From an uncultured Treponema sp. (GTDB taxonomy: Bacteria > Spirochaetota > Spirochaetia > Treponematales > Treponemataceae): a stretch of DNA of 64,000 nucleotides. The position numbers were made by a program, and so were the translations under genes. Location: assembly GCA_964606655.1 (NCBI GenBank), contig CAZSHF010000005.1, forward strand, positions 4,888 through 68,887, written 5' to 3'. Below, one piece after another: positions 1 to 64,000 of this stretch; the first letter of the stretch is position 1, and every line of letters begins with the position of its first letter. The notes beneath the pieces are model-generated. The model did not search any database, was not told the DNA's origin, and saw only the letters and a list, made by a program, of their open reading frames with translations.

Positions 1-286
1 AGTTGTCTCCTGCCGAGACGAAAATGCTTTCAGGGTTCGCCATCTGAAGCTCTTTCACGACTTCGGAAAGCTTCGGCATTCCTGTGTTTCTTCCTTCAAG
101 GTCTTCCTCGACTGTTCCGTGGAAGTCGTTCACAGCGAAAATCGTGACATATTTTGATTTTCCGTTCTCAAGTATCACGCTTGCGGAATTTGTTGTTCCC
201 ATTTTGCGGATGGCTTCGCCGAAAAGCGGGAAGCTCAAGGCGAGCGCGACCGCAAAGACGCCAAGTAGTTTTTTCAAGTTCTTCAT
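1..286 (-). CDS. 5'-nucleotidase / metallophosphatase, N-terminal part (runs off window edge; not in ORF track)
   Basis: Manual translation from ATG 286: MKNLKKLLGVFAVALALSFPLFG (signal peptide)...TIFAVNDFHG...IFVSAGDN; NDxHG and AGD are calcineurin-like 5'-nucleotidase motifs; RBS AGGTAGGAG upstream. Confidence 0.85.
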   Translation of the reverse strand, partial: MKNLKKLLGVFAVALALSFPLFGEAIRKMGTTNSASVILENGKSKYVTIFAVNDFHGTVEEDLEGRNTGMPKLSEVVKELQMANPESIFVSAGDN

Positions 287-298
287 ATTTTCTCCTAC

Positions 299-340
299 CT
301 TAATTCTTAATTCCTAATTCTTAATTCTTAATTCTTAATT
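299..340. repeat. Short tandem heptamer repeat (TAATTCT-like, about 6 imperfect copies)
   Basis: cttaattcttaattcctaattcttaattctttaattcttaatt fills the gap between the barrel gene stop and the nucleotidase RBS. Confidence 0.8.
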
Positions 341-2208
341 TAGAACTTCAGTGTTCCGTTCAGAGTGAAGCTCGATATTCTTTCCGCGTTCCTTCTTGAG
401 TAAGACGGATTTGTCGAGTATTCCGCGGAAAGCTCAAAGTAGCGCGCCGGGCTGAATGAAATGCCTGCGCTTATCTTTGTGAAGTCCAGGAAGTTCTGAT
501 CCGGAAGGTTCTCGTAGTCCGCCCAGACCGGAAGATTCTTGTTTCTGTAGTAGTTCATTCCGCCGTAAAGCGTGAGCGGAATTGTAGTGAAGTCTTCGAT
601 TCCGACGCTCACTTTGGCGAATATTCCCTGTCCGTCGAACGAGAAGTTTTCTCCGTAGAAGAAAGCCTCGTAGCCTGCCGTGATGTCCACAAAGTCGTAG
701 TTCACAAAATACTGCGGATTGAATTTGAAAGTTCCGCGCATTTTAGCGGCAGGCTTCGCGTTCGCGATGTAGTAGTCAGAGTCAAGAGAATATCCGTAGA
801 ACCTGTCTTCTGTTGTCCAGAGCCTGTGCTCAAACGCGGCTGTCTTGTACTGCGCAAGAAGGTCTAACTCCGCTCCGAACGCTCCGACAAATGTGTTCAC
901 AAGCCCTGAGTACGCGATTCTGTAGTCAGAGTTAGCGTCCTCTCTGTCTTTCCAGTTCAGGAACATCGCCTCGACTCCAGTTCCGTATGTCACAAATCCG
1001 TCCGCCTTGTAGCTGACACCCGCGTCGACCGCGAAGTTTTTGTCCGCCACAAGAATGTCGCTCCAGATTCCCTGGACTTGTGCCTGCAATGTTCCGCCGA
1101 GCCTTTCAAAGTAGACTGTGTATCTTGCTTTTCCGCCGGCTGACCATTCGCCGTCGATTCCGCGCCAGTAGTCAAGAGCGTCTGTGTCGTAGTTTTCGGC
1201 TTCCTGCTTTTTTCCGCCCGCGATTCCTGTGAAAAGAGAGGCTTCAAGTCCCGGAACAAATCCTTTCTTCATTGAAAGGGTCAAAGCCGAGCCTGTTGTG
1301 CTTTGTCCTGCAAGATAAGAGAAAAGTTTGTCTCCTGCTGCAAGGCGTTTTCCCAAAAAGTCGATTCTTGCGTCCATGACCCCTGCGATGTTCGTGATTG
1401 AAACGTAGCCTGAAGTCACAGCGTCTTTAAGGCTTTTTGAAGTTCCGCGACCTGCCGCGACCGCCGCGAAATCCCGCTTTGCCTTCATTTTCATTTCGGC
1501 TTTGTTCTTGTTCGCGTCGTCCATGTCCGCGTATTCCGCCTGGCTTATGTTTCCTGTTGAGAAAACATCTGTGTCAAGCTGGTTTATCGCGCGCTCGATA
1601 TAGTATTTGACATCGTTGTACAAAAGCTCCGCGTCCGCCCAGACCTGGCTTGTCCAGCTCACGTCGCTTGCTGGCTCTACTGTAGAGCCGTTTATGAACT
1701 GGTATCTTCCGCTTGAGCTTCCGTAGTCAGTTGTTGGCCATCTTGAGCCTGTTATCTGTCCTTCAAACGGACTGTAAGGAAGCCCGTATTTTGAGGCGTT
1801 AGCCTCGTACCAGTCAATCATCGGCTGGATAAGCGAGTAATGGTTTGTGTCGCTGGTTTCGTTGTAGTTCTTTGTTCCCTCGAACGCCGAATACACTTTC
1901 GCCATGTCGACAGAAAGACCTGCCTCGTAGCCGATTCCGCTTTTCCATTCGATTCCGTCTTCCTTCTCAACGCCCCACTCGCTTGCCCTTGAGAAAGAGC
2001 CTTTGAGTTTTACGCCGATGTCCGCGCTGTATTCGCTTGAAAGTCCCGGGATTTCATCGACTGTAGCGTTCTGGTCGATGTTCCTGATTCCAGACGAGAA
2101 GTTCATGTCTGTCGTGAACTCAGGCTTCAAAGGCGAATATGAGTCCTGCGCGTAAAGCGCGAAGGCGGAAAGAACCGCGGTCAATGTAAGTCCGATTTTC
2201 TTTTTCAT
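340..2208 (-). CDS. Exported protein, probable outer-membrane beta-barrel
   Basis: 622 aa; signal peptide (ALYA-Q); amphipathic beta-strand pattern in C-terminal half; ends FTLNGTLKF (terminal Phe). Confidence 0.6.
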   Translation of the reverse strand: MKKKIGLTLTAVLSAFALYAQDSYSPLKPEFTTDMNFSSGIRNIDQNATVDEIPGLSSEYSADIGVKLKGSFSRASEWGVEKEDGIEWKSGIGYEAGLSVDMAKVYSAFEGTKNYNETSDTNHYSLIQPMIDWYEANASKYGLPYSPFEGQITGSRWPTTDYGSSSGRYQFINGSTVEPASDVSWTSQVWADAELLYNDVKYYIERAINQLDTDVFSTGNISQAEYADMDDANKNKAEMKMKAKRDFAAVAAGRGTSKSLKDAVTSGYVSITNIAGVMDARIDFLGKRLAAGDKLFSYLAGQSTTGSALTLSMKKGFVPGLEASLFTGIAGGKKQEAENYDTDALDYWRGIDGEWSAGGKARYTVYFERLGGTLQAQVQGIWSDILVADKNFAVDAGVSYKADGFVTYGTGVEAMFLNWKDREDANSDYRIAYSGLVNTFVGAFGAELDLLAQYKTAAFEHRLWTTEDRFYGYSLDSDYYIANAKPAAKMRGTFKFNPQYFVNYDFVDITAGYEAFFYGENFSFDGQGIFAKVSVGIEDFTTIPLTLYGGMNYYRNKNLPVWADYENLPDQNFLDFTKISAGISFSPARYFELSAEYSTNPSYSRRNAERISSFTLNGTLKF

Positions 2209-2223
2209 ATTTTCTAAACTCCT

Positions 2224-4035
2224 TTAGTTTGTTTTTTTATAGAACTGGAACTGGTATTGGTAGGCATAGTTACCTGATGGAGTTCCGCCACGATATGTGA
2301 AGAATCCACCAGAATAATATTCCAGCCACATTGTCCCTCTCTCTCCTGTAGCGTTTGGCAATTCAAGAAAATAAGTTCCATTGCTGCTACTTGTGATTTT
2401 CCACTGCGAATAGGTGCTTGAGTAGGAATCAAACCTCAGAGCCGCTGTGTTGGCTTTATAGCCTTCTCCTGCTAAATATCTTCTGTTGTTTGTGCCAGGC
2501 AGAATGTTTGTGAATGTGTAATAGGTTGTTCCGTTGATTTCTTCTGTTGTTACACAAAGAGAAGCAATGTCGGCCAAATAGCCGGCGGTTCCGGAATCTG
2601 CATCTACAGCAACTCCTCCAAGCCCTTTTCCCTCCTTTTCAATGCCAAGAAAAATTTTTTCAGACGGATAATAAATCATCACGACATCGCCGTCTTTAGG
2701 CATTTCCGTAAGGCGTGTGTAAGTTCCTTCCGGCGAAGTGCTGAAATTGTAGGTGACAAGGTTAGGAACGACTGTGTAAACCTGAGACTCGCTTGAGCTT
2801 CCTGTTCCTGCCGGCGGAAACACAGTGATACTGAACTTATTCGAGAAATTCGCTTCGGTCTCGCCCGAGACAATGTCCCGCCCGTTGTATTGCACGCGAA
2901 GCCCGTAAGTGCTCGCCGTGATTTTCTGGACTTTCGGAAAGTCGCTTCCCATCTTTACGGTTATCGTGCGGTCTGTGTTGTTTATTGTTCCGTAGATAAA
3001 ATGCGACAAATCCTCAAGCGCAAAGTACGAGACCATGGTCTGCTGCGCGGAAGTCGGGTCTGATGTTGAATATCCTGCTGTCGTGATGTCGCCCGCTCCC
3101 GAGACTGTCTGCGTCGCTATCCATTCAATCTCTCTCCAAGATGAATAACGCAGAGTTGTGTTCTTTCTCTGGATTTTCTTAGCGACGCCCCAGTTCCAGC
3201 CGGTTCCGTTTCCCGCGTCAGGACCCAGGACATCAAGGATTGTTCCGTTGTACGTAAGGGTTATTCCGTCCTGGCCTGAGAACGTGATTATCGAGTTGTA
3301 AATCCTGTCGCTCTGGCAAACGCGTGTCGCGCTGTCCTTTGAGGAATCGAACATCGCCGAGCGCTGCGAGTAAATCACAAGAATCGCGTTCGCAGGAAGC
3401 GTTCCTGTAAGGTAAACGCTCTGGTCCAGGTCCTCGCGGCGGATTCCGTTTTCCCAGGCGTGCTTTGAAAGAAGAACCTGGGAAAGGTCAAGAGCCTCGC
3501 TCGTCATGTTCTTGATTTCGATGTACTGGTTGTTTTCGCCTTTGTACAATGCCGCGCCTTCCGAATAATATTCAGTGAACATAAGAGCGTTCGCAGGCAA
3601 TGCCGAAGAAGCCTTTTCTATATTCACAAGATATGTGACAGACTCGCTGTCGTTCGCGACTGAAAGAGAGACAGGATTTTTTGAATAATCCTGCTGTTCG
3701 GCGGAAGTGAAAATCTCGCCGTCCTGGACTTCAACGCTTGCTTTGAGGTTCTTTCTCTGCGCGGAATCTGAATAAAGTGATTCCGGAAGATAAACAGTTA
3801 CTGTCTTTTTCTCGTCGTCCACGCTTCCGAAAACCGTTCCGCCCAGCGAAGAAACTTCACTGTTGTCCGCCGCCTTAAAGCCGAACGAAGTGATTTTCGG
3901 GCTTGGAGAAGCATCCTGTCCGCACGAGACAAAGAAAAGGAACGAGAACACAAGAACCGCAAGAAGAACGATGAAAGTGACCGCCGAAATCAGGACAGTT
4001 CCAAGACGGATTTTTTTATTTGAAAAATTTTTCAT
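2224..4035 (-). CDS. Lamin-tail-domain (LTD) lipoprotein
   Basis: Lipobox FVSC; ITSFGF...GSVDDEKKTVTV Ig-like repeat; LMFTEYYSEG..NNQYIEIKN..LDLS LTD signature. Confidence 0.7.
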   Translation of the reverse strand: MKNFSNKKIRLGTVLISAVTFIVLLAVLVFSFLFFVSCGQDASPSPKITSFGFKAADNSEVSSLGGTVFGSVDDEKKTVTVYLPESLYSDSAQRKNLKASVEVQDGEIFTSAEQQDYSKNPVSLSVANDSESVTYLVNIEKASSALPANALMFTEYYSEGAALYKGENNQYIEIKNMTSEALDLSQVLLSKHAWENGIRREDLDQSVYLTGTLPANAILVIYSQRSAMFDSSKDSATRVCQSDRIYNSIITFSGQDGITLTYNGTILDVLGPDAGNGTGWNWGVAKKIQRKNTTLRYSSWREIEWIATQTVSGAGDITTAGYSTSDPTSAQQTMVSYFALEDLSHFIYGTINNTDRTITVKMGSDFPKVQKITASTYGLRVQYNGRDIVSGETEANFSNKFSITVFPPAGTGSSSESQVYTVVPNLVTYNFSTSPEGTYTRLTEMPKDGDVVMIYYPSEKIFLGIEKEGKGLGGVAVDADSGTAGYLADIASLCVTTEEINGTTYYTFTNILPGTNNRRYLAGEGYKANTAALRFDSYSSTYSQWKITSSSNGTYFLELPNATGERGTMWLEYYSGGFFTYRGGTPSGNYAYQYQFQFYKKTN

Positions 4036-6956
4036 TAAAACACCCCCGGAATTCTTATCAGGTCTGGATCGTGGTCAGAAAGGTTGTAGTGGTTGTTTCT
4101 TGTGAACATAGAGTCGATGTGCGGAATGAAGCACACTTTCCTCCACTCGCCTGAAGTTTGCGCCGCCTCCGCGTTTCCGCCTACTTCTGTCAACGCTTTC
4201 TGATACAGGAACGGAGAAACATAAACGTGGTCAATCTGCTGGTAGTTTCCGTTGTAGACATAAGAGAACCGCTCATTCTTAGGCATGAACTCTTCTGTAA
4301 GGCTGTAGAGAATCTGGTTTCTGTTTATCGCGCCTGTAAGGACCTGCATAGGATTTGAGTAGGCGAAATCGTTCATGTCGCCCGCGACGACAATCTTCGC
4401 GTCCGCGTCAAGGTCAAGGATTTCCTGCACGAACCTGTTCACTGTTGCAGCCTGTCCGTTCCGCTTGACTTCAGAAAGAAGAAGCGGAGGCTGGACGCTT
4501 CCGTAAAGAGGATAGTCGCCGCGCTTGCTGCTTAAATGGCAGGCGACGACAAAGAAATTCTTGTCTGTCGTGTTTCCGCTTGAATCCTTTATCCTGAACT
4601 CTCCGATTAAAGGGCGTCGGCTCCGCGCGAAATAAGAGCTTTCAATGTAAGCCGGACTCTGCGAGAGGTGTGGTTTTCCGTCTTCGCCTTTGAAAGGATA
4701 AGTCCGCGCGTCCGCCAATGCCCAGCCGGCAGGATCATTGTCCTTGGTCTGAACCGGCCATTCGCTTTCATCCAGGAGGCTGTTTGATGAATCGTGTGTG
4801 TTCGCGTATGTGTTAGAGACAAGCCCGTTGTCCACGAACTCGACTCTCTGCGTGTTGTACATAAATCCGTTACGGATATTCACGCCGCTTTTTCCGCCCG
4901 AGTCGCGTTCCTTAGGGTCAATGCAGCGGAACTCGTATCTCGGGCCGCCGTTCGCTACAATCGCGTCGCTTATCGTTGAAAAGTTCCTGACCGCAGTTAC
5001 AATTCCGTCGCGCGGAGCGTACTCGTTGTCCTGGTTTGTGTACAAGGAAGAAGTCTTAGCGTCGTCTCCCATCTCGACAATGACAACCACGTCCGGGTAA
5101 AGCATATTGTTCTTGATTGTCAGGGCGACCTGCTCGCATTTGCTGTAAGTCGAGCCTTGAGCCTCGTAGTTCTCAAGGTTGAACGCTCCGACTGTAAGGC
5201 TTGTTTCGTTTGTGTTTCCTGTCTGGCTTGAGCTTTCGCTTGTCCAGTCCGGAGTGAAAACCGAGCCCGCGTTGAAGCCTGCGGCGTTAGTTCCTGTCCG
5301 CCACTGACGGACTGTTATTCCGTTTCCGCTTGTATTTGATGTGTTTGCCTGTGCCTGCATTCCGCTTGTGACATTTGTTTTTGAGACTGTGCCGAACGCG
5401 GAATCGTCAAGCTTTGTGTACCAGGATTCAGAGCCGTCAAATCCCCACTTGCCAGGATAAGCAGAAGTTCCTCTGTTTGGGTCTGCCTGATTTGGGACCG
5501 TCTGTCCAGAATAAGTTTGTAGGGTTCTTGTGCTTCCCTTGTATGTGTATGTTGTGTAGTAGGAAGTTATGTAGTTCGCCGCAGTCGACTGCACATACAT
5601 CGCGGCCTCGCTGTTCAGAGGACGCGCGATGTAGATTCCTGTAATGTAGTCCAGGACACCTCGGAAAACTTTCGCGCCTGTCGAATCGACCAGAGTGTCG
5701 CCTGTCTGCGCAAGGCTCTGCCTGTACGCGGAAAAATCGAACGCGGCATAGTCAACAAATAAAAGCTCCTCGTTGTAGTCGTCCTTGTCCACGACATTTG
5801 TCATCCAGGTATCGTTGAATGTGCGGAATCTGGTTCCGTCCTCTTTGTATCCGCCGTCCGCAAGAACGCCAGTCGTGTTGTAGTAAGTTCCCGCGATTAC
5901 AAGGGGATTGTCGATGTAAACCACCGAACATTCCATTGTCTCAAGGACTTTTATAGCCTCGTCCATCGGCGCGGAAGAATCTACATCGCCGACCATGACG
6001 CGCGCTTCGCCGGGATAAGTGACTCCCTCGTAAGTGTACGACCTGTCGGTTTTCCACTGGTCGGCTTTTGTCTGGCTGTAAGTTATAAGAATTCCGTCAG
6101 GATAAGGCGCAGTCTTGTACGCTCCGTTTTCCTCGACGCGGATTACAGTCTCGGCGTTTATTTCTGTGCGCGAAAGTGTCGCGGTCGAAGAGCCGAACCT
6201 GTCAAGGATTCTTGATTCCGCGACAACGCCGGAAACCGTGACAACATCGCCAGCCTGAAGGTCGGTCGGAATTCCGCTTTTCCATTTTGAGTCGCTGAAA
6301 GATTCGTCGTGAGTGTTTACAAAAATCGCGTTGGATTTTGCGCCTGAAAAGTCTTTGTCGGCGGGCAAGGCTTCAAGATAAAAGCCGTCGTTTCCGACAT
6401 ACTGGGCGATGTCTTCGCCCTCGACATTGGAATTGTTGTAGTTCCAGTTGGCCGCCTTGTTCGAAATCATCGTGACAACACCTGTGATTCCGTAGACAGT
6501 CTCGCCGGTCAAAGGAGATTTTGCGCCAGAACCTTGAATGTCGGAAATCGTGAGAGCGCCGGCAGGAACAGCGGTGAAGTCCACGCCGGAGACAACGCCG
6601 TTCACTGCGGAAGAGCCGACATTAAGACCTGAACCGTAATTCAGGCTTCCGGAGGCTTTGAAGTCCGGAACAAAGATGTAGGACGCTTTTTTTGCGATGA
6701 CTTGGCAGGTGTTTTTTCCAAGTCCTGAAAGCTCGTAGTTTCCGCTGGAATCTGTCTCAACAGATCCTATACCCCCCCCCATCACGGAAATTACGACGCC
6801 GGCAACAGGATTTGAATCCCTGTCCGTTACAGTTCCCCTTATTGAATAGTTTCCGGTCTTGCTGGAGCCGTCAAGCTGGTTGCAGCCCAGAAAACCGCCC
6901 AATCCAAGAAAGAGAACCAATGCGTAAAAAGTAAAGGTTGTTCTTTTCATAATCAT
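4035..6956 (-). CDS. Extracellular endonuclease/exonuclease/phosphatase (EEP) nuclease lipoprotein with OB-fold and carboxypeptidase-regulatory-like domains
   Basis: Lipobox FLGC; ISDIQG..SPL..ITGVVT OB motif; GAFNLEN, CHLSSK, GDMND, QIDHVYVS, SDHDP EEP motifs. Confidence 0.88.
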   Translation of the reverse strand: MIMKRTTFTFYALVLFLGLGGFLGCNQLDGSSKTGNYSIRGTVTDRDSNPVAGVVISVMGGGIGSVETDSSGNYELSGLGKNTCQVIAKKASYIFVPDFKASGSLNYGSGLNVGSSAVNGVVSGVDFTAVPAGALTISDIQGSGAKSPLTGETVYGITGVVTMISNKAANWNYNNSNVEGEDIAQYVGNDGFYLEALPADKDFSGAKSNAIFVNTHDESFSDSKWKSGIPTDLQAGDVVTVSGVVAESRILDRFGSSTATLSRTEINAETVIRVEENGAYKTAPYPDGILITYSQTKADQWKTDRSYTYEGVTYPGEARVMVGDVDSSAPMDEAIKVLETMECSVVYIDNPLVIAGTYYNTTGVLADGGYKEDGTRFRTFNDTWMTNVVDKDDYNEELLFVDYAAFDFSAYRQSLAQTGDTLVDSTGAKVFRGVLDYITGIYIARPLNSEAAMYVQSTAANYITSYYTTYTYKGSTRTLQTYSGQTVPNQADPNRGTSAYPGKWGFDGSESWYTKLDDSAFGTVSKTNVTSGMQAQANTSNTSGNGITVRQWRTGTNAAGFNAGSVFTPDWTSESSSQTGNTNETSLTVGAFNLENYEAQGSTYSKCEQVALTIKNNMLYPDVVVIVEMGDDAKTSSLYTNQDNEYAPRDGIVTAVRNFSTISDAIVANGGPRYEFRCIDPKERDSGGKSGVNIRNGFMYNTQRVEFVDNGLVSNTYANTHDSSNSLLDESEWPVQTKDNDPAGWALADARTYPFKGEDGKPHLSQSPAYIESSYFARSRRPLIGEFRIKDSSGNTTDKNFFVVACHLSSKRGDYPLYGSVQPPLLLSEVKRNGQAATVNRFVQEILDLDADAKIVVAGDMNDFAYSNPMQVLTGAINRNQILYSLTEEFMPKNERFSYVYNGNYQQIDHVYVSPFLYQKALTEVGGNAEAAQTSGEWRKVCFIPHIDSMFTRNNHYNLSDHDPDLIRIPGVF

Positions 6957-7101
6957 TTCCCAACACCGATTTTAAGGCATAAAATGAGGAAAAATCAGAC
7001 TTTTTTCTGTAAATTCTTGCTTTTATCTGTAAAAAATTGGCATTTTGAGTTAAGAAAATGTAAAGGAAATGTGTTATATTATTTACATTGCAGGAGATTT
7101 T

Positions 7102-7356
7102 ATGTTCGCCACGGCAAGAGGATATTACAACGGCTCGCAGATAGTCCTTGACAGTCCGGCTCAGCTGGAAAAAGGACAGGAAGTTGTGATTGCCTATGTG
7201 ATTCCGCAACCTGAAAAAATCAAAGAGCCAGAAGAAACACAAGAATCAATCGAATCGGTTGTGGATTCGCTTGTAGGGGCAGTTCCGAACTCTGGAAAAA
7301 CCCTTGAAGAATACAGAAAAACTTTTAAAAGTCATACGGATTGCAAATGTCTCTGA
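7102..7356 (+). CDS. Probable antitoxin, 3' end altered
   Basis: RBS CAGGAG-ATG 7102; MFATARGYYNGSQIVLDSP..LEKGQEVVI resembles small antitoxins found before PIN toxins. Confidence 0.5.
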   Translation: MFATARGYYNGSQIVLDSPAQLEKGQEVVIAYVIPQPEKIKEPEETQESIESVVDSLVGAVPNSGKTLEEYRKTFKSHTDCKCL

Positions 7357-7470
7357 AAACGAGATTATTTTAGCCTTGAATTCCGGCTGGGCTGATTTTG
7401 AAGATTCCGTCCAAAACGCAGTCGCAGAATCCAACAGTTTTGATATGATTATAACACGGAATCAGAAAGA
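7320..7470 (+). pseudogene. PIN-domain toxin remnant (C-terminal half only)
   Basis: WADFEDSVQNAVAE..DMIITRNQKEF is the PIN C-terminal motif; the N-terminal DTN motif is missing. Confidence 0.65.
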
Positions 7471-7734
7471 GTTCACAGGACAATGGTTTTCCCTTGCCCA
7501 GCGTATGACTTCATTCAGTCTTGTCTGGTATCCTTTCTCGCCATAACTTTTAAGCCAGGAAAGATTGTCCAAGTCAATCCTGAATGTAATTGACTTCTTA
7601 ATCGGCTTCCAGTATTTGAAATGACCTCGGGCAAAAATCTCCTCGCTTAATTCAGGCGCGTCCGTCAGATTTATTTCACTGTCAGGTTTTGCGTTCTGCT
7701 CGCTTTTAGCAATAAAGTTCTCTAAGTCGTTCAT
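7462..7734 (-). CDS. BrnA-family antitoxin (orphan)
   Basis: DINLTDAPEL-like segment, KKSITFRIDLDNLSWLKS.G.KGYQTRLNEVIR RHH motif. Confidence 0.8.
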   Translation of the reverse strand: MNDLENFIAKSEQNAKPDSEINLTDAPELSEEIFARGHFKYWKPIKKSITFRIDLDNLSWLKSYGEKGYQTRLNEVIRWARENHCPVNSF

Positions 7735-7780
7735 AATACATTTTCATTAAATCAATACAAAAAAAATCACATTGTTCACT

Positions 7781-7807
7781 CGGTTATTTCGAGAGCCTCA
7801 ATGACCG
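7781..7807. repeat. REP-like palindrome
   Basis: CGGTTATTTCGAGAGCCTCAATGACCG; same family as GGTGGTTGAGnnnnTCGAAACCACC units in copA and in the hairpin element core. Confidence 0.7.
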
Positions 7808-7843
7808 TTCAAAAAAATGGTTTGTATGAAAGGAAAGCGGAAA

Positions 7844-8092
7844 TCAGTTGTTTTGCAAGAACGAATACATTTCTTCCAGATTTCCGTTCAGTTCCAGCAG
7901 ACAAGCGTTATGAAGATATTCATTGGTTTCAAGGAAAAGATTTGTTTCAGTGTCATTCAAAAGCGAAAATATTTCCATTGAGCAGAGTTTTGCGAAAGCG
8001 GAATCTTGCTCCAAATTCAGTTTCTGCATAATGAATTTTGTAAGAGATACTACACAGTTTCCTTTTATGGTTTCAATCTTATTTTCAGGCAT
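7844..8092 (-). CDS. Small hypothetical protein (DUF3791-like partner of DUF3990)
   Basis: 82 aa; FSLLNDTETNLFLE motif; co-oriented with DUF3990 gene. Confidence 0.55.
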   Translation of the reverse strand: MPENKIETIKGNCVVSLTKFIMQKLNLEQDSAFAKLCSMEIFSLLNDTETNLFLETNEYLHNACLLELNGNLEEMYSFLQNN

Positions 8093-8102
8093 AACAACCT
8101 CA

Positions 8103-8657
8103 TCAGTTTATAACCCTAATTGAAGAAATCAGCCTGTCGGCAATTTCCTGTTTTCCGATAAAATACTGGATTCCGAGATTATCTGTCTCAAGATTCTTCA
8201 GCAAAAATTCCCTTGCTTCCTCATCTGTTCTCGAATTTGAATACATTCCGTCAAAATAATTCTTGAAACATAGCGTTGTGTTGTCATCTGCTGTCGGGCC
8301 GATAACCAAATCATAAATATGCGAATAATCAGAATTCCTTCTGCATTCAATGACAAAATTTATCCAATCCATATCAGGCTCAAAAAAATACTTTACCTTT
8401 AAATCAGGCAACACATTTTTATCAAGCCTTATCTCATACAGAACTTTAGAAAAACATTTTGAATCTTTATTCCGACTTCGTCTTACAGCTTCCCTGAATT
8501 TTTTTTCCATCATTCCAAGAGCCTGATTCTTGTCAACCGCCATATAAAAACCTTTTCCAAAATCTTTATTTCCACGACCTTTTGCAACATCAACTTTCGA
8601 GAACAAATCTATTGTGCCGTGATAAAGGACTTCACTGATTCTCGGCAATATATTCAT
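8103..8657 (-). CDS. DUF3990 family protein
   Basis: LYHGT..DFGKGFY..W..FV..CR..YDLVIGPTADD..Q pattern. Confidence 0.8.
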   Translation of the reverse strand: MNILPRISEVLYHGTIDLFSKVDVAKGRGNKDFGKGFYMAVDKNQALGMMEKKFREAVRRSRNKDSKCFSKVLYEIRLDKNVLPDLKVKYFFEPDMDWINFVIECRRNSDYSHIYDLVIGPTADDNTTLCFKNYFDGMYSNSRTDEEAREFLLKNLETDNLGIQYFIGKQEIADRLISSIRVIN

Positions 8658-8856
8658 CTATTTCTTTCCCCATTTCCTGCTGTGTCATCGAATCAAATAC
8701 ATCAGGACATTCCGCAATATAATTGAGAATCCTGTATTTTTTGTCGAGAGCAAGAAACTGCTCTGTGGAAATATTATGCTCGCGTTTATATTCCTCGGAA
8801 GCAAGATACATAAGAAAAATCGAATTATCCAATCGCAATTCTGACATATAATTCAC
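8632..8856 (-). CDS. DUF3791 family protein
   Basis: EEYKREHNIS...KYRILNYIAECPDVF; overlaps DUF3990 start. Confidence 0.65.
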   Translation of the reverse strand: MNYMSELRLDNSIFLMYLASEEYKREHNISTEQFLALDKKYRILNYIAECPDVFDSMTQQEMGKEIDEYIAENQ

Positions 8857-9086
8857 CTCGATTTATATTAGCACGTATTCACCAATTGTAAATCAAAATA
8901 AATCTTGCAAACCACTCTCTCTCCCGATGTTTTCAAATCAGCGAAAATTCACTATATTAGACCTCGTTAGCACAATGCAACTTGTCCGATGCTGACAAAC
9001 ACGTCTTCCGCATTATAATTTTTATAAAAAGTTTGCTGATTATAATGCGGAAGCCGTGACTTACAAGACACATTTTGGAGATTTTT

Positions 9087-11024
9087 ATGGACTTAGCAGA
9101 AATCGACGAGAACGGAAAAGGGCTTTTATTCTTCGGAAAGACAAAAGTCGAACGGTGCGAAATCGTTCCCGGACAGCCGAATGTATATCTTCTTCAGACA
9201 ACTGAAATCACGGAACGGAACACGCAAATCGGGCCGAAGCCGGGGCAGTTTTATCTTATAAAAAGCGTGCTTTCCGGCGTGACTTACAACCGTCCGATAA
9301 GCGTCTACCGCTGCGAGGAAAAAAACGGAATCGGCGGAAAAAAAGAGTTCACGATTCAGTTTCTGATTCTTGAAAAAGGACGCGGGACCCAGGAGCTTTG
9401 CCATCTGAAAGTCGGCGACGAGATTTCCATAATCGGGCCTTTGGGAAATGTCTGGCCGGAGCCTGAAAGCGGACTTCTTTCTTCGGACAAAAATCCGAAC
9501 CCGAAAATCTGCATAGTCGGAGGCGGAATCGGTGTCGCTCCTGTCGCTAACCTAGCCTCTTCGCTTCCTGCAAAATCATACGACTTTTACGCATCGTTCA
9601 AGTCAGGCTCTTACGGACTTGAAAACATAAACGCGGAAAACCTGATAATCACGACCGACGACGGTTCAGTCGGAATACACGGAATGCTTCCCGCCGCGCT
9701 TTCAAAAGAGGCGGTTTTAAAAGCGGGCTACAAAGTGATTTACGCCTGCGGACCTACGCCGATGCTGAACTACGTGAAAAACCTTTCAGACGAACTCGGA
9801 ATAAAATGCTGGATAAGCATGGAGCACAGAATGCTCTGCGGACTTGGCGCGTGCCTCGGCTGCACCCTTGAAACCACAGAAGGACTAAAACGATGCTGCA
9901 AGGACGGCCCTGTTTTCGACGCGAAAATAGTCCAGTTTGAAAAGCCTTCTCCTCGCCGCACTCCTCTTCCAAAAGACATGGAGCCGGACCTGAGCGTGAA
10001 AATCGCGGGCGTCAGGTTCAAGAATCCTGTCATCGCAAGCGGCGGAACATTCGCGTTCGGACAGAATTTCAGGGGCGTTTCAGATGTATCGTACTGGGGC
10101 GGAATTGTGTCAAAGGGCGTGACATTCGAGCCGCGCGAAGGAAACCACGGAGAACGGAGCTTTGAAGTTCCGGGCGGAAACATGAACTCAATCGGGCTGA
10201 ACAATCCGGGAATTCCGTATTTTGCAAAAGAGCTTCTTCCAAAAATGATTGGATTAGGTCCTGTCGTAATCGCGAACCTTGCCGGAAGCGACATTGAATC
10301 CTATGTCGAAGGCGCGATAATCCTTGACAAGACAGACTGCGACATAATCGAGCTGAACATTTCCTGCCCGAACATAAAAGCCGCAGGACTTGCCTGGGGA
10401 ATGAGCGCGGAGACAGCATATTACTGCGTTTCGGCTGTCAGGCTTGCGACAACAAAACCGCTTATGGTAAAACTTTCGCCGAACGCGCCGGACAACAGGC
10501 CGATTGCGGTCGCCTGCATAAAAGCCGGAGCGGACGCGATAAGCCTTATAAACATGATTCACGGAGTCGCGATTGACATTGAAAAGGCAAAGCCGTTCTT
10601 CAACAATATCCACGCAGGATATTCAGGCCCGGGAATCAAGCCTATCGCGCTCAGGAATGTCTACGATGTCGCGGCCGAAATAAACAAACTCCCTGAAGAG
10701 CAGAGAGTTCCGATTATCGGAATCGGCGGAATCACAACATGGCAGGACGCTGCGGAATTCATTATGGCAGGAGCAAGCGCGGTCGAAATCGGACAGGCGA
10801 AATTCACAAATCCAGATGTCGCTCTGGATGTCGTGAACGGACTTAAAAATTTTATGAAAACACACGGCTACAAAAACATCGAGGAAATGCGCGGAATCGC
10901 CCAGGTCGAAAAGCCGACGCACAGAACAGACGAAAAAGGCTACTATCAGGATCTGAAAGATATGATTCTGAAAGACAAACCGATTATCGCAAACCTGCAC
11001 AGACGCAAGACGGACAGGAAATAG
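9087..11024 (+). CDS. pyrD: Fused dihydroorotate dehydrogenase electron-transfer subunit (PyrK) and catalytic subunit B (PyrD)
   Basis: RPISV, GGGIGVAP, CGP, M.CG.GAC.GC..CCKDGPVF (PyrK); NPVIASGGT, ELNISCPN, KLSPN, SGPGIKPIAL, IIGIGGI (PyrD). Confidence 0.93.
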   Translation: MDLAEIDENGKGLLFFGKTKVERCEIVPGQPNVYLLQTTEITERNTQIGPKPGQFYLIKSVLSGVTYNRPISVYRCEEKNGIGGKKEFTIQFLILEKGRGTQELCHLKVGDEISIIGPLGNVWPEPESGLLSSDKNPNPKICIVGGGIGVAPVANLASSLPAKSYDFYASFKSGSYGLENINAENLIITTDDGSVGIHGMLPAALSKEAVLKAGYKVIYACGPTPMLNYVKNLSDELGIKCWISMEHRMLCGLGACLGCTLETTEGLKRCCKDGPVFDAKIVQFEKPSPRRTPLPKDMEPDLSVKIAGVRFKNPVIASGGTFAFGQNFRGVSDVSYWGGIVSKGVTFEPREGNHGERSFEVPGGNMNSIGLNNPGIPYFAKELLPKMIGLGPVVIANLAGSDIESYVEGAIILDKTDCDIIELNISCPNIKAAGLAWGMSAETAYYCVSAVRLATTKPLMVKLSPNAPDNRPIAVACIKAGADAISLINMIHGVAIDIEKAKPFFNNIHAGYSGPGIKPIALRNVYDVAAEINKLPEEQRVPIIGIGGITTWQDAAEFIMAGASAVEIGQAKFTNPDVALDVVNGLKNFMKTHGYKNIEEMRGIAQVEKPTHRTDEKGYYQDLKDMILKDKPIIANLHRRKTDRK

Positions 11025-11066
11025 TTTTTTCTTGCAAAAGCCTCCGAACAGAACTATACTTTTCAA

Positions 11067-11120
11067 AGCCCTTAAATTGCCTTTCAACTTTTGCTTTTCA
11101 ACATTAAGGGCTTATTTTTT
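11067..11120 (+). terminator. Probable terminator after pyrKD
   Basis: AAGCCCTTAA...TTAAGGGCTT inverted repeat followed by a T run. Confidence 0.5.
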
Positions 11121-11143
11121 TGCGGCAGCATTGCGGTGACTTT

Positions 11144-13177
11144 ATGAAAAAACTTTCTAACCTAAGCCTTGCCTTTATTCCGGCGACTTTTATCTGCGGA
11201 CTTATAGGCGCGTTGATTCTGCGCTGGCATCAGCTGGCTCTTCTTTATCGCTCGATGGATAAATATTTTGCCGGAATCGGGACGACTTTGGGCGCGGTCG
11301 CCTTGCTTGTCGGAATTGTCGCGGTTTATATCGCCCGCGTCTTGAAGCCGATGAAAACTCTTGCCGAAAAAATCCAGAGCGGAGAAAAAGCGGACGAAGA
11401 CGACAGGAATCTTGCCACAAAAACCTACAGAAAAATCCGGCTTATTGTGATGGCGGAAAATATCGTCGGATTCATAATCGGGCAGATTTCGGTTTCGGTT
11501 ATAGATTTCATCACAGGAAATTATCCGTACATTCCGTCGCGATTTGCAATCATCGTGGTTCAGGCGGTCTGCTTTGGAATAATCGTGTCGCTCTACGAGA
11601 TTTATTATTTTGACCTTCTTTTTCTTCCTTACAGAGAAAGCCTTCAGATCCACAGCCTGAACCCGGAAAATCAGGCTTCGGAAAATCATTCAAATCATCC
11701 GAAAAAGAACGGAAGAAAACATTACATTTCGGACAAAATTCTTACAGTCGGAGCGATAACTCTGATTCTTGCCGCGACAAACGCGTTCTCCACAAGTTAC
11801 GGACTTATTCTGGACGAAAAACTTGATCCGGCTTCAGCTGATTCAGTTTCCGCTGAATCGCATTCGCTTTCACCTGAATCAATCTCATCCGGTTCAGATT
11901 CCGCAGAATCAGTTAAAAAGTCAAATCATATGGACGAATACATAAAAAACGGGCTGATTTGCATCGCCTTGAATTTCGCGACAGGATTCGGGCTTCTTCT
12001 GATTGTCTGCCTTGAGATGAAAAGCCGGATTTTCAAAGTGACAAAAATTGTCGCCGAGCTTGAACAGTCCGGCGACCTTTCAAAACGCATAAACATCAGC
12101 ATCGACGACGACATAGGAATTCTTACAGGCGCGCAGAACGCTCTTATGGAAAAACTGACCGAAACAATCGTGAGCCTTAAACACGAAACCGAAAACGTTT
12201 CTTCCGCGGCGAAGGTTCTCGGCTCGGCTTCGGAAAAATCCCTGGACGCGCTTGATTCAATGAAGATTTCGGTGGAAGAAATCAGAGAAGCGGACAAAAA
12301 GACCGCGGAAATCATAAATTCCACTTACGCGGATATTGAAAGCCTTAAAGACAGCGCGGAGCAAGTCGAGCAGCAGATTCTGAACCAGAACCAGGCAGTT
12401 GAACGCGCTTCCGCTTCAATTGAAGAGATGACAGGAAACATCGCCTCGATTTCTGAAACGACAAAAAAAGCGGACGGAATTTCTGAAGACTTGAGAAAGA
12501 CAACTGAAAAAGGCGTGAAAGCGATTTTCAGCGCGGAAGAAGCGATTTCCCTTATCGAAGAGTCGAGCATTGAAGTTTCAAAAGCGGTCGAAAAAATCAA
12601 AGAGATTTCAAGCAAGACAAACCTTCTTGCGATGAACGCGTCAATTGAGGCGGCGCACGCAGGCGAAGCGGGAAAAGGATTTGCAGTTGTAGCGGCGGAA
12701 GTCCGCGCTCTTTCAAACACAAGCGCCGCGAACGTGAAGACAGTTTTTGAGAACATCAGCGAAATGGGCGAAAAAATCAAGAACGGCGTTCAAGCGATGA
12801 AAGAGGCAAAAACCGCTTTCACATCGATTGATTCGGGCGTTGTGCAGACAGCAGACATTGTCCGCCAGATCGCGCAGTCCGTGGAAGAACAGAGAATCGG
12901 AACAAACGAAACGCTTTCGGCGACTCAGCAGGTTGTGGAATCAATCGCCTCGCTCAAAGAACTTGCGGTCTCGCAAAGAAAGCACACGGACAACGTGTTT
13001 GAAAACACAAAAAATATCGTCGCCTCGTCCAACGCGATAACAAAATCGCTTTCGCAGACAAGCGACGCGGCAGTGAATTTAAGCGCGGTTCTGAACGATG
13101 TGAACACCTGCGCCGAAGAAAACAAGACTTCCGTCCAGAAAATGAAATCCAGAATCGACGGCTTCAGAACGGAATAA
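11144..13177 (+). CDS. Methyl-accepting chemotaxis protein
   Basis: Multiple TM helices, HAMP, ISSKTNLLAMNASIEAAHAGEAGKGFAVVAAEVRAL signalling hairpin. Confidence 0.95.
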   Translation: MKKLSNLSLAFIPATFICGLIGALILRWHQLALLYRSMDKYFAGIGTTLGAVALLVGIVAVYIARVLKPMKTLAEKIQSGEKADEDDRNLATKTYRKIRLIVMAENIVGFIIGQISVSVIDFITGNYPYIPSRFAIIVVQAVCFGIIVSLYEIYYFDLLFLPYRESLQIHSLNPENQASENHSNHPKKNGRKHYISDKILTVGAITLILAATNAFSTSYGLILDEKLDPASADSVSAESHSLSPESISSGSDSAESVKKSNHMDEYIKNGLICIALNFATGFGLLLIVCLEMKSRIFKVTKIVAELEQSGDLSKRINISIDDDIGILTGAQNALMEKLTETIVSLKHETENVSSAAKVLGSASEKSLDALDSMKISVEEIREADKKTAEIINSTYADIESLKDSAEQVEQQILNQNQAVERASASIEEMTGNIASISETTKKADGISEDLRKTTEKGVKAIFSAEEAISLIEESSIEVSKAVEKIKEISSKTNLLAMNASIEAAHAGEAGKGFAVVAAEVRALSNTSAANVKTVFENISEMGEKIKNGVQAMKEAKTAFTSIDSGVVQTADIVRQIAQSVEEQRIGTNETLSATQQVVESIASLKELAVSQRKHTDNVFENTKNIVASSNAITKSLSQTSDAAVNLSAVLNDVNTCAEENKTSVQKMKSRIDGFRTE

Positions 13178-13203
13178 GTTTTAAGCTTTCATCATTCAGT
13201 GCA

Positions 13204-13260
13204 AAAAAATCCGTTTCCTGAAATTTATAAAATAAAATTTTCAAGACGCGGATTTTTTTT
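13204..13260. terminator. Bidirectional terminator between convergent genes
   Basis: AAAAAAATCCG...CGGATTTTTTTT. Confidence 0.6.
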
Positions 13261-13268
13261 CTGAGTTT

Positions 13269-14333
13269 CTACTTTATCCTGTTTTCCAAATCTTCAAGCA
13301 TTATGTCAAAGGCTGTAATTCCGCCTTCCGCTGTGTACCAGACTTCAGGATGCTCCAGAATCACAAGATTTCCGTTTCTTGCGGCGGAAGTTGAATTGAC
13401 AAGCTCGTTGTCAAGGATTTCGGAAGCGAGTTTTGCTCCTTTTGCTCCGATTGCGCTGTCACGGTCAAGGACAAAAATGTAGTCGGGATTCGCTTTCACG
13501 ACAAACTCGAACGAAACCTCGTTTCCGTGCATTGCGGCGGTCGCGTTTCTTGCTCCGCGGGAGGCTGAGCGCGAATTTTCTGCCGCAAAATCTATTCCGA
13601 TGTTCTTGAATCCGATTTCGTTTCCGATTATCGAACATCTGGATTTGTCGCCAAGGACAGAAAATCCGCCGTTCGTGCACAGTCCGACAATCGCGGTTTT
13701 TCCTTCCGCCTTTTTCTTTAATCCAGAAATCCTTGACGCAAAATCTTCCGTAAGGCTTGAAACCTCGTCTTCCTTTCCCCAGATTTTCGCGATTTCAAAA
13801 GCGTTTTCCTTCACGCCTTCGTAAAGTCCTTTTGAAGTCAAAGACGGAAAAAGAATCGTCGGAGCGATTTCCGAAAGGTCGCCGTAAATTGTCTGAAGCC
13901 TTGCGCCAGCGAAAATGATTTCAGGATCCACTGAAAGGATTTTTTCAAGGTCAACCTCTTTTACAGTTCCGCATTTTGCGATTTTCTCGTCGTCCGAATA
14001 TTTTTCAAGATAATCAATCCGGGTTGAAACAGAGCCGACAATTTTGTCGCCCAATGAAAGATTGTCAAGAATATCAAGGACCGCAAGGTCAAGGACAACC
14101 ACACGCGAGGCGTTTTTCGGAACAGAAACCAGAATCTCTTCGGAAGACTGGTTCACGCTTTTCACGCTGACAGTTCCGGAAGATTTTTCCGATTCCTGGG
14201 ACATTCCCGAAGAAGCCGAGACATTTTTTCCAGCCTTTTTGCAGCCGGAAAAACCGCAAAGCAAAGCGGACAATACAGCAAATCCAGCCAAACACTTGGC
14301 AAGACCACTGAAAGACACAAAAAATTTTTTCAT
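13269..14333 (-). CDS. Siderophore/iron ABC transporter substrate-binding lipoprotein
   Basis: Lipobox FSGC; RVVVLDL, EVDLEKI, HGNEVSFE, NPDYIFVLDR, WY..GG (FatB/YclQ-like). Confidence 0.92.
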   Translation of the reverse strand: MKKFFVSFSGLAKCLAGFAVLSALLCGFSGCKKAGKNVSASSGMSQESEKSSGTVSVKSVNQSSEEILVSVPKNASRVVVLDLAVLDILDNLSLGDKIVGSVSTRIDYLEKYSDDEKIAKCGTVKEVDLEKILSVDPEIIFAGARLQTIYGDLSEIAPTILFPSLTSKGLYEGVKENAFEIAKIWGKEDEVSSLTEDFASRISGLKKKAEGKTAIVGLCTNGGFSVLGDKSRCSIIGNEIGFKNIGIDFAAENSRSASRGARNATAAMHGNEVSFEFVVKANPDYIFVLDRDSAIGAKGAKLASEILDNELVNSTSAARNGNLVILEHPEVWYTAEGGITAFDIMLEDLENRIK

Positions 14334-14374
14334 ATAAAACTCCTAATAAAGCAATTTCCTCAATAAAAATCTAA

Positions 14375-14614
14375 TAGGTCAAATGTCGAGTTTTCTTCGC
14401 AAACAATAAAAAATGCACGTAGGCAAGGTTCCGATTTGAAAAACAATCTGCACAAGTGAGTAAGGAGAACTAAAAAGTTGCAAATATGCTTGCTTGGTGG
14501 GTTCGACTTGCTCAACCACTTCTTTTTTTGACGAACGCGGAAGCCGTTTTTCATAATCGGGTTCTTGCCGAGAGTGCATTTTTGCTAATACATTAAAACT
14601 CGACATTTGACCTA
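14375..14614 (-). mobile_element. ~240-bp rod-hairpin repeat (MITE/REPIN-like), copy 1
   Basis: Perfect 20-bp terminal IR TAGGTCAAATGTCGAGTTTT/AAAACTCGACATTTGACCTA; TAATA on both sides; reverse complement of copies 2-4. Confidence 0.85.
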
Positions 14615-15364
14615 ATAATAAATCGAAAGAGGTTTTCCCTTCACTTCGATTGTCTCAAAATTCACACGGTAGATTTCGGAAAGGTTTTCCTTGGTCATGA
14701 CTTCGTTCACAGTTCCGAAACTTTTTATCTTTCCGTTCTGAAGGGCAAGCACAAAATCAGAATATAACGCCGCGTAGTTTATCTCGTGCAGGACAAGCAC
14801 AACAGTTTTTCCAAGCTCGTCGCAAAGCCTGCGCGCCATTTTCATCATTGCCGAAGCGTGGTAAATATCAAGGCTGTTTGTCGGCTCGTCAAGAAGAACA
14901 TATTCTGTGTCCTGGGCGATGACCATCGCGATATAAGCGCGCTGCCTTTGTCCGCCCGAAAGCTCGTCTATGAATTTGTTCTCCATTTCGCCGAGCTCCA
15001 TGTATTCAATCGCTTTGTCCACCAGCTTTAAATCTTCCGAATCAAGATGGTTCTGCGAATAAGGAAAACGCCCGAACGAAACAAGCTCGCGGACTGTGAG
15101 CTTCATCTGGATATTGTTCGTCTGCGTAAGAATCGCAAGTCGCTTTGAAAGCTCTTTGCTTTTCCAGTCTTTGATGTCTTTTCCGTCAAGAACAATCTCG
15201 CCTGAATCGCGCGGAACAAGTCGGCTCATCATTCCCATCAGAGTTGATTTTCCGGCTCCGTTCGGCCCGATAAGCGAAAGAACTTTTTCCTTCGGAATCT
15301 GAAAACTTATGTCGTCCACAACAATACGTTCGCCGTATTTTTTAGAAAGATTTTTTACCGTCAT
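14612..15364 (-). CDS. Iron-siderophore ABC transporter ATP-binding protein
   Basis: GPNGAGKST, LSGGQRQRA, LLDEPT. Confidence 0.95.
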   Translation of the reverse strand: MTVKNLSKKYGERIVVDDISFQIPKEKVLSLIGPNGAGKSTLMGMMSRLVPRDSGEIVLDGKDIKDWKSKELSKRLAILTQTNNIQMKLTVRELVSFGRFPYSQNHLDSEDLKLVDKAIEYMELGEMENKFIDELSGGQRQRAYIAMVIAQDTEYVLLDEPTNSLDIYHASAMMKMARRLCDELGKTVVLVLHEINYAALYSDFVLALQNGKIKSFGTVNEVMTKENLSEIYRVNFETIEVKGKPLSIYY

Positions 15365-15381
15365 TTTGTGTCCCTGAATGT

Positions 15382-15399
15382 AGTTAGCATATTCTAACT
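15382..15399. promoter_or_regulatory. Putative iron-responsive operator
   Basis: AGTTAG-CATATT-CTAACT palindrome just upstream of the ATPase gene; shares AGTTAGCATA with the box at 20526. Confidence 0.6.
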
Positions 15400-15549
15400 T
15401 ATTAAGCGCTTTTTTTCATCAAAATCCAAAATATAACATAGATTTTTTCAGGAGACTTGTTTTATGCGGATTTTTGCGTAAATGCAAACAACTTTTTTGT
15501 CAGTCTCACGGAAATCAGTTTTTATAAAACTTGACATTTAAGCTAAAAA

Positions 15550-16875
15550 TCATTCTTCATCAAAAATTTTCTCGATTGTTTTTCCCATTCTCTCAACAAG
15601 TGGAACGACAAGCGCGTTTCCCATACAGAAATAGCGGAACTTTTCAGGCATTCCAGTCGCAGTCCAATCATCTGGGAATCCCTGCATCCGCTCTGTTTCC
15701 TTCGGTGTGAGAATTCTGATTTTCTTGTTCGTAAAATCCCTAACAATGTGCGTGCTGCGGTTGAAGCTTCCCTCGCTTGTGAGCATTGTCCGCGCTGGCT
15801 TGTTCCATTCATCAATCATCGGAATCGCGCCTTCAGAATAAACATATTTGTGTCCGTTCGCCGCCGTGCGGTATTTCCGTTTTGCGCCTTTTATGTACTG
15901 CCATGTGTGTCGGCTTTCTGAAGGAAGCTCTTTTTCAGTTTCATCGCTGTGCGTGGATTCAGGATTTGTGAAATACAACTTTTCGTTTGGAATGAAATAT
16001 TTTTCATCAACATTTTGATTTTCGATTATCTCGCCTAAAGTTCTAGGTTCGTGTTTTACAGGCTCGGTTTTTGCGGTATAAATCGAATTGCTAAACATAA
16101 GACCAGAATTGAGGAAATCAAAATGAAATGAATCAGAAACTTCCGCAATGTCGTTTGAAATACCAATTGAAGAAATTTGCAAAGGATTAGTTTTCTGAAT
16201 CGGAAAAGTTCTTGCAAAAAATCCTTTTTCTCCGATTATTTGTAAAACCGAATTTGCGTTTTTTTTAAGTTCTAATGATTTTGCAAAATTAGTGTCAGAT
16301 TTGTATGCAAAGATAAAAGTCCTTCTTCTTCGCTGGACTTCGCCGTATTCCGCCGCGTTCACAATCCGCCATTCAACAACATAATTTTCATTGCTGAAGC
16401 ACGAAAGAATGATTCCAAAATCACGTCCGCGCTGTTTTGAAGGAGAAAGCAGAAGCCTGTCAACATTTTCAAGAAGAACAAACGGCGGCTTCTTCGCTTT
16501 TAGAATATCAAGAATTGACCACCAGAGAACGCCCTTCTTGCCTTCAATCCCTTTTTCTCCGTTCAAGCTTCGCGCGACTGAATAATCCTGGCAGGGAAAG
16601 CCTCCGACCAGAAGATTGTGGTCTGGAATTGTGTTCTTATCAACTGAGGAAATGTCGATGTTTGTCGTGTCGTTGCCGTCTAAATCAAGAACAGTTCCGA
16701 AATGCTTTTTGTAGCAGTCGTAAGCCCACTGGCTTTTCTTTCCAGGCTCCCACTGATTGAACCAGACTGTTTTCCACTTTTCATCTTCTTTTGAAAAATT
16801 CACAGATTTTATTGAGTTCAAGCCGCATCTGAATCCACCGACTCCGGCAAAAAGTTCACAGACAGTTTTTTGCAT
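15550..16875 (-). CDS. dcm: DNA (cytosine-5) methyltransferase, M.Sau3AI-like
   Basis: ELFAGVGG, GGFPCQDYS, LLENVDRLL, QRRRR, ERMQGFPDDWT, MGNA; start may be 16887. Confidence 0.93.
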   Translation of the reverse strand: MQKTVCELFAGVGGFRCGLNSIKSVNFSKEDEKWKTVWFNQWEPGKKSQWAYDCYKKHFGTVLDLDGNDTTNIDISSVDKNTIPDHNLLVGGFPCQDYSVARSLNGEKGIEGKKGVLWWSILDILKAKKPPFVLLENVDRLLLSPSKQRGRDFGIILSCFSNENYVVEWRIVNAAEYGEVQRRRRTFIFAYKSDTNFAKSLELKKNANSVLQIIGEKGFFARTFPIQKTNPLQISSIGISNDIAEVSDSFHFDFLNSGLMFSNSIYTAKTEPVKHEPRTLGEIIENQNVDEKYFIPNEKLYFTNPESTHSDETEKELPSESRHTWQYIKGAKRKYRTAANGHKYVYSEGAIPMIDEWNKPARTMLTSEGSFNRSTHIVRDFTNKKIRILTPKETERMQGFPDDWTATGMPEKFRYFCMGNALVVPLVERMGKTIEKIFDEE

Positions 16876-16892
16876 AATTTCCTTCATCCGAA

Positions 16893-16921
16893 AATATAAC
16901 AGAAATTGAAAAATCGATCAA
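16893..16921 (-). promoter_or_regulatory. Predicted MTase promoter whose -35 box contains GATC
   Basis: Minus strand TTGATC-17 nt-TATATT with TGn extended -10. Confidence 0.6.
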
Positions 16922-16929
16922 CAACTGAC

Positions 16930-18369
16930 CTAAAGATAATCTTTTGACGACAGAAGATTTGCAATGTAACTTCCTTTTATCCAGACATACTGGCGGTACA
17001 TTGCAATTCCATTTACGCTTTCAGGTTTCCTTGTTGAATCGGAACTGTCGCCGCGGACAAAAACCACACTTTCAGATGATTTCGGAAAATTCGGCGCGGA
17101 CTGGATGATTCCGGTCTTGTTGATTTTTGGATTTCCGTTTGAATCAAGAACCAGAACATTTTTCAGTTCCTTGTAGATTACAAGTTCCCGGATTTTTTCC
17201 CAAGCTGATTTCACATTCAATTCAATGAATTCATCGGAGAAAGAAAGCCTCTTGAATCCTTTAAAAGTGTTCTTGCCGAAATCTTTTGAGTCATGCTCCT
17301 CAAAAACAATACAAAGGAACTGGTTCTCTGAAAAATAGTCATAAAAAGCAGAATCTGAAAAGTTTTCGTCAACGTTTGAAATCTCATCAAAATTGATTCT
17401 AAAAAGTTTCATGTCTTCTGTTCTGTTTCCTTTTTCAGTGACAACAATTGTTTTCCCAATCAGACCGATTTTATTGAAAAGTTCAATATTATCCATTTTC
17501 TTCGATTTGCCGCCGAACATACGGACAACAATTCTTTCTCCGATTGCCTTGTCGATTCTGCCTTCAATTGAAAACTCTGACATAAGTTCTGCGACGGTTT
17601 TGTTTTTGTATTTTGAAGTGATTTCGCTGCATTTGCTGTCAATTTCGCTGTATGAATCATAACTTTTCGGCAGCTGTTCAAGAGAGCCGTTAAAATGTTT
17701 CTGAACGATATTGCTTACAACAGTTCTTTTCAGTCGGAAGCGAGGCGGATTCGGACATTTCGGCGCGGTGTCAATAAAAAGCAGCTTGTCGCGGAGATGC
17801 GAGATTTCAGGATAACGAGATTTGTCTTTCTGCAATGAACGGATAAAATCTCTGACAATCAGCCAGTCTTGTTTTAAAATCCGTCTGTCATCTTCGGAAA
17901 ATTCAAGAAACTGATAGCCTTTGATGATGAACTTTGCATATTCAGCAGCAAGAACAGTTTTGTCAGAACTGTAAAGATAATAGACAAAAAGAAGATGGGC
18001 AAGTTTCCGCCAGAAATGAGAATCCAAGAATTCTTCGTCGATTATTGTTTCCGGCGAAACAGCCGTGATAGACATTGGCTCTTTCGCTTCATATTCATTT
18101 TTGTTTTTCTTTGAAATCCTGATTCCTGTTGTCTTTAGCTCGGTCTTGACACCGTCAATGTCCAAATCAGGATTCTGGTCGCTGTTCGCATCATAACCGA
18201 ATACCGACTGCTCGATAACATCTCCTGCGATTCCTGTGATTTTTGGATTTGTCTTTGTCCTGTCAAAAACGTGGTTTTTATCAAGTTCACCGAGTGTTTT
18301 ATTAAGACATTGCTCTAAAAGTTCTTCAACTTGTCTCCGTGTGTATTCGTGAGTGGACTTTGATTTCAT
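16930..18369 (-). CDS. Sau3AI/MutH-family type II restriction endonuclease
   Basis: Probable start MKSKSTHEY at 18369; GIAGDVIEQ..NPDL..ELKTTG PD-(D/E)xK core, duplicated MutH-like halves; next to the C5 MTase. Confidence 0.88.
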   Translation of the reverse strand: MKSKSTHEYTRRQVEELLEQCLNKTLGELDKNHVFDRTKTNPKITGIAGDVIEQSVFGYDANSDQNPDLDIDGVKTELKTTGIRISKKNKNEYEAKEPMSITAVSPETIIDEEFLDSHFWRKLAHLLFVYYLYSSDKTVLAAEYAKFIIKGYQFLEFSEDDRRILKQDWLIVRDFIRSLQKDKSRYPEISHLRDKLLFIDTAPKCPNPPRFRLKRTVVSNIVQKHFNGSLEQLPKSYDSYSEIDSKCSEITSKYKNKTVAELMSEFSIEGRIDKAIGERIVVRMFGGKSKKMDNIELFNKIGLIGKTIVVTEKGNRTEDMKLFRINFDEISNVDENFSDSAFYDYFSENQFLCIVFEEHDSKDFGKNTFKGFKRLSFSDEFIELNVKSAWEKIRELVIYKELKNVLVLDSNGNPKINKTGIIQSAPNFPKSSESVVFVRGDSSDSTRKPESVNGIAMYRQYVWIKGSYIANLLSSKDYL

Positions 18370-18410
18370 GTTATTAATATACAGGAATTTGCGGCAGCTT
18401 GACATTCCCT

Positions 18411-19466
18411 TCATCTCGCGCTTTTCTGCGTCAGAATCAGATAAAGAAAATATATTCCGCCGGCTACAGAAATAAACACGCTGATCGGAATCTCGTACAC
18501 AAAAATCCGCTCGACAATCAGCTGTCCCGCGACAAGAACAATAATCCCGAAAAGGCTTGAGCCTGCAATCAGAACCGAATGTCTGTAAGTCTTGAAAAGC
18601 TGCCTCGAAAGGTTCGCCACGATAAGCCCCATAAAACTCAAAGGACCGACCAAAGCCGTCGCGACCGCAATGCAAAGCGTTACGCCAAGAAGTAGGCGGC
18701 GGATTGTCCTGTCGTAATCGACTCCAAGATTTATCGCCTGATTTTTTCCGAGAGTTATCACATCAAGAAGAGAAATGTCTTTCCTGAGCAAAAAAATTAT
18801 CAGAAAAAGAAGAACCAGACTCGCCGCGATTATTTCAGAGTTCACGTGGCTGAAAGACGCGACCAAAGTCGCAAGAAGATTCTGGTAATTGTTCGGGTCC
18901 ATGACGCGTGTCATCGTGTTCTGGATCGAGCCGAAAAACGAAGTCAGAACTGTTCCGATTAAAAGCACGTAAAGGACATTGCTGTTCGTCTTTTTGAAAA
19001 GATAACTGTAAAGAAAAGTCGCCGTGATTCCCATAAGAAGCGCGTCCAGGACAAATGCAAGATTCGCGTTTGTAACAAAAACGCTTCCCATTCCGAACAC
19101 AAAAACAACAAAAGTATGAATCAGCGTGTAAAGCGCGTTCATTCCCAGAAGGCACGGAGTTACAATCGTGTTGTTTATAATCGACTGGAAAACAATCGAA
19201 GCCGAACTGATTGCAAACGCGACTATTATCATCGCGGCAAGTTTAGGAAGGCGGATTTTCATCGCGTAAGCAAAAAGTCGCCCGTTCTGAAAATCAACGC
19301 CGACTGTAATATAAAGTATAATAGAAAGAAACGCTAAAAACGAAAGCAGAATGATTTTCGCGGCGTTTGAACTAAGCCCTAAGCGAAGTTTCGCAAAATC
19401 GAAGTGCAGGATTCCGGACTTAATATTTTTCCGCCGCAAAAAATCAGTATTCATTCCATCTTTCAT
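18411..19466 (-). CDS. Iron-chelate ABC transporter permease (FecCD family)
   Basis: FQSIINN.IVTPCLLG, LG...AINLGVDY, VGPLSFMGL. Confidence 0.93.
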   Translation of the reverse strand: MKDGMNTDFLRRKNIKSGILHFDFAKLRLGLSSNAAKIILLSFLAFLSIILYITVGVDFQNGRLFAYAMKIRLPKLAAMIIVAFAISSASIVFQSIINNTIVTPCLLGMNALYTLIHTFVVFVFGMGSVFVTNANLAFVLDALLMGITATFLYSYLFKKTNSNVLYVLLIGTVLTSFFGSIQNTMTRVMDPNNYQNLLATLVASFSHVNSEIIAASLVLLFLIIFLLRKDISLLDVITLGKNQAINLGVDYDRTIRRLLLGVTLCIAVATALVGPLSFMGLIVANLSRQLFKTYRHSVLIAGSSLFGIIVLVAGQLIVERIFVYEIPISVFISVAGGIYFLYLILTQKSAR

Positions 19467-20521
19467 CTTCTTCCTCCCCTTTTCAGCCTGACAAAAAGAA
19501 GCGCGATAAAAACCAGGCTTCCGATAATTCCGATTAAAAGCTCAATCGGAAGCTCGTAAGGCCAGATTATGATTCTGCTGAGCATATCGCACAGAATCAC
19601 AAATATTGAGCCGAAAAGCGCGTTGTCAATCAGAGTTCCGCGGATTTTGTCGCCCTTGTACATCGCCACAAGATTAGGAACGATAAGCCCGATATACGAA
19701 ACCGAACCGACAACCACAACGATGCTCGCTGTAATCATCGCGGAAATCGTGAGACCTGAAAAAAGCACAAGATTGTAGTTCACGCCGAGATTCTTGGAAA
19801 AATCTTTTCCCATTCCGACGATATTGAAATGGTTTGAAAAGACAAAAGCGATCACCACAAGCGGAACGACAAGATAGACGATTTCATAACGGCCGCGGAT
19901 TACAGAAGAAAAATGTCCTGTAAGCCAGCTTGAAAGGCTTTGCGTCATCTCGAATTTGTACGCGACAAACTGAGTGATTCCGCTCACGATATTTCCGAAC
20001 ATAATTCCCACAAGCGGAACCATAACAGGGTCTTTGAATTTTATGCGCATTATGAACCAGACAAAAATCCAGGTTCCTAAAATCGCGAACGAAAACGAGA
20101 AAATCGCCCTGCTCCACAAAGTCGAGGAAGGAATAAACACAAGAGCAAGCAGTATTCCGAACTGGGCGGAACTGATTGTCGCTCCCGTTGTCGGCGAGAC
20201 AAATTTGTTCGAGCAAAGCTGCTGCATTATAAGTCCAGCGACGCTCATTCCTGTTCCTGTGCAAATCAAGGCAAGAAGACGCGGAATTCTGCTCGCGAAA
20301 AAAACTGTCCAGAGGGAAACAGAATTTCCGTCGCTAGGAATTCCTTCAGAAAGCGCTTCTCCGATTTTGTTTCCGCCTGAAAAAAGCGATTTTATCGAAA
20401 TGTCAATCACGCCGACAAAAAGCGATGAAAACGAAAGAATCAGAAACGCCGCAAAAAGAACCAGAGTTATTAAGCCGCTTCTTGAATCTTTTGAAGAATT
20501 GTTCGTGGTTTCGGTTTTCAT
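19463..20521 (-). CDS. Iron-chelate ABC transporter permease (FecCD family)
   Basis: SRIPRLLA, MQQL..NKFVSPTTGAT, GLIVPNLV. Confidence 0.93.
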   Translation of the reverse strand: MKTETTNNSSKDSRSGLITLVLFAAFLILSFSSLFVGVIDISIKSLFSGGNKIGEALSEGIPSDGNSVSLWTVFFASRIPRLLALICTGTGMSVAGLIMQQLCSNKFVSPTTGATISSAQFGILLALVFIPSSTLWSRAIFSFSFAILGTWIFVWFIMRIKFKDPVMVPLVGIMFGNIVSGITQFVAYKFEMTQSLSSWLTGHFSSVIRGRYEIVYLVVPLVVIAFVFSNHFNIVGMGKDFSKNLGVNYNLVLFSGLTISAMITASIVVVVGSVSYIGLIVPNLVAMYKGDKIRGTLIDNALFGSIFVILCDMLSRIIIWPYELPIELLIGIIGSLVFIALLFVRLKRGGRR

Positions 20522-20525
20522 TTAA

Positions 20526-20545
20526 GAGTTAGCATACAGCAACTC
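20526..20545. promoter_or_regulatory. Putative iron-responsive operator
   Basis: GAGTTAGCATACAGCAACTC imperfect palindrome directly upstream of the first permease. Confidence 0.55.
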
Positions 20546-20571
20546 AAGAAAAGAATAAAGTGAGATTGTTC

Positions 20572-20872
20572 AATAGCCTGAATGCCGAGTTTTATGAAAA
20601 TATAAAACCCCAAATGTCGACTTTTATAAATCATGCAAGAATGCACTCTCGGCAAGAACCCTGTTTGAAAAACGGCTTCCGCGTTCGTCAAAAAATTACG
20701 GTGGTTGAGTTTATCTAAACCACCAGACAAGTATTTTCTGCATTTTTTAAGTTTTATTACTCACTTGTGCAGATTGTTTTTCAAACCGGAACCTTGCCTG
20801 CGTGCATTTTTTTATTGTTTGCAAAGAAAATCGTCATTTGGGCTATTTATTCATAAAAGTCGACATTTGGGG
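20572..20872 (+). mobile_element. Rod-hairpin repeat, copy 2 (doubled ends)
   Basis: CCCCAAATGTCGACTTTTAT...ATAAAAGTCGACATTTGGGG plus degenerate extra ends; core shared with the other copies. Confidence 0.85.
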
Positions 20873-20911
20873 TAAAAAAATGCACCCTCGAATGATTTAG
20901 GAAACATTCCG

Positions 20912-22219
20912 TCATTTCATGAAATATTCTGCAACCGCCTCGTACGCTGGAAGAGAAAGCGGATCGATGTATTTGTTTGACGCGTAATGTGTAGAAGCGA
21001 ACCGCGCGATTACCATTTCCGCGGCAGGATCGATGTAAATCGCCTGGCCGTGGACTCCGCGCGCCATATACGCTCCGTGCGGATTGTTTGTAATCCACCA
21101 CATATTTCTGTAGCTCCAGCCTTTAAGACGCGGATAATCGCTTTTTGAAAACGCTTCCTTGCTTTCAGGATTGCTTCCGCCCTTTTCAATGTCTTCAACA
21201 GCAGCGGCAGGAATAATCTGTTTTCCGTTCAGTTTTCCCTTGTTCCTCATCATTTCGCCGAACATCGCCATATCGCGGAGATTCAGATTGAATCCTCCGC
21301 CTGCAAACGCGATTCCTGAAGGGTCAATCTGATAATATGCGTCGTGATGCGCTCCAAGCGGCTGCCAGATTTTCTCGGAGACAAGCTGGGCAAGTCCTTT
21401 TCCTTCGACACGCGAACAAATCCAGCCGAGAAGCTCCGTGTTTATCGTCCTGTAGCCGAACGCTTCTCCGTGTTCCTGCCCCTGAATCTTTTTTACAGTC
21501 GCAAGATATTCGTAATAGTTTTCAGGGCCTTTGTAATCCGCCGGCCTGAACACATTTCCTGCCGCAGAATAAGCCCAGATTTCCGCGTTTGGATTGTTGT
21601 AGTCTTCGCTGTACTGAATCGCAGTCGTCATATCCATAACCTGACGGACAGTCGCGTCCTTGTATCCTGAATCCTTGAGCTCCGGAATATATTCAGTCAC
21701 AAGTTTTTCAGGCTCAAGTTTTCCTTCCGCGACAAGAATAGAAGCGACTGTTCCTGCAAATGATTTGCTTACCGACATCGCGGCGTGTTTTCCTTCAGAA
21801 TCAAGACCTGCGAAATATTTTTCATACACAATTTTTCCTTTGCGCATGATTATGATTCCGTCCGTGTAGTTCGCGGCAAGAGAATCTTCAAAAGTCATAG
21901 GATTTTCTGAATCCCACGGAACAAATTCGATTGCGCCGATGTTCTTGTCGATTTTTGTTTTTACGGAATACTTGTTTTTCTGGGAAGCACGGACTGTTCT
22001 GGTCGGCGAAAATTCCTGCATATGGTTCACGCTGTAACGGATTTTCGGAAAATCAAAAAACGAGCCGTCCGAAGCATGAAGCGTTTTTTCTTTGCTCGGC
22101 GGAAATCCCTGCATCCAGCCCATCGCGTTCGGGTCAGTCTGAAAAGCGTCGGGATAATTCTGCGCTCCGACAAACGCAGCTCCAGCAAGCAGAAAACCAG
22201 AAAAAATCGATTTTTTCAT
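20912..22219 (-). CDS. Exported serine hydrolase (beta-lactamase fold, 6-aminohexanoate-dimer hydrolase-like)
   Basis: Signal peptide; SVSK (SxxK), FGYRTINT, ARGVHGQAIYIDP. Confidence 0.88.
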   Translation of the reverse strand: MKKSIFSGFLLAGAAFVGAQNYPDAFQTDPNAMGWMQGFPPSKEKTLHASDGSFFDFPKIRYSVNHMQEFSPTRTVRASQKNKYSVKTKIDKNIGAIEFVPWDSENPMTFEDSLAANYTDGIIIMRKGKIVYEKYFAGLDSEGKHAAMSVSKSFAGTVASILVAEGKLEPEKLVTEYIPELKDSGYKDATVRQVMDMTTAIQYSEDYNNPNAEIWAYSAAGNVFRPADYKGPENYYEYLATVKKIQGQEHGEAFGYRTINTELLGWICSRVEGKGLAQLVSEKIWQPLGAHHDAYYQIDPSGIAFAGGGFNLNLRDMAMFGEMMRNKGKLNGKQIIPAAAVEDIEKGGSNPESKEAFSKSDYPRLKGWSYRNMWWITNNPHGAYMARGVHGQAIYIDPAAEMVIARFASTHYASNKYIDPLSLPAYEAVAEYFMK

Positions 22220-22601
22220 AAAAACCTCTCATAAAATCAGGAAGAAGACTTCAGATTCCGAATGAATTTTTAAGAGTTCCTTCACGCAGAGAAGAAACCT
22301 TTCCTGCAAAAATCTTTCTGCCGACAGACAGGAAGCGAAGGAACGCAACTGATATGCAAGCCTGCAACGCAAACTTGTCAAGATAAAAACTGACGCTATT
22401 TCATGCAGTTTTCATCTTGAACTCCTGAACCAAAAATAACTGAATTTTTAATAGGTTTTCAAGAGTTTTTTTATGGTTTTTATATTTAATTTCTGTGCGA
22501 TTTGAACTGTTCATATCTGCATAAAAAATATTTCTTTCTTGTGCAGATAATTGAGAAAATATGCATATTCTGATATAAAAAATATGCAGGGAATGAAAAC
22601 A

Positions 22602-23648
22602 ATGCATAAATTCGATTATTCTTTTCTAGACAACGGATTGCTGCCGTCTAATCTTGTAAACATCACATCATCTATCGCTTCTTTAAAAACGGCGGCGGAA
22701 TTTCGTAAAAATAAGTATCAGAAAATTTTTACAGAACTGGAATCTGTGGCAAAAATTCAGTCTGTAAAAAATTCGAACGAAATTGAGGGAATTATAACAA
22801 GCGATGAAAGAATTGCGCAGATTGTAAATGAAAACAGCGCGCCTATCAATCATAATGAAGCAGAAATCGCAGGTTACAGAGACGCATTGAATCTGATTCA
22901 TTCAAATTTTCAAAATATGCAGTTCAATGAAAACAATGTTTTATCGCTTCATAAAATTCTTCTTTCAGCGACAAGTTATGAATATGGCGGAAAATATAAA
23001 ACTGATGACAATGTGATTCTTGAAATCGACAAGGAAGGAAATCGACGTGTGCGTTTTTCCCCAGTTCCAGCAAATGAAACAGAAAAAGCGATGGAGCAGT
23101 TTTTCTTGGCTTATTCAGATGCCGCGTCAGACGCAAATATCAATAAACTTCTTTTGATTCCGTGTGTTGTGCTTGATTTCTTATGTGTGCATCCTTTTCG
23201 GGATGGAAATGGAAGAATGTCGCGGCTTATCTCATTGCTGCTTTTATACAGAAACGGTTTTGATGTGGGAAAATACATTTCATTTGAAGAGCAGATAAAT
23301 AAAAACAAAGCATGGTATTATGAATCCTTAAAAGAATCTTCGGAAAAATGGCATGAAAGCCAGAACAATTATTTTCCGTTTATGCAGAATTTTCTTTCTG
23401 TGCTGTATTTTTGTTATCAGGAACTGGACAACCGTTTTGCAGTTGTAAATTCAAATAAAATTTCCAAATCTTCAAGAATAGAAGCTACAGTTCTGAACTC
23501 GATTCTTCCAATCTCAAAGGCGGAAATTTGCAGAATTCTTCCAGACATAAGTCCGACAACAGTCGAAGCAGTCCTTGGAAAAATGATGAAAAGCGGAGCG
23601 ATAACAAGCATTGGCGCTGGACGCGGAACGAAATACATCAGGAGATAA
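22602..23648 (+). CDS. Fic family protein
   Basis: HPFRDGNGRMSR Fic motif; C-terminal HTH. Confidence 0.93.
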   Translation: MHKFDYSFLDNGLLPSNLVNITSSIASLKTAAEFRKNKYQKIFTELESVAKIQSVKNSNEIEGIITSDERIAQIVNENSAPINHNEAEIAGYRDALNLIHSNFQNMQFNENNVLSLHKILLSATSYEYGGKYKTDDNVILEIDKEGNRRVRFSPVPANETEKAMEQFFLAYSDAASDANINKLLLIPCVVLDFLCVHPFRDGNGRMSRLISLLLLYRNGFDVGKYISFEEQINKNKAWYYESLKESSEKWHESQNNYFPFMQNFLSVLYFCYQELDNRFAVVNSNKISKSSRIEATVLNSILPISKAEICRILPDISPTTVEAVLGKMMKSGAITSIGAGRGTKYIRR

Positions 23649-23735
23649 GCGAAAAAATAATCACAAGAATCAAAGCGAACTTTTCAACAAGACAACAAAA
23701 CAATATAGAACAAAATTTGACTGAACAATCATCGC

Positions 23736-24161
23736 TCAAATGCAGTAATCAAAGCCGTTGAAATCCCGGTTTTTCTGAGCCACTTCCTCAAGCGTCACTG
23801 AATCGACAAACGAATTTATCGCGTCTTCAAAGTCTTTCCAGAACGAATCGTTTCCTACATTGCTGACGGTGTTTCCATCGTTGATTCCGCGCGGAGACAA
23901 ATCGCCTTCAAGAGCACGCAGAATCTCGCCGACTGTGTATTCCGACGCGTTTTTCACAAGCCTGTAGCCGCCGTTGTTTCCGCGGAGACCTGTTACAAGA
24001 CCAGACTTGCTAAGATGAGCCAAAATCTGTTCTAGATATTTTACAGAAAGGTTGTGTCTGTGGGAAAGAAGTTTAAGCGGAACATAATTTTCGGGATTCT
24101 GCTCCGCTAAATCTGTCATAATCAGAAGCGCGTATTGTCCGCGCGTTGAAATTTTAAGCAT
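23736..24161 (-). CDS. Rrf2 family transcriptional regulator
   Basis: ISTRGQYAL, SVKYLEQI, RGNNGGYRL; no Fe-S cysteine triad. Confidence 0.92.
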   Translation of the reverse strand: MLKISTRGQYALLIMTDLAEQNPENYVPLKLLSHRHNLSVKYLEQILAHLSKSGLVTGLRGNNGGYRLVKNASEYTVGEILRALEGDLSPRGINDGNTVSNVGNDSFWKDFEDAINSFVDSVTLEEVAQKNRDFNGFDYCI

Positions 24162-24213
24162 TTTGTCTCCAGCAAGTGACGGGTTCTTGCTATAATACCA
24201 CCTAAAAAAGTAT

Positions 24214-24471
24214 TAGGTCAAATGTCGACTTTTATGAAACTATGCAAGAATGCACTCTCGGCAAGAACCCGATTATGAAAAACGGCTTCCGCGTTCGTTA
24301 AAAAATTATGGTGGTTGAGCAAGTCGTCCCGCAGGGCGCGCAAGCAACCACTAGACAAGCATTATCTACAATTTTTAAGTTTTTCTTACTCACTTGTGCA
24401 GATTGTTTTTCAAATCGGAACCTTGCCTGCGTGCATTTTTTATTGTTTGTAAAGAAAGTCGACATCTGGGG
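24214..24471 (+). mobile_element. Rod-hairpin repeat, copy 3
   Basis: TAGGTCAAATGTCGACTTTT...AAAGTCGACATCTGGGG; central REP expanded (GTCCCGCAGGGCGCGCAAGC). Confidence 0.85.
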
Positions 24472-24636
24472 AAATAAAATGGTTTTTGGTCGCGTAGCGA
24501 GTGGTCAAAACCGCACAATATTGTGCTACATTCCAATGCACTGATTACCGTCTTTTGCCGCTGGAAACATAAGCCAGCCTGTCTCAAAAGCTAAAAAAAG
24601 TTTGTCACGTCTTGAAACAGGCTTTTTACGATTTTT

Positions 24637-25002
24637 CTATCTAAGCCATTTGTTCAGAAGAAGCTTGAGCCTTTTTTCGTCAAGCTCCTCGCCTGCTCCG
24701 TCGATTTTGTACAGAATCGGAACATTGTATTTTTTGGCGATATTGTCCGCCGCAAAGCAGAATGTGTCCGCATGAAAAGCAAGGTTTCCAAGTCCGACGA
24801 CCGCCTTGATTTTTGCCGCGTTGGCTTTCACAAACGAATCGACTGTCGGCGGAGTTTCGCCCTGCCCTGTCGTGTATGTAAAAAGAATGAAATTGTCGTC
24901 GATTTTCTCATCGCCTTTTACAATTTTAAGCGGCTCTTTTACCGCAAGTCTGTTAAGCAAGGCTTCTGTTTTGCCTTGGCTTGTAGCATAAACTACTTTC
25001 AT
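24637..25002 (-). CDS. nrdI: NrdI flavodoxin-like protein
   Basis: VVYATSQGKT, LFTYTTGQGETP, VVGLGN..F..TFCFAADNIAKKYNVP; RBS GGAGG. Confidence 0.8.
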   Translation of the reverse strand: MKVVYATSQGKTEALLNRLAVKEPLKIVKGDEKIDDNFILFTYTTGQGETPPTVDSFVKANAAKIKAVVGLGNLAFHADTFCFAADNIAKKYNVPILYKIDGAGEELDEKRLKLLLNKWLR

Positions 25003-25284
25003 AAGTTTGCCTCCGTTAAACTGAACCGAAATCTGATTCAAGATTTAATTAAAAATAATATGCCTGTTCGACAGCTTTGTTATCGCCCAAGCCGTCGGGT
25101 TTAAAATATACATTTTCGCTTTCAGATTTACAAGAAATTCTTTTTCCAGCCCGCGTGTTTTTTCGGTCTTTGAACCGATTTTACGCCTAGTTGAGAAATA
25201 TTCTTTTGCACTCCGCGGCAGTTTTTCTAGAACTTGCAGGAATTTATGTTGACATCAGGATTCTCTTAATCTAATTTTTATCCT

Positions 25285-26598
25285 ATGAATGTTACTGATT
25301 TTTCAGATTTAAGTTTTTTGACTTTGCTTACAGCGTTTTTCCAGGGAATTTTAAGCTTCGCTTCTCCGTGCGTTCTTCCGCTTCTTCCTGTTTATTTCGG
25401 CTATCTTTCAGGCGGAAGCGAAACTGACGAGAACGGCAAAATCCGCTACAGCAGAAAAAAGGCAATCGTGAACTCGCTTTTCTTTGCCGTGGGAATCGGA
25501 GCCGCGTTTTTTATCCTTGGACTTGGCGCGTCCGCTTTAGGAAAATTTCTTGTAAGAAACAGGAACGCTTTTTCAATCGCAGGCGGAATTCTGATAATAC
25601 TTTTCGGCTTACTGCAGCTTGGATTTTTCGGCTCAAACTCGTTTCTTCAGAAAGAAAAAAGAATTCCAGTCAACTTCGCAAAGCTGAAGCTTTCTCCGCT
25701 GACCGCAATTCTGTTCGGATTTGTGTTCAGTTTTTCCTGGACACCTTGCGTAGGACCTGCGCTCGCCTCGATTCTTGTCATGACAACAGACGCGGCTTCA
25801 AAATCAGACGGAATGATTTATATTTTTCTTTACACGCTGGGATTTTCGGTTCCGTTCATAATCACAGGAATCTTCGTCTCGTCGCTGCTTGATTTTTTCA
25901 GGAAACACAGAAATATCGTGAAATGGACAACAAGAATCGGCGGAATCATTTTAATCTGCGTCGGAATCTTTATGACAGCGAACGGAATCATGATGCAGAC
26001 AAAAAGAAACGATTCTTCTTCCCTGAAAAGCGTGAATGAAAACACAAATGAAACTTCAAGCGGACAAATGAATTCTTCGGATTCAGAAAAGAACAGAATC
26101 TCTTCCCCGGAAAAAACAAAAACGCCTGAAAAACAAGAAAACCATACGCCGGACAAAAACAGGCCTTCCGCGCCGGAATTTTCGCTTACAGACCAGTACG
26201 GAAGCCAATGGACTCTTTCCGAACTGAAAGGAAAAACTGTGATTCTGAATTTCTGGGCAACCTGGTGTCCGCCTTGCCGGATGGAAATGCCTGATTTCCA
26301 GAAAGTCTATGACGAGCTTATCGACGAAGGAAACGAAGATGTTTTCATTCTTGGAATCGCCGCGCCTAATTATTTCCGCGAGAAAGACTTGCCGGAAATC
26401 GTGAAGTTTCTGGACACGAACGGATATTCTTATCCTTGCCTGATGGACTTTGACGGAATCATAACTGAAAAATATTACATCTCCGCGTTCCCGACAACAT
26501 TTCTCATAGACAAAAACGGAAAAGTCCAGAACGGAGCGGTCGGCGCGATTTCAGAAACCAGACTGAGAAATTTTATAAACGAAGGACTGGCGGATTGA
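25285..26598 (+). CDS. CcdA/DsbD-TM fused to a redoxin (TlpA-like)
   Basis: SPCVLPLLPVY, WTPCVGP, NFWATWCPPCRMEMP. Confidence 0.92.
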   Translation: MNVTDFSDLSFLTLLTAFFQGILSFASPCVLPLLPVYFGYLSGGSETDENGKIRYSRKKAIVNSLFFAVGIGAAFFILGLGASALGKFLVRNRNAFSIAGGILIILFGLLQLGFFGSNSFLQKEKRIPVNFAKLKLSPLTAILFGFVFSFSWTPCVGPALASILVMTTDAASKSDGMIYIFLYTLGFSVPFIITGIFVSSLLDFFRKHRNIVKWTTRIGGIILICVGIFMTANGIMMQTKRNDSSSLKSVNENTNETSSGQMNSSDSEKNRISSPEKTKTPEKQENHTPDKNRPSAPEFSLTDQYGSQWTLSELKGKTVILNFWATWCPPCRMEMPDFQKVYDELIDEGNEDVFILGIAAPNYFREKDLPEIVKFLDTNGYSYPCLMDFDGIITEKYYISAFPTTFLIDKNGKVQNGAVGAISETRLRNFINEGLAD

Positions 26599-26631
26599 TT
26601 GATAAATCAAAAGAAGGGTTAAAAAAAAGAC

Positions 26632-26704
26632 TGGAGATAATCGGACTTGAACCGACGACCCTCTGATTGCGAACCAGATGCTCTACCAACTGAGCTATAT
26701 CCCC
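26632..26704 (-). tRNA. tRNA-Ala(CGC)
   Basis: GGGGATATAGCTCAGTTGGTAGAGC..TCTGG TTCGCAA TCAGA..GGTTCAAGTCC..TATCTCCA; G3:U70 Ala determinant. Confidence 0.96.
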
Positions 26705-26820
26705 AAGTGATGTTGAGAGTATAGCATTTTTTGCGCGACTTGTGCAATTTACTTTTTGAAAAAAAATCACCAAAATGAAAGAAAATATATACACAATCGA
26801 CAACGGGAGAAATAAAAAAC

Positions 26821-27420
26821 ATGACAGAAAAAGAGAAAATGCTCAGAGGCGAAATATACGATTCAGAAGATGCTGAGCTTGCAAATCTAAGAGACGAAGC
26901 GGACAGGCTTACTTTTGAATACAACCAGACGCTTGAATCCGAGGCGGAAAAACGCGAGGAGATACTGAAAAAACTTGTCCCGAACCACGGAAAAAAACTT
27001 GTTCTACGCGGTCCGATTCATTTTGACTACGGAAAGTTCACTACATTCGGAGACAACTGTTACGCGAACTTCAATCTTGTGATTCTTGATGTCTGCCCTG
27101 TGACAATCGGAAACAATGTGTTTTTCGGCCCGAACTGTTCAATCGTAACCGCGCTTCATCCGATTGCAAGCGAGGAACGGAATTCAAAACAGGAAGATGA
27201 CGGCTCGTTCCGCACGATAGAATACGGAAAACCTGTGACAATAAAAGACGGAGTCTGGTGCGGCTCAAATGTCACTGTCTGCGCAGGAGCAACAATCGGC
27301 GAAAACTGCGTAATCGGAGCCGGAAGCGTTGTGACCCGCGACATTCCGCCGAACAGCGTAGCCGTCGGAGTTCCATGCAAAGTGATACGGAAAATCACAG
27401 ACAAAGACAAGATGATGTAG
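26821..27420 (+). CDS. Sugar (maltose/galactoside) O-acetyltransferase
   Basis: MTEKEKML.GE.Y, DYGK, hexapeptide repeats, GAGSVVTRDIP..VAVGVPC. Confidence 0.92.
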   Translation: MTEKEKMLRGEIYDSEDAELANLRDEADRLTFEYNQTLESEAEKREEILKKLVPNHGKKLVLRGPIHFDYGKFTTFGDNCYANFNLVILDVCPVTIGNNVFFGPNCSIVTALHPIASEERNSKQEDDGSFRTIEYGKPVTIKDGVWCGSNVTVCAGATIGENCVIGAGSVVTRDIPPNSVAVGVPCKVIRKITDKDKMM

Positions 27421-27526
27421 GTTTTTAGACATCTTGGTAAAGAAACAGAAAAAACGGCAGAAAACAGAAAACGATGTCTTTATAGATTTCATTTTTATTT
27501 TCTGCCGAAAATACCAAAGGTCGCTT

Positions 27527-27934
27527 TTATTCTTCTATTTTCTGTAAGTACATATCTTCCGTGTAAGTCTTTCCCCAGTCCCAGTTTTTCCATTTATATG
27601 TACACTTGACTTCCCCGCTCTCATTTTCTGAAAAGATGATTGAATACCATCTTGAATGCTTTGGATATAAAGAAGCCTTATATTTTAAACTGTCAAAGAC
27701 AAAATTAATCTGAATCGCCTCGCCCTGAAATTCAATATCTTTTGTCAAGCTTTCATCTGCCTTAATAAAAATATTGGGACTGAATTCTGTGTATTCGGTT
27801 GCTATAATCTGAATTTCAGAATCAGTCGAATTCTCAAAAGTTATGTGATCTCCCTCTGCTGTATCTGAACCGCATGAAGCCAGCGGAGCAAAAAAACAGG
27901 CTGCAAGAAAAACAGCAAACGCTTTTATTTTCAT
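27527..27934 (-). CDS. Hypothetical lipoprotein
   Basis: Lipobox LASC; RBS GGAG. Confidence 0.7.
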   Translation of the reverse strand: MKIKAFAVFLAACFFAPLASCGSDTAEGDHITFENSTDSEIQIIATEYTEFSPNIFIKADESLTKDIEFQGEAIQINFVFDSLKYKASLYPKHSRWYSIIFSENESGEVKCTYKWKNWDWGKTYTEDMYLQKIEE

Positions 27935-28014
27935 AATCTTAAATCTCCTAAAAAAATAATGATAGCTTTGTAAAACGGCAGCGGTTATAAAAAACGCCGC
28001 CGTTTATCATTTTT

Positions 28015-29097
28015 CTAATACTGATTGTTGTCTTCCACGATGTAAATCAAGGAATCCTTGTTTGCGGAATCCAATTTGGAAAAGAAATCAGAATCTGTTT
28101 TTCCGATAAACTGAGCGTTGACTGCCTTTTCCTTTATAGCCTTGCAGGCTGATTCGTAAGATGGTTCGCTTACGCCGGATTCATATTGCCACCACAAAAA
28201 TTTCTTATAGGTTTTCGACGAATTCACATTGTAGTAATCCCGTCCCACTCTGTTGTTATGCAAATCCATATCAGAAGCAAACTGATAATAATTTACACCT
28301 TTTTCATAAGCGGTCGCAAAATCGCTTGCCCAGGAAATTTTTGAATCCTTTTTTCCCCAGCCTTCCTTGCACATAACGATATTCCATACCGCATGGCGGA
28401 AAGCATCTTTCTTATTGTCGCCTTGCTCTCCTTCTCACATATATTCTTTTGTATAACCGACAGCCAAATTCTTCTGCTTTATAATTCCCATAACGCTGAA
28501 CGGATGCTTGAGCATTGCTGAAACTATGTGCGACGTAATCTGAACGCCGTCATAGTAAAGCTTCCAGTCTTTTATGCTTATCGCCCTGATATCCGGAGAA
28601 TATTCAGATATGTCCGCGCTTCCAACAATCTGCGGCATTGCCAATGCGGAAATCTCATCCTGATATATCCTTGAAATCGTGTCCAAATTTTCAATCACTT
28701 CCTCTTCTGTCAAATCCAAGAAAGTCTCCTGAATCTTTGCGATGTCCTCTTCCGTCGGCTCGAGAAGCTCTGGAATGTCAACGCTTGAAACAGTTTCCTC
28801 AAGAATCCTTGCGACAGTTTCAATGTCCGAGACAGGTTCCGCAGGATTTACCGAACGTCCTGTTTTCCTTGAAATCTCTGAAACCAGCCGGCTTTCTCTG
28901 CTTTCATCAGATATTCCCAAATCAGAAATTTCTACACCTTGAAAGAGATTTACTCTCGTTTTTGAAAGCAAGTCCTGAACTTTCAAATCAGAAGTTTCTG
29001 AAACAGCCTCATTGCTGGTGACAATGAAAGAGTTTTTGCAGCCTGCAAATACAACAGCCGCAGCCAGCATTAAACCTAAAATTTTTTCTTTTTTCAT
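28015..29097 (-). pseudogene. Lipoprotein with DAFRH/MDLHNN C-terminal domain (DUF6973-like), broken by one in-frame TGA at 28435-28437
   Basis: ORFs 28435-29097 and 28015-28374 share a frame; reads ..KEYM*EGEQGDNKKDAFRHAVWNIVMCKEG..MDLHNNRVGR. Confidence 0.75.
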
Positions 29098-29221
29098 TTT
29101 CTTCTCCTATGAAAAAATAATATTCTCAAAAATCCGGACAGAACGTTTTCTGTCCAACTTCAGATTTTTTAACCAGACTAACAAAAAGGATTTTTTGCCT
29201 CAATATGGAATTCCCTGAAAG

Positions 29222-29266
29222 TGACCAAGGTCATCTTTAAAAAAAAGCCGAAAATGACCAAGGTCA
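29222..29266. promoter_or_regulatory. Twin palindromic operators TGACCAAGGTCA
   Basis: Identical 12-mers at 29222-29233 and 29255-29266 (33-bp offset) between divergent genes. Confidence 0.65.
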
Positions 29267-29345
29267 CTTTTGCTGTCTACACTTTAGGTTGATTTCATCG
29301 GAACATTATTTTGTAAATTTTTCTGGACTGTGCTAAAATCACTCT

Positions 29346-30158
29346 ATGGAAAACAAAAATTTATTCACGAAATCATTCAAATTCCTTGCACGTGCAGCCT
29401 CGTCCGCGGTTTTCTGTTTTGTTGTCCTTCGGCTTGCGCAGATTCTTTTTTCCGGCGGAGATTTCTATGTCCGTTCTGAACATTGCCTTATTCCCAAAAA
29501 TATAATGCTCCTTATTTATGCATTTGATGCTCTGATTCTTCTTTTTCTGATATTTGTTCCTACAAAATTCTGGCTTTTCGGAGCGATGGCGATTTTTTAT
29601 TCAGCGACCGTTTTCATTGACCAGCCGCAAAACAATATGGGAATTCTTATTTTTGTAGTAGGCATCCAGATTCTTGCGCTGACAGGATTTTTTCAAAAAA
29701 AAGGAAAACTAAAAACTGTATCTTTTTCTGTGCTGTACATTCTGCTGATTCTTTCTGAAATACGCTTCGGAAAACGGATTTTCATTCTGTCTCTTGTGTC
29801 AAAATCTCTTTTCTTTTTTACAGTTGTCTTGATTCTTGTATTTTCGTTTCATCTGAGCCTTGGCAAACTTATTTTCACTTCTGAAAAGGTTTTCGACATT
29901 TCAGCCTTTCCCGATTTGACAATCCGGGACGCAGAATGGCTCAGCCTTATTCTAAAAGAAACAAAATACGACACAATCGCGCGTAAATACAATCTTTCAG
30001 AAGGAACAGTGAAAAACAATTTCAGGCGGATTTTCAAGATTCTGAAAGTCTCGGACAGAATCAACTTCATGTCGGTTTACGGCGGCTGCAAGATTGTTGA
30101 CGGCTCTTTCAAGAACATAAAAGTCACGGAATTCTTGAAAGACGTTTTCTGGACATAA
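29346..30158 (+). CDS. Membrane-bound LuxR-type HTH regulator
   Basis: About six TM helices, then LTIRDAEWLSLIL..KYDTIARKYNLSEGTVKNN..RIFKIL. Confidence 0.8.
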   Translation: MENKNLFTKSFKFLARAASSAVFCFVVLRLAQILFSGGDFYVRSEHCLIPKNIMLLIYAFDALILLFLIFVPTKFWLFGAMAIFYSATVFIDQPQNNMGILIFVVGIQILALTGFFQKKGKLKTVSFSVLYILLILSEIRFGKRIFILSLVSKSLFFFTVVLILVFSFHLSLGKLIFTSEKVFDISAFPDLTIRDAEWLSLILKETKYDTIARKYNLSEGTVKNNFRRIFKILKVSDRINFMSVYGGCKIVDGSFKNIKVTEFLKDVFWT

Positions 30159-30246
30159 AATAGAAACAACGCTCAAAAGTCAGTAAGTTTTGACCGGAAT
30201 CCGCTCTTGTTTTGTGAAATCCGCAGAAGTGTGTTAAAATTCATCA

Positions 30247-30294
30247 GGTCAAATGTCGAGTTCAATGGATTAACGAAGAAAACTCGACATTTGG
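30247..30294 (+). mobile_element. Mini (internally deleted) copy of the rod-hairpin repeat
   Basis: GGTCAAATGTCGAGTT joined to CGAAGAAAACTCGACATTTG, matching the two ends of copy 1. Confidence 0.75.
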
Positions 30295-30316
30295 AATATT
30301 AAAATATGGAGGAAAT

Positions 30317-30481
30317 ATGGATTTTGACGATTTAGTGAAATTTATCCTTAAAGCAGTTTGTCTTGCGATGGGAGTCGCGGTCATTGTGGTTTCGGCGCTC
30401 GGGAAATCTTCCCAGAAGACCGTGAATATCCTTCTGGGAATCGCGGCTGCCTGCGGCGGGCTTGCCCTGCTTGTGGAATAA
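30317..30481 (+). CDS. Small two-TM membrane protein (54 aa; not in ORF track)
   Basis: RBS GGAGG; MDFDDLVKFILKAVCLAMGVAVIVVSALGKSSQKTVNILLGIAAACGGLALLVE. Confidence 0.75.
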   Translation: MDFDDLVKFILKAVCLAMGVAVIVVSALGKSSQKTVNILLGIAAACGGLALLVE

Positions 30482-30552
30482 TCATTCCTCGCAAGCCGAA
30501 CCTTTAAACGCTTTTTCCGCAGAAATTATATAAACCCGCCCTTTCAGCCTGA

Positions 30553-30981
30553 TCAGCCCGAAAAACCGGAAGATTCTTTTTTCATCTCTTCTTTCAAGGC
30601 ATTGTAAAGCTCAGGATAACTTTGCTCCAAGGCGACAGGCTTTCCGTCCGTGTCAAGAAAACAATGCGAACTCTTTCCTTTAAACACAGTTTCGTCATTC
30701 ACTTTCATATCGTAGGAAAAAGTCAGCTTGAACGCTGTAAGTTTTTCAGGACGGACATAAATATAAATATCGTCGGGAAAAGTTGTCGTCTTTCTGTAGC
30801 TGCATTCAAGCGTAAGGACAGGAGAGGCGATTCCGCGTTCCTCGATTTTGTCAAAAGGCGAGCCGATTTTATTCAGATAATCGACGCGCGCCTCTTCCAT
30901 AAACCGCACATAGTTTGAATGATGTGTGATTCCCATTTTGTCAGTCTCGTAGTAGCGAACCTGATGAACATAAGGTTTCAT
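30553..30981 (-). CDS. Acyl-CoA thioesterase (YbgC/4HBT family)
   Basis: VRYYETDKMGITHHSNYVRFMEEAR. Confidence 0.92.
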   Translation of the reverse strand: MKPYVHQVRYYETDKMGITHHSNYVRFMEEARVDYLNKIGSPFDKIEERGIASPVLTLECSYRKTTTFPDDIYIYVRPEKLTAFKLTFSYDMKVNDETVFKGKSSHCFLDTDGKPVALEQSYPELYNALKEEMKKESSGFSG

Positions 30982-31250
30982 GATTCTGATTCTCCGTCTG
31001 TCTCGTCCTCTTCAAAAAGTTCGCGCAAAAACTTATGCCGCCGGACAATCGGAAGAAGATGCTTTCTGTAAACTTTATGCTTTTTGAACCAGTTTTTGAA
31101 TCTTTTGGAACCGTTCGCCGCAAAGAAAAGCGACGCGGCAAAAAACGGAACTTGCGGAACAACAGGAATCATAAGTCCTATAATTCCGAGAACAAAAAAC
31201 ACAATCGCAAGAAAAATAAATATTCCGTTGATAATCTGGCGCAAAAGCAT
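30978..31250 (-). CDS. DUF454/YbaN family membrane protein
   Basis: LGIIGLMIPVVPQVPFF..F..GSKRFKNW. Confidence 0.8.
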   Translation of the reverse strand: MLLRQIINGIFIFLAIVFFVLGIIGLMIPVVPQVPFFAASLFFAANGSKRFKNWFKKHKVYRKHLLPIVRRHKFLRELFEEDETDGESES

Positions 31251-31499
31251 GATTTAGGATAACGGATTGCGTTTCCGCTTGCAATATTGCAATAATCCGC
31301 CGCAAAGAACTTATCAGTCCGCCTAAAATCCCGAAAATCGCCAGACGAAAACCAAAATTCGCTCGCAAACTGTCATCAAATTCCTGGTGATTTTTTGGTG
31401 ACCGTTTGCGGCTGAATTTTCTTTGCACAGATTTTCTTCGGTGTTATCTTAGAATCAGAAAAAGCAAGAGATGCTTTGAAAAAGCAATAGGAGGAAAAA

Positions 31500-31880
31500 A
31501 TGCAGCTGAAATTTTATTATTGCAGACACTGCGGAAAAATCATCGCAATCGTAAAGGATTCAAAAGTTCCGACAGTCTGTTGCGGCGACGAAATGCTGGA
31601 GCTTGTACCGGGAACAACTGACGGAGCGGCGGAAAAACACGTTCCTGTAATCAAAGTGAAAGGAAGCACTGTGACTGTAACAGTCGGCTCAAAGATTCAT
31701 CCTTCGGAGGAAGAGCATTACATCGAATGGATTTTGCTTCAGACGGACAAAGGATTGCAGCAGAAATGGCTTAGCCCGGGAAATTCGCCTAAAGCGGATT
31801 TTGCCGTGATGACCGGCGAAAGAGTCGAGGCGGCTTACGAGTTCTGCAATATCCACAAGCTCTGGAAAGCGGAAGCCTGA
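31500..31880 (+). CDS. dfx: Desulfoferrodoxin / superoxide reductase
   Basis: C..CG, CCG, EKHVP, HP..EHYIEWI, CNIH.LW. Confidence 0.93.
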   Translation: MQLKFYYCRHCGKIIAIVKDSKVPTVCCGDEMLELVPGTTDGAAEKHVPVIKVKGSTVTVTVGSKIHPSEEEHYIEWILLQTDKGLQQKWLSPGNSPKADFAVMTGERVEAAYEFCNIHKLWKAEA

Positions 31881-31972
31881 TTGTCTGCGGAAAAACACAG
31901 GCAGAAAACGGCAAAACAGAAATCAGATAAAAAGGACACGAGGGAGTTTATCAGCGAATACAAAGTGTTCGG

Positions 31973-32021
31973 GCCAGATGCTCTGAGCCGTGGAGAGATG
32001 CTCAACATCTGGCTTTTTTTT
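31973..32021 (+). terminator. Rho-independent terminator
   Basis: GCCAGATG..TGAGC/GCTCA..CATCTGGC followed by T8. Confidence 0.6.
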
Positions 32022-32041
32022 CAGGCTCGTCCTTAACACCT

Positions 32042-32704
32042 TCAGGAGATTTCGTATTCTTTCTTGAAAAGCTCAATAAGCTGTTCACGTGTAATATTTC
32101 CGTTCCGCTCGCGTGCGGCTTTCAGTTTTCTGTAGACAGTGTTCTCGCTGAACCCTTCGACCTCTTTCTGATAAATTTTTCCGCTGCAAAGCTGCTCTAA
32201 AATCTTTATCTCGTCTTCATAAAGGATAAGTTTTTTGCGTTCAAACTGGTTGTCCACGACAAAGAACACAGTTCCGAAAAACCAGATTGAGCGGACAACG
32301 TGAATCAGAAAATGAAAGACAGATTCGCCGTTCATAGAAAACGCAAGGCTCGCCGCCAAAAAATAAAGCACAATCGCGATGTATTTTACTTTCGGCTTTA
32401 TCATTATGACGATGCACAGAATGAACAGAGCCGTGTAATTGTTGAAAAGAAAAGTTTTCTCGAACGCAATCAGGAACACAAGAATCAGCGAATAGACAAG
32501 ATAAAAATACGAAAAACATTTCCGCCTGAAAATCGCGGCGAACGGAATGTAAAGAAAATTTGAAAAGACGATAATCCAGTTTCCTATGAAGAAACCTTCG
32601 GAAAATCCTTTCCAGATGTAAAGAACGCAAAGGATTCCCGAAAGAACACTTGTGAACAGAACAAAATGGTCGTGCAAAACATCGCCAAAAAAACTGGATT
32701 TCAT
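32042..32704 (-). CDS. Membrane protein with C-terminal HTH-like segment
   Basis: Several TM helices, then LYEDEIKILEQL...FSENTVYRKLKAAR. Confidence 0.65.
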   Translation of the reverse strand: MKSSFFGDVLHDHFVLFTSVLSGILCVLYIWKGFSEGFFIGNWIIVFSNFLYIPFAAIFRRKCFSYFYLVYSLILVFLIAFEKTFLFNNYTALFILCIVIMIKPKVKYIAIVLYFLAASLAFSMNGESVFHFLIHVVRSIWFFGTVFFVVDNQFERKKLILYEDEIKILEQLCSGKIYQKEVEGFSENTVYRKLKAARERNGNITREQLIELFKKEYEIS

Positions 32705-32769
32705 AAAAACCTCTGGTGCTGCAAAATGCTGTAAAATGTTTTCCGACTTTTATATTTATACGCTATGTC

Positions 32770-34098
32770 CTAAAAACTTAAGCCGACAAACGCTCCGAAA
32801 ACAGGTCCGGAATTTTCAGCTCCGCCGATTCGCCAGGAAAATGTTCCTCCGAAATTCAGAAAGTTGAACACAGAATTGAATCCGACCTGCGGGACAAAAT
32901 AAACATTCGCCCTTTCGTTTTCAAGCCAGGCATCTTTCGCGATTTCGCTTGAATCAGAAGTTTTCTTAAGCGTTCCCTGACGGTAAGACATTTCGATATC
33001 CGCTCCGATTCCAAGAAGAAGCCAAGTGTGCGGAATTGTCTTTACTGTAAGTCCGGCTGTGAATCCTACAAAATCCGAATAGGAATTTCCGTTCGGCTCA
33101 AACGAAACTTCTGCGCCCTTGTAGGAACGGTAATAATTGTCCTTGAACAGGACATTTCCCGAATTGTCCAAAGAGCCGACTACAGGTCCGTGAAATGAAC
33201 CGATTTGAAATGCCATTGAATAATAAGCGCCGACCGGCTGTCCGCCCCAGATATAATTGAATGACGAACTGAAGGCGCCGAACGGAAAAATCACTCCGTA
33301 ACTCAAACTGTGCCTGTCTGTTTTCGGGTCGCCCCAAGGATGAAGAATTTCCTCGCGATCGCTCCGCAAGAACACAAATTCCACCTTGTCGTCCGAATCC
33401 GCATTGAATACAACTTTGTAGTCCGGAGAATATCCGATGTCCGAGACAAAATATCCGCTTGCAGTTCCGCCCGGCTCGATTGTCTTGCTGAAAAGCAAGG
33501 CTTCCCTTAAATGCGAAGGAGAATAATTGAAGTCGTCCATAAGCGAAGAGATTATCGCCGCGCTCGCTCCGACTCCAAGCCACGTTGAAAACAATGAAGA
33601 GTAAGGCCTGTAATGACGCGGCGGTGGCGGCCTGTGATGATGTCTAGGCGGAGGTCCGTAACGCGGCGGTGGCGGAGGATTTGCAGAATCAAGAATCGCG
33701 TCCAGAACTATAAGTCCGATTCCGATTCCAGCCGCGACTTGCGCCGCTTTGTGTTCCGCCTCTTTTTTCGCAAAATATGAAGTCGCGCTGTAATATCTTA
33801 TATAACTCCATTCATTCGTCTCAGAATTTCCTGCGAACACTGAAATCGAGTTCTCATCAAAATTATAAGGCTCTGTTCCGTTGTTTCTGATTGTCATCAC
33901 ATAACGGACACTGCTGTCTTCGGAAATATATCTTGCGGCGACTGAAACAGAAAGATTGTTTTCGGTCTGGCAAGAAACCACAGGATTTCCCTCTGAATCA
34001 GAAAGCCTGACTTCTTTTGCATAAAACGGAAGGGCGAAAAAAAGAGCTGAAACAAAAGCAAAAAGTCTTTTCATCCTCATGATTCCAATATCACTCAT
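32770..34098 (-). CDS. Exported protein with Pro/His-rich linker and probable C-terminal beta-barrel
   Basis: Signal peptide; PPPPRYGPPPRHHHRPPPPRH; ends FGAFVGLSF. Confidence 0.6.
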   Translation of the reverse strand: MSDIGIMRMKRLFAFVSALFFALPFYAKEVRLSDSEGNPVVSCQTENNLSVSVAARYISEDSSVRYVMTIRNNGTEPYNFDENSISVFAGNSETNEWSYIRYYSATSYFAKKEAEHKAAQVAAGIGIGLIVLDAILDSANPPPPPRYGPPPRHHHRPPPPRHYRPYSSLFSTWLGVGASAAIISSLMDDFNYSPSHLREALLFSKTIEPGGTASGYFVSDIGYSPDYKVVFNADSDDKVEFVFLRSDREEILHPWGDPKTDRHSLSYGVIFPFGAFSSSFNYIWGGQPVGAYYSMAFQIGSFHGPVVGSLDNSGNVLFKDNYYRSYKGAEVSFEPNGNSYSDFVGFTAGLTVKTIPHTWLLLGIGADIEMSYRQGTLKKTSDSSEIAKDAWLENERANVYFVPQVGFNSVFNFLNFGGTFSWRIGGAENSGPVFGAFVGLSF

Positions 34099-34156
34099 GC
34101 AAAAACCTCCTCTCAAGTATTTTATAGGAAAAGCCTGAATAATGAAAGTTTATTTT

Positions 34157-34954
34157 TCAAGGTTCGCTGTTCTGCTCACTGGAGTCTGTTTGCTCAGGAA
34201 TCCGTTTTCCGATGTAGTAATATCTGTGCGGATTCTTTTTGCTGAACCTTACGCCAAGCTCAATCTGGTAATTCCAGGAGACATTGTAAATCTGGTTCTT
34301 GTTCGAGCCTAAATTCGGATAGTCAAGGCTTGCGATTCCGTTTGTGACAATTGTCCAGTTTTTGGCGAGCGGAAGCTCAAGTCCTGCAAGAAGCCCGGCG
34401 CCAAGGTAAAACAGGTGATATTCGTCCGTAAGCTGATACATAAAATGAAGTCCGCCAGAACCTTTTATATGGACATATCTCCACATATCAGTCTCGAGCA
34501 TCGGGCCTGCGTAAAAGTCAACCGCGCCGCGCAGCATCTGAAGCTGCTTCATGTCCATTCCGTTGAAAGTGTTGTGCACCGGATAATAAACCGCAAGACG
34601 CGCGATGCTGTTCACAGGCTTCATGTTCACGGACTGGACAGAAACATAAGCGCCTAAAAGTCCGTTCTGCCATACAAAGTTGCTTCTCTTTTCCTGAACC
34701 TCAAGACGGGTCACAAGGCTTCCTGCAAATCCGTAGTTGAAAATCGGGAAAGGCTTTTTTTCAATGACCGGAAAGCCTGTCTTTGAGTCGAGCGGAACAT
34801 CGTCTTCCGTGTAAATTATATTTTCGGACTCCTCGTTTTTGATAAGAATTCCTGAAGTCTGGCTCTGGGCAAAAAGATTCTGGGCGGAAAAAAAATCCGT
34901 TCCGGCAAAGCAAAAGCCGAATGCAAGCAGCAAAACCATAAATGTCTTTTTCAT
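34157..34954 (-). CDS. Exported protein, probable small beta-barrel
   Basis: Signal peptide; alternating aromatic beta-strands, YQIELGVRF near the C-terminus. Confidence 0.55.
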   Translation of the reverse strand: MKKTFMVLLLAFGFCFAGTDFFSAQNLFAQSQTSGILIKNEESENIIYTEDDVPLDSKTGFPVIEKKPFPIFNYGFAGSLVTRLEVQEKRSNFVWQNGLLGAYVSVQSVNMKPVNSIARLAVYYPVHNTFNGMDMKQLQMLRGAVDFYAGPMLETDMWRYVHIKGSGGLHFMYQLTDEYHLFYLGAGLLAGLELPLAKNWTIVTNGIASLDYPNLGSNKNQIYNVSWNYQIELGVRFSKKNPHRYYYIGKRIPEQTDSSEQNSEP

Positions 34955-35021
34955 AAATTATTCCCGATGTTGTTTAGCGTTTAATTCTGTTCTGTTTTCC
35001 TTAAGTTATGTTGCCCGCACA

Positions 35022-35396
35022 TTATTTTGATTTTGCGGAAAGATAAAGCGTAAGCGAACGGGACTCATCGCTTGATGTCTTCCATGTCAGATAAAGAATC
35101 GAGCCGCGTATATCCCATTCCGAAACAATTGTGTAAGACGGAGACTCGACATTGAATGTGAGCACATTGTCATGAAGGCTGTATGTTCCTTGCGACGCTT
35201 CGCTTCCGGAAGATGTCTTCACTTTCGCGCTGAAAGTGTAGTCGCTCTGAAACCGGATTGTGTTTCCGCTGTTGTCAACCCAAGTTCCGTAAAGGGGCGA
35301 CGGAGTGTAGCATCCGGACATCAAAAATGCCGAGGCAAAAACAAGTCCGACAGCAAAAATTTTGGCAAAAACCATTCTGTTCATTTTATTTTTCAT
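35022..35396 (-). CDS. Small lipoprotein (lipocalin-like/DUF5640-like)
   Basis: Lipobox MSGC; LYGTWVD..IRFQSDYTF..GTYS. Confidence 0.7.
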   Translation of the reverse strand: MKNKMNRMVFAKIFAVGLVFASAFLMSGCYTPSPLYGTWVDNSGNTIRFQSDYTFSAKVKTSSGSEASQGTYSLHDNVLTFNVESPSYTIVSEWDIRGSILYLTWKTSSDESRSLTLYLSAKSK

Positions 35397-35455
35397 TTTC
35401 AGTTCCTTTGATTACTTTAATTCCCTAGTTCAATTCATTCAATTTCCAGAGAAAA

Positions 35456-37786
35456 TCATTTGCGGTTGTAGCCTGTGTCTTCTTCTCCGACCTGCCAGCT
35501 AACCTGCCCTGAATCAAGAAGAACATTTCCGTCCGTGTCGTATGTTGTGACAAGGTAATAGCCTCCGCCGGCCGCGCCGCTCACGATTTTCAGATTGTCA
35601 TAAATCACTTTTCCCGGATACATTCCTTTGCAGTCAACAGAATTGCTCATGTTTCCGTTCGCGCTCATATTGCATTTTGTGTCCGTGCTTCCGTTCAGGA
35701 TAAAATATTCAAGGCAGCGCGATTTTTCAGTCTGGCTCAAAGCGGAATAATCCGGGTCGTTCTTTCCGATATAAAGAGTTCCGTCAGTTCCGCAGTAAAA
35801 ATCAGAATAATTCTGGTAAGGCATTTTTATTTCCGCGCCAAGCCCTGAAATTTTTGAAGTGTAAGTCAGAGTTCCGCCGACATCGCCTGAAACTGTTTCT
35901 GTTCCAAGCTTGTCCATATCGCTTGACTTGTGCATCAAAGTGAGCTTTGCCTGCGAATGCATTATCGACTTGTTGTATTCGCGGAACCATTGGTCGCAGG
36001 TAAGAGAACCGTAGCCCCGGCAGCCGAAATTTGTGTCCTCGGAAGGATTGTTTGAATGGCTTCCCTGCATCTGGATATTGAGCGAAACGACTTTGTAATA
36101 GTACATTTCTCCGGCTTTCGCTCCGCTGTTGGAATCAATGCAGAACAAATCCTGAACTGTCGCGACTTTCTTGAATCCGCTTTCCGCAGAAGTCGAACGG
36201 TAAACTGTGTAAGCGTAAGGTGTCTCGTTTTCAGGCGAATCCCAGGTTATTTTCACAGGATAAACTCCGTTCGCGTTCGCGGTCCAGACTGAATCCGAAA
36301 TCATGTTTTTGGTCGCCTGAACATTCCGCGGAGAATCAGGATGAGGCGCGGCTGCTGAACTAAGCTCGCTTTCAAGGTTTTTCGCGTTCACTGTAGTGAT
36401 TTTGTAAAAATTGTATTTTTTTATGTTTATCTTCAAATATCCGTCCTCGTCAGGAGAAACCGAAATATTCTGCTTCAGCATTGTGAACGATTCGTCAGCA
36501 TTTGATGAAATATAAATATTGTACGCGAACGGAACAGAGACAATGTCTGAACCCAAAGCCGCTTTCCATTTAAGGTAAACTTCGCCTTCAGAAAGACTTG
36601 CGTCCTCGGCGACTGTTATAATTGACGGCGGGCTCAAAAGAAAACCGTAAGCCGGATTTTCGCTTTCTTCGCCCGAATCGCTGAATCCGCTTTTCGCCTC
36701 TTCCTGAGTTGTGTCGTCAACCGCGATTGTCATCACATAATAGTAATAAAAAACGCCTGGCTTTAAATTCGACTTGTCTGTGAATTTCGTGTCTGTCGTC
36801 CTGGACTTTATCAGATTGATTACTGAACTTTCTGAACTGGAACGGTAGACATTGTAGAATATGGTTTTTCCAGCCGAAGTCACTTCGTCCCATTTTATGT
36901 CGATTGTTTTTGTCGATTCCGCGAATCCGTTTTCAACGCGGACATTTTCCGGCGCGCTCGGCGAACCTTCTTTCAAGGAATATCCCATCGCGATTGAACT
37001 TTGGGCGGATTCCTGTCCGTAGGAATTCACAGCGACAATCTTGTAGTAGAATTCCGTTCCCTGCTCCGAATCGGAAATCTCGTCTTTATAAGAAGTCAAG
37101 CCCGCCGAAACTGTGTCCAAAAGCTCCATTCCTGTTCCGTTTTCTTTTTCGCCGCGCCAGATTCTGTATTTTTCACTCTCTTCAACAGGCTGCCAGTCAA
37201 CCTGAATTTCTGAGACAGATTTTCCTTTCCATGCGACAACATTCTGCGGAACTGAATAAAGATAACCTAAGGCTTTTGATTCAGGGTTCTGTATATCCGT
37301 AAAGCCGCTTGCGACATATCCTTTTCCGATATTCTCTGCGCAGACGCGGTAATAATATCTGTATGAATATTCAAGGTCATTCTCGCCGGGATTTTCAAGA
37401 ATCGTGTCCACATATTTTGTGCTGTAGACAAATTTCTCAAGGACTTCAAAATCCTCGTCCTCAGGCAAAGCGAGGTTTCCGTCTGAATCAGGAACAGAAA
37501 CCGCGCGTTCGATGACATAAGAAGAAGCGTTCTTGACTTCTTTCCAGCGGACTTCAATTTTTCCCGGATAAACGCCTTCGCTGGCAAAAACCTGTTCAGG
37601 CGAATCAAGATAAACTTTATCGCTTTCATAATAGAAGAAATCCGAAAAATCCGAGACTTTTGTTTCGCTGTCCATCGGAACTTTCTGCTCAAACCATGAA
37701 TAGCAGGAAGAAAGCAGAATCGCGGAGAAAAGAATCAGGGCAGCCGAAAGCGTAAAACGCGTTGTGTTTTTTATTGTGTGTTTCAT
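35456..37786 (-). CDS. Fibronectin type III repeat lipoprotein
   Basis: Lipobox LSSC; repeated P.NV.A..I.V.W..Y.IYR..Y.D..YYY.V. Confidence 0.85.
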   Translation of the reverse strand: MKHTIKNTTRFTLSAALILFSAILLSSCYSWFEQKVPMDSETKVSDFSDFFYYESDKVYLDSPEQVFASEGVYPGKIEVRWKEVKNASSYVIERAVSVPDSDGNLALPEDEDFEVLEKFVYSTKYVDTILENPGENDLEYSYRYYYRVCAENIGKGYVASGFTDIQNPESKALGYLYSVPQNVVAWKGKSVSEIQVDWQPVEESEKYRIWRGEKENGTGMELLDTVSAGLTSYKDEISDSEQGTEFYYKIVAVNSYGQESAQSSIAMGYSLKEGSPSAPENVRVENGFAESTKTIDIKWDEVTSAGKTIFYNVYRSSSESSVINLIKSRTTDTKFTDKSNLKPGVFYYYYVMTIAVDDTTQEEAKSGFSDSGEESENPAYGFLLSPPSIITVAEDASLSEGEVYLKWKAALGSDIVSVPFAYNIYISSNADESFTMLKQNISVSPDEDGYLKINIKKYNFYKITTVNAKNLESELSSAAAPHPDSPRNVQATKNMISDSVWTANANGVYPVKITWDSPENETPYAYTVYRSTSAESGFKKVATVQDLFCIDSNSGAKAGEMYYYKVVSLNIQMQGSHSNNPSEDTNFGCRGYGSLTCDQWFREYNKSIMHSQAKLTLMHKSSDMDKLGTETVSGDVGGTLTYTSKISGLGAEIKMPYQNYSDFYCGTDGTLYIGKNDPDYSALSQTEKSRCLEYFILNGSTDTKCNMSANGNMSNSVDCKGMYPGKVIYDNLKIVSGAAGGGYYLVTTYDTDGNVLLDSGQVSWQVGEEDTGYNRK

Positions 37787-37805
37787 TTCAGTTCCTAAAC
37801 GTTCC

Positions 37806-40800
37806 TTATTCCTGCCACCAGCCGTATGCCGCAGATTTGAGCCAATAGTTTTTGTCATCGCCTATCTGAATCGGAAACCATTTTCTTCGTGTTTCCTTGT
37901 CGTTTGCAGAAATAATCTCAACGCCATCTTTTTTTACTGTAAGAGAAGAATCACTTTCGCAGGTCACATAAAGAACCACGTCTTTGTTTATTTTGTCTTC
38001 CGTATCAGCAATTTTCACTGTGACTTTGAAATCCTTGTCTCTGAATTTATCAAGATATGAATCAGAAGTTCCTTTTATTCTTATAGAAACATTGGACATT
38101 GAAACTGAAACAAAACTTGAATATTCGCCTGAAGGCGTAAGCATATTTCCAGCGTAATCCGACATACTTACAGATGCTATCCATTTTCCAATCTCTGAGC
38201 CAACCCAAACATAACTGCTATCACTAAAATTAGCCGTTCCTTTTGTAACCGGAGAAACAATATCTTTTTCATCAAGGTGTTTATAACGAGTACTTTCAAC
38301 GCCTGACAAATCTTCTTTTCCGCCGTTTTCAAGATAGAACGCGTAAGCAATATTCAGCATCGCTGATTTCACAAGCTCCTCGTCGCTTATCTGCCTGTAC
38401 CCGAAAACCTCGTCCGAGAAAACCGCTTCTTTTGCGGCAGCCTCGCCTGTTCCTCCGGATTCGTTTGATTCGCCTGAAGCCAAATCTTTTCTTGCGTTCA
38501 GAAGATTTGCCTCAATCTTGTAATATGTCTTTGCGGAACGCAGAACCTTTAAAATTCCGTCCGTACAGTTCGCTGTTCCTTTTGAAAGTCCGACAGGACT
38601 TAAAATCAAGTCCGAGCCGCTTTGCACAAGTTTTGTGTCGCCGCTTTTGTCGTCTTTAAGAATCCCCGAGGAATCAGCGTTCACAGAATATGTCTCGCTT
38701 CCGGCTCCGCTTCCGTCAAGAGGATTCTGGACTTTTATGTCAGCGAGCTTTATATATCCCATCGTTGTGTTCAAATTCTTTGCGCTTATCGAGAATGAAG
38801 AAGGACCGCGTCCGCGTTCTGCAAAATCCCAAGGCTTGTGCGAGACTTTTTCTGAATAGTAATATTCGTCTTTCTCGTATTCGCCGTCGCTTCCCAAAGT
38901 TCCATTGTAATCCGCCGAAAAATCAAGATAAAGAAGATAGCCTTTGTTCAGCTCTTCCGCGTTCGCATCCAGATCCGAATACCTTGCGTCAAACTTTTCA
39001 AGATGTTTTCTGTAAGTCTTTTTACAAGACAAGCCGAGCGAAGATGTGTTGTACTGGACCGCATAATAGTACGCTTTTGTTTTGTCCATTCCTGAAAGGC
39101 TGTCGTTGTAAGTTGTCGCGGAAACATTAAGCGAGCCGAGCCGTTCCCAGTTCTTTGAATCCGAGAAATCTTTTCCGTTTTCGATTCTGTAAATGTACGG
39201 AATCACATTCTGGTTTTCAAAAGGCCGTTCCCATGAGACCTGGACAGTTTTGGAGCTTTCCGCTTTGCTTGCCGAAACATTAAGCCCGTAGCCGAAAGTC
39301 GAAGCCTTCACGAACGCCGCGCTTTTCTCAATGTCCGAATACGAAACTCCGTCTGAATCGCCGCCGCCGAAATCGTTTCCGCCCACATTGAATTTAAACT
39401 CGTCGTCACCGGAAAGAACTGGAATGACAACATAAGCGAACGGAAGCCCAAGCGAAAGCTCACGCTGGCTTGAATTCGCATCGTCAAGACAATCAGAATC
39501 ATCAACATCGTTCAGATAAATGCGTCCGAGCCGTTTTGTGACATCAGAGCCTTCTTTCAGCTGTTTTTCGCCGTTCCGTTCCAAAGCAAGATTTTCTGAA
39601 TCAGCGGAATTTACAAAATATTCGGTATTTCCCTCTTTTGTTTCTGTTCCTTTGTTGTCGCTGTAAGGAATCCGGAAAACCTTGTAGCCTTTTGCGCCTT
39701 CAATTTCGTTCCAGCTGATTTTTATATTGTTCGCGGAGCTTCCGTCGGATTTCACGCCGAGTTCGGCAGGCCCGAAAGTTCTTGCCGATATTGAAGCGGT
39801 TGTCGTGTTGTCCTCTGCGCATTTTGTGTTTTCCGCTTTTACAGAAAGAACTATTTCTTTTCCGGATTTTGTCGCGTCTGAATATCCGTCGGGCATTGAG
39901 ATGACGCAGGAATAAGTTCTGTTTGCCTGAGGAGTTTCATCGGTTGCGAACTCGGTGATTGTCGTGTTTGATGTTTCGCCTGCCGAAGGATTTTCATTGG
40001 GATTCTCTGAAATCGGGCTAGGCTCGTTTGATTTTACGCAGACGATTTCGCCTTTCACAAGATTTGTCTTTTTTTCCGAATCGTCAGCATAATACGCTTC
40101 AACAGAATATTTTTCCGCTTTCTGAACCGCTTTCCAGACAACCGAAATGTTTTTGTAATCAAGTTTGTTCACGCTGGCGTTCACTGTTCCAAGCGTCATT
40201 GAAACGCTTTCGGCGTCTTTTGTCGTCTGCAGGTCTTTTTTTGCAATCAGGCTGTATTTTCTTGCGTCGCCGCTTTGCGCTTTGTGCTCGAATTTTGCGA
40301 TTTTCTTTTCCGTCTCCGTTCCGCTCGTGTTCACTGTGAACAGATTTTCAGTTTGGCTTCCGGATTCAGTTCCGCTTGTTCCGCTTTCAGAGTTGTTCGC
40401 GCCGTTTTCAGTTTTCTTTTCATTGAGCGAGATTATGTGCTTTTCGTCGGATTTCGGCTGGCCTGAAAGCCCGTCGTATTCAATCCATTGAAGAAAATAC
40501 GAATATGAAGAATCGTAAGACCATTCAAGGACATACTTTGACGCAAATCCGTCTGAAACCGTGAAACTTTCGATTTTCGGAAGTTTTGTCGCGTCGTCTG
40601 TGACTGTAAGCTCGCCGGAAGAAACCGCCACAGAATAATATCCGCTTTCAGAGGAAGGAATTTCTGTAGCGCCGGAAGGACAGATATAAACCTTGAATGA
40701 ATAATAGCCTTGATTTTCAGAAACGCTTATGAAAGATGAGCCATAGTTTTTTGAAAAAGCGTTCACTTCCTCGACAGAATCAAAAAGTCCAAGCAGGGTT

Positions 40801-42251
40801 TCAGGACCGGAAGAACCCGCATTTTCAGCTTTGCTTTCGGAAGAAACCGCGCTTTCTCCTGTGGTTTCAGCAGAAAACGCGCGTCGGCTTGAAGCCAGAA
40901 TGTATTTATAGAAATTATCTGAATCCAGACCGAAATCCTCAAAATCAAAATTAAGCGCCAGGCTTATTGAAGAGAATTTGTTTGAATCGGTTTTGTCAAT
41001 CTCGTAATCAGGCGAAAGCTCAAGCGACGGATTTGAAATCAGCCAGCCTTCGCTTTCCGCGACGCTTGAATCCGAGCTTATGATTTTGCTTCCCGCGTCG
41101 TCAGTGTAAGAACGGATTCTGTAAGTGTATTTTTTTCCAGACTCGACAGCTTTGTCGCTGTAAGTGAGCCGTGCGCCTGGAATGTAATCCGGATAATTTG
41201 CGACCGCGTTTTCTTTGTCCGTTCCTTGAACCGAAACCTTCAGGTTTCCGAATTCCGCGCCAGTTCCGCAATTAAAATAAATTTCGCTTTTAGAAGATGA
41301 GCCTGAAGACGGCTCTGAAGCAGAAGAAGACGAGCCTTTTCTGCAAGTTCCTATGTAAGAGGCGAGAACCTTGTATTCGTCTTCGGTTTCGGAAGAAAGT
41401 TTTCTTTCAAGTGAAAAATAAATCGGATGCTCTTCAAAATTGTCTCCTGAGACTTTTATGTCGACCGCTTCCGGCAAAGTCCAGGACACATTTATTCCCT
41501 CGGAAGATTTTCCGGTTCCTCTTGAACATTCAAGGTTTTCCGGCGGATTCGGAGTTGTGCGGCGAGCGGTTTCGGCGTCGTAAAAATCGCTTGACTCAGA
41601 GCCGTATTCGCCGACAGAAGCGACAACCTGATAATAATAAACCGACTTGTTTTTAAGATTGTAGAATGTGACGCTTGAATCAGAGCCGCTTGCAGTCTTT
41701 TCGTCCGCAATCTGTGTCTTGTCGCCTTCGTAGCAGATGATTTTAAAGCTTACAGAATCTTTGTAAGTCGAGGATTTGCAGTTTCCCATCCACCAGCGGA
41801 CTTGCGCGGAAGTCCCGTCTTTTCCAAGGGAAATGTCAGTTATGTTTGGAATATCAAGCGACGAGCCTTGGACATAACTGCTGAAAACAGATTCCTCGTC
41901 CTCGAACGAAACCGCGCTCACAAAAAACCACAGGGTTTTTCCGGCGGAAACCGACAGACTGAATTCCGCCTCGTTTCCGGAAGTCTCTCCAAATCTGCAA
42001 AAATCGTCGAACGGAGAAGAAGCCGAATAAATTCTGTACTGTTTTGCGTTCTGCACAGAATCCCAGCTGAGCGTGATTTTCCTGAAATCGCCGTTGGTCG
42101 CGTAAACATTTTTAGGCGGCTCGATTGAACGTTCGGCGACGTTTATTTCATTTGTGTTCGGATTAACCAAAAAAGGATTCACACAGGAAACCGCAAGAAG
42201 AAGGCACACGGCAAGTCCAGACAAGAAAAAAGGACGGATAAGATTTTTCAT
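37806..42251 (-). CDS. Large fibronectin type III repeat lipoprotein (1481 aa)
   Basis: Lipobox AVSC; multiple FN3 motifs. Confidence 0.85.
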   Translation of the reverse strand: MKNLIRPFFLSGLAVCLLLAVSCVNPFLVNPNTNEINVAERSIEPPKNVYATNGDFRKITLSWDSVQNAKQYRIYSASSPFDDFCRFGETSGNEAEFSLSVSAGKTLWFFVSAVSFEDEESVFSSYVQGSSLDIPNITDISLGKDGTSAQVRWWMGNCKSSTYKDSVSFKIICYEGDKTQIADEKTASGSDSSVTFYNLKNKSVYYYQVVASVGEYGSESSDFYDAETARRTTPNPPENLECSRGTGKSSEGINVSWTLPEAVDIKVSGDNFEEHPIYFSLERKLSSETEDEYKVLASYIGTCRKGSSSSASEPSSGSSSKSEIYFNCGTGAEFGNLKVSVQGTDKENAVANYPDYIPGARLTYSDKAVESGKKYTYRIRSYTDDAGSKIISSDSSVAESEGWLISNPSLELSPDYEIDKTDSNKFSSISLALNFDFEDFGLDSDNFYKYILASSRRAFSAETTGESAVSSESKAENAGSSGPETLLGLFDSVEEVNAFSKNYGSSFISVSENQGYYSFKVYICPSGATEIPSSESGYYSVAVSSGELTVTDDATKLPKIESFTVSDGFASKYVLEWSYDSSYSYFLQWIEYDGLSGQPKSDEKHIISLNEKKTENGANNSESGTSGTESGSQTENLFTVNTSGTETEKKIAKFEHKAQSGDARKYSLIAKKDLQTTKDAESVSMTLGTVNASVNKLDYKNISVVWKAVQKAEKYSVEAYYADDSEKKTNLVKGEIVCVKSNEPSPISENPNENPSAGETSNTTITEFATDETPQANRTYSCVISMPDGYSDATKSGKEIVLSVKAENTKCAEDNTTTASISARTFGPAELGVKSDGSSANNIKISWNEIEGAKGYKVFRIPYSDNKGTETKEGNTEYFVNSADSENLALERNGEKQLKEGSDVTKRLGRIYLNDVDDSDCLDDANSSQRELSLGLPFAYVVIPVLSGDDEFKFNVGGNDFGGGDSDGVSYSDIEKSAAFVKASTFGYGLNVSASKAESSKTVQVSWERPFENQNVIPYIYRIENGKDFSDSKNWERLGSLNVSATTYNDSLSGMDKTKAYYYAVQYNTSSLGLSCKKTYRKHLEKFDARYSDLDANAEELNKGYLLYLDFSADYNGTLGSDGEYEKDEYYYSEKVSHKPWDFAERGRGPSSFSISAKNLNTTMGYIKLADIKVQNPLDGSGAGSETYSVNADSSGILKDDKSGDTKLVQSGSDLILSPVGLSKGTANCTDGILKVLRSAKTYYKIEANLLNARKDLASGESNESGGTGEAAAKEAVFSDEVFGYRQISDEELVKSAMLNIAYAFYLENGGKEDLSGVESTRYKHLDEKDIVSPVTKGTANFSDSSYVWVGSEIGKWIASVSMSDYAGNMLTPSGEYSSFVSVSMSNVSIRIKGTSDSYLDKFRDKDFKVTVKIADTEDKINKDVVLYVTCESDSSLTVKKDGVEIISANDKETRRKWFPIQIGDDKNYWLKSAAYGWWQE

Positions 42252-42452
42252 AAGACACCTGAAAGCATTTTTCTGCTTTTCTGACAGATTTTATGAAAGT
42301 GTAAGATTTATTGAAAAAAATGTCTATGCGCAAAGAAACATATGTCAAAGAAACATGGGCTGTTTGAAAAAAACGCCGCGCAAGGCAAAAAGCGATTGCA
42401 CAGCGTTTTGAATTTATTGAAAAATGCAAAATTCAAGGTTTTTCGAGATGCC

Positions 42453-42484
42453 CTGCCTCAGATTAAAGCCTTAATCTGAGGCAG
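42453..42484. terminator. Perfect 14-bp hairpin after the FGE gene
   Basis: CTGCCTCAGATTAA-AGCC-TTAATCTGAGGCAG. Confidence 0.65.
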
Positions 42485-42488
42485 AAAA

Positions 42489-43658
42489 TCATTCAAGTAT
42501 CAGAGAACGGGCAAGGCGGAATCCGACTTCCCTTGTAACGGAGTTGTCTCCATAAGACGTGCCGTCGTTTTTGCTCAAATCAATATCTTTAGATGAATAA
42601 ACACGGCAGTCTCCCGCTTCGCTTTTGTAGTCACCGCCGAAGACAGTCCGTAATTTGTAACCGGTTGAACCTAATGTAACTTTATCGTAAACCCATTCGT
42701 AGACATTTCCGCTCATATCGTAAAGCCCTGCGGAATTCGCGGTCTTTGTTTTTACAGCCGCTTTGGAAGACGAATTATCCTTGTAGACCGCGTAGTCTTT
42801 AAGGCTCGTCTCTTCATTTGTGCCAGCCCAATAATAGCGCCATTCCTGAGCGGAAGGATTTCCTCCGCGCGCGGCAAACTCCCATTCCGCTTTTGTAGGA
42901 AGCCTGTAGCCGTTCGCGATTGCGTCAACATAAGCATCTTCCGTGTTTGAGCTCACGGCGCGGACTGGCGTTTTGTCATTTGCAGACTTGACATAAACAG
43001 GCGAAAGATTTTCTTTTTCGCTTGCCGCGTTGCACCAGACCACAGCATCGCGCCAGCTGATTTTTGAGACAGGAACATTATCATCAGTTTCAAGAGAACC
43101 GTTGCTTCCTGTGTTCTGGAAAGTGTATTTATTATCCCCGCGGTCCGAACTTATCGCCCAGTCGTAGACTTCTTTCCATTTTGAATATGTAAGTTCTGTT
43201 TCCGCGATATAATACGGAGAAGCCACAGAAACTTCTGTGTCTGTTCCGCTCTTTATGAGGACAAATCCTTCCGGCGTTGTCGTTTTGCTTGAGTCTATCA
43301 CCGAAACAGTAAAATCCGCCGTTTTGGTAACTCCGCGTTCTGTGTAGCTGACTGTCACAGTTTTAGTTCCCTGTGACGCAGAGTCAAATCCGCTTGTTGT
43401 CCATCCTGTGACTGAACCTTCTTTGTAATCTTCATAGCGTGCGGTAACAACCATTCCGGAAGTGTCAAGCTCTTCTCCCACGTTGTAAATCGTTTTTTCA
43501 GGCGGAGTGGAAATCCTTATATCCATAAGAGGAAATTCGCTTATGCCGCTGCCGGCATCTGGATTGCTTGTTTCTCCGATACAGCCTGAAAACAAAAGAG
43601 CGGACAGAACAAATGCCGCTCCCAATAGAACATGGAACAATTTGATTTTCTTTTCCAT
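42489..43658 (-). CDS. Lipoprotein with bacterial Ig-like (Big_3) and FGE-sulfatase/CLec domain
   Basis: Lipobox FSGC; PPEKTIYNVGEELDTSGMVVTARY; YRLPTKAEWEFAARGG, GLYDMSGNVYEW, GFRLARS. Confidence 0.9.
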   Translation of the reverse strand: MEKKIKLFHVLLGAAFVLSALLFSGCIGETSNPDAGSGISEFPLMDIRISTPPEKTIYNVGEELDTSGMVVTARYEDYKEGSVTGWTTSGFDSASQGTKTVTVSYTERGVTKTADFTVSVIDSSKTTTPEGFVLIKSGTDTEVSVASPYYIAETELTYSKWKEVYDWAISSDRGDNKYTFQNTGSNGSLETDDNVPVSKISWRDAVVWCNAASEKENLSPVYVKSANDKTPVRAVSSNTEDAYVDAIANGYRLPTKAEWEFAARGGNPSAQEWRYYWAGTNEETSLKDYAVYKDNSSSKAAVKTKTANSAGLYDMSGNVYEWVYDKVTLGSTGYKLRTVFGGDYKSEAGDCRVYSSKDIDLSKNDGTSYGDNSVTREVGFRLARSLILE

Positions 43659-43694
43659 ATGCTTTCTCCTGAAATATGTAAAGATGTTTAAAAT

Positions 43695-43842
43695 AAAAAA
43701 GCCAGATTGCTCAAAAATCAGAGAATCTGACAGTATGATGTTTAATCAAAGATGTGATACGCCCTTGGCTGAATGGATTCGCTCTTTTCAAGCAAAGAAC
43801 CTTTTATGGATTCATTATATTACGTAAAAATCCAGTTTGCAA
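43695..43842 (-). promoter_or_regulatory. Promoter + ~110-nt leader + intrinsic terminator (attenuator or sRNA)
   Basis: Minus strand TTGCAA(43842-43837)-17-TATAAT(43819-43814); GTCAGATT.CTC...GAG.AATCTGGC-T6 ending about 43695. Confidence 0.6.
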
Positions 43843-43843
43843 C

Positions 43844-44749
43844 TTAATTCTCCTGGCTGTTCCGGGAATAAATTATCTCACATTCAAAAGAGCGTTCTCC
43901 GCTGGACGCGATTTTTCCTTCGACAAGAACACTTTTTTTTCCGCTGTGCTGATTTTCCGCATTTCGGCTGACTGAATTCTTTTCTGCTGCACTTTGTCCG
44001 TCCGGGCTTTCCTCTGCGGATTCGCCAGGGAAAAAAGCGTTCACCTGCATTGTGTCGCCCTTTCTGATTTCCTTGCAGAAATTTATCCTGAAATCCGAAA
44101 TATGTTTTTTCTGGTATTCTTCAGGAAGAAAATCCAGCGCGAAATTTATGTACTTCGCGTTTGTAAGATGTCCGTTTCCGTCAATCATTGAAGAAAGTAT
44201 TTTCTGGTCGCCTAAATGCTCAAGGTTTTCCGGAATCTTGATTCGTCCTGGCTTTAAAACTGATTCCGAAGAGGCGGAACTTTCAGAAGAAGAGGATGCA
44301 GGTGTTGCAAGGAATTCAAAATTCGCAGGAAAGACAACCGCGCGGGTTTCAGGATTCACGATTACCCAAAGGCTTTTTCCTTCAATCAAAAGTTCGCCGC
44401 TTTTCAAATCCCTGAACTCGTAATGCCGCATAAGCTGAACGCCTTCAGGCTTTTCTTCTTTCACTGTTACTGAAACCTCGTCGTTCTCGACCGGAAGCCG
44501 GTTTATGTGAAAGCTCGAGCGCGAGACCATCTGCGCGTATCCGTGTTCCGAAAGAAAACCGCGGCTCTGTCCGCGGCGAGCGTAAAGGTCGGTGACAAAA
44601 TCCGCGCAGTATTCCATCACTTCTGCAAGATGAATCCGCTTGTCTGGACCGCACTGACCGAAAAGAATTTTTGTTTCCGCCGTAAGTTTGCTTCCGTCCG
44701 AAGAAAGCTCCGCTTTGTAAATGTTCTTAAAATTGCCTTTGTCTGTCAT
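43844..44749 (-). CDS. Acyl-ACP thioesterase
   Basis: Double hot-dog fold; IDGNGHLTNAKY, INFCKE. Confidence 0.85.
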   Translation of the reverse strand: MTDKGNFKNIYKAELSSDGSKLTAETKILFGQCGPDKRIHLAEVMEYCADFVTDLYARRGQSRGFLSEHGYAQMVSRSSFHINRLPVENDEVSVTVKEEKPEGVQLMRHYEFRDLKSGELLIEGKSLWVIVNPETRAVVFPANFEFLATPASSSSESSASSESVLKPGRIKIPENLEHLGDQKILSSMIDGNGHLTNAKYINFALDFLPEEYQKKHISDFRINFCKEIRKGDTMQVNAFFPGESAEESPDGQSAAEKNSVSRNAENQHSGKKSVLVEGKIASSGERSFECEIIYSRNSQEN

Positions 44750-44769
44750 AAAACCTCGTTCAAAACTTC

Positions 44770-46200
44770 TCAAGAGTTTTCAAGGATTCTGTTCATCGCG
44801 TAGATTCCAGAAGCTGCCGCGTGCGAAAGCGAATGCGTGATTCCCGAGCCGTCGCCCACAATATACATTCCTTTTTTGCTTTCGATTTCAAGATTCTTGT
44901 CGACTTTCACTTCCGTATTGTAGAATTTGACTTCAACTCCGTACAGAAGAGTGTCGTCGTTCGCAGTTCCCGGAGCGATTTTATCAAGCGCGTGAAGCAT
45001 TTCGATTATATCATCCAGAATCCGCTTTGGAAGGACAAGGCTTAAATCGCCTGGACAAGCCTTTAAAGTCGGCCGGATTGTCGCGCGGTTTATTCTGTCC
45101 GAAGTGCTTCTCTGTCCTCTTTCCAAGTCGCCAAGACGCTGGACAATTACTCCGCCGCCGAGCATATTTGAAAGGCGGACAATCGATTCGCCGTATTCGT
45201 TTGAGTTGTTGAAAGGCTCGGTGAAATGCTGGCTCACAAGAAGCGCGAAATTCGTGTTGTCGCTTTTCTTTCCGTCGTCCGAATTTGAATGTCCGTTCAC
45301 TGTGACAATTCCGTTAGTGTTCTCATTCACGACAAATCCGTAAGGATTCATGCAGAAAGTGCGAACATTGTCCTGATATTTTTCCGTCGTGTAGACAATT
45401 TTGCTTTCATAGACTTTGTCAGTTATGTCGGAAAAAACCTCAGCAGGAAGCTCGACGCGGACTCCGATGTCAACGCGGTTTGATTCAGTGAGAATGTCGT
45501 GCGCCTTGCAGTAATTTTCAAGCCAGTGAGAGCCGGAACGCCCGACAGCGATTATAACATTCTTTGCCGAATAAGGAGTTTTATCTTTTGCAGTGTAGAT
45601 TTTGAATTTGTTCTCTTCGATGACAGGCATATCCATAAGAATATCTTTTACTTCCGTGTCGAAAAGAAAGTCGATTCCGTTCTCTTCTAAAAAACCGTGC
45701 AGGACAGAAAGAATCTTGTAGTTCAAGTCAGTTCCCAGATGCCTGACTTCCGCGGAAAGAAGATGAAGCCCTTTTCTTGTGCAGTCTTTTTTCAAATCAT
45801 AATCAGTGACAAACATTTTCGGATAACTTGATGCAGTTTTTTTTGTAAGGCTTTCGTTTATCGCGTCGACCTCGTGCATTAAATTCATCGCGGCGTCTTT
45901 TCCGATTTTTTCCCAGAGAGTTCCGCCGAATTCATTTGTGATGTTGAATTTTCCGTCTGAATACGCGCCCGCTCCGCCTTCGCCTGACATTATCGAACAG
46001 GGCGAGCATTTTATGCAGCTTGGAACTTTGCCTTCTGTTATCGGACATTTCCGTTCTGAAAGGGAATGTCCTTTGTCGATTACAAGAACTTTTCCGCCCT
46101 TCCCTTTTCCTGCGTTTTTTTTCGCGTATTCATAGGCGGCATAAAGTCCGGCAGGACCTGCTCCAACAATTATGATGTCGTATTTTCTGTCTGATTCCAT
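44770..46200 (-). CDS. NAD(P)/FAD-dependent oxidoreductase
   Basis: IIVGAGPAG, GEGGAGAYSDGK, VRTFCMNP, VNGHS, GDGSG. Confidence 0.9.
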   Translation of the reverse strand: MESDRKYDIIIVGAGPAGLYAAYEYAKKNAGKGKGGKVLVIDKGHSLSERKCPITEGKVPSCIKCSPCSIMSGEGGAGAYSDGKFNITNEFGGTLWEKIGKDAAMNLMHEVDAINESLTKKTASSYPKMFVTDYDLKKDCTRKGLHLLSAEVRHLGTDLNYKILSVLHGFLEENGIDFLFDTEVKDILMDMPVIEENKFKIYTAKDKTPYSAKNVIIAVGRSGSHWLENYCKAHDILTESNRVDIGVRVELPAEVFSDITDKVYESKIVYTTEKYQDNVRTFCMNPYGFVVNENTNGIVTVNGHSNSDDGKKSDNTNFALLVSQHFTEPFNNSNEYGESIVRLSNMLGGGVIVQRLGDLERGQRSTSDRINRATIRPTLKACPGDLSLVLPKRILDDIIEMLHALDKIAPGTANDDTLLYGVEVKFYNTEVKVDKNLEIESKKGMYIVGDGSGITHSLSHAAASGIYAMNRILENS

Positions 46201-46298
46201 GTTTTTTCCTGTTTTCTGTTTCGCTTCTTTCTAGCCCGTAATTTTCAGTTCATTCTGTCTAAATTTATTCCGCCACGTTTTATTTTGACGCGATTCGT

Positions 46299-46703
46299 TC
46301 AAGCAAGATTCATCTCGTCGCATAGAATCTCGACCGCATTATAAACGCAATCCTTGCATTCGCAGAGGACTTTTCCGCTTCCGACTCCTTTTAAATCCTT
46401 GCAGATTGTAGCGCCGCTTTTTTCATTGAATGATTTAAGCATTCTGTTTGCAAGCCGGACAGTTCCTTTTCCGCCGGACAGAATTCCTGCCGCAATCACA
46501 GAACCGATTAACGCTCCGCAAGTTGATTCAAGGCTTCCCATTCCTGCGGCAAATCCCGCGCCGATTCTCATGATTTCAAAATCGTCAAGATTCAGCTTGT
46601 CCTGAAAAACTTTTAGAACAGACTGAGTGCAGTTGCATTCTCCGCTCGATTTTAGAAAAGCCGCTTTTTCCGCGCGTTCCTTTGCCGTAAGACTCAAATC
46701 CAT
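46299..46703 (-). CDS. C_GCAxxG_C_C family redox protein
   Basis: NCTQSV, GFAAGMG, TCGALIG, TICKDLKG, CKDCV. Confidence 0.9.
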   Translation of the reverse strand: MDLSLTAKERAEKAAFLKSSGECNCTQSVLKVFQDKLNLDDFEIMRIGAGFAAGMGSLESTCGALIGSVIAAGILSGGKGTVRLANRMLKSFNEKSGATICKDLKGVGSGKVLCECKDCVYNAVEILCDEMNLA

Positions 46704-46822
46704 AATTTCTCCTGCGACGAAATATTTTTCCGAACGCTAATTATAATCCAAGTGAGATTTTATTTCGACTTTTTTTTACACGAGTTTTTTTTTGAGGAAG
46801 TTTTTTTTCAACAGTTGGAGTT

Positions 46823-47806
46823 TTATTGTAAAGTGATTACGATTTTTCCGTTCGTCTTGTGAGAATCCAAATCAAGAAGAGCATCGCGGATATTCTCAAA
46901 TTTATAAACCGCACCAACCAAAGGCTTTAGGTTATGATTTTCCAGAAAACCGAAAATCTCGCCGATGACTTTTTGAGAAGGCCAGTTTGAGTGAAATCCC
47001 GTAAGATAAGCACCGTTCGGAATCTGCTGAATCGGATAAAAATCGCTGATTCCAAAATCGCCGCCCAAAACTCCTGTGTGGCAGCAGATTCCGCCGGAAG
47101 AAAGACACTGAAGGCTGTCAACAATTGTTTTTCCGCCGATAAGCTCAAGTATTTTTGTGACTCCGCTTGTCTTTTCAGAAAGCGGACCGTCGCTCAAATC
47201 GCCTTTATCCAAAATACATTCATCAACGCCGGCTTCTTCAAGAAGAGAAATTTTCTCCTTTCTATGTGTTGTTGCCGCAACTTCGCATCCGTAAGCTTTG
47301 GCAAGCTGAACTGCGACATAACCCAAAGCGCAAGTTCCTCCACGAATCAAAAGCTTGTCGTCTTTCTTAAGCTGTAGATTCTGGAAAAGCGAACCCCAGG
47401 CAGTGTAATAAGTTTCAGGAACTGCCGCCATTTCTGTCCAGTCCAAGGAAGTTTCGACAGAAAAAACATGATGGGAAGGAAGAAGAGCATATTCCGCGTA
47501 GCTTCCGTTGAAGCTTCTTCCCATTCCGCCCATAAGAGCCGCAACTTTCTGCCCTTTCTTGAAATCCGAATCAGAAGAATCCGCGATTTCTCCGACACAT
47601 TCGATTCCGGGAATCACCGGCTTCTGGATATAATCGCGCTCGATTTCGTATTCACGCAGAATCTGTTCAGAATGATTAAGCCCGAACGCGCGGATTTTCA
47701 CCAGAACCCAGCCAGACTGAACGGCAGGAACCGGAACTTCGCTTAGAACAATATCTTCAGCCTTTGTCGGCTTTGAAAACAAAACAGCTTTCATAATTTC
47801 TCCCAT
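46823..47806 (-). CDS. Zinc-binding dehydrogenase / quinone oxidoreductase (MDR family)
   Basis: AFGLNHSE, PGIECVG, GSYAEY, LIRGGT.ALG. Confidence 0.88.
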   Translation of the reverse strand: MGEIMKAVLFSKPTKAEDIVLSEVPVPAVQSGWVLVKIRAFGLNHSEQILREYEIERDYIQKPVIPGIECVGEIADSSDSDFKKGQKVAALMGGMGRSFNGSYAEYALLPSHHVFSVETSLDWTEMAAVPETYYTAWGSLFQNLQLKKDDKLLIRGGTCALGYVAVQLAKAYGCEVAATTHRKEKISLLEEAGVDECILDKGDLSDGPLSEKTSGVTKILELIGGKTIVDSLQCLSSGGICCHTGVLGGDFGISDFYPIQQIPNGAYLTGFHSNWPSQKVIGEIFGFLENHNLKPLVGAVYKFENIRDALLDLDSHKTNGKIVITLQ

Positions 47807-47930
47807 AAAAATAATAAAAATAAAAAATTCGGCACGTCGGCTCTCTGCAAAAATAATACATACAGAAATTTGGTTCGTGAAATGAATTCATGTTATAATT
47901 GATAAAAAATCGGAATGAATGGAGAGAGAA

Positions 47931-48848
47931 ATGAACACTTCGCAACTTGAATGTTTTGTAAGCCTTGCAGCCACACTTAACTACGCTAAAACCGCAGAGC
48001 AGGTTTTTCTTACGCAGCCGGCGGTTTCCAAGCAGATTCAAAGCCTTGAAACAGAACTTGGAGCAAAACTTTTTGTCCGCTCGACACGTTTTGTGAACAT
48101 CACTGATTTTGGTATTCAGTTTCTTCCTGAAGCGCAGTCGATTCTGAACATTTACTACAAGGCAAAAAACGGGACGCAGAATCTGAATTCAGAAAACAAG
48201 ACTTTGCTCAGAATCGGCTATTCTGATCCTAATGCTTTAGGTTTCATTTCTGACATTCTGAAATTCATAAAAGACGATTTTCCAAATTTTAAGCCTGAAT
48301 TTTTTCTAGGGCAGACAGATTCAAACCTGACAAAGCTTTCAAATTCGCAGATTGACATTGTCGTCGGAATCAAGGATTTTTCGTTCGCCGCGGAAAACAT
48401 AATTTTCAAGGAGCTCCACAAAGACGGATTCAAAATTGTTCTCCCGAAAAACCATCCTCTTGCAATAAAAACTGAAAAATCCAATCTGAAATCACTGAAA
48501 ACCGAAGAGCTTGCCGAACACAATCAGATTGTTCTGATTCCTCAGTATTTACGAAAAAATTTCTTCGCACAGGGAAATCACGTAGTTCCAGTAAACGAAA
48601 AACTTCAGAACTCAATCGTAAGCTATACAGCGGAAGCGTACAATTTAGTCAAAGCAGGATTCGGATTTTCTTTTGTTCCTGAACATCTTTCAGTCCCGGA
48701 TTCAGAACTTGTCATTCTTGACTGGGAAAAATCTCCGCGCGCTCCGTTCGGCATTTACACAAGAAAAGATTCTGACAAAGACGAGAACCGGACAATCTCC
48801 GCATTTATTGAAGAGGCGGAATTTTATTACGAGCATAAAGATTTATAA
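47931..48848 (+). CDS. LysR family regulator
   Basis: LNYAKTAEQVFLTQPAVSKQIQSLETELG.KLFVRSTR; divergent from the oxidoreductase. Confidence 0.93.
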   Translation: MNTSQLECFVSLAATLNYAKTAEQVFLTQPAVSKQIQSLETELGAKLFVRSTRFVNITDFGIQFLPEAQSILNIYYKAKNGTQNLNSENKTLLRIGYSDPNALGFISDILKFIKDDFPNFKPEFFLGQTDSNLTKLSNSQIDIVVGIKDFSFAAENIIFKELHKDGFKIVLPKNHPLAIKTEKSNLKSLKTEELAEHNQIVLIPQYLRKNFFAQGNHVVPVNEKLQNSIVSYTAEAYNLVKAGFGFSFVPEHLSVPDSELVILDWEKSPRAPFGIYTRKDSDKDENRTISAFIEEAEFYYEHKDL

Positions 48849-49099
48849 TTTATAAAAAGAAAAAAAGAGGAAAACGAGCGCGATAAAACGCAATTCCTTT
48901 TCGTTATCAATAATAAAATATTTTCATTTCACACAAGATGAATCCTGAACTATTTTTTAATCAGAAAGTTGCGGAAAAAACTGCTGCAAAAACTCGGCAG
49001 AACCAGATGTGGAGATGCGTTTTTATTGCTCAATGCTGAATTCCTCAAACTTCAAAAAACTAAACATCGCTGCAAAATATCAGCGAACAGGAGGCAAAC

Positions 49100-49264
49100 A
49101 TGGCTCTTAAAAATTTAAGTTCTTGGTCTTCAAATGCCAAAGATTCAATCGGAACTGCTTGCGGCGCGGCGTGCGGCGCAGGCGGAAAGCCGGATTCAAA
49201 ACCTGACACAAAACCTTCCGCTTGCGGCTCAGCCTGCGGAGCAGGTTCTCCGGACAAAAAATAA
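49100..49264 (+). CDS. acgA: ACGX-repeat RiPP precursor peptide (54 aa; not in ORF track)
   Basis: RBS GGAGG; MALKNLSSWSSNAKDSIGTACGAACGAGGKPDSKPDTKPSACGSACGAGSPDKK. Confidence 0.88.
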   Translation: MALKNLSSWSSNAKDSIGTACGAACGAGGKPDSKPDTKPSACGSACGAGSPDKK

Positions 49265-49297
49265 TCTTCACCGCCGGAAAACAATTCGGAGAAGAAC

Positions 49298-50338
49298 ATG
49301 GCAAACGAATACTTTGCGTTCCAGTGGCACATCACAGAAGACTGCGACCAGAGATGCAAGCACTGCTACATTTTCGCGGAAAACCAGAACAAGACGCTTT
49401 TAAGCATGCTTTGGAAAAACATGGAAAAAGTTGTCGAAAACATCGAGGAATTCTGCGGAAAGTTCAGCCGTTTGCCATATCTTTATGTGACCGGCGGAGA
49501 TCCTATCCTTCATCCGAATTTCTGGAATCTTATGGAACTTCTGAAAGAAAAGCGGATTCCTTTCACGATTCTTGGAAATCCTTTTCATCTGACTGATGAA
49601 GTCTGCGTCCGGCTTAAAGAATGCGGCTGCGACAAATACCAGCTTTCGATTGACGGAATGGAAAAGACCCACGACTGGTTCAGAATGCCCGGCTCTTTCA
49701 GGACAACTTTAGAAAAAATCGCAACAATCAACAACGCCGGAATAACTTCTGTGATAATGACTACTGTTTCTTCAATAAATAAAGATGAAATTCCTGAGAT
49801 AATCGACACAGTTGTCGAACACAAGGCGGAGGTATTCGCGTTCGCGCGTTATGTTCCCACAAGTTCAGAAAAGAGCACAGGAATTAAACCTCTTGAATAC
49901 CGAGAGCTTCTAAAAAAATGCGACGAAAAATTCAAGAAACACGAGAAAAATCCCGAATGCAGAACCTATTTCAACAAGAAAGACCATCTCTGGACTTTGT
50001 ATGAATACGAAACAGGCGAGTTCAAAATTCCCGAAGATGCCGAAAAAGACATGATTTACGGCGGATGCAACTGCGGAAACTGTCATCTTACGATTCTTCC
50101 GACAGGAGAAGTTTTCGCCTGCCGAAGAGTTTCCGAAAGCAAAGTCGGAAACATTTACCGGCAAAGCCTTGTTGACATGTGGCTCAATCCGATGGAAAAA
50201 TTCCGCGAATACACGAAATTTGAAAAATGCGCAAAATGCGAGCTTCTTCCGTATTGCCGCGGCTGTCCTGCTGTCGCGAAGGGAACTTACGGAAACTTTT
50301 ATGCGGAAGACCCGCAATGCTGGAAAAAAGTGTCCTGA
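49298..50338 (+). CDS. acgM: Radical SAM/SPASM maturase, ACGX system
   Basis: YFAFQWHITEDCDQRCKHCY (CxxxCxxC); SPASM GCNCG..ACRR..CAKC...CRGCPAVA..DPQCW. Confidence 0.9.
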   Translation: MANEYFAFQWHITEDCDQRCKHCYIFAENQNKTLLSMLWKNMEKVVENIEEFCGKFSRLPYLYVTGGDPILHPNFWNLMELLKEKRIPFTILGNPFHLTDEVCVRLKECGCDKYQLSIDGMEKTHDWFRMPGSFRTTLEKIATINNAGITSVIMTTVSSINKDEIPEIIDTVVEHKAEVFAFARYVPTSSEKSTGIKPLEYRELLKKCDEKFKKHEKNPECRTYFNKKDHLWTLYEYETGEFKIPEDAEKDMIYGGCNCGNCHLTILPTGEVFACRRVSESKVGNIYRQSLVDMWLNPMEKFREYTKFEKCAKCELLPYCRGCPAVAKGTYGNFYAEDPQCWKKVS

Positions 50339-50386
50339 CTGATTTTATCCTTCAAATCAGCTTTGCAAATTTTTCATCAATCCTCA

Positions 50387-51190
50387 TCATCTTTTCATCT
50401 TTCTGTATTCCATTGGAGAGACATTGAACGCTTCCTTAAAAGCCGCGCCGAATTTGCTCTGGCTTTCGTAGCCGACTTCAAAAGCGACTTCGCAGATGTT
50501 TTTGTCTGTCTTCACAAGAATCTCGGCGGCTTTCTCCATCCTGTGCGTTTTTATGTGCGAGGCGACAGACGAGCCGTAAACATCTTTGAAAACTGTCTTC
50601 AAAGTCGTCGCGTTCATCGCAAACTCTTTTGCAAGCTCTTCTATAGTAATCCGCTTTGAAAGGTTTTCCATTAAATAATCGTGGACTTTCCTAATCTTTA
50701 AAATCTGGTTTCTGCTGTATTCCGAATCGTCAGAAAAATCCACGCCAAAATCCTTCTCTATTTTTTCAAGTTCTTTTTTTTCAAGAGCTTCGTAGGAGCT
50801 GTCAAAATCCGGGCAAGTCATAGACATAAGTTTTTCGATGATTTTATGAAACTCTCTGCATTTTTCAGTTTTCGCCGCAGAATAAAAAACCTCTTTTCCG
50901 TCGCGGTAAGATTCGACAAGCCCGAATTCCTTTAAAAGCTTCAGATGATGGGAAACAGCAGGTCCTGTCATCTTCATAATGTTCGCGACATCCTGCACAG
51001 ATTCTTTTGAATGGCAGAGAATCCAGAATATTTTAAGCCGGCTCGCGTCCGAAAGAAGCGAGAAAACCTGCGAGGCGGCCAGAAACTCGTTCTCGTTATT
51101 AAGTTCGCTTCTGATAAAATCAATCTTGAAATATTTCCGCGTCCGTTCATTGTTTTCCCGAGGATTTTCACTTTTTCCGTTTTTTTCCAT
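50387..51190 (-). CDS. ArsR/SmtB-AraC fused transcriptional regulator
   Basis: N: LSDASRLKIFWIL..VSHHLKLLK..GLVESYRDGKEVFY; C: ITIEELAKEF..RMEKAAEIL..VAFEVGYESQSKFGAAFK..SPMEYR. Confidence 0.85.
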   Translation of the reverse strand: MEKNGKSENPRENNERTRKYFKIDFIRSELNNENEFLAASQVFSLLSDASRLKIFWILCHSKESVQDVANIMKMTGPAVSHHLKLLKEFGLVESYRDGKEVFYSAAKTEKCREFHKIIEKLMSMTCPDFDSSYEALEKKELEKIEKDFGVDFSDDSEYSRNQILKIRKVHDYLMENLSKRITIEELAKEFAMNATTLKTVFKDVYGSSVASHIKTHRMEKAAEILVKTDKNICEVAFEVGYESQSKFGAAFKEAFNVSPMEYRKMKR

Positions 51191-51307
51191 AACTGTCCTG
51201 CCCTTTTCAGATTCTTTAGTCCAAAAAGAAATTTCTTTAATCCAAAAAGAAATTATTTCACACAAAAACTTGCGTTCTTTACAACCGGATTATATATTTA
51301 TCTTGAA

Positions 51308-51327
51308 AATTAAACAAATGTTTAATT
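51308..51327. promoter_or_regulatory. ArsR/CadC-type operator
   Basis: AATTAAACA-AA-TGTTTAATT perfect inverted repeat between the regulator and the metal-efflux genes. Confidence 0.7.
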
Positions 51328-51368
51328 GTTCATATAACAAACAGAACAAACAAAAGCGAGGTTCAGAT

Positions 51369-51587
51369 ATGAAAAAAACTTACGAAATCGAAGTCGACTG
51401 CGCAAACTGCGCGAACGAAATGGAAGCCGCGGCGAAAAAAGTCAGCGGAGTAAAAGACGCGAACGTGAATTTCATGACCCAGAAGATGACGGTTGAATTC
51501 GCTGAAGGAGCGGACGAAAAATCTGTGATGAAATCGGTTTTCAAAGCGTGCAGAAAAGTCGAGCCTGACTGTTCAATCGCTTTTTAG
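51369..51587 (+). CDS. HMA metal-binding protein
   Basis: MKKTYEIEVDCANCA..VNFMTQKMTVE..VEPDC; RBS GAGG. Confidence 0.88.
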   Translation: MKKTYEIEVDCANCANEMEAAAKKVSGVKDANVNFMTQKMTVEFAEGADEKSVMKSVFKACRKVEPDCSIAF

Positions 51588-51803
51588 AAAAATCACGGTT
51601 AAGCCGCGTTTTTGAAAAATGCGTTTTAATTCTTCGGAATGAACAAGACCGCGGAAACACAGGCGAAAGATTACAAAAGTCCAGAGTTTTCAGAACGAAC
51701 TGAAACAGACCGGAAAAAATCCGGCAAACTATGATAAATCGACTGAACAAATCGCCTGAAACAACTCAAACATCCTGAAAACCATAAAAAATGGAGAAAA
51801 AAA

Positions 51804-53783
51804 ATGACAAAAAAACAGAAAAAAACGCTTGCAAGAATAATCGTCTCGGCGGTTCTTCTTGTTCTGCTTGCAATCCTTGAAAAATCCAGGACATTTGAAA
51901 AACTTTCCGGAATCAACGTATTTTTCGGAAAAATTCCTTTCAAATTCATTCTTTATTTCGTCGATTATCTTATAATCGGCGGCGACATCCTTAAAAAAGC
52001 CGGAAAAGGAATCGTAAACGGACGGATGTTCGACGAGAACTTTCTTATGGCGTTCGCGACCGTCGGAGCATTCGCGCTTGTCATTTTCAAGGCGGAAGGA
52101 AACCTTCTTAAAATCGACGACTGCAACGAAGCAATCGCCGTAATGCTTTTCTATCAGATTGGCGAGCTGTTTCAGGGAATCGCTGTCGGAAAAAGCCGCA
52201 AGAACATCACGGAACTTATGGACATTCGTCCCGATTACGCGAACATCGAAAAGGACGGAAAACTTGTCCAGGTCAATCCCGAAGAAATCGAAGCCGGAAC
52301 TATAATAATTGTCCAGCCGGGCGAGAAAATTCCAATCGATTCAATAATAATGGAAGGATTTTCAAGCCTGAACACAAGCGCTTTGACAGGCGAAAGCCTT
52401 CCGCGTTCAGTAAGCGAAGGCGACGAAGTAGTCAGCGGAAGCATAAACCAGACCGGTGTCCTGAAACTTAAAACGACAAAAAAATTCGGCGAATCGACCG
52501 CATCGAAAATTCTTGAGCTTGTGGAAAACGCAAGCTCGCGGAAATCAAAATCCGAGGAATTCATCTCGAAATTCGCGCGGATTTACACGCCTGCGGTTGT
52601 TTTCAGCGCAGTCGCGCTCGCGCTTCTTCCTCCTCTTTTCAGCATAATATTCATGAAAACTCCGGCAGGACAGATTTTCCCGACCTGGATTTACCGCGCC
52701 CTAACATTCCTTGTAATCAGCTGCCCTTGCGCTCTTGTGATAAGCATTCCGCTAAGTTTTTTCGCAGGAATCGGCGGAGCAAGCAACCAGGGAATCCTGA
52801 TAAAAGGCTCGAACTATCTTGAAACCCTTTCAAAGACAAAAACCGTCGTGTTCGACAAAACAGGAACTCTCACAAAAGGAGTTTTTGAAGTCTCCGCGGT
52901 CCACCACAACAAAATGAGCGAAGAAAAACTTATTGAATTCGCAGCCCTCGCAGAATGCGCGTCTTCCCATCCGATTAGCAAAAGCCTTCAGGCAGCATAC
53001 AGAAATCAGAACAGCGGAAAAGAAATCGACCGTTCGCGCGTAAAAGACATCGAGGAAATTTCAGGGCACGGAGTCACAGCGACAGTCGACGGACATAAAA
53101 TCGCCGCAGGAAATTCAAAGCTTATGCAGAAAGTCGGAATCCATCCGCTTGAATGTCACAAAACAGGAACAATAATCCATGTCGCTGTCGACGGAGAATA
53201 TTCAGGGCACATTGTAATCTCCGACATCGAAAAGCCCGAATCAAAGGAAGCAGTCGCGGAACTGAAAAAAGCAGGCGTCTCAAAAACTGTAATGCTCACA
53301 GGCGATTCAAGAAAAGTCGCGGAAAATGTCGCGAAAGACCTGGGAATCGACGAGTTCAAAAGCGAGCTTCTTCCTGCCGACAAAGTGAACAAGGTCGAGG
53401 AACTGCTTAAAGAAAATGCGAAAGACGGAAAAAATTCTGTCCTCGCGTTTGTGGGCGACGGAATAAACGACGCTCCTGTCCTTTCACGCGCGGACATCGG
53501 AATCGCAATGGGCGCGATGGGTTCGGACGCGGCAATCGAAGCCGCAGACATTGTCCTTATGGACGACAATCCGCTAAAAATCGCGAAGGCTATAAAAATC
53601 TCGCGCAAATGCATAAAAATCGTCTACCAGAACATCACATTCGCTCTCGCCGTAAAATTCGCCTGCCTCGCTCTGGGCGCAGTCGGAGCCGCGAATATGT
53701 GGCTTGCGATTTTCGCCGATGTCGGAGTCATGGTTCTCGCGGTCCTGAACGCAGTCCGCGCATTGAATGTGAAAAAACTTTAG
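51804..53783 (+). CDS. cadA: Cd/Zn/Co-translocating P1B-type ATPase
   Basis: TGES, SCPCAL, DKTGTLT, SHP, GDGINDAP. Confidence 0.9.
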   Translation: MTKKQKKTLARIIVSAVLLVLLAILEKSRTFEKLSGINVFFGKIPFKFILYFVDYLIIGGDILKKAGKGIVNGRMFDENFLMAFATVGAFALVIFKAEGNLLKIDDCNEAIAVMLFYQIGELFQGIAVGKSRKNITELMDIRPDYANIEKDGKLVQVNPEEIEAGTIIIVQPGEKIPIDSIIMEGFSSLNTSALTGESLPRSVSEGDEVVSGSINQTGVLKLKTTKKFGESTASKILELVENASSRKSKSEEFISKFARIYTPAVVFSAVALALLPPLFSIIFMKTPAGQIFPTWIYRALTFLVISCPCALVISIPLSFFAGIGGASNQGILIKGSNYLETLSKTKTVVFDKTGTLTKGVFEVSAVHHNKMSEEKLIEFAALAECASSHPISKSLQAAYRNQNSGKEIDRSRVKDIEEISGHGVTATVDGHKIAAGNSKLMQKVGIHPLECHKTGTIIHVAVDGEYSGHIVISDIEKPESKEAVAELKKAGVSKTVMLTGDSRKVAENVAKDLGIDEFKSELLPADKVNKVEELLKENAKDGKNSVLAFVGDGINDAPVLSRADIGIAMGAMGSDAAIEAADIVLMDDNPLKIAKAIKISRKCIKIVYQNITFALAVKFACLALGAVGAANMWLAIFADVGVMVLAVLNAVRALNVKKL

Positions 53784-54062
53784 AACTTTAGTTAGAAAGA
53801 AAACTTTTGTTTCTTTTCAGAATTCAAAAAAAATCAGGGCGGCGGAATGTTTTCTCCTACTCGCATTTCACCGCCCGCTTCCGCTCGGTGCTTCGCACTG
53901 CCTTCGGCACGGTTCAATTCTCGGCGCGGATTATTCGCCTAAAAAAAACTCCCCTGCCCTCTCAAAAACCTTTTTTCGGTTTTTGCGTTTTTCAGATATT
54001 CTCACATTTCAATAAAAACAAAGTCCGCAAAATCTGTAAAAAACGAAATCAAATAAATAAAA

Positions 54063-54329
54063 CCCCAAATGTCGACTTTTACGAAACCATTCAAAAATGC
54101 AGTCTCGGCAAGAACCCGATTATGAAAAACGGCTTCCGCGTTCGTCAAAAACTGTGATGGTTGAGCAAGTCGAAACCACCATGCAAGCATTGTTTGCAAC
54201 TTTTAAGTTTTCCGTACTCACTTGTGCAGATTGTTTTTCAAATCGGAACCTTGCCTGCGTGCATTTTTTATTGTTTGCAAAGAAAATCGACATTTGGGTT
54301 ATCAAATTTACAAAAGTCGACATTTGAGG
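54063..54329 (+). mobile_element. Rod-hairpin repeat, copy 4 (doubled right end)
   Basis: CCCCAAATGTCGACTTTT...AAAATCGACATTTGGG...AAAAGTCGACATTTGAGG. Confidence 0.85.
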
Positions 54330-54482
54330 TAAAAAAAATCCGCAAAAAAAACAGAAAGCACAACAAAAAAACGCAAAAACCACTTTTCCAGAAATTCAAA
54401 AAAACCGGGGTCAAAATTCCGGAACGGCAAAGTTCCTGGTTTCAAATTCAAAACGCGTCAGAACGAATCCTAGAGGGCAGTT

Positions 54483-54672
54483 TTCTAATATTTAAAATTT
54501 ATTTATTTATTATTTACTTTTTATATATATTCTCTTTATTTATTTAATTATTTATAAATATGTTTATTTATATAAATAAACTTTCTTACTATTTTTATTT
54601 ATTTTTACTTTACTTTTTATTTATTCCAAGATAATATATTTACATATTTAATTATTTATTTCTTTAATTAAA
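54483..54672. repeat. Extremely AT-rich tract with recurring TTTATTTA; candidate centromere (parS/parC) and par promoter
   Basis: About 190 bp with very few G/C, directly upstream of parA. Confidence 0.55.
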
Positions 54673-54685
54673 GAGGTTTGTTTTT

Positions 54686-55432
54686 ATGAAAATCGTGACA
54701 ATCACAAATCAGAAAGGCGGCGTCGGAAAAACGACAACAGCAAGCTCTCTCTTCGCAGGTCTTCATAAAGCCGGAAAAAAGACGCTCGCGATTGACATGG
54801 ATTCGCAGTGCAATCTTTCCTACTGCTTCAAGGCGGATTCAAAAAACCCATCAATCGTAAATGTTTTCCGCGGAGAAGTTTCCCTTAAAGACGCGGTCAG
54901 AAAAACAGAAGCCGGCGATTTTGTCCAGTCGGACAAAAACCTCGACAACGTGATGACAGAGCTGAGCGCTCTGGACAAAGTGTACAAGCTTTCAAAAGTC
55001 CTCAAGGAAATCAAAGACGAATACGACTATGTCATAATCGACACGCCACCCGCGCTTTCGCCGCTCACAATAAACTCTCTTGTCGCAAGCAATTCAGTGA
55101 TAATTCCTGTCCAGGCGGATTCCTTTTCGATGCAGGGAGCGGAGGCACTCGCCGAGACAATCAAAGGAATCCGCGAAGTGAACGAGAACCTTGAAATCGC
55201 AGGTATTCTAATCGTCCGCTACAAGGGAAGGGCAGGGCTTGCCCAGCACATGAACAAAAAGTTCGAGGACTTCTCTAAAATTTTCGGGACAAAGGTTTTC
55301 GAGACAAAAATCCGCGACGCGATTGCAATCCAGGAATCCCAGCTCGCGCGGAAAAACATTTTCGACTACGACAGCACATCAAATGTGGCCTTGGATTACG
55401 CAAACTTTGTGAAGGAGTTCATAAATGGCTAA
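54686..55432 (+). CDS. parA: ParA family partition ATPase (no N-terminal HTH)
   Basis: NQKGGVGKTTT, AIDMDSQCN, IIDTPPAL, IPVQAD. Confidence 0.95.
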   Translation: MKIVTITNQKGGVGKTTTASSLFAGLHKAGKKTLAIDMDSQCNLSYCFKADSKNPSIVNVFRGEVSLKDAVRKTEAGDFVQSDKNLDNVMTELSALDKVYKLSKVLKEIKDEYDYVIIDTPPALSPLTINSLVASNSVIIPVQADSFSMQGAEALAETIKGIREVNENLEIAGILIVRYKGRAGLAQHMNKKFEDFSKIFGTKVFETKIRDAIAIQESQLARKNIFDYDSTSNVALDYANFVKEFING

Positions 55433-55856
55433 AAATTTCGAGCAGTACGACGATTCTCCGGTGATGTCTTATCTTTCAAAAGCGAAAGAGGAAGTAAAAC
55501 TTGCCTCCGACGCGAACCAGATTTTAAAGTCCGCCGCGGAAAATCCGGCATCAGAACAAAGCGAAACCAGGACAGATGCGCCTTCAATCCAAAGCGAAAA
55601 TCAAGAAAACATTGCTGGACAAACTCAGGAAACCACGCGGAAAACCGAAGCGGAGCAGACAAGCCAGATTGTCCCAGAGCCAAAAAAAATTCTTATGAAC
55701 ATAAGCATCAGGGAAACGACAAAAAAGGACTGGAAGATGTTTTTCCTTGAGCACGATTTGTCCATGACCCAAGGAATAGAGACCGCCGTGGAGTTCTTAA
55801 AAAGCGAAGTGGAGAAGGGGAACATCAGGCTTTCAAAAGGCGGAATCACAAAATGA
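55425..55856 (+). CDS. Small ParA partner, probable RHH-type centromere-binding protein
   Basis: Overlaps parA stop; disordered N-terminus, then ILMNISIRETTKKDWKMFFLEHDLSMTQGIETAVEFL (beta-helix-helix). Confidence 0.65.
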   Translation: MAKNFEQYDDSPVMSYLSKAKEEVKLASDANQILKSAAENPASEQSETRTDAPSIQSENQENIAGQTQETTRKTEAEQTSQIVPEPKKILMNISIRETTKKDWKMFFLEHDLSMTQGIETAVEFLKSEVEKGNIRLSKGGITK

Positions 55857-55876
55857 GCCGCAAAAAAGCGGAAAAA

Positions 55877-56914
55877 TCAGTTTTCCTTTGAGACCGCGGC
55901 AAATTCCGGCTTTGCGGAAACCTCTTCTGTCCTGCCGGAATTGTCCAGCTCCTCTTTCAGTTTTATAATCGCGCGTATTTCAGGCGAAAGAGGATTGAAC
56001 AGGTCGGGATTGTTTTTCTCCTCATCAAGGATTTCCGCGTAACGCAGAGGATTCTGAGAGATTATTTTTATCGCCTCAAGATGAAGTTCCTCCCGTGAAG
56101 TTTCTCTGCTGGTTTCAGAAACCTTTCTTTCATCAGAAAGATAAAGATAGTTTCCGCGTTCTATTCTTGCGATTTTTGTAGAGTCTATGCAGTCAAAATG
56201 GAAGCCTATAATTTTTCGGCTTTTCTTTATCGGGGTCGCGACAATCTGAATCCCGAGATTCCGCTCGTTCAGTTCCTTGAGAGGAAGCTCAATCACTGTG
56301 TTCTTGAAAGGTCCCATCTGGGCGTATTCGTCCGGCTGGATGTCAAAAAGCTTTCTCAGGTCCTCGACAGAATATTCAAAGAACCAGGAATTTTTTATGT
56401 TTCCCTTTTTTCCTTTGAATCCGCTGAATGAAATCGCGATAAGATAATAGCGCAACGCGTAGAACGATTTCAGTTTTCCGAGGTCGTTTATCTCAAAAAG
56501 GGAGAATCCGATTTCCTTAAGCTCGTCCAGAAAAACCTTCATGTCTTCCGTGAACTTGAAAGAAAATGTTGTTTCCGTGAATACGCATTTTGCCGACTGG
56601 AAAACGTTTGTGACTGCGTACTGGCTTTCATTGTCTTCAAGGACTATTTTCATGTCCAGAATCTCGTTCGCTGATTCCTTTATCAGTGTCCTTGTCTTCA
56701 TTCCGTCGCTTAAATTCAGGTCGTTGAAAAAGTCAGAGAATGAGAATGAGACAATGTTGTCGTTTTTTGACGATGAAAGGTATTTGAAGATTGAGTAGAA
56801 ATACATTCTTTGCGTGGTCGCTGAGCATTTGTAGCTTGCGCGCAGAAAATTGTTCGGAATCTTCAAGATGTTTGACGATTCTGTTCCTTTTATTATCAGC
56901 GATTTTCTTTTCAA
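55877..56914 (-). CDS. Replication initiator protein (Rep_3/RepB family)
   Basis: TTG start with RBS AAGGAAAG; IPNNFLRASY, KLKSFYALRYY, SVEDLRKLFDI..Y..FKNTVIELPLKELNE, KKSRKIIGFHF; iterons directly upstream. Confidence 0.88.
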   Translation of the reverse strand: MKRKSLIIKGTESSNILKIPNNFLRASYKCSATTQRMYFYSIFKYLSSSKNDNIVSFSFSDFFNDLNLSDGMKTRTLIKESANEILDMKIVLEDNESQYAVTNVFQSAKCVFTETTFSFKFTEDMKVFLDELKEIGFSLFEINDLGKLKSFYALRYYLIAISFSGFKGKKGNIKNSWFFEYSVEDLRKLFDIQPDEYAQMGPFKNTVIELPLKELNERNLGIQIVATPIKKSRKIIGFHFDCIDSTKIARIERGNYLYLSDERKVSETSRETSREELHLEAIKIISQNPLRYAEILDEEKNNPDLFNPLSPEIRAIIKLKEELDNSGRTEEVSAKPEFAAVSKEN

Positions 56915-56997
56915 GTCTGCCTTTCCTTTTAAATTTTTTAATATTAAATTTTACAGGAGGTTTAATTCTTTTCATTGTAACGATTTACGGCTTCCTA

Positions 56998-57692
56998 AGA
57001 TTAGATAAGTCCATCTAAAAATTAGTCAAGTCCAGAAACAGATTAGTCAAGTCCAGTTTGCGATTACAAAAGTCCAAGCCAAGCATAAAAAGAACGAATT
57101 TTTCCACCCGGAGAACATTATAAGCCTAAAGATTAGTTAAGTCCATCGTTTTTTTCGTATAAATCAGAAAAGTCCACGGATTCTGGGTTTTTAGGCTTTG
57201 AATTGCGCGGCGGAAAAGCGAAAAGTCTGAGGCGGGCGGAAATATATTTTTTTTCAGGCTCGGCTTTTTCCTCTTCTTTCTGTTTTCTGTGGTTTTTCCG
57301 TTTTTTAAAGATTACAAAAGTCCATGATTTTCAATAGATTTTCTGTGCCAGATATTATTGAAGTCCATTAAAGATTAGCAAAGTCCATTCTGGAAAAGTT
57401 TTGCAAAGCGGACAAAGATTATAAAAGTCCGCCGAAAGATTATGAAAGTCCAGCCTTGAAGTTGACAGAATCTCAGTTTGTCTTTATTTCACGAAAGATT
57501 ACAGAAGTCCATCGAAAAGCCATGAAAATCCAAAGAAATATGCGGAAATCCGTGTTTTTTCCATCTGAATCGGTTGGATTTTCTGCCAAAGAACCGAAAA
57601 AGAGAGGAAATTATTTTAAATATTTTGGTGGACAGAATTTTTAAAGATTACAAAAGTCCATCAAGAAAAAGACGAAAGATTATGAAAGTCCA
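56998..57692 (+). repeat. Iteron array / replication origin (14 copies, consensus AGATTANNNAAGTCCA)
   Basis: Copies start at 56998, 57019, 57040, 57061 (21-bp period), 57130, 57161, 57309, 57352, 57372, 57416, 57437, 57496, 57645, 57677; all in the same orientation. Confidence 0.92.
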
Positions 57693-57878
57693 CAAGATAT
57701 TCTGTCTTTCGCTTGGATTCAGTCCAGGTTTTCACATGATGCGATGCGTCGCTTTTTTTTTGCTGAATTTAAAGTTTTTTAAGGATCATTAAAAAAAGTT
57801 GACTTTGAAGAGGAATCTTTTTATACTTTATGTAATAAAATACATTACAACAAATTCGTTTTTTTTCGGAGGCGTTTT

Positions 57879-58844
57879 ATGAAAACAGAAGAGAATGTGA
57901 ATGAGCAGGAAAAAACTGTTCTTGAAAAGATAGAAAACGCGGATTCTGTTCTGGTTGGCGCGGGAGCAGGGCTTTCTTCAAGCGCGGGATTTCTTTACGA
58001 CGGCGAAAGATTCCGTAAGTATTTTTCGGATTTTTCAGAGAAATATAAATTCCGCGATATGTATTCAGGCGGATTTTACAATTATAAGACTCCTGAAGAG
58101 ATGTGGGCGTTCTGGAGCAGATATATTTTCATAAACCGTTATATGAATCCGCCGAAAAGCGTTTATTCAGACCTGCTCAATCTTGTCCGCGGAAAAGATT
58201 ATTTTGTAATCACTACAAATGTCGACCATTGTTTCCAGAAGGCAGGATTCGACAAGAAAAGGCTTTTTTACACGCAGGGAGATTACGGGCTTTGGCAATG
58301 TTCTGTTCCGTGCCATGACAAGACTTACGGCAATGAAGAGACTGTAAGGAAAATGGTCTTATCCCAAGGCTTTAGGATAGAAAAAAAACAAGACGGAGAA
58401 GAGCTTTCGCTTCCTGAAGATACAGAAAAACTGAAAATGGAAGTTCCTTCTGAACTTGTTCCGCATTGTCCTGTCTGCGGCGAGCTGATGTCGATGAATC
58501 TGAGGGCTGACGGAAGTTTTGTCGAGGACAAAGGATGGAAGCGCGCTTCGGAAAATTACAGCCTTTTTCTTGAAAGGCACAGGGATTCAAAGATTGTGTA
58601 TCTTGAGCTTGGCGTCGGGGCGAACACGCCGGGAATCATAAAATATCCGTTCTGGAATATGACCTACCAGAATTCGGATGCCACTTACATCTGCATAAAC
58701 AAAGGCGAGGCGGTTGTTCCTTTTGAAATAAAAAACAGGTCTGTCTGTGTTGACAAAAACATTTTCGAGTTTTTTAAATCGATTGGAAAAACGGCTGAGA
58801 AAGTGGTTGAGAAAGCGTCCGCGGAAAAATTGTCCGCAGATTAA
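57879..58844 (+). CDS. Macrodomain-linked sirtuin (SirTM, class M)
   Basis: GAGAGLS, TTNVDHCF, QGDYG..QC, CPVCG..NLR.D, LELGVGANTPGIIK. Confidence 0.88.
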   Translation: MKTEENVNEQEKTVLEKIENADSVLVGAGAGLSSSAGFLYDGERFRKYFSDFSEKYKFRDMYSGGFYNYKTPEEMWAFWSRYIFINRYMNPPKSVYSDLLNLVRGKDYFVITTNVDHCFQKAGFDKKRLFYTQGDYGLWQCSVPCHDKTYGNEETVRKMVLSQGFRIEKKQDGEELSLPEDTEKLKMEVPSELVPHCPVCGELMSMNLRADGSFVEDKGWKRASENYSLFLERHRDSKIVYLELGVGANTPGIIKYPFWNMTYQNSDATYICINKGEAVVPFEIKNRSVCVDKNIFEFFKSIGKTAEKVVEKASAEKLSAD

Positions 58845-58905
58845 AACTTTTTCTATACTATAAACACAATTGAGAGTTGTTTGTTTAATTTTGTCAGGAG
58901 GAATT

Positions 58906-59727
58906 ATGACACAAGACGAGCGCAGGTTCTGGCTGATTCTTTATTTGCTGAAAGAAAATGAGCAGACAGGCGAATATTTTGGGCTTGAGAAGAGCAACGG
59001 CGGCGGATTTGTGATTCCGTCCGGAGAAGAAAACCAGAGAAATCTTCTTCGTGCCTTGATGAATATCCGCGAGCCTTATGAAGCGAGCGAGGAATTCTTC
59101 AGGATTCAGGATGAATATTTAAAGGAGCGGAACCTGGAGCGCGGAATAACTGACTTGGAAAAACTTTCTCCGTTCGGCGCGGACAAACGGATTTATCTCT
59201 GGAAAGGAGACATAACCCTTTTGAACGCCGATGCAATTGTGAACGCCGCGAACAGCCAGCTTTTAGGATGCTTTTCTCCGCTTCATTCGTGCATCGACAA
59301 CTGCATCCACACTTTTTCCGGAATCCAGCTGAGGCTTGAATGCAGCAAGATTATGAAAGAGCAGGGGCATTTTGAAAAGACAGGAAAAGCGAAGATAACA
59401 GGCGCGTATAATCTTCCTTCAAAATATGTTCTTCACACAGTCGGCCCGATTGTACAGAATCTTGTCTTGCCTCAGCATAAAATTCTTCTTGCGGACTGCT
59501 ATAAAAACTGCCTTGATCTTGCGGCGGAAAACAGCATTGAATCGCTTGCGTTCTGCTGCATTTCCACAGGAGTTTTCAATTTTCCTTCAAAACTTGCCGC
59601 GGAAATCGCCGTGAAAACTGTGAAATCGTTTCTGGACAAGAACCCAAAGGCTTCGGTTAAGAAAATTGTGTTCAATGTTTTCAGCGAAAAGGATTTTGGC
59701 ATTTACAAAGGAATCTTGTCAGAATAA
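58906..59727 (+). CDS. Zn-macrodomain protein-ADP-ribose hydrolase
   Basis: LRALMNIR, GDIT..DAIVNAANSQLLGCF.P.H.CIDN.IH, HTVGP, FCCISTGVF. Confidence 0.92.
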   Translation: MTQDERRFWLILYLLKENEQTGEYFGLEKSNGGGFVIPSGEENQRNLLRALMNIREPYEASEEFFRIQDEYLKERNLERGITDLEKLSPFGADKRIYLWKGDITLLNADAIVNAANSQLLGCFSPLHSCIDNCIHTFSGIQLRLECSKIMKEQGHFEKTGKAKITGAYNLPSKYVLHTVGPIVQNLVLPQHKILLADCYKNCLDLAAENSIESLAFCCISTGVFNFPSKLAAEIAVKTVKSFLDKNPKASVKKIVFNVFSEKDFGIYKGILSE

Positions 59728-59791
59728 GTTCACGCGTCGATTTTACGGCTGTTACTTTTGAATGGATGTGTTGTTAGAAAACCAGAGGTTG

Positions 59792-60205
59792 ATGATGAAA
59801 ACGATGAAAAAAAATGTTTCTTCAGTTTGTCTGGTTTGTTCGGTATTTCTGGCTTCGCTTCTGGCGTTTTCTTTTTCTGTGTTTTTTTCGTGCAGGTCTT
59901 CAGGGCAGTTTGTGAAAATCGCGCTGAGGTCAAATCCCACGACAGGAGCGAACTGGATCTGCGCATTTGAAAATCCTGAAATCGCGGAAGTCTACGAGGA
60001 TTCTTATAAACAGGACGACGCTCCGGAAGGATTTGTCGGTGTCGGCGGAATCCAGACATTGACATTGAAGTGTCTTAAACCCGGCGAGACAGAAGTCACG
60101 CTTACTTACGGACAGCAATGGAGCGGCGGAGATATTTTTGAGACGAGAAAAGCGTTTCTTTCAGTTGACGAAAATCTTAACGGTTCTCTGAAGTTTGAGC
60201 AGTGA
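59792..60205 (+). CDS. Chagasin/I42-family protease inhibitor lipoprotein
   Basis: Lipobox FFSC; LRSNPTTG..W, VGVGG, KPGET.V..YGQQW. Confidence 0.8.
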   Translation: MMKTMKKNVSSVCLVCSVFLASLLAFSFSVFFSCRSSGQFVKIALRSNPTTGANWICAFENPEIAEVYEDSYKQDDAPEGFVGVGGIQTLTLKCLKPGETEVTLTYGQQWSGGDIFETRKAFLSVDENLNGSLKFEQ

Positions 60206-60290
60206 ACGATTTTGTCTTGCGTTGTGGATTTTTTGACTTATAATAACTCTTGGAAAATGAAGAATCAGATTCATAAATCCAGGAGTTTTT

Positions 60291-60845
60291 ATGTTTAACA
60301 CGAGAATATTCATCGCGTCTGCAAAAGAGCTTTCAGACGAAAAACTGTTCAGAAAATTTTACGGGCAGGTTCCTGAATACCGGAAGAAAAAAATCGATTC
60401 GTATTCCGATAATAAGGAAAAACGGCTTTCTCTCGCTTCCGGAATTCTTCTTTCAAAGGCTCTTCTGTACGCAGGATATGATGAATCTGATTTGGAATAC
60501 GGCTACAGAGAAAGCGGAATGCCATATTTTAAAAACGAGCCGGACTTGCATTTCAGCCTTGCAAAATCTGAGGAGCGTGCGGTCTGCGCGGTTTCGGAAA
60601 ATCCTGTCGGAGTCGATGTCGAGTTTATCCGCGAAAAGAACGAGAAAGACTACGAGGAATGGACAAAGACGGAAAGCTACGCTAAGGCGACTGACACAAG
60701 CCTTGCGGTTCTTCTTGAAGGAAAGTCCGCGTTCAACACGGAATTCCGTTTTTTCTTTCCTGACTTGAAAGACGGATACAAATACGCTGTCTGCTCGGAA
60801 GAATTTTTAAATGAAAGCCATATCGAGTTCGTGAAATTTGAATAG
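60291..60845 (+). CDS. 4'-phosphopantetheinyl transferase (Sfp-like)
   Basis: GMPYF, HFSL, PVGVDVE, WTKTESYAKA. Confidence 0.85.
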   Translation: MFNTRIFIASAKELSDEKLFRKFYGQVPEYRKKKIDSYSDNKEKRLSLASGILLSKALLYAGYDESDLEYGYRESGMPYFKNEPDLHFSLAKSEERAVCAVSENPVGVDVEFIREKNEKDYEEWTKTESYAKATDTSLAVLLEGKSAFNTEFRFFFPDLKDGYKYAVCSEEFLNESHIEFVKFE

Positions 60846-61065
60846 TGTTTTCTGATGAAAAACGTCTGCAAATTCTGCATATTGCCCTATACCAAAACCA
60901 TGAAAAATATCGTAGAAAAAAAATAAACTTTCTTTCCCCGGCAGGCACTGTTTCTTTGTTGTTATGTCTGTGAGAGAAAAATGCGGAATGCATAAAAAAT
61001 GGGTAGAGGCGTGACCGTATAGATAATTTTTTGAAATCAAGTTTTTTCATAAAACAAACCGCCTG

Positions 61066-61733
61066 CAGTATGGCGAAGGTCCTGACTACCCGGTTTATTG
61101 CGTTAACTGGTATGACGCAATCGTCTACTGCAATCTGCGCTCAATTGACGAGGGATTTTCTCCTGCATACTCAATTTCTGGTGAAACAGACCCTTCAAAA
61201 TGGGAAGATCGTGTAAGAGCTGCATCTGGAAGCACAACAAAATACCGCGGACCTTTTTATTCAAACAGCGCTTGGGATTCATAGACATTCAATAAAAATG
61301 CGGACGGCTACAGGATTCCGACACAGGCGGAGTGGGGATATATCGCGCGCGCGGAAGCGAATGGAAGAGCTTCACTTATTCAGGAAGCGATGAAATAGAC
61401 GATGTTGCCTGGTATAAAATAGGAGACAGATATTCTTCGGCGAACAAAGTGAGGCAGAAAGCTGCAAACAGTCTTGGCATTTACGACATGAGCGGAAACG
61501 TGCGGGAATGGTGCTATGACTGGGCTTCAGATTCAATCACAGCAGACACTCCTGCGGGCGGTCCTGTGTTTGGCACTAATCGCGTCTTGCGAGGCGGCGG
61601 TTTTAACTATTCGACTGATTTTTGTAAGGTTTCTGTCAGAGACAACATCGAACCGTATAAATTCGTGTGTAATGAACAAAGTACCACTAGTCGCCCGCAG
61701 TACGGCTTCCGTGTTGTGCGCAACGCGAATTAG
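61066..61733 (+). pseudogene. FGE-sulfatase/CLec-domain gene remnant
   Basis: YPVYCVNWYDAIVYCN...stop TAG 61282-61284...GYRIPTQAEW, a frameshift, then GIYDMSGNVREWCYD..GFRVVRNAN; no 5' end. Confidence 0.8.
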
Positions 61734-61869
61734 CGTTGGCTAGATTTACAAAGCGCATTTGCAGAGCTGCGGGTTTTTGTAAAAAGTGTTTCCCCTCACT
61801 TGCGGCGCTTTCATTGCGTCAGGTTATGGAGTGCCGCAGTAGTGTTCCAAAGCAAACATCGTAAATCTG

Positions 61870-61909
61870 GATATATCTTCTTGACAGATATATCTTTATG
61901 GCATATATT
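61870..61909 (+). promoter_or_regulatory. higBA promoter with twin GATATATC palindromes
   Basis: TTGACA(61881)-17-TATATT(61904); GATATATC at 61870 and 61887 flank the -35 box. Confidence 0.75.
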
Positions 61910-61915
61910 TTGGCT

Positions 61916-62197
61916 ATGATAAAATCATTTTCCGTTTCTGAGACTGAAAAAATCTGGAATGGTAAAAAGTCAGCAAAAATACCGCCTGTCATACATAAAA
62001 GGGCATTTGCTAAACTTCTTATCATCAATTCTGAGGAAAGCGAAGATGATTTAAAAATTCCGCCAGGCAACAAGTTTGAGCGTCTGCTTGGAAATTTAAA
62101 AGATTATTGCTCAATACGGATAAATGACCAGTGGCGGATTCAGTTTAAGTTTCAAAACAATGAAGCCTATGAAGTTCAAATTGTAGATTATCATTGA
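61916..62197 (+). CDS. higB: HigB/RelE-family toxin
   Basis: MIKSF..TEKIW, DLKIPPGNKFERL.G, SIRINDQWRI.F, IVDYH. Confidence 0.92.
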   Translation: MIKSFSVSETEKIWNGKKSAKIPPVIHKRAFAKLLIINSEESEDDLKIPPGNKFERLLGNLKDYCSIRINDQWRIQFKFQNNEAYEVQIVDYH

Positions 62198-62217
62198 TTT
62201 TTTAAGGAGGCTTATTT

Positions 62218-62523
62218 ATGGACAAAATTTTTGAATTGCCAACAGTCGGCGAAATTTTAACGCAAGAATTTCTTGAACCGCTGAACATAACTCCTTATCG
62301 TTTGGCAAAAGATTTGGGCGTTTCAACAAGTACGATTTTGGATTTGGTTCACGGAAAAAGAAAAATTACTGTGGAAATGTCTTTACGACTTTCAAAATAT
62401 TTTGGTACAACATCAAAATTTTGGCTTAATATGCAAAATGAACTTGATCTGCGAACTGCACAACAAAAAATGAAATCTAGTTTGGAAAAAATACCAGTTT
62501 GCAATTATATTGTATCTGCATGA
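62218..62523 (+). CDS. higA: HigA antitoxin
   Basis: GEILTQEFLEPL.IT.YRLAK, KRKITVEMSLRLSKYFGT..FWLNMQ. Confidence 0.93.
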   Translation: MDKIFELPTVGEILTQEFLEPLNITPYRLAKDLGVSTSTILDLVHGKRKITVEMSLRLSKYFGTTSKFWLNMQNELDLRTAQQKMKSSLEKIPVCNYIVSA

Positions 62524-62608
62524 TATTCTTTTTTGAATGTTGCTGAATCTTGTTTTCTACTGCCTTAAGAGAATAAATAGACATTGATAAAAAATAAAGT
62601 TTAATCCG

Positions 62609-62800
62609 ATGTTTCCTTGCTTAGAGAAGTGGCCAGTGCTTTCAGTTTCGGAGAAGCAAAAAACAGGATTTAGTTCTGAAGAAGATGTTGTGGCGTATAT
62701 CAAGGAAATTCGCAAAGAAAGATGAGGATTATTGATTCTTGCAGATGCCAATATTGTAATTTCCGCGATTTTTATGCCAGGTAGGATTTTTCAGAATTCG
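62609..62800 (+). pseudogene. Decayed antitoxin/PIN TA remnant
   Basis: GFSSEEDVVAYIKEIRKER* with ATGA overlap into frameshifted MRI..ILADANIVISAIF (PIN N-terminus). Confidence 0.5.
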
Positions 62801-62827
62801 TTGCCTGGCATAAATTTAGTTTCATCT

Positions 62828-64000
62828 TTATCCAGCAAAAGTGTAGCCGGCATCTGTAATTGCTTTTTCAAATGCGGAATTTGGAACATCTTTTGTAAGT
62901 TTTACAACTGCTTCTTTTTTGTTGTGGTCGGCAGTTGCGCTTTCAACTCCGTCGATTTTTTCCAATGCTTCGCGAACGTGTCGTTCACAGTTCGGACACA
63001 TCATTCCTTCAACTTTTAATGTTTTTTCTGTAGCCATTTTTTCGGCCTCCTTGTTTGTATTTTTTTTGGTCGTTTCGAGAGCCTCAACGACCGAAGTGTT
63101 TTCGTTGGTGGTTGAGTTTATCGAAATCACCTTATTACTATTTCTTGCGGTAATTTCGACAGGCTCAATCATCGCAGGTTTACATTTTCTATCGTGTTTT
63201 GCGCTTTTTATGTTTGCAAGATTTAATCGCAACGCATTTGTTACAACGCAAAAACTAGAAAGGCTCATTGCTGCCGCTCCAAACATTGGATTCATTTTTA
63301 AGCCAATCCAATGATAGTAAACGCCGGCTGCAATCGGAATTAAGATTATGTTGTAAAAGAACGCCCAGAAAAGATTTTCGTGAATGTTTGTAATTGTTCT
63401 TCGGCTTAAGCGGATTGCGCGAACTGCGTCAAGCAAACTGCTTTTTACTAAAACAACGTCCGCTGCGTCAAGCGCAACATCTGTGCCGGCTCCAATTGCC
63501 ATTCCAACATCGGCAGAGGTTAGGGCAGGAGCGTCGTTTATTCCGTCGCCAATCATGCAGACTTTTCCGCTCTTTTTTAGTTCGTTTACAACTTTTGCTT
63601 TTCCGTCTGGAAGAACGCCAGCAATTACTTTGCTAACTCCAGCCTTTTTGCCAACTGCGTTCGCTGTTTTTTCGTTATCGCCAGTTAAAAGAACCGTATA
63701 GATTCCCATGTTTTTAAGTTCTTTAATCGCCTCTGCGCTGTCTTCTTTTATAACGTCGGAAACAGCAATAATTCCAAGAAGTTTGCCGGCGGTGGTTTCG
63801 ACAGGCTCAACCACCGCATTGTTTGTTTCTGCAAAGAAAAGCGGCGTTTTCCCTTCTTCAGAAAGTTTTTCGGCTTTTTCTTTTATTTCTTCGCTAATTT
63901 TGTCTGCACCTAAAACGCTTTCAATGTATTTTAAGTTTCCGCCGTAAAGTTTCGTGGTTACTTCGCTATCGCTCGTGCGCAAGCGGGCGAGAGTCTCAAC
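62828..64000 (-). CDS. copA: Copper-translocating P1B ATPase with C-terminal HMA domain (3' part; start outside window)
   Basis: LTGDN, GDGINDAPAL, NLFWAFFYN, AAAMSLSS, NALRL; C-terminal GMMCPNC. Confidence 0.92.
   Translation of the reverse strand, partial: VETLARLRTSDSEVTTKLYGGNLKYIESVLGADKISEEIKEKAEKLSEEGKTPLFFAETNNAVVEPVETTAGKLLGIIAVSDVIKEDSAEAIKELKNMGIYTVLLTGDNEKTANAVGKKAGVSKVIAGVLPDGKAKVVNELKKSGKVCMIGDGINDAPALTSADVGMAIGAGTDVALDAADVVLVKSSLLDAVRAIRLSRRTITNIHENLFWAFFYNIILIPIAAGVYYHWIGLKMNPMFGAAAMSLSSFCVVTNALRLNLANIKSAKHDRKCKPAMIEPVEITARNSNKVISINSTTNENTSVVEALETTKKNTNKEAEKMATEKTLKVEGMMCPNCERHVREALEKIDGVESATADHNKKEAVVKLTKDVPNSAFEKAITDAGYTFAG
63068..63175. repeat. Three REP palindromes in alternating orientation inside copA
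   Basis: Units at 63068-63092, 63107-63131, 63147-63175. Confidence 0.8.
63789..63817. repeat. REP palindrome inside copA
   Basis: GCGGTGGTTTCGACAGGCTCAACCACCGC encodes AVVEPVETTA. Confidence 0.85.

Follow-up and report, generated by a model that had tools for sequence, protein, structure and literature searches.

The analysed window is a 64,000-nucleotide stretch of a 69-kb contig (C5) and contains a compact replicon core at 54483-57692, in which an AT-rich tract, a parA gene, a gene for a 143-amino acid partner, a convergent Rep_3 gene and 14 iterons follow each other. The AT tract (54483..54685) spans about 200 bp with 90-95% A+T, carries TTTATTTA repeats phased at about 11 bp and lies directly 5' of parA. 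The parA gene (54686..55432, plus strand) encodes a small Walker-type partition ATPase of 248 amino acids, and its stop codon is overlapped by the start of the gene for the ParG/ParB-like partner (55425..55856, plus strand). Convergent with these two genes, rep (55877..56914, minus strand) starts with TTG and encodes a Rep_3-family initiator of 345 amino acids. Four iterons with an exact spacing of 21 bp (56999..57076, plus strand) are found 85-162 nt upstream of the rep start, and ten further iterons are spread over about 560 bp on the same strand (57131..57692), mostly as pairs 20-22 bp apart. All these elements were found at the positions given in the original prediction. About 4 kb to the right of the iterons, profile matches revealed a higB-like toxin gene paired with a HigA antitoxin gene (61898..62523, plus strand).

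The assignment of the initiator and the ATPase to the Rep_3 and ParA families was borne out by profile searches, in which Rep3_N, Rep3_C and AAA_31 were all matched. Rep carries both winged-helix domains, WH1 and WH2, with Pfam matches to Rep3_N (E=2.2e-16; 61.0 bits against a gathering cut-off of 22.4) and Rep3_C (E=1.4e-12; 48.1 bits against 21.1), while the NCBIfam model RepM matches it weakly. Orthologues with 68-87% identity were recovered from 20 Treponema MAG species, and the exact protein was found on a single 8.9-kb Logan contig; an identical rep is present in SRR10277277. A sequence search of the PDB gave no match for Rep, and PLSDB holds no close relative of it, the best entries reaching 29-38% identity, mostly over part of the protein. 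A consensus scan identified a promoter-like site, TGGACT-17 nt-TATAAT (57117..57145, minus strand), that points at rep and matches the consensus at 10 of 12 positions; its -35 element is the 5' half of an iteron. The TATAAT element is kept in all ten aligned loci, with five invariant positions and the sixth conserved in at least nine of the ten. From its sequence, this site is the putative rep promoter.

Allowing up to two mismatches, exactly 14 matches to GATTAnnnAAGTCCA lie between 56999 and 57692, all of them on the plus strand. The whole window contains 19 matches, compared with 5.5 +/- 2.3 in shuffled sequences, and none of 100 shuffles reached 19. The phased block of four sits between the putative rep promoter and rep, and the ten dispersed copies are located at 57131, 57162, 57310, 57353, 57373, 57417, 57438, 57497, 57646 and 57678. 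Motif, orientation and layout are kept in at least 16 related loci. Twelve of the related loci have the phased block at about -99 to -162; in one further locus it is shifted by about 36 nt, and three more retain two or three of the four copies; a comparable dispersed array is likewise present in related loci. We propose that the phased block serves as an operator and/or as the core of the origin, and that the dispersed iterons form an origin and/or copy-control array. A 27-nt run consisting entirely of A and T (56930-56956) abuts the phased iterons, and the strongest AT tract lies at a distance of 2.3 kb from them, beyond rep and the par genes. DnaA boxes with at most one mismatch were absent from the vicinity of the iterons and were not enriched in the whole window.

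The partition genes resemble those of type Ib systems. ParA matches AAA_31 from residue 1 (E=4.7e-50) and CbiA (E=2.3e-19), as well as the NCBIfam model ParA_partition at E=9.7e-32, which is below the equivalog cut-off of that model. It has a deviant Walker A motif, KGGVGKT, at residues 10-16 and lacks an N-terminal DNA-binding (HTH) domain. In nine related loci a parA copy with 77-92% identity adjoins rep. Profile searches of Pfam and NCBIfam gave no match for the partner protein. An alignment of ten orthologues revealed a conserved N-terminal peptide of 25 residues, a variable low-complexity linker and a conserved C-terminal domain of 57 residues, and in an AlphaFold model an extended segment leads into two helices (pLDDT 80-90 over residues 91-140). 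The top Foldseek matches of this model were CopG (TM 0.70 by target), a designed beta-alpha-alpha protein, ParG, Arc and NikR. Since these matches are non-significant (E about 2-6), an RHH fold for the modelled C-terminal strand-helix-helix domain is likely, rather than demonstrated.

The AT tract reaches 95% A+T in 100-bp windows. Of the 16 related loci examined, 11 contain an equivalent tract, about 2.1-2.5 kb away from the start of rep. Wherever these loci have a convergent parA, the tract adjoins its 5' side, and this includes loci with a different type of ParA. We propose that it combines the par promoter with a parC-like centromere; alternatively, it could act as a DNA-unwinding element. 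The HigA antitoxin matches TIGR02607 (E=3.4e-30), and HigB-like_toxin and HTH_3 matches are also present on the Logan contig that bears the exact Rep protein. The HigBA pair is likely a post-segregational stabilizer of the same replicon.

The cumulative GC skew of C5 has its minimum at about 59-60 kb of the contig, which corresponds to about 54-56 kb of the window, and rep is located at 60.8-61.8 kb of the contig. The skew inversion that had been noticed by eye, with an extremum expected near 57 kb, is thus recovered by calculation. The same holds for codon usage on the two sides. The plus-strand genes cadA and parA of the left arm, for which a preference for C- and A-ending codons had been described, have GC3 skews of -0.30 and -0.20 and AT3 skews of +0.25 and +0.23, respectively, and the plus-strand genes beyond the iterons tend the opposite way, as predicted, most clearly in three of them. 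Rep-bearing contigs from four other Treponema species behave in the same manner. Their skew minimum was found at 75 kb with rep at 75.6-76.6 kb (G001_C9), at 6 kb with rep at 7.5-8.5 kb (G002_C34), at the rep-bearing end (G004_C70) and 5-10 kb from the rep-bearing end with rep at 0.9-1.9 kb (G003_C100). On each of the five contigs, leading genes exceeded lagging genes in coding-strand GC skew over all codon positions (p=4e-5 to 0.007), with terminus positions on three contigs taken from the skew itself. At third codon positions the difference yielded p=9e-5 to 7e-4 on the contigs of the four relatives and p=0.074 on C5, where all positions together gave p=0.0012. Hence, the skew is not merely a gene-strand effect. 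Because its minimum coincides with the module on C5 and in four other species, replication has started there bidirectionally over evolutionary time; by the skew, the module serves, or served until recently, as an origin of bidirectional replication.

Three contigs contain internal skew maxima, which place the termini 45-85 kb from rep, a distance on the scale of a plasmid and not of a chromosome. Taken over the long contigs, these maxima point to replicon sizes of about 100-190 kb. A megaplasmid would measure about 100 kb or more; related Rep contigs extend up to 102-107 kb, and metagenome contigs with relatives reach 103 kb. On C5 the left arm runs for at least 60 kb without a terminus and the right arm for only about 7 kb. 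The plasmid measures at least 69 kb here and, judged by the skew, probably more than 120 kb. None of five long Rep contigs, including C5, showed an end overlap that would indicate circular closure, so that a circular form, the size given and a location physically outside the chromosome are presumed.

This missing closure, the short right arm and the marginal GC3 difference on C5 could also arise if a plasmid had integrated into the main chromosome, or were decaying there, with a silent origin and a skew change that merely reflects local gene orientation. We regard this as very unlikely. The skew minimum lies at rep on the contigs of four other species with arms of 40-85 kb and significant differences between leading and lagging genes, and rep, parA, the partner gene and the iterons are intact and conserved. 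Furthermore, C5 has no match to the tyrosine integrase family PF00589, in line with the earlier remark that no integrase was visible. The question whether dnaA and oriC share the contig was also answered: dnaA is located on a separate contig, C72, which has its own, chromosomal skew minimum at dnaA. VirD4/TraG (PF02534) and relaxases of the MOBQ/P type (PF03432) were not matched on any Rep contig of five genomes.

The genome to which C5 was assigned (G000) is a MAG-like assembly of 119 contigs that is 84% complete, and plasmids are often mis-binned, so that C5 might be the plasmid of another organism. In composition, C5 ranks with the most typical contigs of the bin (tetranucleotide r=0.994 to the host genome; GC 43.6% versus 42.6%), a match that is partly circular because binning itself uses composition. 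Independent evidence for the host assignment is provided by a palindromic repeat element of about 250 bp, which is present in four copies on C5 and occurs on 74 contigs of the genome, including the largest. In addition, every relative of Rep comes from Treponema MAGs. An origin of C5 outside this host is consequently extremely improbable.

The replicon family has so far been seen only in Treponema MAGs from gut, rumen and faeces, which account for all of the at least 16 related loci with a conserved Rep and iteron array. Within the genus its distribution is patchy: of 150 species sampled, 8 have a close Rep orthologue. In species that share only 45-46% DnaA identity with the present one, Rep still reaches 76-78% identity, whereas nearer species (DnaA 55-62%) yielded no close Rep. 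Rep similarity is thus out of step with DnaA similarity. Cargo genes are largely unshared among the Rep contigs of different species. The Rep contig of the nearest species (G140) does carry the pyrKD paralogue and several other genes in common with C5.

These data bear on the proposal that the region is the origin of a chromid, an essential and long-resident secondary chromosome that would be the organism's sole source of dihydroorotate dehydrogenase and of tRNA-Ala(CGC). The plasmid-type origin, the host-like composition with host repeat elements, the established replication skew and the genes shared with the G140 Rep contig are what a chromid would display, as is the presence of normally chromosomal genes. 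As had been noted, the window does contain a pyrK-pyrD fusion (9075-11024), tRNA-Ala(CGC) (26631-26705) and nrdI (24637-25041), and both pyrKD and tRNA-Ala(CGC) occur once in the assembly. For pyrKD, however, this single copy, which had been put forward as a check, is most likely the result of an assembly gap. The plasmid-borne pyrKD falls into a clade of extra paralogues, and all 13 relatives that carry the paralogue also keep the housekeeping copy, which adjoins pyrF in the five relatives checked. Neither pyrF nor the housekeeping pyrKD was found in the 84%-complete G000 assembly; with both of these neighbours missing, one unassembled locus would explain the apparent single copy.

tRNA-Ala(CGC) is absent from the Rep contig of G140, and orthologue-level matches in roughly half of 24 relatives of the same genus do not discriminate with respect to essentiality. 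Wobble pairing allows tRNA-Ala(UGC) to read GCG codons. This tRNA is missing from the G000 assembly, and we guess that an rRNA operon left out of the assembly contains it. Among the annotated genes we saw no universal single-copy marker.

The chromid criteria of Harrison et al. (2010) are said to combine plasmid-type replication and partition, chromosome-like composition, core genes and conservation across a genus or lineage. The replicon has the plasmid-type replication and partition functions and a near-chromosomal composition, the latter in bins that were built on composition. It carries no core or essential gene that is demonstrably unique in this genome and chromosomal in related species and, with 8 of 150 species, lacks conservation across the genus or lineage. 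An essential chromid is thus unlikely. A weaker version, an incipient chromid that has become indispensable in the sublineage of G000 and G140, is quite unlikely as well; it would require a true loss of pyrF-pyrKD in G000 or a need in the gut for the dihydroorotate dehydrogenase paralogue, tRNA-Ala(CGC), nrdI and the redox genes. If true, no chromid-like replicon would have been reported from Treponema before this one, which would be driven by a Rep_3/iteron origin of unusual size.

A large plasmid fits the data better than a chromid. We conclude that the region most likely makes up the basic replicon, together with the partition cassette, of a large theta-replicating plasmid of probably low copy number that resides in a gut Treponema. 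The original prediction stands, on the grounds of domains and skew, in that a core of the iteron, Rep_3 and type Ib-like kind forms, or recently formed, a bidirectional origin in Treponema apart from the dnaA contig. Its interpretation as a long-resident chromid is not supported in view of the patchy Rep distribution, the incongruence with DnaA, the variable cargo, the accessory nature of pyrKD and the tRNA-Ala(CGC) missing from the G140 Rep contig. The origin is of a normal plasmid kind, in a plasmid that probably circulates among gut Treponema species, and the claim of an essential chromid does not stand.

With the domains, repeats, conservation and skew as direct observations, we infer a mode of action for this plasmid that covers Rep binding, the melting site, autoregulation, the centromere and copy number. 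Rep monomers would bind through WH1-WH2 to the 14 direct iterons upstream of rep, which would open adjacent AT-rich DNA and load the host replisome, so that forks leave in both directions. Rep may curb its own synthesis, as the -35 element of the putative promoter is half of an iteron and the four phased iterons separate this promoter from the gene. The surplus of dispersed iterons might restrain copy number by titration or handcuffing. ParA and the RHH-like partner would bind the repeat-rich AT tract 5' of parA and segregate the copies, and HigBA would penalize plasmid loss.

Such an organization is shared with the iteron-controlled Rep_3 theta plasmids (F RepE/oriS, P1 RepA/oriR, R6K pi, pPS10 RepA, pSC101 RepA and Acinetobacter/Moraxella RepM). 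Common to them are a WH1+WH2 initiator, direct repeats about 21-22 bp apart beside rep and in surplus of what the origin needs, a promoter, putative in the present case, that overlaps repeats, and bidirectional replication, here deduced from skew. Unlike in F and P1, where origin and incompatibility arrays flank rep, all 14 iterons lie on one side of the gene. Further differences from known Rep_3 plasmids are the distant Rep sequence, a DnaA box not being found nearby and a replicon far larger than most. With the type Ib systems (TP228 ParF-ParG-parH, pB171 par2, pSM19035 delta-omega) the module shares a ParA of the small Walker kind in which the N-terminal DNA-binding domain is lacking, a short partner protein whose N-terminal tail is flexible and whose C-terminal part is modelled as strand-helix-helix, and a repeat-rich site 5' of parA. 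It differs in that the partner has no sequence-family match and only a non-significant fold match, and in the unusually high A+T content (up to 95%) of the putative centromere tract.

Among the Treponema plasmids of PLSDB, Rep detectably matches just one (37.6% identity over 31% of the query), the 8.4-kb Rep_3 rrn plasmid of the rumen species Treponema saccharophilum (NZ_AP025291.1), a small, high-copy plasmid (Anda et al., 2023, PMC10645730), which is essential because the sole rrn operon is located on it (PMC10645730). Both are Rep_3 replicons of Treponema with normally chromosomal genes aboard, but the present one is large and carries par and toxin-antitoxin genes, and no core gene on it is demonstrably unique. 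Chromids such as Leptospira chromosome II and Vibrio chromosome 2 likewise have a plasmid-type origin, host-like composition and an established skew; compared with them, the present replicon lacks genus-wide conservation and a proven essential gene, its cargo is variable and its inferred size is about 4-7% of the genome.

Hardly any large plasmids have been described from gut and rumen Treponema, and our literature searches on Treponema megaplasmids and chromids returned no description of such a replicon. The case illustrates that an apparent single-copy core gene on a plasmid can arise from an incomplete MAG combined with paralogy. The rep-iteron-par cassette is conserved in this family, whose replicons would measure 100-190 kb, vary in cargo and resemble the host in composition, and it provides a marker for plasmid contigs in Treponema MAGs. 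Furthermore, it is a candidate basic replicon for shuttle vectors in these genetically intractable spirochaetes.

All parts of the predicted module, namely an AT-rich tract, parA, a small partner gene, a convergent Rep_3 gene and 14 same-strand iterons, were present on contig C5 (69,051 bp, of which the window covers 4888-68887) of the Treponema sp. assembly G000 (2.55 Mb in 119 contigs, 84% complete). The AT tract (54483-54685) spans ~200 bp, reaches 95% A+T and contains TTTATTTA repeats phased by ~11 bp. It is followed by parA (54686-55432, + strand), which matches AAA_31 (E=4.7e-50) and carries a KGGVGKT motif, and by an overlapping partner ORF of 143 aa (55425-55856, +), for which a family search gave no match. 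The convergent rep gene (55877-56914, -) encodes WH1 and WH2 domains, both exceeding the Pfam thresholds. Fourteen copies of GATTAnnnAAGTCCA lie on one strand at 56999-57692, and the motif count of the window as a whole was reached in 0 of 100 shuffles. Four of them form a strictly 21-bp-phased block adjoining rep; the remaining 10 are mostly paired and extend over ~560 bp. A consensus scan predicted the rep promoter at 57145-57117 on the rep strand, and an alignment of 10 upstream regions revealed that a TATAAT is conserved, spaced 17 nt from an iteron half that reads TGGACT. The four phased iterons therefore sit between this putative promoter and rep, an arrangement that would suit autorepression.

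Two exact iteron copies were also found 5-6 kb left of the array, at 50682-50696 (-) and 51669-51683 (+), one within an AraC/ArsR-type regulator gene and the other in the gap preceding cadA. The copy at 50682-50696 recurs as an identical 15 nt, including three "free" positions, in the regulator homologue encoded on the Rep-bearing contig of the nearest species (G003_C100:6419). Only 2 exact matches occur in the other 2.48 Mb of G000. Rep may bind these outlying iterons at a distance, in looping or handcuffing.

Along the whole contig C5, the cumulative GC skew declines over 60 kb and begins to rise at contig position 59-60 kb, where the module lies, and the skew inversion noticed by eye in the original prediction was thereby recovered. 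Its observation on codon endings also held: cadA and parA, + strand genes of the left arm, favour C or A at third positions, while + genes on the right tend to G or T, the trend being clearest in three genes. We included four long Rep-bearing contigs of other species in the comparison. The skew minimum again fell together with rep on three of them, at 75 kb in G001_C9 (rep at 75.6-76.6 kb), at 6 kb in G002_C34 (rep at 7.5-8.5 kb) and at the rep-bearing end of G004_C70; in G003_C100 it was located 5-10 kb from the rep-bearing end (rep at 0.9-1.9 kb). Since the skew might merely mirror gene orientation, we compared the coding-strand skew between genes running with and genes running against the proposed forks. 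On each of the five contigs, leading-strand genes were the G-richer ones when all codon positions were counted. At third positions the difference between leading and lagging genes was significant on the four contigs of the relatives; C5 alone gave p=0.074 for GC3 and p=0.0012 for all codon positions. By its skew, the module is, or recently was, a replication origin in use. Within three contigs a skew maximum lies 45-85 kb from rep, which suggests replicon sizes of roughly 100-190 kb, far below that of a 2.5-Mb chromosome. The dnaA gene was found on a separate contig, C72, with a skew minimum of its own at dnaA, and C5 is without a tyrosine integrase, as had been claimed. C72 (12,353 bp) is AT-rich (37% GC), and its cumulative minimum at ~10 kb coincides with dnaA; this site is likely the chromosomal oriC.

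The composition of C5 is among the most typical of the bin (tetranucleotide r=0.994; GC 43.6% vs 42.6%). Because binning itself selects by composition, independent evidence for the host was sought. A palindromic repeat element of ~250 bp at 54063-54330 has three further copies on C5 (~14375, 20608 and 24214) and related copies on 74 of the 119 G000 contigs, the largest included. C5 hence belongs to the G000 host. The element is MITE/REP-like, abuts the AT tract and is often found at contig ends, and therefore probably interrupts assembly. Contig C67 of the same bin (14,260 bp) carries a distant second Rep_3 gene (~4296-5246, 31% identity) and is likely a second plasmid; its cumulative skew minimum is ~2 kb away from one contig end.

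Twenty species-level Treponema MAGs have a Rep orthologue (68-87% identity), on contigs of up to 107 kb, and relatives were also found on metagenome contigs of up to 103 kb. Every close relative of Rep comes from a Treponema sp. MAG, the sources being cattle, horse and other gut or faecal samples. At least 16 loci have 6-16 upstream iterons that share motif and orientation; 12 of these loci keep the four-copy phased block between about -99 and -162 relative to the rep start, and in one more it is shifted by ~36 nt. The module is thus one member of a plasmid family. One MAG (G051) holds two family Rep contigs, L011 (G051:C9) and L014 (G051:C33), each 76% identical to the query Rep, with identical iteron consensus and assembler coverages of 53 and 82. 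Since plasmids that share their iterons should be incompatible with each other, this pair may reflect a strain mixture in a co-assembly.

The parA-partner pair is kept beside rep in nine loci, and a different ParA is found in seven others. For both ParA types convergent to rep, an extreme AT tract lies directly upstream of parA, ~2.1-2.5 kb from the rep start in 11 of 16 loci examined. The tract could alternatively act as an unwinding element; given its placement upstream of parA, we prefer to read it as par promoter plus centromere. In the partner protein, the N-terminal peptide and the C-terminal domain are conserved and the linker is variable; the structure model consists of an extended segment followed by two helices. 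Among solved folds, CopG, ParG, Arc and NikR came closest, with E-values short of significance, so that the modelled partner would match a ParG-type layout only weakly. ParA is 90-92% identical to the copy in the window in three loci (L007, L008, L010) where Rep is only 76-77% identical; either constraint on the partition ATPase is much stronger than on the initiator, or recombination has affected the cassette. A HigB-like/HigA pair is encoded 4 kb right of the module.

The original prediction took this replicon for a long-resident chromid. Its plasmid-type origin, separate from the dnaA contig, was borne out; a long-resident chromid was not supported, given patchy Rep distribution, incongruence with DnaA, variable cargo and an accessory pyrKD paralogue. 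A close Rep orthologue (>=68% identity) occurs in only 8 of 150 sampled species of the genus, and 17 more have only distant Rep_3 genes. G140, whose DnaA is 76% identical to that of G000, also has the closest Rep (87%). G029 and G051 have DnaA of just 45-46% identity, yet Rep of 76-78%, while no close Rep was found in the nearer species G145, G129 and G118 (DnaA 55-62%). This incongruence favours transfer within the genus over long vertical residence. Rep contigs share almost nothing beyond the rep-par cassette, except with G140, the nearest species. Window genes are largely accessory in character and include surface proteins, a restriction-modification pair, an iron ABC transporter, a heavy-metal ATPase, regulators, Fic, macro-domain and redox genes. 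Immediately right of the iterons (57879-59727, +), a 321-aa protein with weak similarity to sirtuins (NAD-dependent deacylases) and a 285-aa macro-domain protein are reminiscent of sirtuin-macrodomain ADP-ribosylation modules. Neither VirD4 nor a PF03432 relaxase was found on the Rep contigs of five genomes. We infer plasmid size and circularity, as well as binding by Rep and the partner.

The pyrK-pyrD fusion (9075-11024) is a genuine class-1B DHODH (NCBIfam) and falls into a separate paralogue clade (UFBoot/SH-aLRT 89/88; 100/99 with G006_C3 included). All 13 relatives carrying this paralogue have a second copy too, which directly adjoins pyrF in all five genomes checked. This argues against pyrKD as a core gene of a chromid. 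At least two pyrK-pyrD lineages exist in the genus, with the extra copy on Rep_3 contigs in G000, G140 and G029; in the latter two, the pyrF-linked copy is on a different contig. In G011 (C2:72597-77598) the tandem order is pyrF, paralogue, housekeeping copy, suggesting a tandem duplicate later captured by plasmids. Neither pyrF nor housekeeping pyrKD was found in the 84% complete G000, and one unassembled locus would explain both absences. The tRNA-Ala(CGC) gene is indeed single-copy in the assembly but is absent from the Rep contig of G140; of the 24 same-genus relatives searched, only about half have it. A tRNA-Lys(CTT) gene is found instead in two other members of the family (G001_C9:17958-18030 and G002_C34:58772-58844), and a lone tRNA gene seems to recur as cargo in the family.

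In sequence, the replicon is distant from characterised plasmids: the best PLSDB matches to Rep are 29-38% identical and mostly partial, and a PDB sequence search with Rep gave no match. The only published Treponema Rep_3 plasmid that we found, the 8.4-kb rrn plasmid of T. saccharophilum (PMC10645730), is a distant relative. Literature searches on Treponema megaplasmids and on Treponema chromids turned up neither a chromid described from the genus nor an account of this plasmid family. Compared to other Rep_3 plasmids, the replicon is unusually large, and its many iterons all lie on one side of rep. The predicted mechanism is that of a standard iteron/Rep_3 theta replicon, to which a Walker-type partition system and a toxin-antitoxin pair are added.
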